Source: Sulfitobacter sp.
GTDB lineage: Bacteria; Pseudomonadota; Alphaproteobacteria; Rhodobacterales; Rhodobacteraceae
NCBI RefSeq assembly: GCF_039977885.1
Contig: NZ_JBDWCI010000001.1
Span: 10,435-74,434, forward strand
DNA: 64,000 nucleotides
Direction of reading: 5' to 3'
The position numbers were made by a program, and so were the translations under genes. Position 1 is the stretch's first letter. Every line of letters starts with the position of its first letter. Shown one piece after another: positions 1-64,000 of the stretch. The notes under the pieces were generated by a model that was not told the origin of the DNA, made no database searches, and was given only the letters and a program-made list of their open reading frames with translations.

Positions 1-985
1 AGATGAAGGGAAAGCACAGCACGTTGTTGACCTGGTTCGGGAAGTCCGAGCGGCCGGTGGCGATGATCGCATCGGGGGTTACTTCGCGCGCGAGGTCCGG
101 CATGATTTCCGGCGTTGGGTTGGCCAGTGCAAAGATGATCGGGCGGTCGGCCATTTTAGCGACCATTTCAGGGCTAAGCACGCCGGGGCCGGAGAGGCCA
201 AGAAACAGATCGGCACCCTCGATCACATCATCCAATGTGCGCAGGTCGGATTTTTGCGCATATTCGGATTTGATCGGGTTCATGTCTTTCTCGCGGCCCT
301 CATAGACGAGGCCTTCGATGTCGCAGAGCCAGACGTTTTCGCGTTTTACACCCAGCTTCAGCAGCATGTTCAGGCAGGCAATGCCCGCCGCCCCGCCACC
401 GGTGCTGACGATTTTGATGTCTTCGAATTTCTTGCCTGCCACATGCAGTGCGTTGGTGGCAGCGGCACCCACAACGATGGCGGTGCCGTGTTGGTCGTCG
501 TGGAAGACGGGGATGTTCATGCGCTCGTTGCAGATGCGCTCAACCGTAAAGCAATCGGGGGCTTTGATGTCTTCGAGGTTGATCGCGCCAAAGGAGGGCT
601 CCATCGCGCAGACGATTTCGGCCAGTTTTTCAGGGTCGGATTGGTCCAGCTCGATGTCAAAACAGTCGATATTGGCGAATTTCTTGAACAGGACGGCCTT
701 GCCTTCCATCACCGGTTTGGAGGCCAGCGCGCCGATATTGCCAAGGCCCAGAACGGCGGTGCCATTGGTGACCACAGCAACCAGATTGGCGCGCGATGTA
801 TAAAGCGCGGCGGTGGCGGGGTCTTCCTTGATCTCAAGGCAGGCTTCGGCGACGCCGGGACTATAGGCGCGGGCCAGATCGCGGCCGTTTGCCAGCGGTT
901 TGGTGGCACGGATCTCAAGCTTTCCGGGCTTGGGGAATGCGTGGTAATCAAGGGCAGCTTGGCGGTTTGTGGTGTTTTCTGACAT
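1..985 (-). CDS. maeB: NADP-dependent malic enzyme, 5' part only (runs off the window start)
   Basis: Manual translation of the minus strand from the ATG at 985 gives MSENTTNRQAALDYHAFPKPGKLEIRATKPLANGRDLARAYSPGVAEAC, the typical MaeB N-terminus. It is absent from the ORF track, presumably because it is open at the window edge. The C-terminal PTA domain cannot be seen. Confidence 0.9.
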   Translation of the reverse strand, partial: MSENTTNRQAALDYHAFPKPGKLEIRATKPLANGRDLARAYSPGVAEACLEIKEDPATAALYTSRANLVAVVTNGTAVLGLGNIGALASKPVMEGKAVLFKKFANIDCFDIELDQSDPEKLAEIVCAMEPSFGAINLEDIKAPDCFTVERICNERMNIPVFHDDQHGTAIVVGAAATNALHVAGKKFEDIKIVSTGGGAAGIACLNMLLKLGVKRENVWLCDIEGLVYEGREKDMNPIKSEYAQKSDLRTLDDVIEGADLFLGLSGPGVLSPEMVAKMADRPIIFALANPTPEIMPDLAREVTPDAIIATGRSDFPNQVNNVLCFPFI

Positions 986-1009
986 CTGGAGGGTCCCTGA
1001 TTTGCGATT

Positions 1010-1027
1010 TAGTTTATCGTTAAACTA
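1010..1027. promoter_or_regulatory. Palindromic operator-like site upstream of maeB
   Basis: TAGTTTA-TCGT-TAAACTA, perfect 7-bp arms around a central CG, in the AT-rich maeB/cdd divergent region. Confidence 0.45.
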
Positions 1028-1188
1028 GTTTTTGCGCCATTAACACAGGCTTGTGCGCGGCGGGAGCAATCACGCCTGTTGAAGGGTTTTCCTGTCGCGA
1101 CGTGAGGGGGAATTTGCTGCGGTTTATTCATGGATATTCCGATAGTTGACTGCTAGCTTTGCGGGAATCTCGACGTGAGGAGCAGGCG

Positions 1189-1584
1189 ATGAAGACAGAT
1201 TTACGGGCAGCAGCATTGGCGGTGCGTGAGAATGCACATGCGCCCTATTCCGGCTTTAAGGTGGGCGCTGCGCTGCGCGCGGCATCAGGGGTGGTTTATA
1301 CCGGATGTAATGTCGAAAATATCGCCTATCCCGAGGGCACCTGTGCCGAAGCAGGGGCGATTGCGGCCATGGTTGCCGCAGGCGAGACGGTGATCGCGCA
1401 GGCCTATGTGGTGGCGGGATCGCCTTTGCCGGTGACACCCTGCGGCGGCTGCCGCCAGAAGCTGGCGGAATTCGGTGCAGGCGATGTACAGGTCACGATG
1501 GCCACCGTTGAAGGGGCCGAACAGACCATGAGCGTTGCCGATCTGTTGCCGGGTGCGTTTGACCCTTCATTTTTGGGGCGCTGA
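1189..1584 (+). CDS. cdd: Cytidine deaminase
   Basis: AHAPYSGFKVGAA, GCNVEN, CAEAGAI and PCGGCRQ zinc motifs; GAGGAG RBS before the ATG at 1189. Confidence 0.95.
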   Translation: MKTDLRAAALAVRENAHAPYSGFKVGAALRAASGVVYTGCNVENIAYPEGTCAEAGAIAAMVAAGETVIAQAYVVAGSPLPVTPCGGCRQKLAEFGAGDVQVTMATVEGAEQTMSVADLLPGAFDPSFLGR

Positions 1585-1585
1585 T

Positions 1586-2890
1586 ATGGATGCGCGCGAT
1601 ATTCTGTCCAAGCTGCGCCATGATGTGGCGCTCACTGCGGATGAGGTGACATGGGTCGCGGGGGCTTTGGCTGATCAAAGCCTGAGCGATGCGCAGGCCG
1701 GTGCCTTTGCCATGGGGGTGTGCCGCAACGGGCTGAGCGCGCAGGCGCGGGTTGCGCTGACGCGGGGCATGTGTGCCTCTGGCGATGTATTAAGCTGGGA
1801 CTTGGATAAACCGGTTCTGGACAAACATTCGACCGGCGGTGTCGGTGATTGTGTGAGCCTTGTTCTTGCGCCTGCTTTGGCGGCATGCGGGGCCTATGTG
1901 CCGATGATTTCGGGCCGTGGTCTTGGACATACGGGCGGCACGCTGGACAAGCTTGAAGCGATCCCCGGTGTCGGCGTTATGCTGGATGAAGCGCGGTTGC
2001 GCGCCGTTGTCGGGCAGGTGGGCTGTGCGATTGTGGGGGCCACGGGGGCCATCGCACCGGCGGACAAGCGGCTTTATGCGGTGCGGGATGTGACCGCAAC
2101 GGTCGACAGTCTGGACCTGATCACCGCCTCGATCCTGAGCAAAAAGCTGGCTGCGGGGCTGGACGGTTTGGTGCTGGATGTGAAGGTCGGTTCGGGGGCG
2201 TTTATGAAAGATGTAAGCGCCGCGCGGGATTTGGCGCAAGCGCTGGTCGAGACAGCAAATGCGGCCGGATGCCCGACGCGGGCCGTCATCAGCGACATGA
2301 GCCAGCCGTTGGTGCCCAGCCTTGGCAATGCGTTGGAAGTGGCTGAGGTCATGCGTGTGCTACGCGGCGATGTTCAGGGTCCTTTGGTCGAGCTGTCGGC
2401 CACATTGGGCGGCGTCTTGTTGGCGGGGGCGGGGCTTGCTGCGGACGCGGAGGCGGGTGCCGAGCGGATCAAGAGGGCGATTGCCGATGGCCGCGCGGCC
2501 GAGCGGTTTGGCGCGATGATCGCGGCGCTGGGCGGGCCGGTGCGTTTTGTCGAGGATTGGCAGCGGTTTTTGCCAGAGGCGACTGTGGTGCGCGAAGTGA
2601 CGGCGCAGGAGAGTGGCGTGGTGACCGCGATCAACGGTGAGGCGCTGGGCCTTGCGGTGGTTGGCCTCGGCGGCGGCCGTATGGTGGAGAGTGACAAGAT
2701 CGACATGGGCGTTGGTCTGTCGGATGTGGTGCGTCTGGGCACCCGCATAAGCAAAGGTCAACCGCTGGCTGTGGTCCATGCGGCGCGGCCAGCGCAAGCG
2801 GATCGTGCGGCGGCGGCGGTGCGTGCAGCGATCACGCTGGGTGAGAGCGCGGTGGCAGCACCGTCCCTGATTGTCGAGTATCTGGGCTGA
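1586..2890 (+). CDS. deoA: Thymidine/pyrimidine-nucleoside phosphorylase
   Basis: DKHSTGGVGD, SGRGLGHTGGTLDKLE and SILSKKLA motifs. Confidence 0.95.
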   Translation: MDARDILSKLRHDVALTADEVTWVAGALADQSLSDAQAGAFAMGVCRNGLSAQARVALTRGMCASGDVLSWDLDKPVLDKHSTGGVGDCVSLVLAPALAACGAYVPMISGRGLGHTGGTLDKLEAIPGVGVMLDEARLRAVVGQVGCAIVGATGAIAPADKRLYAVRDVTATVDSLDLITASILSKKLAAGLDGLVLDVKVGSGAFMKDVSAARDLAQALVETANAAGCPTRAVISDMSQPLVPSLGNALEVAEVMRVLRGDVQGPLVELSATLGGVLLAGAGLAADAEAGAERIKRAIADGRAAERFGAMIAALGGPVRFVEDWQRFLPEATVVREVTAQESGVVTAINGEALGLAVVGLGGGRMVESDKIDMGVGLSDVVRLGTRISKGQPLAVVHAARPAQADRAAAAVRAAITLGESAVAAPSLIVEYLG

Positions 2891-4104
2891 TGGCGCGCGC
2901 GTTCCTTGTAGTTATGGATTCGGTCGGTATTGGCGGCGCGCCGGATGCGGATACGTTTTTCAACGGCGATATAGCGGACACGGGGGCCAATACGATTGGC
3001 CATATCGCACAGGCCTGCGCGGCGGGGCAGGCCGAGGAAGGCCGAACGGGGCCGATACAGCTGCCGGTGATGGCGGGGCTGGGATTAGGCGCGGCCCTTA
3101 AGGCGGCCAGCGGTCTGGAGGTCGCGGCCTTTGATGTCCCCGTGCAGGGCACATGGGCGGCAGCGACGGAGGTTTCGCGCGGTAAGGATACGCCTTCGGG
3201 GCATTGGGAACTGGCAGGGTTACCCGTGCCGTGGGAATGGTCCTATTTCGAGCGGACCGAAGGTTCGTTTGACGCCGAATTGATCGCCGAAGTGTGCCGG
3301 CTTGCGGGCGTGGAGGGCATTTTAGGCGATTGCCACGCGCCCGGCACCGCGATCATCGAGCGGTTTGGCGCAGAGCATATGCGCACGGGCCAGCCCATTT
3401 GTTATACATCTGCCGATAGTGTGTTCCAGATCGCAGCCCATGAAGAGACATTCGGGCGCGAACGTCTGATCCGGTTGTGCGCGGATCTTGCGCCTTTCCT
3501 TCATGCGCGCCGCGTGGGACGTGTCATTGCGCGTCCGTTTGTCGGCGATGTCGAGGCAGGGTTCAGCCGCACGGCAAACCGGCGCGATTTTGCAATCACG
3601 CCGCCGGAGCCGGTGTTGAGCAATTGGGTGCAGGATGCAGGCCACGCGGTTTTTGCGGTCGGAAAGATTGGCGATATCTTTTCTATGCAAGGCTTTGACG
3701 AGGTGCGCAAAGGCACTGATGCGGAATTGATGGTCCATCTGGGCGATTTGGTGGGGGATGCGCCGCAGGGCAGTTTGACCTTTGCCAATTTTGTCGAGTT
3801 TGACAGCCTGTATGGCCACCGCCGCGATGTATCGGGCTATGCCCGCGCGCTGGAATGGTTCGACCGCGAGATTGGCCGTTTGATCGCGCAGATGCAGCCT
3901 GAGGATATCATGGTGCTGACGGCGGATCACGGAAATGACCCTTCATGGATCGGCACGGACCACACCCGCGAGAGAGTGCCTGTTTTAGTTGCAGGTCAGG
4001 GGGCTGGAACATTGGGGCAGATCGCTTTCAAGGATGTGGCGGCTTTTGTCGCCCGACATCTCGGGGTAGAGGTGCCACAGATACATAAAGGAGCTTCCAG
4101 ATGA
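2890..4104 (+). CDS. deoB: Phosphopentomutase
   Basis: [28 protein letters not shown] and TADHGNDP motifs. Confidence 0.95.
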
Positions 4105-4736
4105 GCAAACCCCATTTGACCGTCGTGGACCACCCGTTGGTGCAGCACAAGCTGACCATCATGCGCGACCGCGACACGCCGACAGCGGTGTTTCGCCAGT
4201 TGCTACGCGAGATCAGCCAGCTGCTGGCCTATGAGGTCACGCGGAGCCTGCCGTTGACAACCAAGCGGATCGATACGCCGGTGCAGCCGATGGATGCACC
4301 AACGCTGGACGGCAAAAAGCTGGCCTTGATTTCGATCCTGCGGGCCGGAAACGGGTTGCTGGACGGTGTGCTTGAGCTGATCCCGTCCGCGCGGGTGGGG
4401 TTTGTAGGCCTTTACCGTGACGAGGAAACGCTGAAGCCGGTGCAGTATTACTTTAAAGTTCCCGAAGCGATGGAGGACCGTTTGGTTATTGCGGTCGATC
4501 CGATGCTGGCCACGGGGAATTCTTCGGTGGCGGCGATTGATCTATTGAAGGAATCGGGGGCCACCAACATCCAGTTTTTGTGCCTGCTTGCCTCGCCTGA
4601 AGGGATCGCGCGGATGAAAGAGGCGCATCCGGACGTTCCGATTGTTACCGCCGCTGTGGACGAAAAGCTTAACGAACAGGGCTATATCGTGCCAGGTTTG
4701 GGGGACGCAGGGGACCGGATGTTCGGCACCAAGTAG
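4101..4736 (+). CDS. upp: Uracil phosphoribosyltransferase
   Basis: [21 protein letters not shown] and [12 protein letters not shown] motifs; ATGA overlap with deoB. Confidence 0.97.
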
Positions 4737-4745
4737 TGATTCGGT

Positions 4746-4789
4746 CGCGCGATTCGCGAATCAATTCGCTATGATTCGCGAATCGCGCG
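4746..4789. repeat. Perfect 18-bp inverted repeat; each arm contains the 12-bp palindrome GATTCGCGAATC
   Basis: CGCGCGATTCGCGAATCA (4746-4763), an 8-nt loop, then TGATTCGCGAATCGCGCG (4772-4789). Confidence 0.9.
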
Positions 4790-4926
4790 GCAACTGATCT
4801 GATAACTGCCGGAAATTGGCGCCTAATTGCTCAAAATATGGCGAAAACAGCGCGATTGTTCACACGACTGCTTTACGTGCGTTGGTAGCTTTGACATGCT
4901 GGACACAATATACTGTGGGGGCGTCA

Positions 4927-6327
4927 ATGAAACTTAACAAGATAGCGACGATTGTATTCATCTTGGGGACGGTCAGTGCCGGTGCATTATCCGCACAGAC
5001 GCGCCCCGGAAGCCAGCCTGCGGAGTTCCCGCCGGCCTCTTACCAGGGCAAGCAATATGTTGACAGCGCGGGCTGTGTTTTCATCCGCGCCGGCATTGAT
5101 GGCAATGTCTCATGGGTGCCGCGTGTATCGCGGTCGCGCACAGGGGTCTGCGGTTTTCGCCCGACCTTTGCTAATCAGGTGACCGAGCCGGAGCCGGTTG
5201 CTCCTGTCAAGACTGCCGAAGTGATTGAGATCGCGCCCGAGGCTGTTGCCGCTCCGGTGGCGGTGGCGACACCAAAACCCAAGCCAGCGCCCGCCCGTGT
5301 TGTGAAAAAGGCCGCGCCAAAACCCGCACCCAAAGTTGTGCGCCAGCAGCCTGCGCCGCCCAAGATTGTTGAAAAAGAAGTGCAGCCTGCCCAGCCCGTA
5401 GTCCGTAGGGCAAAGGCACCTGCACCGGCCGAGGCTGCTGCTTGTCGCGGGGCTTCGCCGCTCAGCAGCCAGTATCTGCGCTCGGATAAATTCCCTGTGC
5501 GGTGTGGCCCACAAGATGAGGCTATTGTTGGTGCGCGCATTTCAACCGCACCCGCGCCTCGCGCTGCGGCTCCTGTTAAAACCGCAGCTGCCAAAGCGGC
5601 ACCCCAGCAACAGCCGATCCGCGTGTCGCCCAACCGCCGGATTGTGCCGCGCCATGTGGCAGTCAACCGTGTGAATACGACGAATGTTCAGGTGCCTGCC
5701 GGTTATACAACTGTCTGGACGGATGGCCGTTTGAACCCAAAACGGGCGGAGCAAACATTGGCGGGCCACCGCGCGATGAGCTTGATCTGGACCTCGACTG
5801 TGCCGCGCCGTTTGATCAATCAAGCGGACGGACATGATGTGACGGCCTCTGTTCCGTTGGTGTATCCTTATACGGATTACGCACGGCAACAGCGCGAGCT
5901 GGGTCAGGTGACCATCGTGAAACGCAATGGTCAGACGCTCAAGCGGATCGTGCGCGGCGCAAGCAATGTGGTCCACCCCGAGCCCGGTCAGGCGCGGGTC
6001 GATACGGTTGCGCGCCAGCCAGTCTTCTCAAGCCGGTCTGCCGCACCCAAGGCAACGCCCAAGGTTGCACCCAAACGCGCAGCCCAGCCAAAAGGCGAAG
6101 TAGCGGCGCGCGGATTTGTGCAAGTTGGCAAATTCAACGACAAAGCCTCGGCCCAGCGGCTGGCCAAGAAAGTGCAGCGCATGGGGCTTCCGGTGCGTGT
6201 GGGTGTCCACACCCGCGATGGACAAACCAGCCGTCTTGTCATTGCAGGCCCCTTTGGTGGCGAGCGTGAAGTGAGCAGCGCGATCAAGAAGTTGCGCAGT
6301 GCTGGATATAAGGCGTTTGCACGCTAA
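4927..6327 (+). CDS. Secreted SPOR-domain protein with Pro/Ala-rich linker
   Basis: Signal peptide MKLNKIATIVFILGTVSAGALSA; C-terminal SPOR-like repeat GFVQVGKF...RLVIAGPF...AIKKLRSAGY. Confidence 0.8.
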   Translation: MKLNKIATIVFILGTVSAGALSAQTRPGSQPAEFPPASYQGKQYVDSAGCVFIRAGIDGNVSWVPRVSRSRTGVCGFRPTFANQVTEPEPVAPVKTAEVIEIAPEAVAAPVAVATPKPKPAPARVVKKAAPKPAPKVVRQQPAPPKIVEKEVQPAQPVVRRAKAPAPAEAAACRGASPLSSQYLRSDKFPVRCGPQDEAIVGARISTAPAPRAAAPVKTAAAKAAPQQQPIRVSPNRRIVPRHVAVNRVNTTNVQVPAGYTTVWTDGRLNPKRAEQTLAGHRAMSLIWTSTVPRRLINQADGHDVTASVPLVYPYTDYARQQRELGQVTIVKRNGQTLKRIVRGASNVVHPEPGQARVDTVARQPVFSSRSAAPKATPKVAPKRAAQPKGEVAARGFVQVGKFNDKASAQRLAKKVQRMGLPVRVGVHTRDGQTSRLVIAGPFGGEREVSSAIKKLRSAGYKAFAR

Positions 6328-6349
6328 TACTGACGCTGATTTTGAATTG

Positions 6350-6386
6350 AGGCCCGCCAGAGAATATCTGGCGGGCCTTTTCTTTT
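6350..6386 (+). terminator. Intrinsic terminator after the SPOR gene
   Basis: 12-bp stem AGGCCCGCCAGA/TCTGGCGGGCCT followed by a T-rich tract. Confidence 0.8.
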
Positions 6387-6444
6387 GGCGTTGGAAGTGT
6401 GACGGGGTGCGGCGTTTTTTGTGCCCTTGCTCAAGCGGGCAAAA

Positions 6445-7458
6445 TTATCCGCCGCAAATGCTTTGCAGGCGCAGCCATGCGCTGTCAGGGAGCAGGGGCT
6501 CTGTCTGTTTGTTTTTCATCGGGTCGCCCTCGATCAGGGCAAGAACGCTTTCGCCGGTAATATCGCGGGCACGGGCATAGGGGGTAGCGCGCACATCTGA
6601 GGCCTCGAACAAGGCAAGCAGATTTTCTGTGTCCGGCGTTTGGGGGGGGGCGGTCATCAGGTGTTCTGCGTAGGCGTCAAGCGCGGCGCTGGAGACTTCG
6701 CCCGTGGTCAGCAAACGGAAATTCTCCCATGGCCCCACCGTATCGAGCAACTCTCCAAGCGGATCATGGTTTAACTGCTGGGCAACCTCGCCCAGAATAT
6801 AGCCTGCGGCGACATCGGGTTCTTCCCAATCCTCAAACACGCGGCGGTCCAGCACGATCACCCCACCGGGCAGGTGAAGGGCTGCGCGACCAAGGGCCGG
6901 CACCACGGCAAGTTTGGTCGTGTCCAAACGGGTGCCAAGGCGGCGCAGCGCGCGCAGGCCCGCGGCATCTGAACACATCAGGCCGGTAACCCGCTGCATC
7001 CGCTCCATCAGGGCCACGCCGAGGGCTTCGCGTTTGACCTGTGGAACCACGCGTAGGGTATTGTCGCGCATGGCACCGGGCAGCCAGAAGATGAGTAGAG
7101 CTGCGACAGCGCTTAGCGATAGGCCGACACCCAGCCAGCGCAGCCTCCCGGGGCGGGGGCGGCCTTTGGCGATGGTGCTGCACAGGGTCTCGATGGCGTT
7201 GATCATTTCTTTTTCGCTGGCAGGCAGTTCCAACGTTTCGCCCGTGTCCCCGTCGGGATGGTAGAGCGCGGGAATAGATTGTGGATTAGCCCTTTCCACG
7301 GCGGCCAGTGACCAATGGGTGATGGCCTGATCATTCATATCAGAGATAACAAGCGTGGCGTGCCCGATCGAGACAATGACTTCGCGCCGCTGGCCCTCGG
7401 CATCGGGCCGCCACAGACCGATGGCCTCTAGGCGATCATATTTTGAAAGGGCGGTCAT
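6445..7458 (-). CDS. Membrane-anchored hypothetical protein with M48-peptidase-like architecture, lacking HExxH
   Basis: N-terminal soluble domain, one TM helix (WLGVGLSLSAVAALLIFWL), then ALHLPGGVIVL...EEPDVAAGYILGEVAQQ where M48 proteases have HExxH. Confidence 0.6.
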   Translation of the reverse strand: MTALSKYDRLEAIGLWRPDAEGQRREVIVSIGHATLVISDMNDQAITHWSLAAVERANPQSIPALYHPDGDTGETLELPASEKEMINAIETLCSTIAKGRPRPGRLRWLGVGLSLSAVAALLIFWLPGAMRDNTLRVVPQVKREALGVALMERMQRVTGLMCSDAAGLRALRRLGTRLDTTKLAVVPALGRAALHLPGGVIVLDRRVFEDWEEPDVAAGYILGEVAQQLNHDPLGELLDTVGPWENFRLLTTGEVSSAALDAYAEHLMTAPPQTPDTENLLALFEASDVRATPYARARDITGESVLALIEGDPMKNKQTEPLLPDSAWLRLQSICGG

Positions 7459-7660
7459 GAATATCTGCTCGGGTTTTGTTTCGCGCTACATTACCATTTG
7501 GACGGGGTAGGGCAATGGGAAGCAGCATCTATGCTGATCGGCGGGGCAGCCGCTGTGTGGCGGTGGTGGTGGCGCGGATGCTTGCATGACGCGGAGGTGT
7601 TGTGCCGTCAAAATCCGGCGGCCTTGAAGCCTGCCAATGTTTCACGGGAAAACGCGATGA

Positions 7661-7788
7661 GGCTGGCCTTCCTACCGGTTCCGGCGGCTAGGCTCCCGCA
7701 GCACTGTATTGCAAGTATCTCTGATCACGATATTGAGGAGGTAGCATTCTGCAATCATCAAGACAGCCGCCGCAAACCAGAAGGAGCC
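7661..7788. other. Putative structured RNA: long imperfect hairpin overlapping the RBS of the downstream gene
   Basis: Nested complementary segments found by eye (detailed in findings). Confidence 0.4.
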
Positions 7789-7795
7789 GCGCTAT

Positions 7796-8440
7796 ATGAT
7801 CCTGTCGCGCGGCCGCCGCTATCTGTTTATCCATGCACCCAAGACGGGCGGCACGTCTATGGCGCTGGCGCTTGAGGCGCGTGCGATGAAGGATGACATC
7901 ATGTTGGGCGACACGCCCAAAGCAAAGCAGCGGCGCAAGCGGGTATCGAATGTGCAGGCGGCGGGGCGGTTATGGAAGCATAGCACATTGGCCGATCTCG
8001 ACGGGTTGGTGGGGCATGATGAGCTGGCGGATCTGTTCATCTTTACATTGGTGCGTAACCCATGGGACCGCATGGTGAGCTATTATCACTGGCTGCGGGG
8101 GCAAAGCTTTGCCCATCCGGTGGTGGGTTTGGCCCGTGATCTGGAGTTCGGCGAATTCGTCCAGCACGCGCTTGTGGCGCAAAGCTTTTCACAGGCATCT
8201 GCAGTTTCCTATGTCACGGACATACAGGGGGATATGCGGGCGGATCTGTTTATCCGGTTGGAGCATCTGGCCGATGATATCGCGCCTTTGCACGCGCATT
8301 TGGGTTTTGACCTTGATATCCCGCATGTGAACCGCAGTGATCGCCATGAGGATTATCGCAGTCTATATAATGACAGCAGCCGCGCTGCGGTTGCCGAAAT
8401 CTGTGCCGCAGATATCAGCCGGTTTTCCTATCGTTTTTAA
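7796..8440 (+). CDS. Sulfotransferase family protein (Sulfotransfer_2-like)
   Basis: FIHAPKTGGTS (PAPS 5'-phosphosulfate loop) and TLVRNPWDRMVSYY (3'-phosphate motif); AAGGAG RBS. Confidence 0.8.
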   Translation: MILSRGRRYLFIHAPKTGGTSMALALEARAMKDDIMLGDTPKAKQRRKRVSNVQAAGRLWKHSTLADLDGLVGHDELADLFIFTLVRNPWDRMVSYYHWLRGQSFAHPVVGLARDLEFGEFVQHALVAQSFSQASAVSYVTDIQGDMRADLFIRLEHLADDIAPLHAHLGFDLDIPHVNRSDRHEDYRSLYNDSSRAAVAEICAADISRFSYRF

Positions 8441-8688
8441 TCACAGTGCGGCGCGGCCTGATCATTGAGGCGGAAAAAAGCACGTAATGACGGGGTTTCC
8501 CTTATTTGCGCGCAGACTGTTGCTGCTGTTTACCTAATCTTGACCATTCTCCCGAAATTATAGGGTTACGTGATGACAATGCCCCATTTCCGCCCCGATA
8601 GGGTCGCTTGGTGGCCCAGCGAATCGGGCCAATTGGGGGCAGAAATAAAAGAACGCGCTGAAATGGTGCACCAAAGGGGACTGAAACA

Positions 8689-9360
8689 ATGTTTGGAATG
8701 GGTTTTAAACAAACAAGACCGACCCGCCGCATCGTTGAGATGACGGGCGCTTATGATGGCGGGATTGCGGCGCTGAGCCATGGGTTGATGGCAGGCACGC
8801 GGGTGGCAAGCAACCTTGGCTGGCGCGCGATTGATGCGCTAACTGTGGGTGACAAGGTGCTGACCTTTGATCATGGTATGCAGGAAATCACCGAAATTCG
8901 CCGCGCACATATGTGGCTGGACGCGCCGGAGACAGCCGAGAATTTGTGGCCTGTTGTGATCCCTGAAGGGGCTTTGGGCAACCGCGAAGAACTGGTTCTG
9001 TTGCCAGAGCAGGGTGTGATGGTTGAAAGCGACGCCGCCGTTGATATGCATGGCGATCCTTTTGCCGTGATCACGGCGCACAGCCTTGTTGGCCTGCGCG
9101 GTATCCGCCGCCGTCAGCCGATGCAGCGGATTGAGTTGATCGCCGTATATTTTGCCGGTGATGAAGTGATCTATGCCGAAGGCGGCGCGTTGATCCATTG
9201 TCCCCGCGATATGTCATCGCTTGATAAATTCCTTCAGGCCGGCGCGCAGACCTATGTTGTTCTGGATGGCGAGGCCGCAGAGGAGCTGGCCGATATGATG
9301 TATCTTGAAGAGCATATGCTGGTTCCCCCTGCACATGCGGCGAACTTTTCAGCAATCTGA
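8689..9360 (+). CDS. Stand-alone Hint-domain protein (Hint_2-like)
   Basis: GLMAGTRVASNLGWRAIDALTVGDKVLTFDHG, PVVIPEGALGNREELVLLPEQ and EVIYAEG match the Hint_2 pattern. Confidence 0.75.
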   Translation: MFGMGFKQTRPTRRIVEMTGAYDGGIAALSHGLMAGTRVASNLGWRAIDALTVGDKVLTFDHGMQEITEIRRAHMWLDAPETAENLWPVVIPEGALGNREELVLLPEQGVMVESDAAVDMHGDPFAVITAHSLVGLRGIRRRQPMQRIELIAVYFAGDEVIYAEGGALIHCPRDMSSLDKFLQAGAQTYVVLDGEAAEELADMMYLEEHMLVPPAHAANFSAI

Positions 9361-9488
9361 TTGTTTCTAAATAATCCATTCTGTCATTCCCTGTGGCGGG
9401 AAGAGGGGGCGCTTTGGCGGCCCCTTTTTCGTATGGAGACCTGCCCGTAGCAGGCCTATAGATGCTCTAACCTTGCGGGAGTTCTCCG

Positions 9489-10676
9489 ATGCTGAATGTT
9501 GTGGTTATTGTGGTTATTGTGGTTTGCCTAGGGGCTGCGGGGCTTTTGATGATGCCGCGCCTTGCTGGTGCCCCGCTGTGGCGAGCGTCGATTACCCCGT
9601 TGGCGTCTATCATCGGTAGCGGTTTTCTGGTGCTAGGTCCGGCGCTGAATGCCTCATACGGGGTGTTGGCCCCGTTGGTGATGGCAGGACTATGTGCGGT
9701 GGCTTATGCCTTTGGCGGGGCGATCCGTTTTAATATGGCCCATGCAGACAGGCAGGCACACAGCCGGCGGCTCGAGACTGTTTCGGCGTGGCTATTGGCC
9801 TTCGCCTATATTGTTTCGGTGGCTTACTACCTCAATCTGCTGGGCGCATTTTCGGCGACGCTGGTGCCTCAGGGCGGGGCATATCTGGGCAAGGTCATCA
9901 CAACGGCGGTGTATCTGGCCATCGCTGCAATCGGCTGGACCAAAGGATTTGCCGCGCTTGAACGCATGGAGCAGGTGTCGGTCGGGATTAAATTATCGGT
10001 GATTGCAGGGATGTTGGCCGCGCTGATGTGGTACTTTGGCGGCTTGTCCACCGAAGGCCAGCTGCACCTTGCCGCGCCGCAAACTTCCCCCTTGCACGGG
10101 GTAATGCTGGCTTTTGGTTTGCTGGTGACTGTTCAGGGGTTTGAGACATCGCGCTATCTGGGGGATGAATATGGGGTCGGGACGCGGATCCGCTCGATGA
10201 AGCTGGCGCAATGGATCTCTACGGTGATTTACCTGCTGTATATCACCCTGTTTTGCTATTCTTTCGCGCCGCAGGATGGTCCGGTGGACGAGACAGCGAT
10301 CATCGCGATGATGGGGGTTGTCACCCCCGTCCTGCCTGCTCTGTTAATGGTCGCAGCCCTGAGCGCGCAGTTCAGCGCGGCGGTGGCCGATACCAATGGA
10401 TCGGGCGGGCTACTGTCGGAGCTGACCAAGAGCCGCCTGCCGCCGCGGGCTGGGTATCTGTTGCTGGTAGGCTTCGGGTTGATGCTGACCTGGGCGTTCA
10501 GCGTGTTCGAGATCATCAGCTACGCCTCGCGTGCCTTTGCATTATACTATGGCTGTCAGGCGATCATCGCAGCGGGGCAGGCGCGCAAAAACGGGGCAGG
10601 GGGCAAAGCCCTGTTGTTTGCTGCTTTGGGTGTTTTGGGTGGGCTGGTTGCGGTATTTGGTGCCGCGGTAGAATAG
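9489..10676 (+). CDS. Polytopic membrane protein, APC-superfamily-like transporter
   Basis: About 11-12 hydrophobic segments; SIIGSGF (TM1) and QGFET (TM6) motifs. Confidence 0.6.
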   Translation: MLNVVVIVVIVVCLGAAGLLMMPRLAGAPLWRASITPLASIIGSGFLVLGPALNASYGVLAPLVMAGLCAVAYAFGGAIRFNMAHADRQAHSRRLETVSAWLLAFAYIVSVAYYLNLLGAFSATLVPQGGAYLGKVITTAVYLAIAAIGWTKGFAALERMEQVSVGIKLSVIAGMLAALMWYFGGLSTEGQLHLAAPQTSPLHGVMLAFGLLVTVQGFETSRYLGDEYGVGTRIRSMKLAQWISTVIYLLYITLFCYSFAPQDGPVDETAIIAMMGVVTPVLPALLMVAALSAQFSAAVADTNGSGGLLSELTKSRLPPRAGYLLLVGFGLMLTWAFSVFEIISYASRAFALYYGCQAIIAAGQARKNGAGGKALLFAALGVLGGLVAVFGAAVE

Positions 10677-10699
10677 AGGGGCGCGGGCGGCGCCCCTCT
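10675..10699. terminator. Hairpin between convergent genes
   Basis: AGAGGGGCGC-GGGCG-GCGCCCCTCT. Confidence 0.6.
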
Positions 10700-10708
10700 G
10701 GTTTGCAC

Positions 10709-12913
10709 TTAGGCTGCGTTTGCAGCCTCGACGCCAAAGCGGCCATAGAAAGTCTGGTTTTTCTCGGCCATCTCGCGCAGCAGGGCGGGGCATTTGAACC
10801 GCTCGCCGAATTGCGCCTCTAGCTGGTCACAACGCTCGGCCGCATAGGGTGTACCGATCATGTCAAGCCATGACAGCGGGCCACCGGACCACGGCGCAAA
10901 GCCCCAGCCAAGGATCGCGCCCACGTCGCCTTCGCGAATGTCCATCAACACGCCTTCTTCCAACGCGCGCACGGCCTCAAGGACTTGGACGAACATCAGG
11001 CGGTCCTGAACATCCTGCAGCTTGGGCTGTTCTGCGGCCAGCGGGTATTTGTCATGGATACCTTTCCAATAGCCAAGGCGTTTGCCTTTTTCGTCATAGT
11101 CGAAATAGCCGGCTTTGGATTTACGGCCCAAACGACCCTGTTCCTCGAGCCAGACGATCAGATTGTCGGCCTCGGAGGCGGGATAGGCGTCGCCCATGGC
11201 CGCTTTGGTGGCGCGCATGATCTTGGTGGCAAGGTCCACAGAAGTCTCGTCCCCCAATTGCACAGGACCAACAGGGAAGCCGAGCATTTGCGCGGCATGG
11301 TCGATGTACCAAGGGGCCACGCCTTCGGTGATCATGCGGTTCGCTTCGCCGCCGTAGGGGATGATGCAGCGGTTGGCATAAAAGAAGCGTGCGTCATTCA
11401 CCACGATTGGCGTTTTGCGGATCTGGCGCACAAAATCGAGCGCTTTGGCCACGGCACGGTCACCGGTGTTGGCCCCTTTGATGATCTCGACCAGCAGCAT
11501 CCGCTCAACCGGAGAGAAGAAGTGGATGCCGATGAATTGCTCCTGTCGCGAAGATGCCTTGGCCAGCTCGGTGATCGGCAGGGTCGAGGTGTTGGAGGCA
11601 AAGATGCAATCTTCGGGGATCACGGCCTCGACCTTTTTGGTCATCTCGGCTTTGACGGCAGGGTCTTCGAACACTGCTTCGATGATCAGGTCACAGCCTT
11701 TGAGCGCATCCAGATCGGGCGTCGCGGTGATGAGGTTCAGCAGGGCCTCTTTCTTTTCTGGTGTGGCTTTGCGGCGGGCGATGCCTTTGTCCATATAGGC
11801 CTCAGAGTAGGCTTTGCCCTTGTCAGCGGCGGCTTGATCGCGGTCGATCAGCACGACCTCGATGCCCGCCTGCGCCGAGACAAGCGCGATGCCCGCGCCC
11901 ATCATGCCAGCGCCCAGCACGCCCAGCTTTTTCACCCGTTGGTCCGATACGCCGTCAGGGCGCACAGCGCCTTTTTCCAGCGCTTCCTTGTTCAGGAACA
12001 GTGACCGGATCATCGCCGAGGAAGACGGATTCATCAAAACGGAGGTGAACCAGCGCGCTTCGATCTTCAGCGCGGTATCAAATGGTACAAGCGCGCCTTC
12101 ATAGACCGCTGAAAGCAGCGCCTTGGCAGCGGGGTAGACGCCTTTTGTCTTGCCGTGGACCATGGCCGAAGCCCCAACGAAGGTCATAAAGCCTGCGGGG
12201 TGATAGGGCGCACCGCCGGGCATTTTATAGCCTTTGGCATCCCATGGTTTCAGGATGTCCGCATCCTTGGCCGACAGAACCCATGCGCGCGCGTCCGCCA
12301 TGGGATCATCGCTGACCTCATGGACGATGCCAGCCTTTTGGGCTGCGTCAGGGGCCAGCATTTTACCCTCAAGCAACAAGGGCGAAGCTGCCATTGCGCC
12401 CAGCATACGCACAAGGCGCGTGGTGCCACCGGCACCGGGGAAGATGCCAACCTGAATTTCGGGCAGGCCGATGCGGGCCTTGGGATTGTTGGCCGCAAAG
12501 ATACGGTGCGTGGCCAGCGGCAGCTCAAGCCCGATGCCTGCGGCGGTGCCGGGCAGGACGGTCGCGATCGGCTTGCCGCCCTTGTTGGTCTTGGGGTCCA
12601 TGCCGGCACGTTCGATTTTGCGCAGCAATGTATGCATGCGCATGGTGCCCTCGAACAGGCCTTTGGCCGGATCATCGCCCGCATCGGCCTTCATTTTTGC
12701 CAGCAGGTTCAGGTCCATCCCGCCCGCGAAAGAGCCCGCCTTACCAGAGGTGATGATGATGCCTTTGACAGCGTCATCAGCCAGCGCCTGTTCGGTCAGC
12801 GTGTCGAGGTCTTCCAAGCCCTCTATGGACATGACGTTCATGGATTTGTCGGCGACATCCCATGTGATGGTGGCGATGCCGTCGGCATCAATGTTCATTG
12901 TAAAATCGGTCAT
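10709..12913 (-). CDS. fadJ: Fatty-acid oxidation multifunctional enzyme (enoyl-CoA hydratase / 3-hydroxyacyl-CoA dehydrogenase)
   Basis: Crotonase domain (FAGGMDL, GLPEIQVGIFPGAGG); GAGMMGAG Rossmann motif; HFFSPVERMLLVE catalytic His/Glu. Confidence 0.9.
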   Translation of the reverse strand: MTDFTMNIDADGIATITWDVADKSMNVMSIEGLEDLDTLTEQALADDAVKGIIITSGKAGSFAGGMDLNLLAKMKADAGDDPAKGLFEGTMRMHTLLRKIERAGMDPKTNKGGKPIATVLPGTAAGIGLELPLATHRIFAANNPKARIGLPEIQVGIFPGAGGTTRLVRMLGAMAASPLLLEGKMLAPDAAQKAGIVHEVSDDPMADARAWVLSAKDADILKPWDAKGYKMPGGAPYHPAGFMTFVGASAMVHGKTKGVYPAAKALLSAVYEGALVPFDTALKIEARWFTSVLMNPSSSAMIRSLFLNKEALEKGAVRPDGVSDQRVKKLGVLGAGMMGAGIALVSAQAGIEVVLIDRDQAAADKGKAYSEAYMDKGIARRKATPEKKEALLNLITATPDLDALKGCDLIIEAVFEDPAVKAEMTKKVEAVIPEDCIFASNTSTLPITELAKASSRQEQFIGIHFFSPVERMLLVEIIKGANTGDRAVAKALDFVRQIRKTPIVVNDARFFYANRCIIPYGGEANRMITEGVAPWYIDHAAQMLGFPVGPVQLGDETSVDLATKIMRATKAAMGDAYPASEADNLIVWLEEQGRLGRKSKAGYFDYDEKGKRLGYWKGIHDKYPLAAEQPKLQDVQDRLMFVQVLEAVRALEEGVLMDIREGDVGAILGWGFAPWSGGPLSWLDMIGTPYAAERCDQLEAQFGERFKCPALLREMAEKNQTFYGRFGVEAANAA

Positions 12914-12928
12914 AGGGTTTCCTGATCT

Positions 12929-13390
12929 TTACTGTTGTTTTGACTGCGGTGCGTGCCAATCCTTGAGCACGTGTCCGACTGTCGTGTTTGAATCTACGCC
13001 GTATTGACTGCTCGCGACCTTCCAGTGTCCGTCGAAACATTCGAGTATCGAGTAACATGGCATCGCAGGGCCAACGCGATCGTTGCCGACCATCAAATGC
13101 TGGATATGAGTGGCCTGTATGCGTGTGGGCGACTGAAATTCTGCGACCTCAAGGATGCGGACCAGACTAGTGATCCGCATTACTTCGTAATCCTGACAGA
13201 CAGCCAGAAAGATGCGGCGCAGATCTTCGCGGGTTTCCAATACTGTTTTATCTTCAGCAGAGCTGATGAAATGGGGAACATGAAAACAGGTTGAAAATGT
13301 GTCAAAGTCACACGCAAGCATGGCCTTTGCTGTAATCTCGAGAAGGTTTTCCGAGATTTCTCTTGCTGTTTTGGTTGGTTCCCCAGTCAT
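12929..13390 (-). CDS. Hypothetical protein, NTF2/SnoaL-like fold suspected
   Basis: 153-codon ORF filling the fadA-fadJ gap exactly; [14 protein letters not shown] pattern and C-terminal [11 protein letters not shown]. Confidence 0.55.
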
Positions 13391-13395
13391 CAGTT

Positions 13396-14607
13396 TTACA
13401 CCCGCTCGATGATCGTCGCTGCTCCCATGCCGGACGCAATGCAAAGCGTGGCAAGGCCGACTTCCTTGTCTGCGCGCTCCAGTTCGTCCAGCAGGGTGCC
13501 GATGATCATCGCACCTGTGGCCCCCAAAGGGTGACCCATGGCAATGGAGCCGCCGTTCACGTTGACCTTATCATGGTCCACGTCAAAAGCTTGCATAAAA
13601 CGCATTACAACCGACGCGAAGGCTTCGTTCACCTCGAACAGGTCGATGTCTTTGATGTCCATGCCGTTATCAGCAAGGATTTTCTGGGTCACGGGCACAG
13701 GACCGGTAAGCATAATGGTCGGGTCAGTGCCGATCTTTGCAGTGGCGCGGATGCGCGCGCGGGGTTTGAGGCCGTATTTTTCGCCAAATTCCTTATTGCC
13801 GATCAGCACGGCCGCCGCACCGTCGACGATACCCGAAGAGTTGCCGGCGTGGTGGATGTGGTTGATTTTCTCAAGGTGCGGATATTTCAGCAGGGCCACC
13901 GCGTCAAAACCGGGCATGACTTCACCCATCTGTTGAAACGCCGGGTTCAGCGCGCCAAGGCTTTGCATGTCGGTTTGGGGGCGCATGTATTCGTCGCGGC
14001 TCAGGATTTCGAGGCCGTTCTGGTCACGGATGGTGATGACGGATTTGTCAAAGCGCCCTTCTTCCCACGCTTTTTGGGCGCGCTGTTGGGATGCAACAGC
14101 AAGCGCATCGGCATCTGCGCGTGAAAAGCCGTATTCGGTTGCGATGATATCGGCCGAGATGCCTTGGGGGACAAAATACTGATCGATTGCGATGGAGGGG
14201 TCGGCGGCAATGGCAGCGCCGTCGCTGCCCATCGCCACGCGGCCCATCATTTCCACGCCACCGGCGATATAGGCCATACCGGCACCGCCCTTGATCTGGT
14301 TCGCGGCCAGATTCACGGCTTCCATGCCGGAGGCGCAGAAACGGTTGATGGCAAGGCCGGGAATGTTTTCATCAAGGTCCGAGGCGAGCACGGCGGAACG
14401 CGCAAGGCAGCCGCCTTGCTCCATCACCTGGGTCACATTGCCCCAGATCACGTCTTCGACGGCATGGCCTTCGAGGTTGTTACGTTCTTTCACCGCATTG
14501 AGCGTCAGCGCAGAGAGCCGCAGGGATGTCAGCTCGTGCAGGGCACCGTCTTTGCGACCTTTACCGCGGGGGGTGCGCAAAGCATCATAAATATAGGCTT
14601 CGGTCAT
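13396..14607 (-). CDS. fadA: Acetyl-CoA C-acyltransferase (thiolase)
   Basis: [20 protein letters not shown] and LCIASGMG catalytic motifs. Confidence 0.9.
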
Positions 14608-14649
14608 GTTATGTCTCCTTAGAGTGGCTCTTTGGGGGCCGGTGTTTGG

Positions 14650-15288
14650 TCAGGCGCGGTCAGCGGGGCTGCCGGGCATGAGATCATAGGGGGCTTTCCA
14701 GCCCGGTGTGTCAGACAGGCGGGTGAGCCATGCGTCAATGTTGGGATAGGCGCTGCGGTCGAACCCGAAGGGTTCGGGGTAATAGAGGTACCCGCAGCAG
14801 GTAAGATCGGCGTTTGTAATGCCATCGCCGACGATCCATTCGCGCCCTGCAAGATGGGTGTCCAAAACAGAATAGGCGCTGATCAGACGTTTCTGGTTAA
14901 AGCTGATGACCTCTTTGGGTTGTTTGTCTTCGGGCAGGAAATTGATCAAAAAGCGGACCATGCCTGCGGCCGAGCTGAGCTTGTGATTGTCCCACAGCAC
15001 CCAGCGCAAAACCTCGCGCTGCTCGTCAGCGTCTTTGCCGCCGAATTTGCCGGATTTCTCAGAAACATAGTCCTGAATGACGCCCGATTGGGTCAAACGT
15101 ACATTGCCGTCGATCATCACGGGGGCTTCGCCCATGACGTTGAGCTCATCGCGGAACTCGGGCGTGCGGCCCTGTCCTCCGAAAAAGTCGATTTTAACCG
15201 CTTCCCAGTCCAGACCCGACAGTTCAAGCGCAAGGGCTGCCTTATAGGAATGCCCGGATTCGCCAAAGCAGTGCAGTTTGATCGTCAT
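14650..15288 (-). CDS. Glutathione S-transferase
   Basis: SGHSYK, GEAPV, LTQSGVIQ and TNADL motifs. Confidence 0.9.
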   Translation of the reverse strand: MTIKLHCFGESGHSYKAALALELSGLDWEAVKIDFFGGQGRTPEFRDELNVMGEAPVMIDGNVRLTQSGVIQDYVSEKSGKFGGKDADEQREVLRWVLWDNHKLSSAAGMVRFLINFLPEDKQPKEVISFNQKRLISAYSVLDTHLAGREWIVGDGITNADLTCCGYLYYPEPFGFDRSAYPNIDAWLTRLSDTPGWKAPYDLMPGSPADRA

Positions 15289-15422
15289 TGCGTGATTTCC
15301 TGTTTTGGCTGCTGTGTCATGAAGATCATTTGTGTCTCCTCTCGAAAGTTGTGCGGCGCCTCCCAGTGCTGCACATATGTGTCTGGATATTGGCCTCCGG
15401 TCGGGCCTTGGTCGTCAGGTCG

Positions 15423-15635
15423 TTATCTTTTGCGCGTGTCCAGTTCGGCATTGAACAGGCGCAGTCGTGCGGTCAGGTTTTCTTCGTTCATCACCGAAGA
15501 AAAATTCTCAAAAAGGAATGACAATGCCTCACCTTCGTCCAATCCGGCATCCGCACTGAATTTCTTGAGGCGTCGGTAACCGTCTTCGGTCATGGCGACA
15601 GGAAAGCGGCGGGTTAGGCGAAAGCGTTTTGGCAA
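15423..15635 (-). CDS. Small ribbon-helix-helix (CopG-like) protein
   Basis: TTG start preceded by GGAGAG; RFPVAMTEDGYRRLKKFSADAGLDEGEALSFLFENF fits the RHH strand-helix-GL-helix pattern. Confidence 0.6.
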   Translation of the reverse strand: MPKRFRLTRRFPVAMTEDGYRRLKKFSADAGLDEGEALSFLFENFSSVMNEENLTARLRLFNAELDTRKR

Positions 15636-15656
15636 GGTGTCTCTCCGGCTGTGAAG

Positions 15657-15680
15657 GGCGGGGGCGCTAATGCCCCCGCC
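15657..15680 (-). terminator. GC-rich hairpin after the acyl-CoA dehydrogenase gene
   Basis: GGCGGGGGC-GCTAAT-GCCCCCGCC; weak U-tract. Confidence 0.4.
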
Positions 15681-15686
15681 GCGACC

Positions 15687-17468
15687 TTAGAAATTTTCAG
15701 CCTCCAGCGCCATCACAGTATCTGCACCGGATTGGATCCGCGTCAGGTGCAGGGCAGTGGCAGGCAGTTGACGTGCCATATAGTAGCGTCCGGTGGCCAG
15801 TTTTGTCTCGTAGAACGTGGCGTCTGATGCACCGTTTGCCAAGGCCTCGAACGAGGCTTTGCCCATCTTGGCCCACATCAGGCCAAGGCAGACATGGCCG
15901 AACATGTGCATGAAATCGTTTGAACCGGCGAGCGCATGATTGGGGTTTTTCATGCCGTTTTGCATGAAATACATGCCTGCCGCTTGCAGATCCTTGCTTG
16001 CAGCCTTGAGCGGTTCGATGAAGTCCTTGTCAAAGGCCTCGTCCTGACCGGCGTTATCCTTGCAGAAGGATTTGACCATATCGAAGAAGGCCATCACATG
16101 TTTGCCGCCGTCTTGGGCCAATTTGCGACCCACCAGATCAAGCGCTTGCACGCCGTTGGCCCCTTCATAGATCATGGCGATACGGGCATCACGGGTGAAT
16201 TGGGACATGCCCCATTCCTCGATATAGCCGTGGCCGCCATAGACCTGCTGGGCTTTGACGGTCATGTCATAGCCGACATCCGTCAGGAAACCTTTGATCA
16301 CAGGGGTAAGCAGCGAGACAAGGCCGTCCGCATCCTTGTCCTCTGCGCGGTGGGCGGCATCAATCATCTGTGCGCCCCAAAGCAGGAACGCACGCCCGCC
16401 CTCGATAAATGACTTTTGATCCATCAAGGAGCGGCGGATGTCAGGGTGCACGATCAGCGGATCGGCAGGCTTGTCCGGTGCAGCGGCACCGGTCACCGCG
16501 CGGCCCTGCAGGCGGTCATTGGCATAGATCACTGCGTTCTGATAGGCGACATCGGCTTGGGCCAACCCTTGCATGCCGACCCCCAGACGGGCCTCGTTCA
16601 TCATGGTGAACATGGCGCGCATGCCTTTATGCTCGGTGCCCAGCAGGTAGCCGGTGGCATCGTCATAGTTCATCACGCAGGTCGAATTGCCGTGGATGCC
16701 CATTTTCTCTTCGATGGAACCGACAGTGGCCCCGTTACGCGCGCCAAGGGAGCCGTCTTCGTTGACGTTGAACTTGGGGACGATGAAGAGCGACACGCCT
16801 TTGATGCCTTCAGGGCCGCCTTCGATCTTGGCCAGCACCAGATGGATGATGTTGTCGGCCATGTCGTGCTCACCCGAGGAGATGAAAATCTTCTGGCCGG
16901 TGATTTTGTAGGACCCGTCTTCCTGTGGCACAGCCTTGGTGCGCATCAGGCCCAGATCGGTGCCGCAATGCGGCTCGGTCAGGTTCATAGTGCCTGTCCA
17001 TTCGCAGCTGACCATATTGGGCAGATACATGTCCTTTTGCGCATCGGTGCCATGGGCAAGGATAGCAGAGGCGGCACCGTGGGTCAGACCCTGATACATG
17101 GTGAAGGCCTGATTGGAGGCTGAAAACATCTCGCCCACGGCAGAACCGATAACGGCGGGCATGTTCTGGCCGCCGTATTGTTCGGGCATGTCCAGCCCGG
17201 GCCAGCCGCCTTCTTTGACCTGATTAAATGCCTCTTTGAACCCTGTGGGCGTGTAGACCATGCCGTTCTCCAGACGGCAGCCTTCCTTGTCGCCAACGGC
17301 GTTCAGCGGGGCAAGGACTTCGGACGTCAGCTTGCCTGCTTCTTCAAGGATAGCAGAGGTGAAATCCGGCTCCAGATCGGCATAGCCGGGGATGTCGGAT
17401 GTGGCCACTTTGAGCAGGTCGTGCAGGACGAACTGCAGGTCTTTGGTCGGTGGGGTATAGCTTGGCAT
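15687..17468 (-). CDS. Acyl-CoA dehydrogenase (long type with C-terminal extension)
   Basis: [40 protein letters not shown] and IYEGANGVQ motifs. Confidence 0.92.
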
Positions 17469-17492
17469 GGTCTTCTCTCCCTAAGACGTCGG

Positions 17493-17900
17493 TTAATTGG
17501 TTGCGCTGGCCCTGCGGGGCTGGCGCATGGTCGAAATTACCTTTTCGGCCCATTTCAACTGATCGCGCAGATCGGTGATCGCGCTGTCGATTTCGCTGCG
17601 TTGTCTTTCCAGATCCTCAAGCCGTTTACCGGCAAGGTCGTAGGTCTGCTCAAGCTGGCTAAGCTGGCCATCGCCTTTATAGTAGAGGTCTAGCAACTGC
17701 CGGATTTCTTCGAGCGAAAATCCAAAGCGTTTGCCCCGCAGGATAAGTTTGAGCCGTGCACGGTCACGTTTTGTAAACAGCCGTCGTTGGCCCACGCGTT
17801 CGGGGAACAACAGCTCTTTCGCCTCGTAAAAACGCAAGGTGCGCGGGGTGACATCGAATGCCTCGCACATCTCGCGGATTGTCATCGTCTCGTTACTCAT
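17493..17900 (-). CDS. MerR-family transcriptional regulator (LiuR-like)
   Basis: MTIREMCEAFDVTPRTLRFYE HTH; GFSLEEIRQLL. Confidence 0.9.
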   Translation of the reverse strand: MSNETMTIREMCEAFDVTPRTLRFYEAKELLFPERVGQRRLFTKRDRARLKLILRGKRFGFSLEEIRQLLDLYYKGDGQLSQLEQTYDLAGKRLEDLERQRSEIDSAITDLRDQLKWAEKVISTMRQPRRASATN

Positions 17901-17969
17901 TACTCGTCTCGCAAGGATTGGGGTCATGTCTACGATTCAGTTAGACAGCAGACATACCGTTAATTCTCT

Positions 17970-18021
17970 GGGTTACGTAGTTGTACGTTGCGTAAGTTTT
18001 TAGGGTTACGCGAAATAACCC
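17970..18021. promoter_or_regulatory. Cluster of inverted and direct repeats upstream of the MerR-acd operon
   Basis: TTACG-N13-CGTAA (17973-17995); GGGTTA-N7-TAACCC (18003-18021); GGGTTACG repeated at 17970 and 18003. Confidence 0.5.
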
Positions 18022-18229
18022 AACGTCACCATCTTGGGTCTAACTTGGGCGCTGATCAAGGCGAACAGAGCTGTAGGTGCAAAAAGAGAGCGGATTTCAA
18101 CCTAGGCGTTATTCTGGCGCTGTGGCAGAATAAATACACTCCCCATATCCAGTGAGTTGCTGGCGGCAACATGCGGAAGTTACAAATTTTTAACTTAACG
18201 GCCCCGGCCAGATTTCAGGAGATACGTGG

Positions 18230-18433
18230 ATGACAGTTGGAGTTTTGGAAAACCAGATGCTGCGTATGTCACCATCCGAAGAGATGCATGACTACCTGAT
18301 GGCCGCCGCAAAAATCGTCGAGACGATTTCGTTCGAGATGGCGCAAAAACACGATGCGCAAGAGGTTTTGATGCTGTTAAGCGCTGCGCGCGACATCGAG
18401 ATGCGCGCGGAAGAGCTCAAGACACAATTCTAG
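18230..18433 (+). CDS. Small hypothetical helical protein (67 aa)
   Basis: AGGAG RBS 8 nt before the ATG; amphipathic helical composition. Confidence 0.5.
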   Translation: MTVGVLENQMLRMSPSEEMHDYLMAAAKIVETISFEMAQKHDAQEVLMLLSAARDIEMRAEELKTQF

Positions 18434-18448
18434 GCCGGCTTACATGCC

Positions 18449-18823
18449 TTAATCGTCCAGTTCCTTCAGCGTTTCGTCGCGAAGGCGTGTTAGTTCGGCC
18501 TGTGCCTGTTCAAGCTGTATTTGCTTTTCAGCCAGTTCGGAAAGCTGGCCATTGGCCATTTCTACCCATGCCCGCATTTGCGCCTGACTGCCTTCCTTTT
18601 CGCGGATCAACAGCCATTGGCGGATATCTTCCAATGCAAAGCCAAAGGTACGTCCGCGTAGGATCAGCTCCATGCGCGCGCGTTCGCGCGGCCCGTAAAA
18701 CCGTGTGCGGCCTTCGCGGTCAGGGGCGAGCAATTCGATGTATTCATAATACCGCAATGTTCGCGGCGTTACGTCGAATTTGGCGCACATTTCTTTGAAC
18801 GTCAGGCGGGTATCTTCGTTCAT
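18449..18823 (-). CDS. Second MerR-family regulator
   Basis: LTFKEMCAKFDVTPRTLRYYE; GFALEDIRQWL. Confidence 0.88.
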   Translation of the reverse strand: MNEDTRLTFKEMCAKFDVTPRTLRYYEYIELLAPDREGRTRFYGPRERARMELILRGRTFGFALEDIRQWLLIREKEGSQAQMRAWVEMANGQLSELAEKQIQLEQAQAELTRLRDETLKELDD

Positions 18824-18955
18824 TGCTGGGGGTCCTCCGGATATCCAAGCTAATTCCACAGGGCGCGATGTGCAACGGGAAGTCTTGCTCTTTGTTCGGG
18901 GCGCTGGTGTAAAGGTGATACGCAGATCGACCTCGCGCACCCGACAGGAGAGACC

Positions 18956-19378
18956 ATGGCAGACAAGACCACGTTGGCGCGACAGTTCATCGAGGCACTG
19001 CCACATGCGGTGCTATTGGGCATGGAACCGCAGGATATGCGCGATGGCGTGGCGGTTATCGGGATGCCCTATAAGGACGAGCTGATCGGCGATCCGGTGA
19101 CAGGTGTGGTGCATGGCGGCGCGGTCTCGGCGTTGATGGATACCTGTTGCGGAGCCGCCGTGATGAGCCATCCCGAGATATCCGGCGGCACGGCGACAAT
19201 TGATTTACGTATTGATTATATGCGCGCGGCCACGCCCGGTCAGACGATTACGACGACTGCGACCTGTTACCATGTGACCCGCTCGGTCGCTTTTGTGCGG
19301 GCGGTCGCGGTGGATGAAGACGCAGATAACCCTGTGGCCACAGCCACCGGTGCATTCACAGTGGAGGGCCACAGATGA
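18956..19378 (+). CDS. PaaI-family (hotdog) thioesterase
   Basis: LIGDPVTGVVHGGAVSALMD and ATIDLRIDYMR motifs. Confidence 0.9.
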   Translation: MADKTTLARQFIEALPHAVLLGMEPQDMRDGVAVIGMPYKDELIGDPVTGVVHGGAVSALMDTCCGAAVMSHPEISGGTATIDLRIDYMRAATPGQTITTTATCYHVTRSVAFVRAVAVDEDADNPVATATGAFTVEGHR

Positions 19379-19887
19379 GCGCGCGCAAGCCTCCTGAGCC
19401 TGTACAGGTCATAAAACAACGCCGTGACGCCGCTTTGCGTGCCTTGGTAGATGCGGTGCCCTATATCCGCTTTCTGGGGGTCGTGTTCGAGCGCCGCGGG
19501 GACGAGCTGACGGCGATATTGCCTTACCGCGACGTGCTGATCGGCAATCCGTTGCTGCCCGCCCTGCACGGCGGGGCGACGGCTGCGTTTCTGGAGATCA
19601 CGGCCGTGATGACCCTGAACTGGAGCTACCTGTGGGAGGATCTGGAGGCCGGCAGGCTGGACCTTGAGGGGACGGCACCTCAGGATTTGCCGCGCCTGCC
19701 CAAGACGATTGATTTCACCGTGGATTACCTACGCACGGGTCTACCGCGCGACGCCTATGCCCGTGCGCGCATCACGCGGGCGGGGCGGCGTTATGCCAGC
19801 GTTCAGGTGGAGGGCTGGCAAGACAACCGCGACCGGCCTTACGCACAGGCAACAGGGCATTTCGTGATGCCTGCCTCTCGTGAATAA
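19375..19887 (+). CDS. PaaI-family (hotdog) thioesterase
   Basis: LIGNPLLPALHGGATAAFLE and TIDFTVDYLR motifs; ATGA overlap with the previous gene. Confidence 0.88.
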   Translation: MSARKPPEPVQVIKQRRDAALRALVDAVPYIRFLGVVFERRGDELTAILPYRDVLIGNPLLPALHGGATAAFLEITAVMTLNWSYLWEDLEAGRLDLEGTAPQDLPRLPKTIDFTVDYLRTGLPRDAYARARITRAGRRYASVQVEGWQDNRDRPYAQATGHFVMPASRE

Positions 19888-21211
19888 CGCTGCGTCAGAA
19901 AAGCTGACTCATGGTCGGGTGCTGCATATCGCGGTGCCGGTTGTGCTGTCGAATGCCACTGTGCCGATTCTGGGCATCGTCGATACGGCCGTCGTCGGGC
20001 AGATGGGGCTGGCTGCTCCGATTGGCGCTGTGGGCATTGGCGCGGTGATCCTGTCGGCGATTTATTGGATGTTCGGTTTTTTGCGCATGGGCACTGTCGG
20101 CTTGGTCGCACAGGCCGAAGGGCAGGGGGATACGGGCGAGGTCGCAGCGCTGTTGACGCGCGCCTTGCTGATAGGGGCCGGTGCGGGCGTTGCGATTATT
20201 GCGCTGCAAAGCCTGCTGTTTTGGGGGGCGTTTATTGTCTCGCCCGCAAGCGCCGAAGTCGAGGGGCTGGCGCGGTCCTATATGGCGTTGCGGGTCTGGT
20301 CCGCTCCGGCGGCGATTGCGCTTTATGGTATCACGGGCTGGTTGATTGCACAGGAGCGCACCCGCGCGGTTCTGGTGGTCCAGATTGGCATGAACGGGCT
20401 GAATATCGCGCTGGATGTCTGGTTTGTGATGGGTCTTGGCTGGGGCGTGCAGGGGGTGGCAGCAGCCACTGCGATTGCAGAATGGAGCGGTCTGGCGCTG
20501 GGCCTGTGGTTTTGTCGCGCAGCCTTTGCGGGCACAGCATGGCGGGTGTGGTCGGTTGTCTTTGATCCTGCGCGCTGGCGCAGGATGATGGGGGTGAATA
20601 CTGATATTCTCATCCGCTCACTGCTGTTGGAGGGGATCTTTGTCAGCTTTATGTTTTTGGGCGCAGGGCAAGGCGATGTGGTGTTGGCGGCCAATCAGGT
20701 GCTGCTGCAGTTCTTTATGATTGCGACCTATACGCTGGACGGGTTTGCCTTTTCAGCTGAGGCGCTGGTGGGCAAGGCTTATGGCGCGCGCGACCCTGCG
20801 CGCCTGCGCCGCGCGGCTGTGCTGGCCAGCGGCTGGGGCTTGGCCATGGCCTGTGGCATGGCGGCGGTGTTTGTTCTGTTTGGTACAGAGATCCTTGACG
20901 CAATGACCACGGCACCGGATGTGCGGGCGCAGGCGCGGGTCTATCTGGCCTATGTGGTGCTGCTGCCGGTGCTGGGCTGTGCGGCTTTCATGCTCGACGG
21001 GATATTTGTCGGTGCCACGCGCAGCCGTGACATGCGCAACATGATGGCGGTGTCCTTTGCGATCTATCTGGCCTTTGTCGCTGTGTTGGTGCCTTTGTTG
21101 GGCAATCACGGGCTGTGGATTGCGATGCTGGTCTCATTTATCGCCCGCGCAATTACGCTGGGCCTGCGCTACCCCGCGTTAGAGCGTGGGGCAGCTAGAG
21201 CAGCGCTTTGA
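19880..21211 (+). CDS. MATE-family efflux transporter (DinF-like)
   Basis: GIVDTAVVGQ, FGFLRMGT, D-I-LIRS and LDGFAFSAE motifs; about 12 TM segments. Confidence 0.9.
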   Translation: MNNAASEKLTHGRVLHIAVPVVLSNATVPILGIVDTAVVGQMGLAAPIGAVGIGAVILSAIYWMFGFLRMGTVGLVAQAEGQGDTGEVAALLTRALLIGAGAGVAIIALQSLLFWGAFIVSPASAEVEGLARSYMALRVWSAPAAIALYGITGWLIAQERTRAVLVVQIGMNGLNIALDVWFVMGLGWGVQGVAAATAIAEWSGLALGLWFCRAAFAGTAWRVWSVVFDPARWRRMMGVNTDILIRSLLLEGIFVSFMFLGAGQGDVVLAANQVLLQFFMIATYTLDGFAFSAEALVGKAYGARDPARLRRAAVLASGWGLAMACGMAAVFVLFGTEILDAMTTAPDVRAQARVYLAYVVLLPVLGCAAFMLDGIFVGATRSRDMRNMMAVSFAIYLAFVAVLVPLLGNHGLWIAMLVSFIARAITLGLRYPALERGAARAAL

Positions 21212-21542
21212 CGGCTTCGGGCGGGCGGCCAATGATGGCGCGGTCGTCCTTGAAGGCGATGGGGCGTTCGATCAGGATCGGGTTGGCAGCCGCAGCGGCC
21301 AGCAGGGTGCTTGCATCGTCGCCGCGGGTCAGGCCCAGCTCTTTGAAGCGTTTCTCGGATGGGCGCAGCATTTCGATTGCAGGCAGGTCCAAGGCACGCT
21401 GGGCCTGCTCCAACTCTGCCAACGTCGGCGCGTCCTCAAGGTACTTGCGCAGGGTGACGGGGGTGCCTGCCTCCTCGATCAGGGCCAGCGTTTGGCGTGA
21501 CTTGGAGCAGCGCGGATTATGCCACAGGGTGATCACAGCCAT
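21195..21542 (-). CDS. arsC: ArsC/Spx-family (glutaredoxin-type arsenate reductase-like) protein
   Basis: HNPRCSKSR and NPILIERPI motifs. Confidence 0.85.
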
Positions 21543-22576
21543 TCCTCGCGCTTGCTGCCAATAGCCTCGGAGACATTCGCAAACCCGTCGCGGGCCAGCA
21601 AAGCATCAATGCCGCGCGCAATCTCGGCAACCATCGACAGGCCGCCATAGACCAGCGCGGTATACAGCTGCACAGCGCAGGCCCCCGCGCAGATTTTGGC
21701 ATAGGCGTGATCGGCGGTGCTGATCCCGCCAACGCCGATGATCGGCACCTGTGTGAGGGTCGATAGACGGGCCAGCACACGCGTGGACTTCTCGAACAAG
21801 GGAGCCCCCGACAGGCCGCCCGCCTCGCCTTTATGCGCTGACTTTAGCCCTTCGCGGGACAGGGTCGTATTGGTGGCAATGATGGCGGAGACTCCGGCTT
21901 CGGTTGCCACTTGGGCCACGTCGGAGATTTCTTCTTCGGTGAGGTCCGGCGCGATTTTCAGCATCACGGGGGTGGTGCCGCGCACGGCCATCACCCCTTC
22001 GAGCAATCCGGCAAGCGCTGCCTTGCCCTGTAGATCGCGCAGGCGTTCGGTATTGGGCGAGGAGACATTGACCGTGGCGAAATCCACGTGATCGCGCGCG
22101 GCTTCCATCACGCGGGCAAAATCGGCGGCGCGGTCTGTGCTGGTTTTATTCGCCCCAAGGTTAAGGCCAACGGGGATGGTGCGTTTGGCTGCGGCGAGGC
22201 GGGCGCAGATTGCGTCCATGCCTTCGTTGTTGAACCCGAAACGGTTGATTGCAGCACGGTCCTCGGTCAGGCGGAACAGGCGCGGTTTTTCATTGCCCGG
22301 TTGGGGCAGCGGCGTGGCAGCACCTACCTCAATAAACCCGAAACCCGCCGCGCTGAGCGGGGCGATCGCGGTGGCGTTCTTGTCAAAACCTGCGGCCAGT
22401 CCGACAGGGTTGGCCAGCGTCATGCCCGCCAGCGTCGTGGCAAGGCGTGCAGAGCTCACAGGACCGGGGCACGGTGTCAGCCCAGCACGCAGCGCGCGGA
22501 TGGCCAACCCGTGGGCCGCTTCGGGATCTATGCGGTGCAGAGCCTTTAGGCCGATTGCTTCGATCAGGCTGTTCAC
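21533..22576 (-). CDS. pyrD: Quinone-dependent dihydroorotate dehydrogenase
   Basis: [31 protein letters not shown] and GGLSG motifs. Confidence 0.96.
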
Positions 22577-22923
22577 TGCGCGGCCTCTTGTAGCCCCGCG
22601 GGGAATTGGTGAACCCCGTCAACCAGCGGCAGCGGCTGTGCCCAGACGACATCCTTGAGCGTGAGGGGCCGGTAGAGATGCGGGAAAAGCGCATCCCCGC
22701 GCGAGACTTCCCATTCGAGGGCTTCGCCCAAGGCGTCAGTCTCGGCTGCGATGAGAAACAGGCCTTCGGCACCGGCGAAATGCTTGGCGGCGGTTTCGGC
22801 GGCCTGTGTGGCGGTGGAGAAATGGATATAGCCATCAGCTATATCAATCGGAGCACCTGTGGTTTCACCCTGCGTGCGCAGGGTTTGCCATTCGTCAGTG
22901 CGGAAAATTTTGAATATCAGCAT
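22573..22923 (-). CDS. DUF952-family protein
   Basis: [11 protein letters not shown] and LFPHLY motifs; typical position upstream of pyrD. Confidence 0.85.
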
Positions 22924-23113
22924 GGGGTTTGTGATGCCTTTGTGCGGCGCAGGGGTCAAGGGGCGTTGGGGCACCAGAGGGGTAACGCCCGTTTTGGTGG
23001 CGGCCCGGTCTGAGGTGACGTAGGGAGATCCCGCGCTGCGTGCATATGGCTTTGACAGCCGCCGCGCTGCTTGCCACGATACGATCAATTCTAATCAAAT
23101 CTGGGGGACCTCC

Positions 23114-24670
23114 ATGAAACGATTCCTTTTGAGCGCCGCTGCGATCGGTCTGACCGCTGGCATGGCCAGCGCGGATTATTCGCTGACTGTTTTGCACACC
23201 AATGACTTTCATGCGCGGTTCGAACCGATCAGCAAATATGATGGCCCCTGCGCTGCCGAGGATAACACTGCCGGTGAATGTTTTGGTGGTACTGCGCGTC
23301 TGGTCAACGCAATCGCCGAGGCACGAGGCCGTAGCAACAATGCCATTCTGGTGGATGGCGGAGACCAGTTTCAGGGCACGCTGTTCTACACGCACTACAA
23401 AGGTAAAATGGCGGCCGAGTTTATGAATAAGCTGGGCTATGACGCGATGACCGTGGGCAACCACGAATTCGATGATGGCCCCGAAGTGCTTTCGGGTTTT
23501 ATGGCGGCGGTTGATTTCCCTGTCCTGATGTCCAATGCCGACGTGAGCGCCGAGCCGTTACTGGCAGACAGCCTTGCGAAATCCACTGTCATTGAGCGCG
23601 GCGGCGAAAAGATCGGCCTCATCGGCTTGACCCCCGAGGATACAGACGAGCTGGCAGCACCCGGGGACAACATCACTTTCAGCGATCCGGTTGCGGCGGT
23701 ACAGGAAGAAGTGGACAAGCTGACGGCTCAGGGCGTGAACAAGATTATCGTGCTCAGCCATTCCAGCTATGGGGTAGATCAGCAGGTCGCTGCAGGGACC
23801 ACGGGTGTCGATATCATCGTGGGCGGGCACTCTAACACATTGCTGAGCAATACCGACGACAAAGCCGAAGGGCCGTATCCGACCATGATCGGCGATACTG
23901 CGATTGTGCAGGCCTACGCCTATGGCAAATATCTCGGTGAGTTGAATGTGACCTTTGATGACGCTGGCAATATTACCGAAGCTGCTGGTAACCCGATCCT
24001 GATTGATGCCTCTGTCTCTGAGGACGCGGCAACCGTTGCGCGTATTACCGAACTGGCCGCTCCTCTCGAAGAGATCCGCAATCAGGTCGTCGCGCAAACA
24101 GATGAGCCGATTGGCGGGGACCGTGAAGTGTGCCGTGCGCAGGAATGCACCATGGGCAACCTGATTGCCGATGCGATGCTGGCCCGTGTGGCCGATCAGG
24201 GTATTCAGGTTGCAATCCAGAATGGCGGCGGTATCCGCGCCAGCATTGATGCCGGTGAAGTTACGATGGGTGATGTTCTGACGGTGCTGCCTTTCCAGAA
24301 CACGCTGTCGACCTTTCAGGTGAGTGGTAAAGTGCTGGTTGAAGCGCTTGAAAACGGCGTAAGCCAGATCGAGGAAGGTGCAGGCCGCTTCCCGCAGGTT
24401 GCCGGTATCAGCTTTGCCTTTGACGCAGCTGCCGAACCGTTTGCACGGATTTCCGACGTCAAGATCGCCGGTGCGCCCATTGAAATGGATAAGGTCTACG
24501 GTGTTGTTTCGAATAACTACGTGCGCAATGGCGGTGACGGCTATGCGATGTTCAAGACAGCCGAAAACGCCTATGATTTCGGGCCGGACCTGTCGGATGT
24601 AACGGCCGAGTTTCTGGCGGCTAACGCGCCTTACACGCCTTATACAGACGGCCGTATCACCGTGAAATAA
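23114..24670 (+). CDS. Periplasmic 5'-nucleotidase / UDP-sugar hydrolase (UshA-like)
   Basis: Signal peptide; LHTNDFH, DGGDQFQG, GNHEFD, GGHS and NGGGIR motifs. Confidence 0.92.
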   Translation: MKRFLLSAAAIGLTAGMASADYSLTVLHTNDFHARFEPISKYDGPCAAEDNTAGECFGGTARLVNAIAEARGRSNNAILVDGGDQFQGTLFYTHYKGKMAAEFMNKLGYDAMTVGNHEFDDGPEVLSGFMAAVDFPVLMSNADVSAEPLLADSLAKSTVIERGGEKIGLIGLTPEDTDELAAPGDNITFSDPVAAVQEEVDKLTAQGVNKIIVLSHSSYGVDQQVAAGTTGVDIIVGGHSNTLLSNTDDKAEGPYPTMIGDTAIVQAYAYGKYLGELNVTFDDAGNITEAAGNPILIDASVSEDAATVARITELAAPLEEIRNQVVAQTDEPIGGDREVCRAQECTMGNLIADAMLARVADQGIQVAIQNGGGIRASIDAGEVTMGDVLTVLPFQNTLSTFQVSGKVLVEALENGVSQIEEGAGRFPQVAGISFAFDAAAEPFARISDVKIAGAPIEMDKVYGVVSNNYVRNGGDGYAMFKTAENAYDFGPDLSDVTAEFLAANAPYTPYTDGRITVK

Positions 24671-24689
24671 ACCGGTTAGCGGTTGACCC

Positions 24690-24724
24690 AAAGGCGTACC
24701 TCTTGCGGGGTGCGCCTTTTTTAT
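24690..24724 (+). terminator. Intrinsic terminator
   Basis: AAAGGCGTACC...GGTGCGCCTTT followed by a T run. Confidence 0.75.
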
Positions 24725-24813
24725 TTGCCTAAGCAGGCTGGGCGTTTTTGCGGCGCATTCACGTTTTATGCGTTTTGCCCTAGGCTGGGGTGATCTGAAA
24801 AGGAGACAGGGCA

Positions 24814-25482
24814 ATGTGTGGACGTATGGCGCTGACCCTTCCGCCAGCGGCAATGGCGCAGGTGTTTGACGCCGAGCCCGCGAATACCCTGGCGGAGGGG
24901 CTGGATTACAACATATGCCCCACCAACGACGTAGTGGTGATCACGGGTGGGGCAGACCGTCCACGCCGGATGGAAGCGATGCGCTGGGGCTTGATCCCGC
25001 CATGGTACAAAAAACCGAACGGCGGCCCGCTATTGATCAATGCGCGTGCCGAGACGGTTCTGGAAAAACCCGCTTTTCGCAGCGCGGTCCATGATCGGCG
25101 CGTGCTGGTGGTGGCGAATGGTTTTTATGAATGGACCAAAGACACCGAGGGTGGTCGTGATCCGTGGTACATCACGCGGCGGGATGGCGCACCCTTGGCC
25201 TTTGCGGGGCTATGGCAGGGGTGGCGTGATCCTGAAAGTGGCGAAGACCTACGCACGGTGGCAGCCTTAACCATCGCAGCAAACGCACCGATGCAGGCGA
25301 TCCATCACCGGATGCCAGTCCTTATTGAGGCGGCTGATTATGGCTTGTGGCTGGGGGAGAACGGTAAAGGTGCTGCAACGTTGATGCGCGCGGCCGAGGA
25401 CGACGTTCTGCAATGGCATCGCGTAGGCCGCGCGGTCAATTCCAATCGCGCGGCCGGTCCGGAGTTGATCGAGCCGTTCTAG
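24814..25482 (+). CDS. SOS response-associated peptidase (SRAP/YedK/HMCES family)
   Basis: N-terminal MCGR (Cys2), LINARAET, GFYEW and IHHRMPV motifs. Confidence 0.92.
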   Translation: MCGRMALTLPPAAMAQVFDAEPANTLAEGLDYNICPTNDVVVITGGADRPRRMEAMRWGLIPPWYKKPNGGPLLINARAETVLEKPAFRSAVHDRRVLVVANGFYEWTKDTEGGRDPWYITRRDGAPLAFAGLWQGWRDPESGEDLRTVAALTIAANAPMQAIHHRMPVLIEAADYGLWLGENGKGAATLMRAAEDDVLQWHRVGRAVNSNRAAGPELIEPF

Positions 25483-25880
25483 TCGAGAATCGGGTTGGCC
25501 AAACCGCTAAAGTTCAGCTTGCCGATGACGATTTCATCTTCGTCGCTCACTTCGGTCCCTGCCTCGGAGCTTTCGCTAGAGGCTGCGACGGCAACGGTGG
25601 TGTATTCGTTCTTCATGTCGGATGTGATCGGAAGAGTGGCCTCAGCCCCGTCTTCAAGATCTTCGATGATCCATTCCCCGTCCGATCCTTCGATGGTGCG
25701 TGTCATGCCGGATGTGTTCACGAATGTGACGGTGTCGCCCGGTGAGACATAGCTGATCTCAGGGAAAAATGCGTAGTCCAGCATGAGGACACGGTAGTTT
25801 TCGGCCGAAGCCGAGCCTACGGCACAGGTCATCGCCACTGCGATTGCGCCGGTGCGCAGAATGAATTTGCCAAGCATCAC
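25479..25880 (-). CDS. Secreted cupredoxin-like protein
   Basis: Signal peptide ending ASA-E; AFFPEISYVSPGDTVTFVN matches the plastocyanin/pseudoazurin N-terminal strands. Confidence 0.65.
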   Translation of the reverse strand: MMLGKFILRTGAIAVAMTCAVGSASAENYRVLMLDYAFFPEISYVSPGDTVTFVNTSGMTRTIEGSDGEWIIEDLEDGAEATLPITSDMKNEYTTVAVAASSESSEAGTEVSDEDEIVIGKLNFSGLANPILD

Positions 25881-25967
25881 AATGCTCCTAGGTTTCGGCC
25901 CCCACCGTTACCAGATTTCGGCTATAGGCGCTAAATGTGGCGGAAGTTGGGCGAGGTCGTCATTTTA

Positions 25968-26876
25968 TTAACCAGAAGTGGCACCGCTTTGATCTTGGGT
26001 CTGGGCGCGCAGCCAGTTGCAAAAAGCCTCTAGCGGGGCAGGTGTGGGACGGTCGTCTGGCCAGACAAGATAGTAACGCCCGATGCTTTGCGCAGTTTGG
26101 GGCGCGGCGCGGCAAAGCTGTCCGCTGTCGAGGTAGGGCTGTGCGACAAAACCGGGCAAGAGCGCTATGCCAAGCCCGTGCAGGGCAGCTTGGGCCATGG
26201 TGGTGAATTGATCGAACATCATGCCATGGGGCGGGGTGCAGGGGTGGCCTGCGGCGTCAGACCAACGCGCCCATGCGCGGGGGCGGGTTTCTAGATGTAA
26301 TAGGGGCTGGGCCAGCAGATCGGCGGGGTTCTTGAACGGAGAGCCCTCTAGCGCGGGGGCGCAGACGGGGATCACGACTTCGGGCATCAGCTCGAGATAG
26401 TGAACACCCGGCCAATCCGGATGCCCAAAGTGGATCGCGGCGTCAAAGGCGCTGGACCCCAGCGCGAATGGCTGCAATCGGGTGGAAAGGTTCACAGTGA
26501 CCTGATCATGCTTGGCCGAAAAATCCGACAGGCGCGGTGCCAGCCAATGCATCCCGAAGGCGGGCAACACCGCCAGCGTGAGCGTGCCTGACTGCCGTTT
26601 GGTTGATGCGTTGACCGATGCCTGTACCAGTTGGCTCAGCACTTCGCGCACTTCATGGGCATATTCTGACCCTGCTTGCGTGACGACCAGGCTGCGTCCC
26701 TTGCGGGTCATCAAGGTCACCCCCAACTGCGCTTCAAGTGTCTTGATCTGCCTGCTGATGGCCGATTGGGTGAGCGATAGCTCGGTTGCGGCCTGTGTTG
26801 CACTGCCAAGCCGCGCACAGGCCTCAAATGCGAGCAGCGCAGAAACCGAGGGCAGGTAGCGGCGTTGGGCGAACAT
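25968..26876 (-). CDS. LysR-family regulator (GcvA/GcdR type), divergent from gcdH
   Basis: ALLAFEACARLGSATQAATELSLTQSAISRQIKTLE HTH; FDAAIHFG. Confidence 0.9.
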   Translation of the reverse strand: MFAQRRYLPSVSALLAFEACARLGSATQAATELSLTQSAISRQIKTLEAQLGVTLMTRKGRSLVVTQAGSEYAHEVREVLSQLVQASVNASTKRQSGTLTLAVLPAFGMHWLAPRLSDFSAKHDQVTVNLSTRLQPFALGSSAFDAAIHFGHPDWPGVHYLELMPEVVIPVCAPALEGSPFKNPADLLAQPLLHLETRPRAWARWSDAAGHPCTPPHGMMFDQFTTMAQAALHGLGIALLPGFVAQPYLDSGQLCRAAPQTAQSIGRYYLVWPDDRPTPAPLEAFCNWLRAQTQDQSGATSG

Positions 26877-26878
26877 AT

Positions 26879-26893
26879 ATGATAAAAACTCAT
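26879..26893. promoter_or_regulatory. LysR recognition box ATGA-N7-TCAT (contains T-N11-A)
   Basis: ATGATAAAAACTCAT immediately upstream of the LysR start in the divergent promoter. Confidence 0.65.
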
Positions 26894-26983
26894 GGTTTAA
26901 GGAATAAGCATCGTTAGAACTTTGGCGTCTGCTATGCAATACAGGCGAAAACCTCATGTGTATATGCTGCGAAAGGTCCTGTT

Positions 26984-28207
26984 ATGACTGCTGAAACGCC
27001 GATCCTGAAAGCCAAGGATAAACCTGATCTGGGTGGTTTTGAATGGTCTGACCCGCTGCGTTTGAATGACCAGCTGGGCGAAGACGAGCGGATGATCATG
27101 CAAAGTGCGCGCGCCTATGCGCAAGAAAAGCTGCAACCGCGTGTGATTGATGCCTTTGCCAATGAGGAAACCGACGCGGGCATTTTCCGCGAGATGGGCG
27201 ATATGGGGCTGTTGGGCGTTACGGTGCCTGAAGAATACGGCGGTCTGGGGGGCTCTTATGTTTCATACGGTCTGGTCGCGCGCGAGGTTGAGCGGGTGGA
27301 CAGCGGCTATCGCTCGATGATGTCGGTGCAGTCGTCTTTGGTGATGTATCCGATCTATGCCTACGGCTCTGAGGAACAGCGCAAGAAATACCTGCCCAAG
27401 CTCGCCTCGGGAGAATTCATCGGCTGCTTTGGGCTGACAGAGCCGGATGCGGGATCGGACCCTGCGGGCATGAAAACCCGCGCGGTGAAAACGGCCAACG
27501 GCTACAAGCTGACCGGTTCGAAAATGTGGATCTCTAACGCGCCGATTGCGGATGTTTTTGTGGTCTGGGCCAAGTCCGAAGAGCATGGCGGCAAGGTCCG
27601 CGGTTTTATCCTTGAGAAGGGGATGAAGGGTCTCAGTGCGCCCAAGATCGGCAATAAGCTGTCGCTGCGCGCCTCGATCACCGGTGAAATTGTGATGGAT
27701 AATGTCGAGGTAGGCGAGGAGGCGCTGCTGCCGCATGTGCAGGGGCTCAAAGGGCCGTTCGGCTGTTTGAACCGCGCACGCTATGGCATCGCATGGGGCG
27801 TGACGGGCGCAGCCGAATTTTGTCTTCACGCGTCACGGCAATACGGGCTGGACCGCCACCAGTTCAACAGGCCGCTGGCACAGACACAATTGTTCCAGAA
27901 AAAGCTGGCGGATATGATGACCGAGATCGCGCTGGGCCTGCAGGCCAGCCTACAAGTGGGGCGTTTGATGGATGCGGCTAATGCGGCACCCGAGATGATC
28001 AGCATTGTCAAACGCAACAATTGTGGCAAAGCGCTGGAGATCGCGCGCCATGCGCGTGACATGCATGGTGGCAACGGGATTTCAGGTGAGTTTCAGGTGA
28101 TGCGCCACATGGTGAACCTTGAAACGGTCAACACCTATGAAGGCACCCATGATGTGCATGCGCTGATCCTTGGCCGCGCGATCACCGGGCTTCAGGCATT
28201 TTATTGA
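26984..28207 (+). CDS. gcdH: Glutaryl-CoA dehydrogenase
   Basis: [42 protein letters not shown] and NTYEGTHD motifs. Confidence 0.92.
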
Positions 28208-28213
28208 AGGTAT

Positions 28214-28247
28214 GACACCGCCCGTCATGGGGCGGGCGGTGTCTTTT
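28214..28247. terminator. Terminator between convergent gcdH and alkene reductase genes
   Basis: GACACCGCCCG/CGGGCGGTGTC 11-bp stem plus TTTT. Confidence 0.75.
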
Positions 28248-28249
28248 GT

Positions 28250-29338
28250 TTAGGCTGGCTCGGCTTCGAGAAACGGGTAATCGGTATATCCTTCCGCGCC
28301 GCCGCCATAGAAGCTTTCCTGATCCGCTGCGTTCAAGGAAGCGCCTCTGCGGAAACGCTCGGGGAGGTCTGGGTTCGCGATAAAGGGGCGGCCGTAAGCC
28401 ACCGCATGGGCATGCCCTTTTTCGATCGCCTCGGCGCCGCTTGCCGCGTCATAGCCGCCGTTGGCCATGTAAAAACCGGTATAATGCGGCCGCAACGCTT
28501 TGATCAGCTCGGCGCCCGAACTTTCGCCGGGAAATTTTTCCATGACATGCAAATAGGACAGATTGCGGGCATCGAGCATTTTGTAAATCGCGGCAAAATG
28601 CGTTTCGGGGTCGCTGTCTGACATGCCATGAACGCCGCCATTGGGCGCAAGGCGGACGCCGATGGCACCCGGTTCAAAAGTTTCAGCCACTGCATCAAGG
28701 ACTTCTTCGAGCAGGCGCATGCGGTTTTCGATGCTGCCGCCGTAGTTGTCTGTGCGTGTGTTGACACCGTCTTGGAGGAACTGGTCCAGCAGGTAGCCAT
28801 TGGCGGCATGTACCTCGGCCCCGTCAAAGCCTGCCGCCCGTGCAAGATTTGCCGCCTGCCGGTAGTCGGCTACGGTTTGCGTGATCCCCTGTGCATCCAG
28901 GGCAGTCGGTTTTGAGGTCGGCTCAAACCCGTTTTTGGTAAAAGTTTGCGCATCGGCGGCCTCGTCGGTCGAGGAAACCGGCTGTGCGCCATCGGGCAGA
29001 ACCGACGTGTGGCTGATCCGGCCGACATGCCAGAGCTGGCAAAAGATGCGCCCGCCTGCGGCATGTACGGCATCCGTAATCTTGCGCCATCCTGCAACGT
29101 GGTCATCAGTGTAAATGCCGGGGGTCTGGATGTAACCTTTGCCCATTGCGGAGATCTGCGTGGCCTCCGAAATGATGAGCCCCGCGCTGGCGCGTTGGGT
29201 GTAATAGGTCGTTGCCAGATCGGCAGGCACACCGTCGTCGTTTGCGCGGTTGCGGGTCAGTGGTGCCATCAGGACGCGGTTGGGCAGATGAATTGTCCCC
29301 ATTTCAATAGGAGAGAAAAGCGCAGCATGTTGTGTCAT
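28250..29338 (-). CDS. Old-yellow-enzyme alkene reductase (NemA-like)
   Basis: NRVLMAPLTR, QLWHVGR, EVHAANGYL, RTDNYGGSIENR and FIANPDL motifs. Confidence 0.92.
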   Translation of the reverse strand: MTQHAALFSPIEMGTIHLPNRVLMAPLTRNRANDDGVPADLATTYYTQRASAGLIISEATQISAMGKGYIQTPGIYTDDHVAGWRKITDAVHAAGGRIFCQLWHVGRISHTSVLPDGAQPVSSTDEAADAQTFTKNGFEPTSKPTALDAQGITQTVADYRQAANLARAAGFDGAEVHAANGYLLDQFLQDGVNTRTDNYGGSIENRMRLLEEVLDAVAETFEPGAIGVRLAPNGGVHGMSDSDPETHFAAIYKMLDARNLSYLHVMEKFPGESSGAELIKALRPHYTGFYMANGGYDAASGAEAIEKGHAHAVAYGRPFIANPDLPERFRRGASLNAADQESFYGGGAEGYTDYPFLEAEPA

Positions 29339-29540
29339 TTGAAAAGCCTTTTGGAACGAGTTCATTGCTTGGTTGCAAGACTAACGGCTTTCGACGGTAG
29401 GATGTTCCGTGTCGGGATCAGAGAAATTGCGAGCCCGCGGTCATGAGCAGGGGGTAGGCCGCATTTATGGGAAAGGACAGGCGTCCGTTTCAGCCTACGC
29501 CAGACAGGCGTAGACAAAGGAGGCTGCTCTGCAGGTTTTG

Positions 29541-30329
29541 CTAGATGTGGCCCGCGCTTTTGAAGAATTCGGTCAGAATGGCAGCATATTCTTGTGGCTG
29601 TTCGGCACAGGGCAGGTGGCCTGCCTTTCGAATAAGCCGGAATTGTGAGCCGGGAATAAGGTCTAGGGTTTCGCGGACCAGATCAGGCGGTGTCGCGCCG
29701 TCCTCAGAGCCGGCGATACCCAATGCGGGCAGGCGCAAGCCGCTGGTCGGGGTGAAGAAATCAGTGCCTGAAATCGCAGCAGAGCAGCCGTTATAGCCGT
29801 CAGCCGCCTGCTGGACCAACATGTTCCGCCACAGTTCCATCTCGGGTGTGGCGCGGAAGGACTTCGAGAACCAGCGCTCCATCGTCGCGTCAGCAAGGGC
29901 TTCGACGCCGCCTTGTTGTACTGCGCTGATGCGGTCGTCCCACATGGTTTTTGTGCCGATCTTGGCCGCTGTATTGCTAAGGACCACGGCGCGCACCAGA
30001 TCAAGGCGCTTGACGGCCAGCCCCTGGGCGATCATGCCACCGATGCTGAGTCCGACAAACATACAATCGCGCACGCCCAGATGGTCGAGAAGTTTCTCAC
30101 AATCGCTCACCAATGCGCCCATAGAGTAGGGGCCGCTTGGTATCGAAGACAGGCCATGGCCGCGTTTGTCATAGCGGATGATACGCAGCCCCTTGGGCAG
30201 CAGTGGCAAAACAGGATCCCACAGGCGCATATCGGTGCCTAGCGAGTTGGCAAAGACCACCGGTTGTCCATCATCAGGGCCCTCGACGCGGTAGTGCAGG
30301 CGCACATCGCCTGCGTCAAAAATCTTCAT
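29541..30329 (-). CDS. pcaD: 3-oxoadipate enol-lactonase-like alpha/beta hydrolase
   Basis: FANSLGTD, RYDKRGHG, GLSIGG nucleophile elbow and GHLPCAEQP; true substrate uncertain because no other pca genes are nearby. Confidence 0.8.
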   Translation of the reverse strand: MKIFDAGDVRLHYRVEGPDDGQPVVFANSLGTDMRLWDPVLPLLPKGLRIIRYDKRGHGLSSIPSGPYSMGALVSDCEKLLDHLGVRDCMFVGLSIGGMIAQGLAVKRLDLVRAVVLSNTAAKIGTKTMWDDRISAVQQGGVEALADATMERWFSKSFRATPEMELWRNMLVQQAADGYNGCSAAISGTDFFTPTSGLRLPALGIAGSEDGATPPDLVRETLDLIPGSQFRLIRKAGHLPCAEQPQEYAAILTEFFKSAGHI

Positions 30330-31522
30330 TTCGCATCTCCCTTGAGCTGGATATGGGCCATGATCTGCCCGTGGTCGGAGGCGAGTTTGTTGTAGGGGGC
30401 CTCGGCGTGGCTGCCATCGGTCAGGTGGTCATTCAGCACGCTGAAATAGTCCATTTCGCCAATGTTGCCGGCCGTTTCGGGCAGGAAGTGACGTGACAGA
30501 TAGATCTGGTCAATGCTTTCGTACACGCCGCCGAAAGCTGCGGTGAATACCATGTCGCGCAGGGATTTGCGCACGAAAAGTTTTTCGGCGGGGTGCAGGC
30601 GCACGGCTTCGATGTCTTGGGTGATCTGCGCGGCATCTTCGGCGGAATAGCGATCGCCGCGATGTTCCGCGTCATGGCGCAGCATCCATTGGTAGTTCTT
30701 GAACGGATGTTCGCCCGAGATGATCTCGGAGCTGACCGCATTTTCCGCATCATTGAAATCGCCAAGCACAATCACCGGATTGCCCGCCTGTAGCTCTTGC
30801 ACGATGGCCCCGCGCAGGACCCAGGCTTCGGCCATGCGGCGCATGGCGGCGCGCGCAGACCCCAGCGCGCGGCCAACGGGGTCGTATTTTGTAAGGTCCG
30901 CTTCGGGGGCTGGGCCGCCGTCGTCGGGCCTGATAAATTCGCCCAGCTTGGATTTGAGGTGGCAGTTGAAGACGGTGATGACGTGATCGCCGATTGGCAC
31001 GCGGACCTTGAGGATCGGGCGGCTCAGACGTCTAATACGGAAAAATCCGCCATCTTCGCCCCCGTCCGAAAACGGGATGTCGAGCGGTCGACCAAGGTCC
31101 TGGATGATCTCGGGTGCGCCGACGAAGCCGAACCGCGATAGGATCGCCACCCCCGGACGGCGTGCGCCCGGTTTGCCGTCGTTGAGGTTGGGCGCAAATG
31201 CCAGATCGGCCTCACGGTAGCTGCCATAAGCCAGCTTGTCGAAGATCGCGCGCTTGCGATAGCGTTTCGTGCTGTCCGGCAAGGCGAATTCATTGTGCTG
31301 TTCGCCGTAAGTATCAGCGAGCGTGATCATATCGCTAAGGGATTCTTCATCGAAAATCTCTTGGAAGCCTATGATATCGGCATCCAGCGTGACCATCTGA
31401 TCGGCCAGCCAATCGCGCTTCCATGCGTATTCTTCGGGCGTGTAGGATTGGAATTGATAATATTCCTTATCGGCCCCGATAAGGTTTTTGACGTTGAAGC
31501 TGGCAATGGTGAAACGGGTCAT
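30326..31522 (-). CDS. Endonuclease/exonuclease/phosphatase (EEP) family protein
   Basis: TIASFNVKNL, GFQEIFD, CHLKSK, LGDFND, IDQIYLS and SDH motifs. Confidence 0.85.
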   Translation of the reverse strand: MTRFTIASFNVKNLIGADKEYYQFQSYTPEEYAWKRDWLADQMVTLDADIIGFQEIFDEESLSDMITLADTYGEQHNEFALPDSTKRYRKRAIFDKLAYGSYREADLAFAPNLNDGKPGARRPGVAILSRFGFVGAPEIIQDLGRPLDIPFSDGGEDGGFFRIRRLSRPILKVRVPIGDHVITVFNCHLKSKLGEFIRPDDGGPAPEADLTKYDPVGRALGSARAAMRRMAEAWVLRGAIVQELQAGNPVIVLGDFNDAENAVSSEIISGEHPFKNYQWMLRHDAEHRGDRYSAEDAAQITQDIEAVRLHPAEKLFVRKSLRDMVFTAAFGGVYESIDQIYLSRHFLPETAGNIGEMDYFSVLNDHLTDGSHAEAPYNKLASDHGQIMAHIQLKGDAK

Positions 31523-32487
31523 AGGGTTTCCAATGCGCGTGTGAACATGGCCGGGTCCACATTGCCGCCCGAAATGGTGACAATGACATCGTCGCCAGTG
31601 ATCTGGTCGCGGCGGTATAATGCTGCGGCAAGCGCGGCAGCGCCGCCCGGTTCGGCCACCAGTTTCAGGCGGGCAAAGGCTTGGGCCATTGCGCCAAGCA
31701 CCTCGTCTTCGGATACGGCAAGCCCTGCACCGCATAGGCGCTTCATCACTGGAAAGGTCAGCTCGCCGGCGCGCGGGGTGATGATGGCATCGCAAATATT
31801 GCCGGATGTGGCGGTATTGCTTTCCAAGGTGCCCGAACGCAGCGAACGTGCCACATCGTCAAAACCTTCAGGCTCGGCAGGGCGGACGCGCAGGCTGGGG
31901 GCATCCGCCTCGAGCGCGAGCGCGATGCCCGAAGTCAGCCCGCCACCACCGCAACACACGATGACTTCGGCGTCTTTGATGCCAAGCGCATTTGCGTCTT
32001 CGGCAATCTCGAGCCCGCAGGTGCCTTGCCCTGCGACAACCAGCGGATCATCAAAAGGTTTGATCAGTGTAAGGCCGCGTTCGCTGCTGATTTTTGCGCC
32101 GATATCATCGCGGGATTCTGTATCGCGGTTATAAAGAACGACTTCGGCACCATACGCCTTCGTATTGTCGATCTTGAGTTGGGGCGCATCAGACGGCATG
32201 ATGATGACAGCACTAGTGTTATGCATTTTTGCGGCCAAAGCGACGCCTTGCGCGTGGTTGCCGGATGAAAATGCAATGACCCCCTTGGCCCGCACCTCGG
32301 GAGGTAAGGCGGAAACTGCGCTATAGCCGCCGCGAAACTTGAAGCTGCCGGTATGTTGCAGGCATTCGGGTTTGACCCAGACACGGCGGCCTGCGATCTC
32401 GTCCAGAAAAGGGGAGCGCACCAATTGGGTGCGTACAGCGTGCCCTTGCAGGCGGGTAGCGGCGGCGCGGATCATGTCGATGTTCAT
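31519..32487 (-). CDS. PLP-dependent Ser/Thr dehydratase / serine racemase-like enzyme, no ACT domain
   Basis: KPECLQHTGSFKFRG, SSGNHAQG, CGGGGL and ISGGN motifs. Confidence 0.88.
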   Translation of the reverse strand: MNIDMIRAAATRLQGHAVRTQLVRSPFLDEIAGRRVWVKPECLQHTGSFKFRGGYSAVSALPPEVRAKGVIAFSSGNHAQGVALAAKMHNTSAVIIMPSDAPQLKIDNTKAYGAEVVLYNRDTESRDDIGAKISSERGLTLIKPFDDPLVVAGQGTCGLEIAEDANALGIKDAEVIVCCGGGGLTSGIALALEADAPSLRVRPAEPEGFDDVARSLRSGTLESNTATSGNICDAIITPRAGELTFPVMKRLCGAGLAVSEDEVLGAMAQAFARLKLVAEPGGAAALAAALYRRDQITGDDVIVTISGGNVDPAMFTRALETL

Positions 32488-33308
32488 TGTAGGGCCTTTG
32501 TCCATGTTGTGAGAGCGGTGACGGCGGCGGGTTCGTCGAGGAAGGGAATATGGCCGCGGTCGGGAACCTTGCCAAGGATCATATCGGGGCGGCGCTTTTG
32601 CATCTCGGCTACGGTGTCCGCGCCCAGCAGATTCGAATTCAGACCCCAGACCAGTGCCAGCGGGAGGCCGTCCATCGTATCAAAGAAGGGCCAAAGGTCG
32701 GGCATCATCTGGTCTCCTGCGGCCAGCACCGCGTCGCGCAGGTGTTTGTCATAGGTGATGTGCAGGCCGTCTGCGTCTTTGGTGTAATGTTTGCGCGCTT
32801 CCTCAAGCCAGCGGCTTTCGGGGACACCTTTGAATTCGGGAAAGGCGCGGGCCATGTTGGCGGCGGCTTCGGCGTGGGTTTTGGCTACCGGGTCCCGGCC
32901 GATGTAGCCTTTGATGGCCTCGATGCCTGCGGGTTCGATCACAGGGCCGACATCGTTGAGGGCTACGCCCAACAGGCGGTGTTTGGCCCCCATGGCCAGC
33001 CCCATGGCGTTCAATCCCCCGCGCGAGGTGCCAAGGATCGCGACCTTTTCCAGCCCCAGATGATCGAGCAGTTCGGTCACATCCCGACATTCGATAGGAA
33101 GGGAGTAGTTTTTCCAATCAGGATCAAAATCCGATCGTCCGCGCCCGCGATAGTCCAGTTTGATTAATCGCTGGCCGCTCAGAAACGGCGTGACATAGTC
33201 GAAGTCAGCCGTGGTGCGGGTAAGCCCAGCAAGACAAAGGATCGGCAGCCCAGTACCGTGATCGGTATAGTAAAGCTCGAGCCCGTCGGAGGTTGTGAAA
33301 AAGGCCAT
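32484..33308 (-). CDS. Alpha/beta hydrolase
   Basis: DYRGRGRS, GTSRGG elbow and RGHIPFLDE. Confidence 0.88.
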   Translation of the reverse strand: MAFFTTSDGLELYYTDHGTGLPILCLAGLTRTTADFDYVTPFLSGQRLIKLDYRGRGRSDFDPDWKNYSLPIECRDVTELLDHLGLEKVAILGTSRGGLNAMGLAMGAKHRLLGVALNDVGPVIEPAGIEAIKGYIGRDPVAKTHAEAAANMARAFPEFKGVPESRWLEEARKHYTKDADGLHITYDKHLRDAVLAAGDQMMPDLWPFFDTMDGLPLALVWGLNSNLLGADTVAEMQKRRPDMILGKVPDRGHIPFLDEPAAVTALTTWTKALQ

Positions 33309-33994
33309 CAGACACCTGCCAGTGCGGGAATGCCTGTGAGGTCAGCAAGCACATGCGCAGGCTGCCATGGCAAACGGTCCATGGGCTCTGCGGTGCGGTT
33401 TACCCATGCGGTGGTAAAGCCGTAGCCCGTAGCACCCGCCGCATCCCAGCCGTTGGAAGAGACAAATAACACCTCGTCCTTGGCACAGCCGAATTCCGCT
33501 GCCACTAGATCGTAATTTCGAAAGTCGGGTTTGAAGACGCCGACGCTTTCCACTGACAACAACGCATCCAGCGTATCTGCGATGCCCGCGCTCTCTACTG
33601 CGCCGCGCAGCATCGCGGGTGAGCCATTGGACATGATCGCAGTATTCAGACCGGCTGCTTTGAGGTTATGCAGCATTGCGGGCACCTCGGGATAAGCGCC
33701 CAACTCCCAATATAACTGCAACAGGCGCTCACGCAGCGGGCCGTCGCCATCGTGGCCGGTTTTCTCTAGCGCCCAGTCGAGCCCGTCTTGCGTCACTGTC
33801 CAGAAATCGCAATGGGAATCGGTGATGGCGCGCAGCCAGCTGTATTGCAGTTGTTTGAGGCGCCAATATTCGGCCAATTGCGGCCAATCGTCTTGGATCG
33901 CGGTGAAGGCCGGTTCGCTTGCGGCTTGCCGTGCGGCGGCGGCAACATCGAACAGGGTGCCGTAGGCATCAAAGACGCAAGTGGTGATTGGCAT
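33308..33994 (-). CDS. Haloacid dehalogenase type II (L-2-HAD)
   Basis: FDAYGTLFD, WRLKQL, SNG, FKPD and SSNGWD motifs. Confidence 0.88.
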   Translation of the reverse strand: MPITTCVFDAYGTLFDVAAAARQAASEPAFTAIQDDWPQLAEYWRLKQLQYSWLRAITDSHCDFWTVTQDGLDWALEKTGHDGDGPLRERLLQLYWELGAYPEVPAMLHNLKAAGLNTAIMSNGSPAMLRGAVESAGIADTLDALLSVESVGVFKPDFRNYDLVAAEFGCAKDEVLFVSSNGWDAAGATGYGFTTAWVNRTAEPMDRLPWQPAHVLADLTGIPALAGV

Positions 33995-34172
33995 GTGGAC
34001 TCCGCTGTTCAGGGAAGGATTTACGCACAGTTGCATGAGACACAAGGTTGGAAAAGGGCGAAATAGGGGTTGTGATTTGGGCGGTAGCTTGAAAAGATAT
34101 GGCATCTTTCGGAGCACCTGCGCAGATACGCGGCCTCCGCCCCTTACCCCCCTTTCAGATTGGAGACGACCT

Positions 34173-34607
34173 ATGGCCGAAGTCAAGGCAGGCGACACCG
34201 TACATTTACACTATACCGGCACATTGCTGGACGGCACAACATTCGACAGTTCCGAAGGCCGCGACCCGCTGTCTTTCGTCGTTGGCTCGGGCCAGATCAT
34301 TCCGGGGCTTGATGTGGCCATTCCGGGTATGACCGTCGGCGAGAAAAAAGTGGTCAAGATCGGCGCGGATGACGCTTATGGCCAGGTTAACCCTGACATG
34401 CGCCAATCGGTGCCGCGTGAAGGTATCCCTGCCGATATCCCGCTCGAGATCGGCACGCAGTTGCAGATGCAAACACCCGATGGACAGGCCCTTCCGGTCA
34501 CGGTTGTGGAAGCGGATGAGGCAACCGTGACATTGGACGCGAACCACCCGCTGGCAGGCAAAGATTTGCAGTTCGATATCGAGCTGATGAAAATCGACGC
34601 GGCCTGA
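34173..34607 (+). CDS. slyD: FKBP-type peptidyl-prolyl isomerase (SlyD/FkpB type)
   Basis: HYTGTLLDGTTFDSS, GQIIPGL, AYG and LDANHPLAG motifs. Confidence 0.85.
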   Translation: MAEVKAGDTVHLHYTGTLLDGTTFDSSEGRDPLSFVVGSGQIIPGLDVAIPGMTVGEKKVVKIGADDAYGQVNPDMRQSVPREGIPADIPLEIGTQLQMQTPDGQALPVTVVEADEATVTLDANHPLAGKDLQFDIELMKIDAA

Positions 34608-34668
34608 ACGGCGCTGCGCCCTTTTGCCCCTTAAAGGGCAGGGGGGCTTGAGCCCGCCATGATGACAC

Positions 34669-34702
34669 AAAAAAGAGGCTCCGGATGGGGTCTCTTTTTT
34701 TT
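34669..34702. terminator. Bidirectional terminator between slyD and irr
   Basis: A-tract, GAGGCTCC-GGAT-GGGGTCTC stem-loop, T-tract. Confidence 0.7.
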
Positions 34703-34735
34703 ATGATGTTTGAATGTTGTGAAGTGCTGAGAGGA

Positions 34736-35155
34736 TCAGGCTTTTTTACGCAAGCGGATGATTACATCGACAGATGCGATTTCGGCCCCGTCGGGCGCGT
34801 CGGGTAGCTGCGCAATAACCAGCTGGTCAGAGGGCGCATCGCTAAGGCGGGCATCATCTTCCCAAAAGAAATGCGGGTGATCATGGGTGTTGGTGTCAAA
34901 ATAGCTGCGCGAGCCATCCACGGTGACCTCTTGCAACAGGCCTGCATCACAAAACGCACGCAACGTGTTATAGACCGTGGCAAGCGATACGCTTTCGCCG
35001 CCGCCTTTGGCCGCTTCAAACAAGCTTTCTGCGGTGACATGGCGGTGGTGCCCGTCACCGACAAGTAGCGATGCAAGCGTCAAACGTTGCCGGGTCGGCC
35101 TTAGCCCCGCTGTCGCGAGCCATTTTGTACCGATTTCCAGCTGAGTATCAGACAT
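34736..35155 (-). CDS. irr: Iron response regulator (Fur family, Irr)
   Basis: GLRPTRQR, GDGHHRHVTAE, SLATVYNTL and FDTNTHDHPHF motifs. Confidence 0.88.
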   Translation of the reverse strand: MSDTQLEIGTKWLATAGLRPTRQRLTLASLLVGDGHHRHVTAESLFEAAKGGGESVSLATVYNTLRAFCDAGLLQEVTVDGSRSYFDTNTHDHPHFFWEDDARLSDAPSDQLVIAQLPDAPDGAEIASVDVIIRLRKKA

Positions 35156-35350
35156 TTTTAGCCTCTCTGCGAACTACGCTTAATATAAGGTATGCAAGGG
35201 GTGGTTTTCAATTGCAAATCGGGCATCAATCCACCTAAGCGGGAAATGCGACCTTTTAACCCGCATTCCAGGGGTGCGCGGAGCTCTTGCGGCGTGGCGG
35301 CCCAAGATGATAGGTCCAAATGAACGCCCGGAAGTGCAGGAGAAAGATCC

Positions 35351-35860
35351 ATGGCCGACTACCCCACCAGTTTTGATAAAGATGATCTGTTGAAATGTGC
35401 GAGGGGCGAATTGTTTGGTCCGGGCAATGCGCAATTGCCGGCCCCGCCGATGTTGATGATGGACCGGATTACCGAAGTGTCCGGTGACGGTGGCGCGCAT
35501 GGTAAGGGCCATATCGTGGCCGAGTTCGATATCACACCGGATTTGTGGTTCTTTGATTGTCACTTCCCTGGTAACCCGATCATGCCGGGTTGTCTGGGGC
35601 TGGACGGTCTGTGGCAGCTGACAGGGTTCAACCTTGGCTGGCGTGGTTGGCAGGGGCGCGGTTATGCGCTGGGTGTTGGCGAAGTAAAGCTTACCGGAAT
35701 GGTGCGCCCTGATCGCAAAATGCTGACCTACAAGATTGATTTTACCAAAGCAATCCAGACCCGCCGCCTGACGATGGGCGTCGCTAGCGGTACCGTCGAA
35801 GCCGATGGCGAGGTTATTTATCAGGTTACAGATATGAAGGTCGCCTTGTCAGAAAGCTGA
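35351..35860 (+). CDS. fabA: 3-hydroxyacyl-ACP dehydratase/isomerase
   Basis: [12 protein letters not shown] and [18 protein letters not shown] motifs. Confidence 0.96.
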
Positions 35861-35869
35861 TGAAAAAGA

Positions 35870-35919
35870 CGCGCCGCGTTGATCCGCACGCCAAAACTGG
35901 CGGGGATCAACGCGGCGCG
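35870..35919. repeat. GC-rich inverted repeat with 16-bp arms (REP-like or terminator)
   Basis: CGCGCCGCGTTGATCC ... GGATCAACGCGGCGCG. Confidence 0.75.
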
Positions 35920-35924
35920 GCGCA

Positions 35925-36527
35925 TTATGCTGATTGCATATCCTGCGCTTTGCCATCGTGGGAACCGTTCACGGCAGCATCTGCCAGAACATAGGCCACA
36001 TCCGCGCGGCTAGCTTTTGCCGTCTTGTCCACTTCTGATCCTAACTTGATAACGTCAGAGCGCCCGTCATTCGTAAGCGCCACATGCCGTAGGATCGAAT
36101 AGGTCAGCCCCGAGGCTTTGAGGTGTTCATCGGCTTCATGCTTGGCCTGAAGGTAATGGGCAAGATCACCTTCAGGGTTCTCGTTATCCGCTCCGACGGA
36201 GCTGAGCATGACAAAGCGTTTGACGCCGGATTTTGCGGCAATATCTGTCAGCCGCATCGCCCCGTCGCGGTCAACCTTATCAGTCATTTCAGCACTGGTG
36301 CCACCGCCAGAGCCAGCGGCGAACACGACAACATCCGCGTTTTCACAAACATCGTCTTTAAGGTCGGTCAGATCGGCAACCCGTGTCTCAACCCCATCGG
36401 GCAACCCGCTGGTGTCGGAGCTTTCACGGACAAGCGCCACTGGATTGCGCCCCATCTTTTTGATTTCAGCAACAATTTGGCTTCCGGTCGCGCCGGTAGA
36501 TCCGGCGACAAGTACATTGATAGTCAT
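35925..36527 (-). CDS. Atypical SDR / NAD(P)H-binding protein
   Basis: VAGSTGATG Rossmann motif, FAAGSG, LSSVGA and YLQAK. Confidence 0.85.
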   Translation of the reverse strand: MTINVLVAGSTGATGSQIVAEIKKMGRNPVALVRESSDTSGLPDGVETRVADLTDLKDDVCENADVVVFAAGSGGGTSAEMTDKVDRDGAMRLTDIAAKSGVKRFVMLSSVGADNENPEGDLAHYLQAKHEADEHLKASGLTYSILRHVALTNDGRSDVIKLGSEVDKTAKASRADVAYVLADAAVNGSHDGKAQDMQSA

Positions 36528-36566
36528 ATCGTAATTCTCCTTATTTGTATCGGGATGCGGAGTTGA

Positions 36567-37946
36567 TTAACCGGGCAGGTAGATAGATTTCGCGTTTGCG
36601 AATTCTTTCATGCCAAACCCGCCATGTTCGCGGCCATAGCCCGAATCCTTCACGCCCCCGAACGGCATATTCGGATCGGCGGCACCGAATGAGTTGATGC
36701 GGACCATGCCGGTGTCGAAATGTTTGCGGGCAAGCTCTATCGCGCGTTCCTCGTTTTGCGAGAAAATACCGCCGCCCAGCCCATAGCGGCTGTCATTGGC
36801 AATGCGCATGGCGTCTTCGTCGTCTTTCGCGCGGATCACTGCTGCGACAGGGCCAAAAATTTCATCATCATAGGCAGGCATACCGGGCGCTACATCGCCG
36901 AGAACTGTGGCGGGATAATAGGCTCCCGTCCGGTCTGGTACTTCGCCACCGCACAAAATTTTGGCACCTTTGGCGACACTGCCCTTGACCTGATCGCGCA
37001 CGGTTTCGAATTGGCCATTGCTTGAAAGCGGCCCCAGCTCGGTGTCTTCGTTCATCGGATCGCCCATTTCGACCTTGGCCATTCGAGCCACATAGGCCTC
37101 GACAAAGGCATCGTAGACCTTGTCAGTGACGATGAAACGCTTGGCGCAGACACATGTTTGGCCGTTGTTATAAATACGACCCGTGACCGATAATTCGACC
37201 GCTTTTTCGATGTCGGCATCCTCGAGCACCATATATGCGTCGTTTGACCCCAGTTCGAGCACTGATTTCTTGAGTGCTTGTGCCGCTTTTGCGCCGATGT
37301 GGCGACCAACACCGTCGGAGCCAGTCATCGTGACACCGCGCACCTTGCGATATTCGATCAGTGTGTCGCTGGTATCGTGATCAATGACGATAACGGTAAA
37401 AATGTCTTCGGGCAGACCGGCTTCAATACACAGCTCCCGTAGGCGGATTGCGCTGCCGGTACAGATTTCAGCGTGCTTCAATACTACGCCATTGCCCGCC
37501 ATCAGGTTCGCCGCCAGCACACGCACGGGCTGGTATAGCGGGAAGTTCCACGGCTGGATTGAATAGATCACGCCGATGGGTTGATAGCTCACGATGCTGC
37601 GCTTTTTGCCACCTGAATGGGTGCGTTCTTCGTCCTGAAGCATCTCGGGCCCGTGTTCGGCGGTATATTCAAAGATTTGCGCGCAAAGTTCGACCTCGGT
37701 CAGCCCGTCTTTGTATAGTTTGCCGACCTCGCGCGTCATGAGTTTGGCCAGTTCTTCGCTGTGGTTGCGCAATACTGATGCGATCGACTTCAGGTGTTTG
37801 CCGCGCTCTTCATGGCTTAGCAGTTTCCAATCTTCAAAGGCTGCATGGCAGGCGTCCACTTCGGCGACGGCGTCCTTGGTGCTGATTGTGGGGTAGGTGT
37901 TGATCGGCTCGGCTGTGGCGGGGTTGATTGTGGTGATCTTAGACAT
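36567..37946 (-). CDS. NAD(P)-dependent aldehyde dehydrogenase (succinate-semialdehyde dehydrogenase-like)
   Basis: PWNFP, TGS, LELG, NGQTCV (catalytic Cys), EIFGP and PFGGVKDSG motifs. Confidence 0.92.
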   Translation of the reverse strand: MSKITTINPATAEPINTYPTISTKDAVAEVDACHAAFEDWKLLSHEERGKHLKSIASVLRNHSEELAKLMTREVGKLYKDGLTEVELCAQIFEYTAEHGPEMLQDEERTHSGGKKRSIVSYQPIGVIYSIQPWNFPLYQPVRVLAANLMAGNGVVLKHAEICTGSAIRLRELCIEAGLPEDIFTVIVIDHDTSDTLIEYRKVRGVTMTGSDGVGRHIGAKAAQALKKSVLELGSNDAYMVLEDADIEKAVELSVTGRIYNNGQTCVCAKRFIVTDKVYDAFVEAYVARMAKVEMGDPMNEDTELGPLSSNGQFETVRDQVKGSVAKGAKILCGGEVPDRTGAYYPATVLGDVAPGMPAYDDEIFGPVAAVIRAKDDEDAMRIANDSRYGLGGGIFSQNEERAIELARKHFDTGMVRINSFGAADPNMPFGGVKDSGYGREHGGFGMKEFANAKSIYLPG

Positions 37947-38093
37947 TGTGGTCTCCTATTCTTGTTGCTGGACCAACACGGGCAGGCGAAGGGAAGTTCC
38001 ATACAATCTGAGTGCAGGGGGGACGCTACCCGCTTGCACCTGCGCGCCGCGCTGGCCTAAGAAGGGGCAGGATTATACACAGGAGTGCTGCAT

Positions 38094-39323
38094 ATGCGCC
38101 GCGTCGTCGTCACAGGCTTGGGGATTGTTTCATCCATCGGGAACAATGCCGCAGAGGTCAAAGCATCGCTGAAAGCGGGCACCAGCGGGATCGTCGCATC
38201 CGAACCGATGGCCGAGCACGGGTTTCGCAGCCAGATCGCCGGCACGCTCAAGGTCGACCCTGTCGCGTTGATCGACAAACGGACCTACCGTTTCATGGGG
38301 CAGGCGGCGGCTTATGCCTATCTGGCCATGGGTCAGGCGATCGAGGATGCGGGGCTGAATGAAGAGATCATCTCTAACCCGCGCACGGGTCTGGTTGCAG
38401 GATCCGGCGGGCCGTCTACATCGTCGATGATGGCCGCACATGATATCGTAAAGTCCACAGGTGCGACCAAGCGGATCGGGCCTTTTGCTGTGCCAAAATG
38501 TATGAGCTCGACGGTGAGCGCGAACCTGTCCACCGCCTATAAGATCAAGGGCATCAACTATTCCATCACCTCGGCCTGCTCGACCTCGCTGCACTGCATC
38601 GGGAACGCCGCAGAACAGATCATGATGGGCAAGCAGGACGTGATGTTTGCAGGTGGCGGCGAGGAGCTGGACTGGACTTTGTCATGTCTGTTTGACGCCA
38701 TGGGCGCCATGAGCAGCAAATTCAACGACACGCCAGAGCTGGCGAGCCGCGCCTTTGACCAAGACCGCGACGGGTTTGTGATCTCGGGTGGTGGCGGCAT
38801 GTTGGTGCTGGAAGATCTCGAGCACGCCCAAGCGCGCGGTGCCAAGATCTACGCAGAAATAACCGGTTTCGCAGCAACATCGGATGGCCATGATATGGTT
38901 GCCCCCTCGGGTGAGGGCGGCGAGCGGGCGATGCGTCTGGCGCTGCAAACGCTGCCGGAAGGCCGCAAAGTCAGCTATATCAACGCACATGGCACGTCCA
39001 CACCTGTGGGCGACGTAGGCGAGATCGAAGCCGTGCGCCGCGTGTTTGGCCAAGGCAGCACACCGCCTGTCAGCTCAACCAAATCCATGACCGGCCACGC
39101 GCAGGGCGCGGCGGGTGCGTTGGAGGCGATTTTCTGCCTGCTGATGCTCGAGGATGATTTCATTGCGCCGTCGATCAATGTGCAAACTCTGGACGAGCGT
39201 CTTGACCCGTCCGAGATCGCGCTGGAGCGGGTGGATGACGCAGGGCTGGATTCCGTCATGACCAACTCCTTCGGATTTGGCGGCACCAACGGATCAATGA
39301 TCCTTTCAAAATTTAAGGGGTAA
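38094..39323 (+). CDS. fabB: Beta-ketoacyl-ACP synthase I
   Basis: [28 protein letters not shown] and NSFGFGG motifs; AGGAG RBS. Confidence 0.93.
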
Positions 39324-39328
39324 GGGTC

Positions 39329-40120
39329 ATGTCTGATCTTCTCAAAGGAAAACGCGGCCTGATCATGGGCGTGGCAAATGACCGCTCGATTGCATGGGGT
39401 ATCGCCAAGGCGATGTCGCAGGCGGGCGCAGAGCTGGCATTTACCTATCAGGGCGACGCATTTGGCACGCGGCTGAAACCACTGGCCGAAAGCATCGGGT
39501 CGGATTTCATGGTCGATGTGGATGTGACCGACGATGCATCTCTGGATGCTGCGTTTGACCAATTGGCCGCGCGTTGGCCCACCATTGATTTCGTGGTTCA
39601 CGCGGTTGCCTTTTCAGATAAATCCGAGCTGACGGGTCGTTTCCTGAACACCAGCCGTGCGAATTTCAAACATTCGATGGATATCTCGGCCTACAGCTTT
39701 ATCGAAGTTGCACGCCGTGCCCACCCCATGATGAATGAGAACGGCGGCACGCTGCTGACCCTGACCTATCAAGGGTCGAATAAGGTTGTGCCGAATTACA
39801 ATGTGATGGGCGTGGCCAAGGCAGCATTGGAAAGCGCTACGCGTTATCTGGCCAATGATCTGGGGCCGGAAGGCATCCGCGTGAATGCAATCTCGCCCGG
39901 TCCAATGAAAACACTGGCCGGTGCTGCCATCGGCGGTGCGCGCAAGACCTACAAACACACGGCCCTGAACGCGCCATTGCGCGAGAATGCAACGCTCGAG
40001 GCCGTGGGCGGCACAGCTGTCTATCTGGCCTCTGACATGGGGGCCTGCACCTCGGGTGAGATCATCCACGTCGATGGTGGCTACCACGTATTGGGCATGC
40101 CGCAGGCGGACAACCTTTAG
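39329..40120 (+). CDS. fabI: Enoyl-ACP reductase
   Basis: GVANDRSIAWGIA, YNVMGVAKAALE and NAISPGP motifs. Confidence 0.95.
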   Translation: MSDLLKGKRGLIMGVANDRSIAWGIAKAMSQAGAELAFTYQGDAFGTRLKPLAESIGSDFMVDVDVTDDASLDAAFDQLAARWPTIDFVVHAVAFSDKSELTGRFLNTSRANFKHSMDISAYSFIEVARRAHPMMNENGGTLLTLTYQGSNKVVPNYNVMGVAKAALESATRYLANDLGPEGIRVNAISPGPMKTLAGAAIGGARKTYKHTALNAPLRENATLEAVGGTAVYLASDMGACTSGEIIHVDGGYHVLGMPQADNL

Positions 40121-40338
40121 GTTTCTTCGCACCATAAATACAAACGGCGCGGCGGAAATGCCGCGTCGATTGCTTGGATCGCAATATATTACCACCACTC
40201 CGGGCGTGCAGGCGTTGACCCCAGAACGAAGGTTTTAACGCCTATAGCTGCTCCAAGGCTTCCTGTGTCATAAGCACTGCTGAAAGGCATCTGGCCGTGC
40301 AGGTTTCAAACCAAAGCAACAGGGATTTCCGCGATACA

Positions 40339-40695
40339 ATGTCGAGCCGCATCAAGAGGATCTGGAAGCACCACCGACTGGCCTTCATGGCTCTGGTCGG
40401 GCTGCTTTGTATTGCGTGCTTTTTTGCATTCAACGCCATTTCTGCCGCGATTTTCTGGAATGATCCGCGCCATCAGGACCAGCCCCTCGCGGGTTGGATG
40501 ACCCCGCGATATGTGGGGCAATCCTATGATCTGCCGCCCGAGGTTCTGGGGCCTGCATTGTTTCTGGGCCCTACCGAGCCACCGCGCCGGTTAAGGCTGG
40601 ATAAAATCGCCGCCGACAATAACGTGACCCTCGACAGGTTACAGCAGCGGGTGAGTGCAGCCAAAGCGGCATATAGGGCGCGACAAGATGACTGA
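40339..40695 (+). CDS. Hypothetical single-TM protein coupled to DedA
   Basis: N-terminal TM helix; [17 protein letters not shown]; overlaps the DedA start. Confidence 0.7.
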
Positions 40696-41284
40696 AACGA
40701 TCCTTGATCTGATGACCGGTTACGGGGTGCCTATCCTCTTTTTGGTCACGTTTCTTTCTTGCCTTTGCATCCCGATGCCTTCTTCGTTGATGATGCTGGC
40801 CGCGGGCAGTTTCGCGGCTACGGGTGATTTGAACACCGCCTCGACAGCCGCCGCAGCTTATACGGGAGCGGTCGCTGGCGATAATACCGGCTACTTTGTT
40901 GCCCGTAAATTTGGCACGCGGATTACGGGATGGATTGATGCAAACCCCAAGCGCGCGGTGCTGCGGGATCGTGCCAGATCCTACATGGAGAGCAAGGGGC
41001 CGATAAGCGTCTTTCTCTCTTGCTGGCTGGTTGCCCCGCTTGGCCCTTATGTCAATCTTGTCTGCGGTTTGACCCGATTTGACTGGATGAAATTCGCGAT
41101 TTGGGGCGCCATGGGAGAGGTGTTCTGGGTCGGGATTTACGTTGGCCTTGGCTACAGCTTTTCCGATCAGATTACGACATTGGCCAACATGCTGGGAAAT
41201 GCCAGTGGCTTTATCGTCGCTCTGGTGGGGGCTCTGTTTCTGGGCCGATGGCTCTGGTCGGCCAGCGCTTTGCGCGACCACTAG
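40688..41284 (+). CDS. DedA/VTT-family membrane protein
   Basis: [26 protein letters not shown] and [10 protein letters not shown] motifs. Confidence 0.85.
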
Positions 41285-41351
41285 GCTCAACAAGCCCAAT
41301 GATCACGTGCAGGCGTAGTGCCCATAAAGGCTAGGGGCGAAATGCGTCCCG

Positions 41352-43327
<1,976 letters not shown>

Positions 43328-43418
43328 AAAGCAGGGTCTAGGGGATGGGCGGGCAGGCTGCACGTAGTTTTTGCGTGCTATGCCAAATTATGGCCGCGAT
43401 TGTCTGTAAGGTGGAGGG

Positions 43419-43796
43419 ATGACGTTTGCACAAACATACCGCGAAGAGCGGCTGATCAGCCGGAGATCAAGGGCCAGAAAGGCACGCATAATGGGGCGTG
43501 TGATCGGCTTTGGTTTGACCTTCGGCTTTGTGGTGGCTCTCCGGACAGAGCCGGAATTGCGCACGGCCGTCGAAAACTTGGCAATTGCCGCGATTGCAGC
43601 AGGCGATATCGGGTCGCAGGATGCACCGGCGAATGCCCAAGCGCAGGCAATTGACAGTCTGGGCTATGCACCCGACAGCAAAGAGAACGCAACGCTTAAC
43701 CAATTGGGCATTCCGGGCAGCGATGCCCCTACCGCGCCAAGCAGCAGCCAGTTGCCGGAAAGCCACGTGAAGATCAATCGCGGCATATCGGGCTGA
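43419..43796 (+). CDS. Hypothetical membrane-anchored protein
   Basis: GGAGG RBS; basic N-terminus, one TM segment, low-complexity C-terminus. Confidence 0.55.
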   Translation: MTFAQTYREERLISRRSRARKARIMGRVIGFGLTFGFVVALRTEPELRTAVENLAIAAIAAGDIGSQDAPANAQAQAIDSLGYAPDSKENATLNQLGIPGSDAPTAPSSSQLPESHVKINRGISG

Positions 43797-43827
43797 GCAG
43801 AGGTGCCGGATCAGGCGGGCGAGTGCT

Positions 43828-44709
43828 TTAGAACCATTGCCCCGGTTCCATCAGCCCCAAATCCAATAATTGGCGCGAATGCCACTCAAACGGTGCCGAG
43901 TTGTGCCATTTGAACGTATCAATGTCGTAGCGGCTGCCGGGGTTGGTTTTTAGCGCCTTGGCCGTGCGGAACGAGCAGATCGTGGCGGTGATATTGTGGT
44001 GCCACGGGCAGGCATAGGTGTTATATTCTTCATGCGAAAACGTGTGGTCTTCGCGTAGTTTCAGGCCGGGTGCGGCGCGGAACAGGGCGATCCGGTCAAT
44101 CTTGCGGCGGGCAGGGGGGACGTGTTCCTCATACCGCCAGCGCAAACCGCCGTAAAAATCAAGCTGGCGCTCTTTGGGGTGACCGTCTTTCGTCTGGTCA
44201 GGGCGTGCGAGCGCGTAATACCCCGAGCGGTCCAAATGCGCGCGATCAAGCGATACAGCATCGGGATGCTGCTCCAGATCATCGGAGTATAGATCAATAA
44301 TATAAGTGAGCATGGCCGCCCGGCGTTCTTCGGTATGAAAGGCCAGCATCTCTGTAACGGCGCGTGTTTCGCAGAACGGATAAAAAAGATATTCGGCGTT
44401 GTAACAGTAATAGATCCACTGGTCAGGGGCAGCTGCGATAAGAGCGTTTATGGCATCTTCGGTCGCTGCTTCGCGCGACATGTTATAATCTACGCGATGT
44501 ACGGTTTCTTGCAAATCGCGGGGCAGCGTAAATTGGGCCGGCATTAAGGCTATTACATGTTTAAAGCCGAGTTGCAGATTATGCCGCAGCGTTGTGTTAA
44601 TCTCGACGTCATCCTCAACCAGCACGACCGCGATCGGCCCTTTGGCAAGGGCGGCATTCTGGTCGGATATAAACTGCGTGAGCGAAGTATAGTGCATGAA
44701 TGCCTGCAT
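43828..44709 (-). CDS. Hypothetical protein, glycosyltransferase-family-2-like
   Basis: GPIAVVLVED...HNLQLGF...WIYYCYNAEYLFYP resembles GT2-like proteins with an altered DxD; start may be 44697. Confidence 0.55.
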   Translation of the reverse strand: MQAFMHYTSLTQFISDQNAALAKGPIAVVLVEDDVEINTTLRHNLQLGFKHVIALMPAQFTLPRDLQETVHRVDYNMSREAATEDAINALIAAAPDQWIYYCYNAEYLFYPFCETRAVTEMLAFHTEERRAAMLTYIIDLYSDDLEQHPDAVSLDRAHLDRSGYYALARPDQTKDGHPKERQLDFYGGLRWRYEEHVPPARRKIDRIALFRAAPGLKLREDHTFSHEEYNTYACPWHHNITATICSFRTAKALKTNPGSRYDIDTFKWHNSAPFEWHSRQLLDLGLMEPGQWF

Positions 44710-44818
44710 TATTGGTGTTTGCCGTAGAATCGGTTAAATCGCCGTGCATTGCAAGATGTCGCGCGCGCTGATAGAGCGCGGGCCATTCATTCTCCTCTTT
44801 GATCCGCAGGCGCACCTC

Positions 44819-46135
44819 ATGTCCGAGACAAAAAACGACACTCCCAAAAAGCTCTTTATCAAGACTTACGGCTGTCAGATGAACGTCTATGACAGTGAGC
44901 GTATGGCCGAAAGCCTTGAGGGCTATGTGCAGACGGATACGGCGGATGATGCGGATATGATCCTGCTCAATACCTGCCACATCCGCGAAAAGGCGGCCGA
45001 AAAGGTCTATTCCGAGTTGGGACGCCTGAAACCGCTCAAGGCGCTGAACCCCGATTTGAAAATTGGCGTGACCGGATGTGTGGCGCAGGCCGAAGGGGCC
45101 GAGATCATGCGCCGGCAGCCTGCTGTTGATCTGGTGGTCGGGCCGCAGTCCTATCACCGTCTGCCCGAAATGGAGGCCCAAGTGCGCGGTGGCAAATCCG
45201 CGCTTGATACGGATTTTCCCGAAGAAGATAAATTTAATCACCTCAAAGGCCGCGGCATCAAGGCCAAGCGCGCACCCGCTGCGTTTTTGACGGTGCAAGA
45301 GGGCTGCGACAAATTCTGCGCTTTCTGTGTGGTGCCGTATACGCGCGGGGCCGAAGTGTCGCGGCCTGCGGACAAAGTGATCCGTGAGGCGCAAGAGCTG
45401 GTTGAACGCGGCGTGCGCGAGCTCACGCTGTTGGGGCAGAATGTGAATGCCTATCACGGCGGCATGACATTGGCGCAGCTTGTGCGCGCATTGGCAAAGG
45501 TCGATGGGCTAGAGCGTATTCGCTATACGACCAGCCATCCCAATGATATGGACGACGATCTGATCGCGGCCCATGCGGATACCGATAAACTGATGCCGTA
45601 TTTGCACCTGCCTGTGCAATCAGGCTCTGACCGCATCCTCAAGCGGATGAACCGTAGCCATACTGCGGAAAGCTATCTGAAGCTCATCGAGAAAATTCGC
45701 AGCGTGCGTCCAGACATCATGATGTCGGGTGATTTTATCGTTGGCTTCCCCGAAGAGACCGAAGCGGATTTTCAGGCCACGATGGATCTGGTCGAAGAGG
45801 TGAACTACGGCTACGCCTATAGCTTCAAATACTCGACCCGTCCCGGCACGCCGGCGGCAGAGCGGGCGCAGGTTGATCCTGCCGAAGCAGATGAACGTCT
45901 GCAGCGCTTGCAAGCTTTGATCAGCCGCCAGCAATACGCCATTCAGGAAAGCATGGTTGGACGCGACCTATCTGTGTTGGTCGAAAAGGCAGGGCGCAAT
46001 GCAGGGCAGATGTTGGGCAAGTCGGAATATTTGCACGCGGTTCATATCGATCAGTCAACCGCCAAGATCGGTGATGTCGTGCCCGTCCGTATTACCCGTG
46101 CCATGACCAACTCGCTCACGGCGGTTGAGATTTAA
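44819..46135 (+). CDS. miaB: tRNA-2-methylthio-N6-dimethylallyladenosine synthase
   Basis: [22 protein letters not shown] radical-SAM motif and C-terminal TRAM domain. Confidence 0.96.
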
Positions 46136-46432
46136 CGCACGCAGGCTTGGAAAAATGCCCGTGCTACCTTAGGCTTACGGGGCGCGCGGCCCGTGAATGA
46201 GCCGAAACGGGATGCTTTTTCGGAGAAAACGCAGAGATCAACTACCATACTATGGCTTTTGAGACGCACAAACACCTTCCTTGGGTGTTTTTGCCCCATT
46301 GAATACCATATCTTGCAGATAAATACTTTTCAGAACCCTTAATTGCCCTTAACGTAGCATCATGTGGAGCTTACGCGTCGACGCAGTGCGCCGGAATATG
46401 GGCTTCGGGGGAACAAAAAAAGGAAAAGAGCT

Positions 46433-47008
46433 GTGGTAAACACACTTTTCAAAACAATGCGGCTGGCAGCAGGGACCGCGCTTGTTGCGGCAATGACCTT
46501 GCAAGGTGCCGCAGCGGTTGCACAAACGAGATCACAAGGCGGCCGCGATGGCGGTCAGTACATTCCGACAATCTGGGTTGACCCTGACGGGTGTGAGCAC
46601 TGGGTTATGGATGACGGTGTCGAAGGCTTTATGACGCCGCACACAAACCGGCAGGGTATTCCGGTCTGTCGCCGTGGCAACGTCTGTGGCGTGATGCAAA
46701 GCGATCAGTTCTTTGCAACCGACAGCGCACGGATTTCCAAAGGCGGGCAGGCGCGCCTGCAAGAGTTCTTCAAGACGAACAAGGCTGTGAGCTATATCAT
46801 CACGGGTCACACCGACAGCCGCGCGTCTGATGAATATAACATGCGTCTTTCGCTGAACCGCGCCAATTCGGTTGCACGGGTGGCACAAGCTTCGGGTGCG
46901 CGTATTGCGGATGTCCGCGGCTATGGTGAACGTCAACCCGCTGCGTCAAACAAGACGGCTAGCGGCATGGCGAAGAACCGTCGCGTTGAAATTATCTGCA
47001 TTAACTAA
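46433..47008 (+). CDS. OmpA-family (peptidoglycan-binding) secreted protein
   Basis: Signal peptide; FATDSA, GHTDSRASDEYNMRLSLNRA, GYGERQP and NRRVEI motifs; GTG start after AGGA. Confidence 0.88.
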   Translation: MVNTLFKTMRLAAGTALVAAMTLQGAAAVAQTRSQGGRDGGQYIPTIWVDPDGCEHWVMDDGVEGFMTPHTNRQGIPVCRRGNVCGVMQSDQFFATDSARISKGGQARLQEFFKTNKAVSYIITGHTDSRASDEYNMRLSLNRANSVARVAQASGARIADVRGYGERQPAASNKTASGMAKNRRVEIICIN

Positions 47009-47020
47009 AGGAACAGGCAT

Positions 47021-47341
47021 ATGAACGTTGTAAAAATCACTACGCTTGTTGCTTTGGCTGGCCTTGTATCGGCCTGCGAAGATTTTCAGGTAAGAGAGCA
47101 AGGCCCCGACAAAACCATCGACCGCGGTATTGATAAAAAACACCTCAGCCAGCTTGAAGCGGGCATCTGGGTTGATCCCAATGGCTGTGATCATTGGATT
47201 ATCGATGATGGCGTCGAGGGCTATTTGTCGGCCCGTCTGGACAAATTCGGCAAGCCGGTTTGCTCTGGCGTCGCGCCGCCCACCCATACGGTTGGCGACT
47301 TCAAGAAAGGTGCCACTGGCATCATCGGCGACCCGATCTGA
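47021..47341 (+). CDS. Small lipoprotein, paralogous to the OmpA N-terminal module
   Basis: Lipobox LVSA-C19; WVDPNGCDHWIIDDGVEG motif. Confidence 0.8.
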   Translation: MNVVKITTLVALAGLVSACEDFQVREQGPDKTIDRGIDKKHLSQLEAGIWVDPNGCDHWIIDDGVEGYLSARLDKFGKPVCSGVAPPTHTVGDFKKGATGIIGDPI

Positions 47342-47362
47342 GTGTCCTTGTATTCTGACGAT

Positions 47363-47399
47363 AAAAAGGGCCGGAGTGTTGCACACTGCGGCCCTTTTT
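47363..47399 (+). terminator. Terminator after the OmpA/lipoprotein pair
   Basis: AAAAAGGGCCG...CGGCCCTTTTT. Confidence 0.75.
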
Positions 47400-47471
47400 C
47401 TATGGTCGCGCTGGAATACAATGTGACCAGGACTTATCTGTTTTCCATAACCCTGTTGAAAGGACCTGCTT

Positions 47472-48497
47472 TTGTCTCTTCCCGATGCGCCGACGGCTGA
47501 AACCGGACCTCCGGGCCCTGTGCTGGAGTTTTCTGACAACCGTTTGTTGATCGATCTGTGCGGCCCGTATGACCAGCACCTCGCGTCGATTGAAAAAACC
47601 TTGGATATCCAGATTGTGCGGCGCGGCAATTTCCTGACCCTGCTGGGGGAGGCACCTGCCACAGAGCGTGCAGCACAGGTGCTGCAAGAGCTATATACCC
47701 GTCTGGAAGGTGGTCGCAGTGTCGAGCCTGCCGATGTGGACATGGTGTTGCGTATGGGGGCTTCGACCCATGAAACCGGTGTGCAGGATGGTGATCAGAT
47801 CGAGATGCCTATTGCCCACGGGATTGAAATTCAGACCCGTAAAAAGCGCGTAGAGCCGCGCACACCAGCGCAAAAAGCATATGTTGAATCGCTATTCGCG
47901 AACGAGCTTGCCTTTGGCATTGGTCCTGCGGGCACGGGCAAGACCTATCTTGCTGTGGCTGTGGGTGTGTCGATGTTTCTGTCCGGCAAAGTCGACAAGA
48001 TTATTCTAAGCCGCCCAGCCGTTGAGGCCGGAGAAAAGCTGGGCTTTTTACCGGGCACACAGGATGAAAAAGTCGACCCTTACATGCAGCCGCTTTACGA
48101 CGCGTTGAATGATTTCTTACCCGGCAAGCAATTGGCCAAGCTACGTGAGGAAAAGACAATCGAGATCGCGCCGCTGGCCTTTATGCGGGGGCGTACGTTG
48201 AGCAATGCGTTTGTCGTGCTGGATGAGGCGCAGAATGCGACCACGATGCAGATGAAGATGTTTCTGACCCGGCTGGGGCAGGGATCGCGCATGGTGATTA
48301 CGGGCGACCGGACACAGATTGACCTGCCGCGTGGTCAGGCGTCGGGGCTGGCTGATGCGGAGCGTTTGCTGAAAACCATCCCCAAGATCAGCTTTAACTA
48401 CTTCACCTCCAAGGACGTTGTGCGGCACCCGCTGGTTGCGGCGATTATCGAAGCCTACGAGGCCGAAGCCGAACGCGCGTTGAACCGTGACGTCTGA
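47472..48497 (+). CDS. PhoH-family ATPase
   Basis: GPAGTGKT, RPAVEAGE, RGRTL, DEAQN and VVRHPLV motifs. Confidence 0.93.
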   Translation: MSLPDAPTAETGPPGPVLEFSDNRLLIDLCGPYDQHLASIEKTLDIQIVRRGNFLTLLGEAPATERAAQVLQELYTRLEGGRSVEPADVDMVLRMGASTHETGVQDGDQIEMPIAHGIEIQTRKKRVEPRTPAQKAYVESLFANELAFGIGPAGTGKTYLAVAVGVSMFLSGKVDKIILSRPAVEAGEKLGFLPGTQDEKVDPYMQPLYDALNDFLPGKQLAKLREEKTIEIAPLAFMRGRTLSNAFVVLDEAQNATTMQMKMFLTRLGQGSRMVITGDRTQIDLPRGQASGLADAERLLKTIPKISFNYFTSKDVVRHPLVAAIIEAYEAEAERALNRDV

Positions 48498-49071
48498 GCT
48501 CGAGATGGAAGCGCTGGAGGTTGTGATCGAGTCTGCCCTGTGGGAGGAGGCCGCGTTGTTGCCTTTGGTCCGGCGCGCTGTGGTGGCCACGCTCGAACAT
48601 ATTCAACTTGACGCGGAAACCTGCGAAGTCGTGGTGCTGGCCTGTGATGATGCCCGCATTGCCGAGCTCAACACCGAGTTTCGCGGCAAACCTACGCCCA
48701 CAAATGTGCTGAGCTGGCCTGCTCAACCCCTCGCGCCGGCCAGTGAAGGGCAGGCACCACCGGCCGCGCAGGCGGGTTTTGACGGTATGGTGGAATTGGG
48801 TGATATCGCATTGAGCCACGAGACCTGCGCGACCGAAGCGCATGATTCGGGGAAACCGTTTGACCACCATCTAACCCACTTGATTGTGCATGGTGTGCTT
48901 CATTTATTAGGCTATGATCATGTGCAAGACGGCGATGCCGTGCTCATGGAGCGTCTTGAGGTCGAAATTCTTGGTGATTTGGACATAGATGACCCATATA
49001 ATATGCACGAAACACTGACCGACCCCGCAATGGGGTCCCTTCCAAAGACAGGACCCAATGGGCGACACTGA
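48487..49071 (+). CDS. ybeY: rRNA maturation endoribonuclease YbeY
   Basis: LNTEFRGKPTPTNVLSW and HGVLHLLGYDH; start may be the ATG at 48505. Confidence 0.95.
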   Translation: MTSELEMEALEVVIESALWEEAALLPLVRRAVVATLEHIQLDAETCEVVVLACDDARIAELNTEFRGKPTPTNVLSWPAQPLAPASEGQAPPAAQAGFDGMVELGDIALSHETCATEAHDSGKPFDHHLTHLIVHGVLHLLGYDHVQDGDAVLMERLEVEILGDLDIDDPYNMHETLTDPAMGSLPKTGPNGRH

Positions 49072-49966
49072 CGGATCTTCTATCGCGGCGCTTAGCGCGC
49101 AGGATCAACTCTCCCCCGACGACAGCAGCCCACCGGGCGATACGGACACCGCCAAAAGCGGATTTTTCAGCCGCGTGATCGAAGCGCTGAGCCCGTCCGA
49201 GAGCGATGAAAGCAGTGCGCCTGCTTTGCAAAACAAAGAGCACAACAGCACAGGCATGGGCAATTTACGCCGTATGCGGGTGGATGATGTGATGGTGCCC
49301 AAGGCAGATATCGTTGCCATCAGCGCGACCGCCTCGCTTGAGGAGCTGGTCGCGGTGTTCAAGGAAAGCGGGTTGACCCGTTTGCCGGTTTATGACGGCA
49401 CGCTTGATACGCCGTTGGGTATGGCCCACCTCAAGGACGTGGCGCTGGAGTACGGTTTTACCTCCAAGACCAAAACCTTCAATATGGATGAGATCGTGCG
49501 CCCGTTGGTCTATGTGCCGCCGTCCATGACGATCGGTGTATTGCTCACCAAGATGCAGGCCGAGCGGCGGCATATGGCATTGGTGATTGATGAATATGGT
49601 GGGGTCGACGGTCTGGTGACCATTGAGGATCTGATTGAACAGGTGATCGGCCAGATCGAGGACGAACATGACGTCGACGAAGGCGTTTACTGGACCGAAG
49701 AAAAACCGGGGCAATATATGGCACTTGCCAAGACGCCTCTCGAAGATTTCGAGGTCTTGGTGGGCCGCTCGCTCACCGATCATGAGGACGTAGACGAGGA
49801 AGAAATCGACACGTTGGGCGGTCTGGTCTTTATGTTGTCGGGTAGGGTCCCTGCGCGTGGCGAGGTTGTCGTACATCCCGATGGTCCAGAGTTCGAAGTG
49901 ATGGATGCTGATCCGCGCCGGATCAAACGGCTTCGGGTGCGCATGACGGGCACGCCTGCGGAATGA
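49058..49966 (+). CDS. CBS-domain CorC/HlyC-family protein
   Basis: VMVP, SGLTRLPVY, HMALVIDEYGGVDGLVTIED and DTLGG motifs. Confidence 0.9.
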   Translation: MGDTDGSSIAALSAQDQLSPDDSSPPGDTDTAKSGFFSRVIEALSPSESDESSAPALQNKEHNSTGMGNLRRMRVDDVMVPKADIVAISATASLEELVAVFKESGLTRLPVYDGTLDTPLGMAHLKDVALEYGFTSKTKTFNMDEIVRPLVYVPPSMTIGVLLTKMQAERRHMALVIDEYGGVDGLVTIEDLIEQVIGQIEDEHDVDEGVYWTEEKPGQYMALAKTPLEDFEVLVGRSLTDHEDVDEEEIDTLGGLVFMLSGRVPARGEVVVHPDGPEFEVMDADPRRIKRLRVRMTGTPAE

Positions 49967-51453
49967 GCTCACGGTGCCTGCGCGCAGCTGTGCCTGTTGC
50001 TTTTGGTGCTGTTGCCGCGTTGGGGCAGGCGCCATTTGAATGGCCAGTGTTATTCTTGCTGGCTTTGGCTGGGATGTTCGTCTGGCTAAGGCGCTCGGCG
50101 CTTACCGCTGCTGAGGTTGCGCGCCGCGGCTGGGCGTTCGGCTTTGGCTATTTTGCGATCTCGCTGCATTGGATCGTTTCCCCCTTTCTGGTTGATGCCG
50201 CGCGCCACGGGTGGATGGCACCTTTTGCGGTTGTCTTGATGGCGGCCGGAGGGGCGTTGTTCTGGATGGCGGGGTTCTGGCTTGCCCGCAGGATGGGCCC
50301 GCGCCTTGGTTGGTTGGTGGTGACCTTGCCCGGGATAGAGCTTTTGCGCAGCTATATCTTTACGGGATTTCCTTGGGCATCGCCGGCGCAGACAACCGTG
50401 AACACGCTCTTGGGACAGGGGTTGTCGCTTGTCGGGCCGCAAGGGGTCAATCTGGTGCTGATTGCCTTGGCTGTGACGATCGCGGTGCTGCTGATGCGCA
50501 GGGTTTGGTGGAGCAGAGCACTGGCCGCTGTATTGGTTTTGCCTGTGCTGCTGCCATCCTTTGCAAGCCCTGCAACACGGACGGGGCAGGTGATCCGCCT
50601 TGTGCAACCTAATGCGCCGCAACACCAGAAATGGGATCCCGAGATGATCCCGATTTTCTATGCCCGCCAGCTTGAGTTTACAGCCGCGCCGCCAAGCGCG
50701 GGTTGGGACGCGCCTGCGTTGATTGTCTGGCCCGAGACCGCGATCCCCTGGACCCTGAGCTATGCGGGGGATGTTCTGCCGCAGATCAGCGCGGCAGCGG
50801 GCGGCACACCTGTTGTCCTTGGTGTGCAGCGCAACGAGGGTGAGCGGTTCTACAACAGTCTTGTGACTTTGGGGCCGCAAGGCACCGTGGAGCAGATGTA
50901 CGACAAGCATCATCTGGTGCCCTTTGGAGAATATGTGCCGCTGGGGGATTTCATGGCGCGTTTCGGCATCTATGGATTGGCGCCTCAATATGGATCGGGT
51001 TTTAGCGCGGGACCGGGCGCTCAGTTGATGGATTTCGGCGCGCTGGGCCGCGCGTTGCCATTGATCTGTTATGAGGCGGTGTTTGCCCATGACGTGAACG
51101 CAGCGCCTGCGCGACCGGATTTTATCATTCACGCGACCAATGACGCGTGGTTCGGCAAAGACGCAGGTCCGCAACAGCATCTAGCACAGGCCCGCATGCG
51201 CGCGATCGAGCAGGGCTTGCCGGTCGCACGGGCTGCGAATACCGGTATCAGTGCGATGATCGACCCGCACGGGCGCGTGCTGGATCATCTTGGCTTGGGA
51301 CAGGCGGGATATGTTGACGCAGTTTTGCCCGCGCCGCTGGCACCCACGCTTTATAGCCGCACGGGGGACTGGCCGGTCACGGTATTGTTATTGCTTGCAT
51401 TGGCTGTGGGCCTGTTGCGCAGTGTGATGAGACATCGCACGCCGACCGAATAG
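49963..51453 (+). CDS. lnt: Apolipoprotein N-acyltransferase
   Basis: Catalytic triad in WPET, YDKHHLVPFGE and ICYE; NDAWFG. Confidence 0.95.
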   Translation: MSSRCLRAAVPVAFGAVAALGQAPFEWPVLFLLALAGMFVWLRRSALTAAEVARRGWAFGFGYFAISLHWIVSPFLVDAARHGWMAPFAVVLMAAGGALFWMAGFWLARRMGPRLGWLVVTLPGIELLRSYIFTGFPWASPAQTTVNTLLGQGLSLVGPQGVNLVLIALAVTIAVLLMRRVWWSRALAAVLVLPVLLPSFASPATRTGQVIRLVQPNAPQHQKWDPEMIPIFYARQLEFTAAPPSAGWDAPALIVWPETAIPWTLSYAGDVLPQISAAAGGTPVVLGVQRNEGERFYNSLVTLGPQGTVEQMYDKHHLVPFGEYVPLGDFMARFGIYGLAPQYGSGFSAGPGAQLMDFGALGRALPLICYEAVFAHDVNAAPARPDFIIHATNDAWFGKDAGPQQHLAQARMRAIEQGLPVARAANTGISAMIDPHGRVLDHLGLGQAGYVDAVLPAPLAPTLYSRTGDWPVTVLLLLALAVGLLRSVMRHRTPTE

Positions 51454-51493
51454 CATTGACCCGCAGGTCAGGGAGGCTTACCTCGGTCTAAGC

Positions 51494-51541
51494 GCACCAC
51501 AACGGCTTCCTGACGTGGTGCTGGATCATTTTTTTGGAGCA
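51494..51541 (+). promoter_or_regulatory. SAM-SAH riboswitch
   Basis: GCACCAC-AACGGCTTCCTGAC-GTGGTGC...GGAGCA directly upstream of metK matches the Rhodobacterales SAM/SAH aptamer; CTTCC can pair with the GGAG RBS. Confidence 0.88.
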
Positions 51542-51546
51542 CGTTC

Positions 51547-52728
51547 ATGTCCCGTAAGTCTTATATTTTCACCTCGGAATCCGTTTCCGAGGGCCACCCC
51601 GATAAAGTTTGCGATCGGATCAGCGACGCGGTGCTGGACGCGTTTCTCGCCGAGGAGCCCGAGGCGCGGGTCGCAGCAGAGACCTTTGCCACCACGAACC
51701 GTGTCGTCATCGGCGGTGAGGTCGGCCTGTCGGATAAGGACAAGCTGCACAGCTATATGGATAGCATTCAGGACATCGCGCGCGCCTGTATCAAAGACAT
51801 CGGCTATGAGCAGGACAAGTTCCACCACGAAACAGTCGAAATCACCAATCTGCTGCATGAACAGTCCGCGCATATTGCGCAGGGCGTCGATTCCGCAACT
51901 GACAAGGATGAAGGTGCTGGCGATCAGGGCATCATGTTCGGCTATGCCACCGATGAAACCGATGTGCTGATGCCGGCACCGATCCATTATGCCCACGCGA
52001 TCCTGCAACGTCTGGCCGAAGTGCGTAAGGACGGGACCGAGCCTACGCTGCGTCCGGATGCAAAATCACAGCTGTCGGTTCGCTATGAAGACGGGAAGCC
52101 TGTGGGCGTGACGTCTATCGTCCTAAGCACGCAGCACGCTGAAGAAAGCCAGACCAGCGTGGATATTCGCGCTATCGTCGAACCCTACATTCGCGAAGTG
52201 CTGCCCGAGGGCTGGATTTCGGACGAGACCGAATGGTGGGTAAACCCGACGGGAACATTTGTCATCGGCGGCCCTGACGGAGATGCGGGCCTGACAGGGC
52301 GCAAGATCATCGTTGACACTTACGGCGGCGCGGCTCCGCACGGCGGCGGCGCGTTCTCTGGCAAAGACCCGACAAAAGTTGACCGCTCGGCGGCTTATGC
52401 GGCGCGCTATCTGGCCAAAAACGTCGTTGCGGCGGGCATGGCGTCCAAATGTACAATCCAGCTGAGCTATGCGATCGGCGTCAGCAAGCCGCTGTCGATT
52501 TATTGCGATACCTTCGGCACGGGTGAGGTCGATCCCGAGGCGATCGAGCGCGCAATTTCTCAGGTTATGGACCTTACGCCGCGCGGTATCCGCCAGCATC
52601 TGGAGCTGAACAAGCCAATCTATCAACGCACAGCTGCCTACGGCCACTTTGGCCGCACGCCTGATGCCGACGGCGGGTTCAGCTGGGAACGCACAGATCT
52701 GGCCGATGCTCTGGCGGCGCAAATCTAG
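51547..52728 (+). CDS. metK: S-adenosylmethionine synthetase
   Basis: [19 protein letters not shown] and GGGAFSGKD motifs. Confidence 0.98.
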
Positions 52729-52751
52729 ATTATGCGGCGTTCCGGCTTTTG

Positions 52752-53576
52752 TTAGTCGGGACGCCTGCGAAAAACGGATGGCGTTTTCAGGGGCTTCTTG
52801 CTGAGCTTTTGGGGCGCAATGGACGGGACGCGCAATTGAACGCGTGCCGCCCGCGCATCCATTTCGCTGCGCAGATGGGAAATTGTAGGAGCCTCTGTTG
52901 CGGGGGCGTTAGCGCCTAGCTCATCTAGGTCTTCCAAAAATGCCCAAAGCCTGCGCATGGACCCTTCGACCCGCTCCACCCGCAATGTGGCCTCTTCGGG
53001 GGGGAGTTCGTCGATCTCGCGCAATTCCCGCATTTGCCGCATCATTCGGCTGACGATGGGTTTGATATCACGCGCACATTCGCGCGAAAAGCTGCGTAGT
53101 TCGTCCCGACCGCTTGAACGATGTGACGATTGAGGGGCATTTTCGATGTAATCAGGCGTTTTCTTTAACGCGCCGAGTGTGGCCTGACGCAATTTTTCCA
53201 ATGTAAGCTCCTCTTTGCTAAGATAGTGGTGGATGCCGAGTTTACGGGCGCGAACGGCGACGTCGGCGTGGTCGGTCCCGGTCACCATGACGGTTGCGGC
53301 ACCGCGATTGACCGTGTCGGCACGGATGATATCCACCCCTTCAAGGCCGGTGCCATCAGTCAGATGGTGATCGAGCAAAATCAGATCAAAGCGGTCCTTC
53401 CTAAGACGATCGCGCAACCCGTCCAAAGATTCGGCTTCGTCTATATGTGTGGTAAAGCCCAGATTGCCGCACATCCTGCGCAGGCGGCTTCGGTCAAACC
53501 GTTGATCATCGACAATCAGGATGCTGGCGATCTGTGGTGATACACCGACCTGTATGATGTCGGACGATATGCTCAT
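52752..53576 (-). CDS. Response regulator: receiver domain plus atypical helical C-terminus
   Basis: ILIVDD, LILLD (phospho-Asp), MVTG and YLSK conserved. Confidence 0.82.
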   Translation of the reverse strand: MSISSDIIQVGVSPQIASILIVDDQRFDRSRLRRMCGNLGFTTHIDEAESLDGLRDRLRKDRFDLILLDHHLTDGTGLEGVDIIRADTVNRGAATVMVTGTDHADVAVRARKLGIHHYLSKEELTLEKLRQATLGALKKTPDYIENAPQSSHRSSGRDELRSFSRECARDIKPIVSRMMRQMRELREIDELPPEEATLRVERVEGSMRRLWAFLEDLDELGANAPATEAPTISHLRSEMDARAARVQLRVPSIAPQKLSKKPLKTPSVFRRRPD

Positions 53577-53687
53577 GAAGGCTCCTGCCTGTAGATGTGG
53601 TTGATTTTGTATACCACCCGGAATGTTAACGGGCGGTATCTGCCACGGGGATTGAAGTGCTGCGCCTTCCCCGATAAACGCCCGTGC

Positions 53688-54389
53688 ATGAGCACACCTG
53701 TTAAACCACGCCGCAATTTTTATGGTCGCCTCAAGGGGCACAATCTCAAGGAGTCCCAGAAGACCTATCTGGACGAAGACCTTGCCGCCCTGTCTCCTGG
53801 TGCTGTGGATTGGGATGCCAATCCCGAACGCCATATGTTGGATGTGGACGCGATGTTTGGCGGTAAACCTGCATGGCTCGAAGTGGGCTTTGGCGGGGGG
53901 GAGCACATGGTGCATCAAGCCCAGAGCAACTCTGATGTCGGCATCATCGGTTGTGAGCCTTATATCAACGGTGTTGCAATGTTGCTGGGCAAGCTGCGGC
54001 GCGCAGGTGTGGACAATGTCAAAGTTCACCCCGGCGATGTGCGCGACATCTTTGATATTCTGCCCGAAGCAAGTATTTCAAAGGCGTTTCTGCTCTATCC
54101 TGATCCTTGGCCCAAAGCGCGCCACCATCGCCGGCGCTTTGTCACCGAAGAGCACCTTGTGCCTTTGAACCACGTGTTGAAACCTGGAGCCATCTTTCGC
54201 GTGGCGACCGATATCGAAGACTACGTGCGCCAGACCCTCGAAGAGGTGCCGCGCTATGGGTTCGAGTGGTTGGCCGAGCATCCGACCGATTGGCGCGCGC
54301 CGTGGGATGATTGGTTGTCGACGCGGTACGAACAAAAAGCCCTGCGGGAAGGGCGGACGCCGCATTATCTGACTTTCCGCAAAACCTAA
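53688..54389 (+). CDS. trmB: tRNA (guanine-N7)-methyltransferase
   Basis: LEVGFGGGEH, GCEP, YPDPWPKARHHRRR and FRVATD motifs. Confidence 0.95.
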   Translation: MSTPVKPRRNFYGRLKGHNLKESQKTYLDEDLAALSPGAVDWDANPERHMLDVDAMFGGKPAWLEVGFGGGEHMVHQAQSNSDVGIIGCEPYINGVAMLLGKLRRAGVDNVKVHPGDVRDIFDILPEASISKAFLLYPDPWPKARHHRRRFVTEEHLVPLNHVLKPGAIFRVATDIEDYVRQTLEEVPRYGFEWLAEHPTDWRAPWDDWLSTRYEQKALREGRTPHYLTFRKT

Positions 54390-54449
54390 AACATGGACGG
54401 GCTTTGGCCTGCCAGTTAAAACAGCACAAACCAATAGTGAGGGCACAAT

Positions 54450-55799
54450 ATGTCGGGCCACGGTGATCCAATTCCAATGACGTCAACCGCCTGCGGGCCT
54501 TTGAACGGAACTGCTGATGTTCCGGGTGATAAATCCATTTCACACCGGTCGTTGATCCTGGGCGCGATGTGCGTGGGGGAAACCACAATCACGGGGCTGC
54601 TCGAAGGGCAGGACGTGTTGGATACGGCAAAAGCCATGCGCGCCTTCGGGGCCGAGGTCGTGGATCATGGTGGCGGCAAATGGTCGGTTAAGGGTGTGGG
54701 TGTGGGCGGTTTTGCCGAGCCGGATCAGGTGATTGATTGCGGCAATTCCGGTACGGGCGTGCGCCTAATTATGGGAGCAATGGCAACCCAGCCGATTACG
54801 GCGACATTTTCTGGCGATGCCAGCCTCAATGGCCGCCCTATGGCGCGGGTGACGGACCCGCTGGCGCTGTTTGGCTGCCAGACGGTTGGCCGCACGGGCG
54901 GGCGGTTGCCCATGACGCTTGTGGGCGCGGCAGAGCCTGTGCCCGTTCGCTATGTGGTGCCTGTGCCATCGGCGCAGGTGAAATCCGCGGTGCTGCTTGC
55001 GGGGCTCAACGCGCCGGGGCAAACGGTTGTCATCGAAAAGGAAGCCACCCGCGATCATACCGAGCGTATGCTGGAAGGCTTTGGTGCGCAGATTTCTGTG
55101 GTTGAGACAGAAGAGGGGCGTGAGATCACGCTCACCGGCCAGCCGGAGCTTGAGCCACAGCATATCGAAGTGCCCCGTGATCCCAGCTCGGCTGCCTTTC
55201 CTGTCTGTGCGGCGCTGATTGTGCCCGGCTCTGATGTTTTGGTGCCGGGGATCGGGCTCAACCCCACGCGTGCCGGTTTGTTTACCACTCTGCGCGAGAT
55301 GGGCGCGGATCTGACCTATGAAAACGAACGGGTCGAGGGCGGAGAGCCTGTGGCCGATCTGCGGGCGCGGTTCTCGCCGGATATGAAGGGCATCGAGGTG
55401 CCACCGGCCCGCGCGGCCAGCATGATTGATGAATATCCCGTTCTCAGCGTTGTTGCGGCTTATGCCGAAGGTCAGACAATGATGCGCGGCGTGCGTGAGC
55501 TGCGGGTGAAGGAAAGCGACCGTATTGACGCGATGGCCAAGGGCCTGCGCGCTAACGGGATCGAAGTGGATGAGGGCGAGGATTGGTGGGCCGTTACTGG
55601 CGCGGGCCACGGCCAAGTAGCGGGTGGCGCGGTTTGTGCCAGTCAGCTCGATCACCGGATTGCAATGTCCTTTTTGATCCTTGGAATGGCCTCCAATACG
55701 CCGGTCAAGGTGGATGACGGTGGTCCTATTGCCACGTCTTTCCCGATTTTTGAGCCGCTGATGGGCGCGTTGGGCGCGCAAGTGACGCGGGATGTCTGA
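54450..55799 (+). CDS. aroA: 3-phosphoshikimate 1-carboxyvinyltransferase (class II)
   Basis: [36 protein letters not shown] and DHRIAMS motifs. Confidence 0.97.
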
Positions 55800-56409
55800 A
55801 GGGTTTACCATCGCTATTGATGGCCCTGCTGCTGCGGGCAAAGGCACGGTCTCCAAGGCGGTCGCCGCGCATTTCGGCTTTGCGCATCTGGACACGGGGC
55901 TTTTATACCGCGCGGTAGGGGCCAAAGTGCTGGCCGGTATCGATGCCACCGACGCCGCGCGCGGACTGGTGGCAGAAGACCTTGAAGATGACAGCCTGCG
56001 CACGCCGGCAGTTGCACAAGCCGCGAGTAAGGCTGCGGTAATCGCGGATGTGCGCGCGGCGCTTTTGGATTTTCAACGCAGTTTTGCTGCACGCTCTGGC
56101 GGTGCCGTGCTGGACGGGCGGGACATCGGGACGGTGATCTGCCCCGAAGCGCCGGTGAAACTGTTTATCACCGCGAGCGCGGAAGTACGGGCAAAGCGTC
56201 GTTTTGCCGAGCTGGCGGGGCGCGGCATAGAGGATAGCTTCGAAGCGGTGCTGGCTGATGTGAAAGCCCGCGATGCACGGGATATGGAGCGCGTGGAGGC
56301 ACCGTTGAAACCTGCTGCCGATGCGGTGGTGATAGACACCTCTGATCTGACGATCGAGCAAGCTGTAGCAGCGGCGGTTGAGGTCGTCTTGAAGGCAAGC
56401 CAGCGCTAG
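55792..56409 (+). CDS. cmk: Cytidylate kinase
   Basis: [20 protein letters not shown] and DGRDIGTV motifs. Confidence 0.95.
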
Positions 56410-56494
56410 AAGCGGCGTAACACGCCTCACCAAAGGGTGTATCGCCTTATTGCGAGGCCTCGCTAAGATCATAGGGAAACAAGGAGATGTTCCC

Positions 56495-57109
56495 ATGATC
56501 CGCGCCTTTCTTTTCGCCGCCCTTCTGACGCCTGCGATGGCCTTTGCTCAGCAAGCCACGCCCGAGGCAGCACCTGACGCGCCTAGGCCGGAATTGGCAC
56601 CCGAGGCATCGCCGGAGGGGCCTGCGGTTCAAGTGCCCGGGACTATCCCCGACGAGGGGCCAATGACCCTTGGGCGTCTGGCGCAGATCATTCAGGCGAT
56701 TGATCCCGAGGTCGTCCCGCAAGGGCAGTCGTTGCAATTTACCATCGAGGATATTCCCGTCCTTATCATAGCCGATGCAAGGGCAGACCGGATGCGGGCA
56801 ATGGTGCCCATCGCGAGCGCTGACGGGCTGACACCCGAGGATTTGCTGCGCATGATGCAGGCAAACTTCGATGCAGCACTTGATGCGCGCTATGCTGTGG
56901 CGAATGGGCGGCTTTGGGGCGTTTATATCCACCCTCTGTCGCCGTTGAAACGCGATCAACTGATCTCGGCGCTGGTGCAAACGGTCAATGTTGCCCGCAG
57001 CTATGGCCAGACCTATTCAGGCGGTGCCCAAGTTTTTGGCGGGGGAGATTCCAACGGTATCTATCAAAAGCTTTTTGAAGAGCTGCAAAAGAAGGGTGAG
57101 GCGCTGTGA
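56495..57109 (+). CDS. Secreted protein with YbjN/type III chaperone-like domain
   Basis: AAGGAG RBS, signal peptide, Pro/Glu linker, then RMRAMVPI...LLRMMQANFDAALDARYAV. Confidence 0.6.
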   Translation: MIRAFLFAALLTPAMAFAQQATPEAAPDAPRPELAPEASPEGPAVQVPGTIPDEGPMTLGRLAQIIQAIDPEVVPQGQSLQFTIEDIPVLIIADARADRMRAMVPIASADGLTPEDLLRMMQANFDAALDARYAVANGRLWGVYIHPLSPLKRDQLISALVQTVNVARSYGQTYSGGAQVFGGGDSNGIYQKLFEELQKKGEAL

Positions 57110-57172
57110 GTAAGGGTGCCGCGCCGCGCGATTTTGCGCTAGGTCTCATACATAGAATTTAATCATCAGGAG

Positions 57173-57559
57173 ATGATCACCATGAAAGCTGCAAAAGACT
57201 ACATGGAAGCTGCCAATGCCGTTGTCCCGAAAATGGAGGCAAAGGATGCGATCGCGAAACATGCCGCTGGTACAGGGGTGTTTATTGACGTGCGCGACAG
57301 TGGCGATATCGCCAAAAGCGGGACAATCGCAGGAGCATATCGGGTGCCGCGTGGCATGATCGAGTTCCGCGCTGATCCGGCGATGGAGGCGATGTATAAC
57401 CCGATCTTTCAAAAAGATGCGGAAATTTATCTGGTGTGCGGTGCAGGCGGGCAGGCGGCGCTGGCAGGTAAAACGCTTAAGGACATGGGGTTTTCCAATG
57501 TGACGAACATTGGCGGCTTTCCGGCATGGAAAGAGGCCGGCGGGCCAACCGAAGCCTGA
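57173..57559 (+). CDS. Single-domain rhodanese
   Basis: IDVRD, YLVCGAGGQA (catalytic Cys) and GGFPAW; start may be 57182. Confidence 0.88.
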   Translation: MITMKAAKDYMEAANAVVPKMEAKDAIAKHAAGTGVFIDVRDSGDIAKSGTIAGAYRVPRGMIEFRADPAMEAMYNPIFQKDAEIYLVCGAGGQAALAGKTLKDMGFSNVTNIGGFPAWKEAGGPTEA

Positions 57560-57683
57560 TAGTTCACAGTCTGCCGGTGGCTGAAGATAGAGGCCGGGAG
57601 GGGAATGTTCACGATTTTGTTAGGTTGCCGAATTGTGGTCGCATGCTATTTGAAGTTGTACCGTTCACACATGAGGTTATCCG

Positions 57684-58601
57684 ATGAAACTTACCCGCCG
57701 TCAGGCCCTTATCACCGGGGCAGCGCTGCCTTTGGCCGCTGCCACACCTTCACTGACATTTGCCGCGGGCCATGCCGCAGCATCTATGCCGACGCACCGT
57801 GATTTCACACTTGGTGATTTTCGCGTGACCACCCTTCTGGTCGGCAATCGCAGCGTCGAAAACCCCCATCAGATTTTTGGTATGAATGTTGATGACTCGA
57901 CATTCGAAGAGGTAAGCACGGCAAACTTCCTGACGACAGATGCGGCTGAATTCTTCTTTACGCCGACGGTTGTGAACACGGGCAGCGAAGTAATCCTGTT
58001 CGATACGGGCTTGAATGCGGCAGGCACGACAACTGCGCTTGCTGCGGCAGGATATGCGCCCACAGACGTCACGCATGTTGTGCTGACGCACATGCACGGC
58101 GATCACATTGGCGGTTTGACCGACGATGAAAACAACGAAACTTTCTCCAACGCGGCCTATGTCACCGGGCAGGTTGAATATGACGCATGGGCCAAACAGG
58201 ACAACGAAGGCTTTGAGGCCAAGGTGCGTCCGTTGGCGGAGAAAATGACTTTCCTCAATGCAGGGCAGGACGTGCGCGGCGGCATCACCTCGGTCGAGGC
58301 CTTTGGCCACACGCCGGGCCACATGGGCTATATGCTGGAAAGTGGCGGCAAGCAGTTGTTGCTGATGGCGGACACGGCCAACCACTATGTCTGGTCGCTG
58401 GGCTACCCTGAGTGGGAGGTCAAGTTCGACATGGACAAGGCAGCGGCAGCAGCCACACGCAAGAGGGTTTTTGACATGGTCAGCACAGATCGCTGCCCGC
58501 TTATCGGCTACCACATGCCATTCCCCGGTATGGGCTATGTCGAAACGCGTGGCGAAGGCGGCTACCGCTATGTGCCGCACAGCTATCAATTGATCGGCTA
58601 A
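57684..58601 (+). CDS. Tat-exported metallo-beta-lactamase-fold hydrolase
   Basis: TRRQAL Tat signal; LFDTG, THMHGDHIGG, GHTPGH and GYHMP motifs. Confidence 0.88.
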   Translation: MKLTRRQALITGAALPLAAATPSLTFAAGHAAASMPTHRDFTLGDFRVTTLLVGNRSVENPHQIFGMNVDDSTFEEVSTANFLTTDAAEFFFTPTVVNTGSEVILFDTGLNAAGTTTALAAAGYAPTDVTHVVLTHMHGDHIGGLTDDENNETFSNAAYVTGQVEYDAWAKQDNEGFEAKVRPLAEKMTFLNAGQDVRGGITSVEAFGHTPGHMGYMLESGGKQLLLMADTANHYVWSLGYPEWEVKFDMDKAAAAATRKRVFDMVSTDRCPLIGYHMPFPGMGYVETRGEGGYRYVPHSYQLIG

Positions 58602-58647
58602 GGGCGTGCAAAGCCGCGGGTGACCGCCGGCTTTTCAAGATAGAATG

Positions 58648-58678
58648 CAAAAGGCCAGACACGTTGTCTGGCCTTTTG
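58648..58678. terminator. Bidirectional terminator
   Basis: CAAAAGGCCAGAC-ACGTT-GTCTGGCCTTTTG. Confidence 0.8.
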
Positions 58679-58685
58679 TCGTTGA

Positions 58686-58994
58686 TCAGCTGCCGCGTTT
58701 GCCGCCGGGACCGTTTTTACCCAGCACCTCGTTCACTTCCGCAGTGGTGATCGCGTGATTGTCCGCTTTCAGACAGCTTGCCACTTTTGCCGCATCCGGT
58801 CGTTCAGGGCGCTGGCCTTCGGTGGGGCGGGGCAGGCAGGACTTCAGGGTGTCTTCGCTTACACCCAGATCCGCCGCCATCTTGCCCATGTCGGGGCGCG
58901 GGGGCTGTTGCTGTTGCTGTTGCGCGGAGGCGGCGATGGGCGAGAGAAGTGCCAAAGCTGTGGCAAAGGCAGTGATCTTTGATGTCAGTGTCAT
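58686..58994 (-). CDS. Small secreted hypothetical protein
   Basis: AAGGA RBS; signal peptide ending ASA-Q; QQQQQQ; two Cys. Confidence 0.6.
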   Translation of the reverse strand: MTLTSKITAFATALALLSPIAASAQQQQQQPPRPDMGKMAADLGVSEDTLKSCLPRPTEGQRPERPDAAKVASCLKADNHAITTAEVNEVLGKNGPGGKRGS

Positions 58995-59374
58995 ATTCGT
59001 ATCCTTGTTGATCCTGTCGCGTGCAGGACCTTTTTGATACGAACGAGGGGCGTAGATTCTGTCGCGATTTTGTGAAAAAAATTTACTACAGGGCAGGCCG
59101 CCGGCCAATTCTGGCCGAGCAACAGGGCATTCGGCTGTGCACTTGCACGGCGGGATAGAATCTCGTATACGCGCGGTTGTCCAAGGGGCGGATACAAGCT
59201 TCGGGCGCGATATATTGGGCAGGGTCGGGGAAATTCCGGCCCTCTTTCTTTATCCCGACCCGATCTACGTGCCAAAGACAGCATTCACCGTCACACCAAA
59301 GGTGGGCATCAATCTAAAGACCGGCGGAGACAACCGCGCGGCCAGAAAACACTTATAAGGATACGATACGCTAC

Positions 59375-61051
59375 ATGGCGAATATGATGGACGAGTTTGA
59401 AGCACTCTTGAACGAAAGCTTCGAAATGGACACACCCGAAGAGGGTTCTGTTGTCAAAGGTAAGGTGATCGCGATTGAAGCGGGCCAAGCCATTATCGAC
59501 GTAGGCTACAAGATGGAAGGCCGCGTTGAGCTTAAAGAATTCGCTGAACCAGGCGAAGCTCCCAAAGTTGAAGTCGGCGATGAAGTCGAAGTGTTCCTGC
59601 GTCAGGTAGAGAACTCTCGCGGCGAAGCGGTTATCTCCCGTGAGATGGCGCGCCGTGAAGAAGCATGGGACCGTCTGGAAAAAGCCTACGCAGCAGAAGA
59701 GCGCGTCGAAGGCGCAATTTTTGGCCGCGTCAAGGGCGGCTTCACTGTGGACCTTGGCGGCGCTGTTGCGTTCTTGCCCGGCTCGCAGGTTGATGTGCGC
59801 CCCGTGCGCGATGCAGGCCCATTGATGGGTCTCAAGCAGCCATTCCAGGTTCTGAAAATGGACCGTCGTCGTGGCAACATCGTTGTATCGCGCCGTGCGA
59901 TCCTCGAAGAATCCCGTGCCGAACAGCGTGCCGAAGTTATTGGCAACCTCACCGAGGGCCAAGAAGTCGACGGTGTGGTCAAGAACATCACCGAATACGG
60001 TGCGTTTGTGGACCTTGGCGGCGTAGACGGCCTGCTGCACGTGACAGACATGGCATGGCGTCGTGTGAACCACCCATCCGAGATCCTGACAATTGGCGAG
60101 ACCATCAAGGTTCAAGTCATCAAGATCAACAAAGAGACACACCGCATCTCCTTGGGCATGAAGCAATTGCAAGAAGATCCATGGGATCTGGTTGCTGCGA
60201 AATACCCTCTGGAATCCTCGCACACTGGCCGCGTGACCAACATCACCGATTACGGCGCCTTTGTTGAGCTGGAGCCTGGTGTTGAAGGTCTCGTTCACGT
60301 GTCCGAAATGTCCTGGACCAAAAAGAACGTACACCCCGGCAAAATCGTGTCTACTTCGCAAGAAGTCGAAGTCATGGTTCTGGAAATCGATGGTGCCAAG
60401 CGCCGCGTTTCCCTTGGTCTCAAGCAGACCATGCGCAACCCATGGGAAGTGTTCGCTGAAACACACCCTGAAGGCACCGAAGTTGAAGGCGAAGTCAAAA
60501 ACATCACCGAATTCGGTCTGTTTGTTGGCCTGCCAGGCGACATCGACGGCATGGTTCACCTCTCCGACCTTAGCTGGGACCAGCGCGGCGAAGAAGCGAT
60601 CCAGGACTACCGCAAAGGCGACATGGTTCAGGCCGTTGTCTCCGAAGTGGACGTCGAGAAAGAGCGCATTTCGCTCTCCATCAAAGGTGTGGGCGGCGAC
60701 AAGTTCGCAGAAGCAGTGGGCGGCGTGAAGCGCGGTTCTGTTGTGACTGTGGCTGTGACTTCCATCGAAGACGGTGGCATCGAAGTGGAATACGAAGGTA
60801 TGAAAGCCTTCATCCGCCGCTCCGACCTATCCCGCGACCGTGCAGAGCAGCGCCCAGAGCGCTTCTCCGTTGGCGACAAGGTGGATGTACGCATCACCAA
60901 CGTCGACGCAAAAGCACACCGTCTGGGCGTCTCGATCAAAGCGCGTGAAATCGCTGAAGAGAAAGAAGCCGTGGAACAGTATGGCTCGTCCGACTCCGGC
61001 GCGTCTTTGGGCGACATCCTTGGTGCCGCACTCAAGACCACCGACGACTAA
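59375..61051 (+). CDS. rpsA: 30S ribosomal protein S1
   Basis: Six S1 repeats; VDVGYKMEG-like, AFLPGSQVD and YGAFVDLGG motifs. Confidence 0.98.
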   Translation: MANMMDEFEALLNESFEMDTPEEGSVVKGKVIAIEAGQAIIDVGYKMEGRVELKEFAEPGEAPKVEVGDEVEVFLRQVENSRGEAVISREMARREEAWDRLEKAYAAEERVEGAIFGRVKGGFTVDLGGAVAFLPGSQVDVRPVRDAGPLMGLKQPFQVLKMDRRRGNIVVSRRAILEESRAEQRAEVIGNLTEGQEVDGVVKNITEYGAFVDLGGVDGLLHVTDMAWRRVNHPSEILTIGETIKVQVIKINKETHRISLGMKQLQEDPWDLVAAKYPLESSHTGRVTNITDYGAFVELEPGVEGLVHVSEMSWTKKNVHPGKIVSTSQEVEVMVLEIDGAKRRVSLGLKQTMRNPWEVFAETHPEGTEVEGEVKNITEFGLFVGLPGDIDGMVHLSDLSWDQRGEEAIQDYRKGDMVQAVVSEVDVEKERISLSIKGVGGDKFAEAVGGVKRGSVVTVAVTSIEDGGIEVEYEGMKAFIRRSDLSRDRAEQRPERFSVGDKVDVRITNVDAKAHRLGVSIKAREIAEEKEAVEQYGSSDSGASLGDILGAALKTTDD

Positions 61052-61061
61052 TTCGAACCAT

Positions 61062-61090
61062 CGAATTGGTAAGTAAACAGAGCCCCGCGC
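61062..61090 (+). terminator. Terminator after rpsA
   Basis: CCCCGCGCA-GCAA-TGCGCGGGG plus T6. Confidence 0.85.
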
Positions 61091-61318
61091 AGCAATGCGC
61101 GGGGTTTTTTCTGGCCGAATCAGTTTTCATCGGATTATTGCTAATTTAGCGCTTGTTTCTGATTTTCCGGTCTTACTACCATTGATTGCTGCATTTTTCC
61201 CTTATTCCCCTATAGGGGGTGGGGAAAACCGGTAATTGGTACTAACAGTCACTTTTCGTGAGACCGGTTCTTTCCTATAGTAACGATTAATTGACGCACC
61301 AATACGCGGGAGAAACGT

Positions 61319-61603
61319 ATGATACGGTCCGAATTGATCCAGAAGATCGCAGACGACAATCCTCACCTCTACCAACGGGACGTTGAGCGGATCGTAAATA
61401 CTATATTTGACGAGATAACGAACGCGATGTCGAATGGGGATCGCGTCGAGTTGCGCGGCTTTGGTGCGTTCTCGGTCAAAAAGCGGGATGCGCGTGTAGG
61501 ACGCAATCCACGTACCGGTGAGACTGTTCATGTCGTAGAGAAACATGTACCGTTCTTCAAAACGGGGAAATTGCTCCGTGATCGGTTAAACGGGAAAAGT
61601 TAA
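61319..61603 (+). CDS. ihfB: Integration host factor beta subunit
   Basis: [24 protein letters not shown] and PFFKTGK motifs. Confidence 0.97.
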
Positions 61604-61953
61604 TGCGCTACGTCCGCTATCTATGTATCGCCATCTTCGCGGTGGCTTTGATTTCTGTCGCACTGGCCAATCGTGCCAATGTGGCGTTGCAGGTTTTGCC
61701 TACTGAATTGTCGGGCATGTTTGCAGTGAACCCCTCTATCGAATTGCCGCTGTTCGTTATCATTCTGGGGAGCATTCTTGCAGGTCTGCTCATCGGTTTT
61801 GTCTGGGAGTGGGTCCGTGAATTCGGTGATCGCGCCGAAGCGGCAAAACAGGCACGCGAAATGCGCCGCCTGCAGCGTGAGGTCGAAAAGCTGAAAGCTG
61901 AGAAGCACGAAGGCAAGGATGAGGTCCTGGCCCTTCTGGATAAAGCCAGCTAA
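61603..61953 (+). CDS. LapA/DUF1049-family membrane protein
   Basis: Two TM segments (ALANR, ELPLFVIILG) plus a coiled coil; conserved position after ihfB. Confidence 0.8.
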   Translation: MRYVRYLCIAIFAVALISVALANRANVALQVLPTELSGMFAVNPSIELPLFVIILGSILAGLLIGFVWEWVREFGDRAEAAKQAREMRRLQREVEKLKAEKHEGKDEVLALLDKAS

Positions 61954-61959
61954 GCGCGG

Positions 61960-62607
61960 ATGTCTCAAAATACATCGGTGAAAATATGCGGCCTGCGCGA
62001 TCGCGCAGGCGTGCAGGCGGCTGCTACGGCAGGGGCGCGTTACGTCGGTTTTGTCTTCTTTCCGAAATCACCTCGTCACCTCGAGATCGAAGCCGCAGCG
62101 GCATTGGCCGCGCAAGTGCCTGTGGGCATTTGCAAGGTGGCGCTGACCGTGAATGCGGATGATGCCGCATTGGATGCGCTCACGGCTGCGGTTCCGCTGG
62201 ATATGCTGCAGCTCCACGGGAGCGAGAGCGTCGCGCGTGTGGCCGAGGTGAAGGCGCGCTATGGCCTGCCGGTCATGAAAGCGATTGGTGTGGCCGAAGC
62301 TTCGGACCTTGCCCAGATTGATGCCTATGCAGGAACCGCGGATCAGCTGTTGATTGATGCCAAGCCGCCCAAAAATGCGGCACTGCCCGGGGGCAACGGT
62401 TTGGCGTTTGACTGGCGGTTGCTGGCCGGGCGTGTATGGCGCTGCCCGTGGATGCTGGCCGGTGGTCTGACTGCTGATAACGTGGCTCAGGCAATCAGCC
62501 TCACAGGGGCGCAGCAGGTTGATGTATCCTCCGGTGTAGAAAGCAGCCCCGGTGTAAAAGACGCCGGTATGATCGCCGATTTGATCGCCGCAGCGCGCCA
62601 AGGCTGA
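61960..62607 (+). CDS. trpF: Phosphoribosylanthranilate isomerase
   Basis: [27 protein letters not shown] and VDVSSGVE motifs. Confidence 0.96.
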
Positions 62608-62746
62608 CAGCGCCGAAACCTGACTGCATGGGCCAAGGACATAACGTTGGTGGAAAGCCTGCGATTGCGGCTTGATGCCTGCTTTACCATTGCGCGCATG
62701 GGCGATACTGCTGTTGCCAACTGAGTTTCCGAAAGGCACCCGCGCA

Positions 62747-63979
62747 ATGGCAAACGATCTTTTCAACAGCTTCATGACCGGCCCCGATGAAAATGGCCGC
62801 TTTGGTGATTTTGGGGGCCGTTTTGTCTCCGAGACATTGATGCCGCTCATTCTTGAACTGCAAGACGAGTATGAAAAAGCAAAGACCGACGCGACCTTCT
62901 GGGCCGAAATGGACGACCTGTGGGAGCATTACGTAGGCCGCCCCAGCCCGCTGTATCATGCGGAACGCCTGACCGAGGAACTGGGCGGCGCAAAAATCTA
63001 CATGAAGCGGGACGAGCTGAACCACACAGGCGCGCATAAGATCAACAACGTGCTGGGCCAGATCATCCTTGCCCGCCGCATGGGCAAAAAGCGCATCATC
63101 GCCGAAACCGGCGCGGGCCAGCACGGCGTGGCGACTGCAACTGTCTGTGCGAAATTCGGCCTGAAATGCGTGGTCTACATGGGTGCCCATGATGTTGAGC
63201 GTCAGGCACCAAACGTCTTCCGCATGCGCCTGCTTGGTGCTGAAATCGTTCCCGTTACCTCTGGCCGTGGCACGCTCAAGGACGCGATGAACGACGCGCT
63301 GCGCGATTGGGTGACAAACGTGCGCGACACATTCTATTGCATCGGCACAGTGGCCGGCCCGCACCCGTACCCCGCCATGGTTCGCGATTTTCAAAGCATC
63401 ATCGGCAAAGAAGTCCGCACGCAAATGGAAAAGGCCGAGGGCCGTCTGCCTGACACGCTCATCGCTGCAATCGGTGGCGGCTCCAACGCGATGGGCCTGT
63501 TCTATCCCTTCCTAGACGATAAATCCGTCAATATCATAGGTGTCGAGGCGGGTGGTAAAGGCGTGAACGCCAAAATGGAACATTGCGCCTCGCTCACGGG
63601 CGGGCGTCCGGGCGTGTTGCACGGCAACCGCACATATCTGCTGCAAGATGATGACGGGCAAATCCTTGAAGGGTTTTCGATTTCCGCGGGCCTGGATTAT
63701 CCGGGCATCGGGCCCGAGCACGCATGGTTGCATGAAATTGGGCGTGCGCAATATGTCTCGATCACGGATAAGGAGGCGCTGGCCGCGTTCCAGAAATGTT
63801 GTGAACTGGAAGGGATCATTCCTGCGCTTGAGCCGAGCCATGCGTTGGCCCATGTGATGAAAATTGCGCCGACCTTGCCCAAGGATCATCTGCTTGTGAT
63901 GAACATGTGTGGGCGCGGCGACAAGGATATCTTTACCGTCGCACGCGCGCTTGGGTTTGAAATGGGCGAATTTGCCTAA
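62747..63979 (+). CDS. trpB: Tryptophan synthase beta subunit
   Basis: [11 protein letters not shown] (PLP Lys), [15 protein letters not shown] and GLDYPG motifs. Confidence 0.97.
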
Positions 63980-64000
63980 GGATTGTTGGCAAAGGCTGGC

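Follow-up and report, generated by a model that had tools for sequence, protein, structure and literature searches.

The window, a 64,000-nucleotide stretch of Sulfitobacter sp. DNA, carries adjacent genes for an OmpA-family protein and a small lipoprotein, each with one copy of the same two-cysteine module. Functional coupling of the two proteins is supported by their co-occurrence, their adjacency, the persistence of the pair across architectures and the co-variation of the two module copies. The pair is restricted to Rhodobacteraceae, where it is gained or lost as a unit.

The two genes and their shared module

The OmpA-family gene (46433-47008, + strand) begins with GTG, upstream of which lies AAGGAAAAG, and encodes a Sec-secreted protein of 191 aa without a lipobox or a beta-barrel; its database homologues are also 191 aa long. 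The signal peptide (46433-46522, +), as read from the sequence, ends in ...AAAVA before QT, suggesting cleavage by a signal peptidase I-type enzyme. There is no Cys at this AVA-QT junction, and the protein has no lipid anchor of its own. Its peptidoglycan-binding OmpA_C domain (46709-46981, +; residues 93-183) carries GHTD and NxxLSxxRA motifs and scores 58.4 bits against PF00691 (Pfam OmpA; gathering cut-off 27.2). The peptidoglycan-contact motifs GHTDSR and YNMRLSLNRANSV are invariant across 38 loci; the domain is intact in sequence, and peptidoglycan binding is predicted. A second invariant cysteine pair, Cys85 and Cys189, brackets OmpA_C in the Sec-type proteins of both clades described below and is missing in lipobox-fused relatives. 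This pair may form a disulfide stapling the N- and C-terminal strands of OmpA_C.

The lipoprotein gene (47021-47341, +) encodes 106 aa with the lipobox LVSA-C19, which fits the bacterial lipoprotein pattern [LVI][ASTVI][GAS]C, and the Cys is invariant in 38 aligned loci. All of its 1978 homologues are named 'hypothetical protein' or 'lipoprotein' in the source. The lipoprotein ends in ...IGDPI and so lacks the C-terminal Lys of Braun lipoprotein (Lpp). Omp10 (NF041251) was rejected as its identity, with 17.2 bits against a cut-off of 100 and the signal peptide alone covered. The +2 residue varies among homologues (E, S, T, G, A, D), and as Alphaproteobacteria have no established code for lipoprotein sorting, the anchor could be in the inner membrane.

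The first-pass annotation had described the genes as 12 nt apart and served by one common terminator, and both details hold. The OmpA stop codon TAA occupies 47006-47008, the lipoprotein ATG starts at 47021, and the 12-nt intergenic spacer (47009-47020, +) contains the ribosome-binding site AGGAA and no terminator. The intrinsic terminator, a strong one (47368-47399, +), lies 3' of the lipoprotein gene and consists of GGGCCGGAGTGT-TGC-ACACTGCGGCCC followed by TTTTT, a 12-bp stem with 11 pairs whose inner part was found by the scan. The two genes probably form one operon, with co-transcription deduced from their 12-nt separation and lone terminator. Between miaB and the OmpA gene lies a 297-nt leader (46136-46432) whose G+C dips to 45-48%; a scan of this leader and the unit gave no Rfam match and no sigma-70-like promoter. 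Base composition is unremarkable and gives no hint of recent transfer.

The OmpA-type module copy lies at 46565-46678 (+), with its core WVDPDGCEHWVMDDGVEGFMTPHTNRQGIPVC at 46574-46669 and cysteines at Cys54 and Cys79. The lipoprotein-type copy lies at 47159-47272 (+), with its core WVDPNGCDHWIIDDGVEGYLSARLDKFGKPVC at 47168-47263 and cysteines at Cys56 and Cys81. These cores sit exactly where they had first been placed, and the gap-free alignment, equal Cys spacing and DNA similarity reported at that stage were all reproduced: 18 of 32 residues are identical, 24 residues separate the cysteines in both copies, and 62 of 96 nt match. BLASTP of one whole protein against the other gives an E of 5e-17, far beyond chance. 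Only 13 of the 32 third codon positions are identical, which points to an old duplication under purifying selection and not to a recent conversion. The window's own genome contains just two strong module copies, these two.

The lipoprotein had been said to consist largely of the module, which overstates its share: the module accounts for 32-38 of the 88 mature residues (Cys19-Ile106), with conserved motifs on both flanks. These are GPDKxxDRGxDxKxLSQLxAG before the module (residues 27-47) and GDFKxG...GDP[IL] after it (84-106); both are modelled at lower confidence than the module itself and might be a binding site for a third partner. The proposed small beta fold was borne out by AlphaFold2, which, given the mature lipoprotein and a diverse 56-sequence alignment, predicts a three-stranded sheet (strands at 30-33, 39-44 and 49-53 in mature-protein numbering; core pLDDT ~95) between disordered N- and C-terminal ends. 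Conserved module residues are W, D, H, DDG and EG. Because both cysteines are invariant and periplasmic, a Cys-Cys disulfide is likely in each module.

The module matches no named family, and the first reading had recognised none: nothing in Pfam or NCBIfam reaches threshold, and neither sequence nor fold has a match in the PDB. NCBIfam matches are confined to the OmpA_C part and lie far under every equivalog cut-off. Against PDB sequences, the module profile finds only 9-residue matches to repeats in designed propellers, and the best Foldseek hit of the AlphaFold2 model in the PDB has an E of 1.5. The nearest candidate, DUF6440 (PF20037), shows a weak local likeness that spans the whole module (best E 0.0026; 7 of 21 modules). 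It was rejected at 12.5-13.5 bits against a gathering cut-off of 26.5, and the function of that family is itself not known.

Distribution and architecture of the pair

When the module profile was searched against 1.84 billion representative proteins, only 253 clusters were found at E <= 0.001. The profile searches of Pfam and of Rhodobacteraceae, which had been suggested as a check, returned no characterised domain and placed the module in 132 of 201 sampled Rhodobacteraceae genera; the remaining 69 have no match in whole genomes. Exactly two matches, ~600 bp apart, occur in 128 of the module-bearing genera, and four have one. The module is absent from ~397 other alphaproteobacterial genomes. 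In one genus with a single match (locus L092; G116:C10), the reading frame of the OmpA gene ahead of the lipoprotein is open from OmpA_C only and spans 81 aa, and the module region of that gene may have been frameshifted, lost or misassembled.

In the window, the unit lies between miaB and phoH-ybeY-corC-lnt. The order miaB-ompA-lipoprotein-phoH-ybeY is kept wherever the contig reaches among 80 related loci, drawn from Sulfitobacter, Roseovarius, Roseobacter, Thalassococcus, Roseivivax, Pelagimonas, Tateyamaria and others, with spacers between the two genes of mostly 8-20 nt. No tol or enzyme genes are linked to the pair at the loci examined. In genera without the pair, miaB adjoins phoH. A different gene fills the miaB-phoH gap in two such genera (L219:2078-2851, - strand; L225:2165-3178, + strand), and its product looks like an outer-membrane beta-barrel, with a signal peptide and a C-terminal ...YQF or ...IRF. 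Envelope genes may insert at this site unusually often.

The module is nearly invariant in ~80 loci of the roseobacter group, where identity over the remainder of each protein is 60-70%. Some module residues are fixed across genera yet differ between the paralogues (NGCDHWII versus DGCEHWVM). A second, divergent clade, which includes Rhodobacter, Gemmobacter, Cypionkella, Tabrizicola and Pseudorhodobacter, keeps the pair with altered modules: that of the OmpA protein reads WVDDDGCMHWWADGG and that of the lipoprotein AYDPDGCQ[GN]WIIDDG.

Beyond the standard arrangement, metagenomic relatives contain two to three tandem modules per protein, with or without OmpA_C (P0241, P0243, P0244), or join a lipobox, one or more modules and OmpA_C in a single polypeptide (P0324, P0341, P0245). 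P0245 fuses its lipobox to a lipoprotein-type module, another module and OmpA_C, and P0341 is followed by a 74-aa gene. At L083, outside the miaB-phoH site, the gene order is reversed: the gene for an 80-aa module lipoprotein comes first and shares 4 nt with the start of that for a three-module OmpA protein. At L188, a two-module OmpA protein adjoins miaB and is followed by a 97-aa module lipoprotein. At L187, each of two neighbouring lipoproteins combines a module with OmpA_C, one module being of the OmpA type and the other of the lipoprotein type. The two-type pair is kept in every variant with readable neighbouring sequence. What L083, L187 and L188 have in common is that the two module types sit in adjacent genes, one of each, and that a lipid anchor and an OmpA_C domain are each present at least once.

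A possible distant copy of the module, YVDSAGC-x24-C, is found in the window at 5056-5151 (+), where it forms the N-terminal part of the SPOR-domain protein encoded at 4924-6327. The likeness is weak and stands outside our core claim: profile-profile comparison of this segment with the module (hhalign) gives a probability of 60% and an E of 8e-5. The protein begins QYVDSAGC-x24-C, and this N-terminal motif is kept in 54 of 81 sampled genera with the consensus PAEFPPxSYxGxQYVDSxGCVFIRAG..G.V.WVPRV.R.R...CG. Across 80 genera, the SPOR motif and the pair are both present in 46 and both missing in 24, while three have the pair only and seven the SPOR motif only.

Co-variation between the modules

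We followed co-variation on a MiaB+PhoH tree of 163 loci and 324 branches, placing changes by parsimony and counting those on the same branch. Column 27 of the OmpA module and column 25 of the lipoprotein module change 21 and 22 times, respectively, and 11 of these changes fall on the same branch (hypergeometric p 2e-9); four are independent events of T>V with A>Q. The best p among ~18,000 inter-protein control column pairs is 8e-7, and none of 138 controls with like numbers of change exceeds 8 co-changes. The OmpA_C domain lies physically between the two modules, so its columns control for block transfer of the cassette; their best p is 1.4e-5. Pairs under 1e-4 make up 2.8% of the module-versus-module comparisons, against 0-0.35% of the inter-protein controls. 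These results are evidence that the modules co-evolve beyond their shared history, and co-variation of this kind does not by itself prove contact.

The co-varying positions map to the end of strand 3 and to the residues immediately following. It is speculation, but the two sheets could pair along their edges, an arrangement with which these positions would agree. We also ran AlphaFold2 on both proteins as one read-through chain, for which the paired alignment was obtained by translating through the stop codon between the in-frame genes at 38 loci. This fusion run gave low confidence with its 38 paired sequences (mean pLDDT 58; modules 43-59).

Possible roles at the cell envelope

We infer a model, comprising the disulfides, the membrane involved, the heterodimer and the tethering role, in which the operon would encode a two-subunit envelope complex. 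One subunit would be the small lipid-anchored protein, held in a membrane, and the other the soluble periplasmic protein, whose OmpA_C would bind peptidoglycan non-covalently. Each would contribute one homologous three-stranded beta module of ~35 residues, probably closed by its Cys-Cys disulfide. The copies, by now distinct as lipoprotein-type and OmpA-type modules, would bind each other as a pseudo-symmetric heterodimer and so join the membrane anchor to the wall-binding domain, forming a split Pal-like link specific to Rhodobacteraceae. We give roughly even chances to such a heterodimer acting through its modules as a two-piece link from membrane to peptidoglycan. Joining an anchor to a wall-binder cannot be the sole purpose of the module, as both partners at L187 have an anchor and OmpA_C of their own. 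In addition, the window's genome has 11 further OmpA_C matches, one of them under the Pfam cut-off, and the structural need for another tether is not evident.

Among known systems, the pair most resembles Pal in function. Pal likewise combines a lipid anchor with an OmpA_C that binds peptidoglycan non-covalently, as the fusions P0324, P0341 and P0245 do in one chain. In the window pair, however, anchor and wall-binding domain are on two polypeptides, and each protein has an extra two-cysteine module that is absent in Pal. The first-pass annotation had spoken of an undescribed route, a description that is fair for the module, although the overall logic resembles that of Pal. The OmpA-family protein itself was rejected as Pal: it scores 59.9 against 125.35 for TIGR02802 and 36.5 against 261 for NF008067, it lacks a lipobox of its own, and its gene is not linked to tol genes. 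The best NCBIfam matches, all through OmpA_C, are lipoproteins of the YiaD, YfiB and PA1041 types (92, 69 and 79 bits), far under their cut-offs of 175, 128 and 250. These, too, are small proteins of the envelope in which an N-terminal accessory segment precedes OmpA_C, but the window protein lacks a lipobox and a glycine zipper, and its accessory region is the new module.

The modules could instead bind a ligand, either peptidoglycan or another envelope glycan or a metal ion coordinated by the cluster of conserved Asp, Glu and His residues, with both proteins acting side by side on one ligand and not on each other. We consider this rather unlikely. Tandem arrays of two to three modules in one chain, as in LysM-like repeats, would suit it, as would the conserved W, D, H, DDG and EG residues and the fact that both partners can have their own anchor and OmpA_C. 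If the segment before the SPOR domain is a distant copy, the module would repeatedly accompany wall-binding domains. Even the co-variation could reflect adaptation to a shared ligand, but the co-varying positions differ between the copies (27 versus 25), which fits contact better than a common ligand. Against ligand binding, too, each module type has its own fixed residues, the two types stand next to each other at all examined loci that have sequence to either side, and the module has no likeness to a known glycan- or metal-binding fold.

We think it quite improbable that the pair, instead of bearing load as a tether, acts as a heteromeric scaffold or regulator in wall remodelling or division and positions transpeptidases or hydrolases, as has been proposed for DalA (RSP_1200) of Rhodobacter sphaeroides. 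DalA is an outer-membrane lipoprotein of Rhodobacterales with links to peptidoglycan and to the integrity of the envelope; it binds peptidoglycan itself and is present in 93% of Rhodobacterales and also in Terrabacteria (PMC10470522). Rhodobacterales-specific lipoproteins with such roles exist (PMC10470522), and the conserved lipoprotein motifs outside the module could bind third parties. DalA, however, is a different protein from the window lipoprotein, with a different and wider distribution, and the pair has no linked enzyme gene. The phyletic pattern of the pair overlaps that of the SPOR-protein module, an overlap confounded by phylogeny. An 'OmpA family protein', RSP_1033, co-precipitates with DalA in R. 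sphaeroides (PMC10470522); we rejected it as an orthologue of the OmpA partner, since it adjoins the atp genes RSP_1035-39 with no sign of orthology, and nothing ties it to the pair. That the two proteins are now independent products of an old duplication, adjacent merely for historical reasons, is very hard to sustain. Tandem duplication often yields adjacent paralogues, and the low third-codon identity would agree with it, but 197 of 201 genera have either two matches or none, the pairing survives relocation and reversal of gene order, and the co-variation stands above all inter-protein controls.

To our knowledge, attachment of the outer membrane to the wall is well understood in only a few model bacteria, through Lpp, Pal and OmpA, and we know of no Lpp in Rhodobacteraceae, a family that includes abundant marine roseobacters and the Rhodobacter models. 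In some Alphaproteobacteria, covalently linked beta-barrels hold the outer membrane to the wall. The unit described here centres on a domain without a name, a structure or a literature, and with ~2,000 lipoproteins now labelled 'hypothetical', the module deserves a family entry. If the modules dock as in the heterodimer model, the unit would be a compact, genetically tractable example of a Pal-like tether split in two, and the module a new small domain for protein-protein interaction whose specificity variants occur naturally. We tentatively suggest, as a possibility that falls short of probable, that the two-cysteine module is an undescribed, Rhodobacteraceae-specific heterodimerisation mini-domain, with which envelope proteins are built from lipid anchors, OmpA_C and perhaps SPOR domains. 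If so, the mini-domain would give these bacteria a separate, non-covalent route for coupling membrane and wall.
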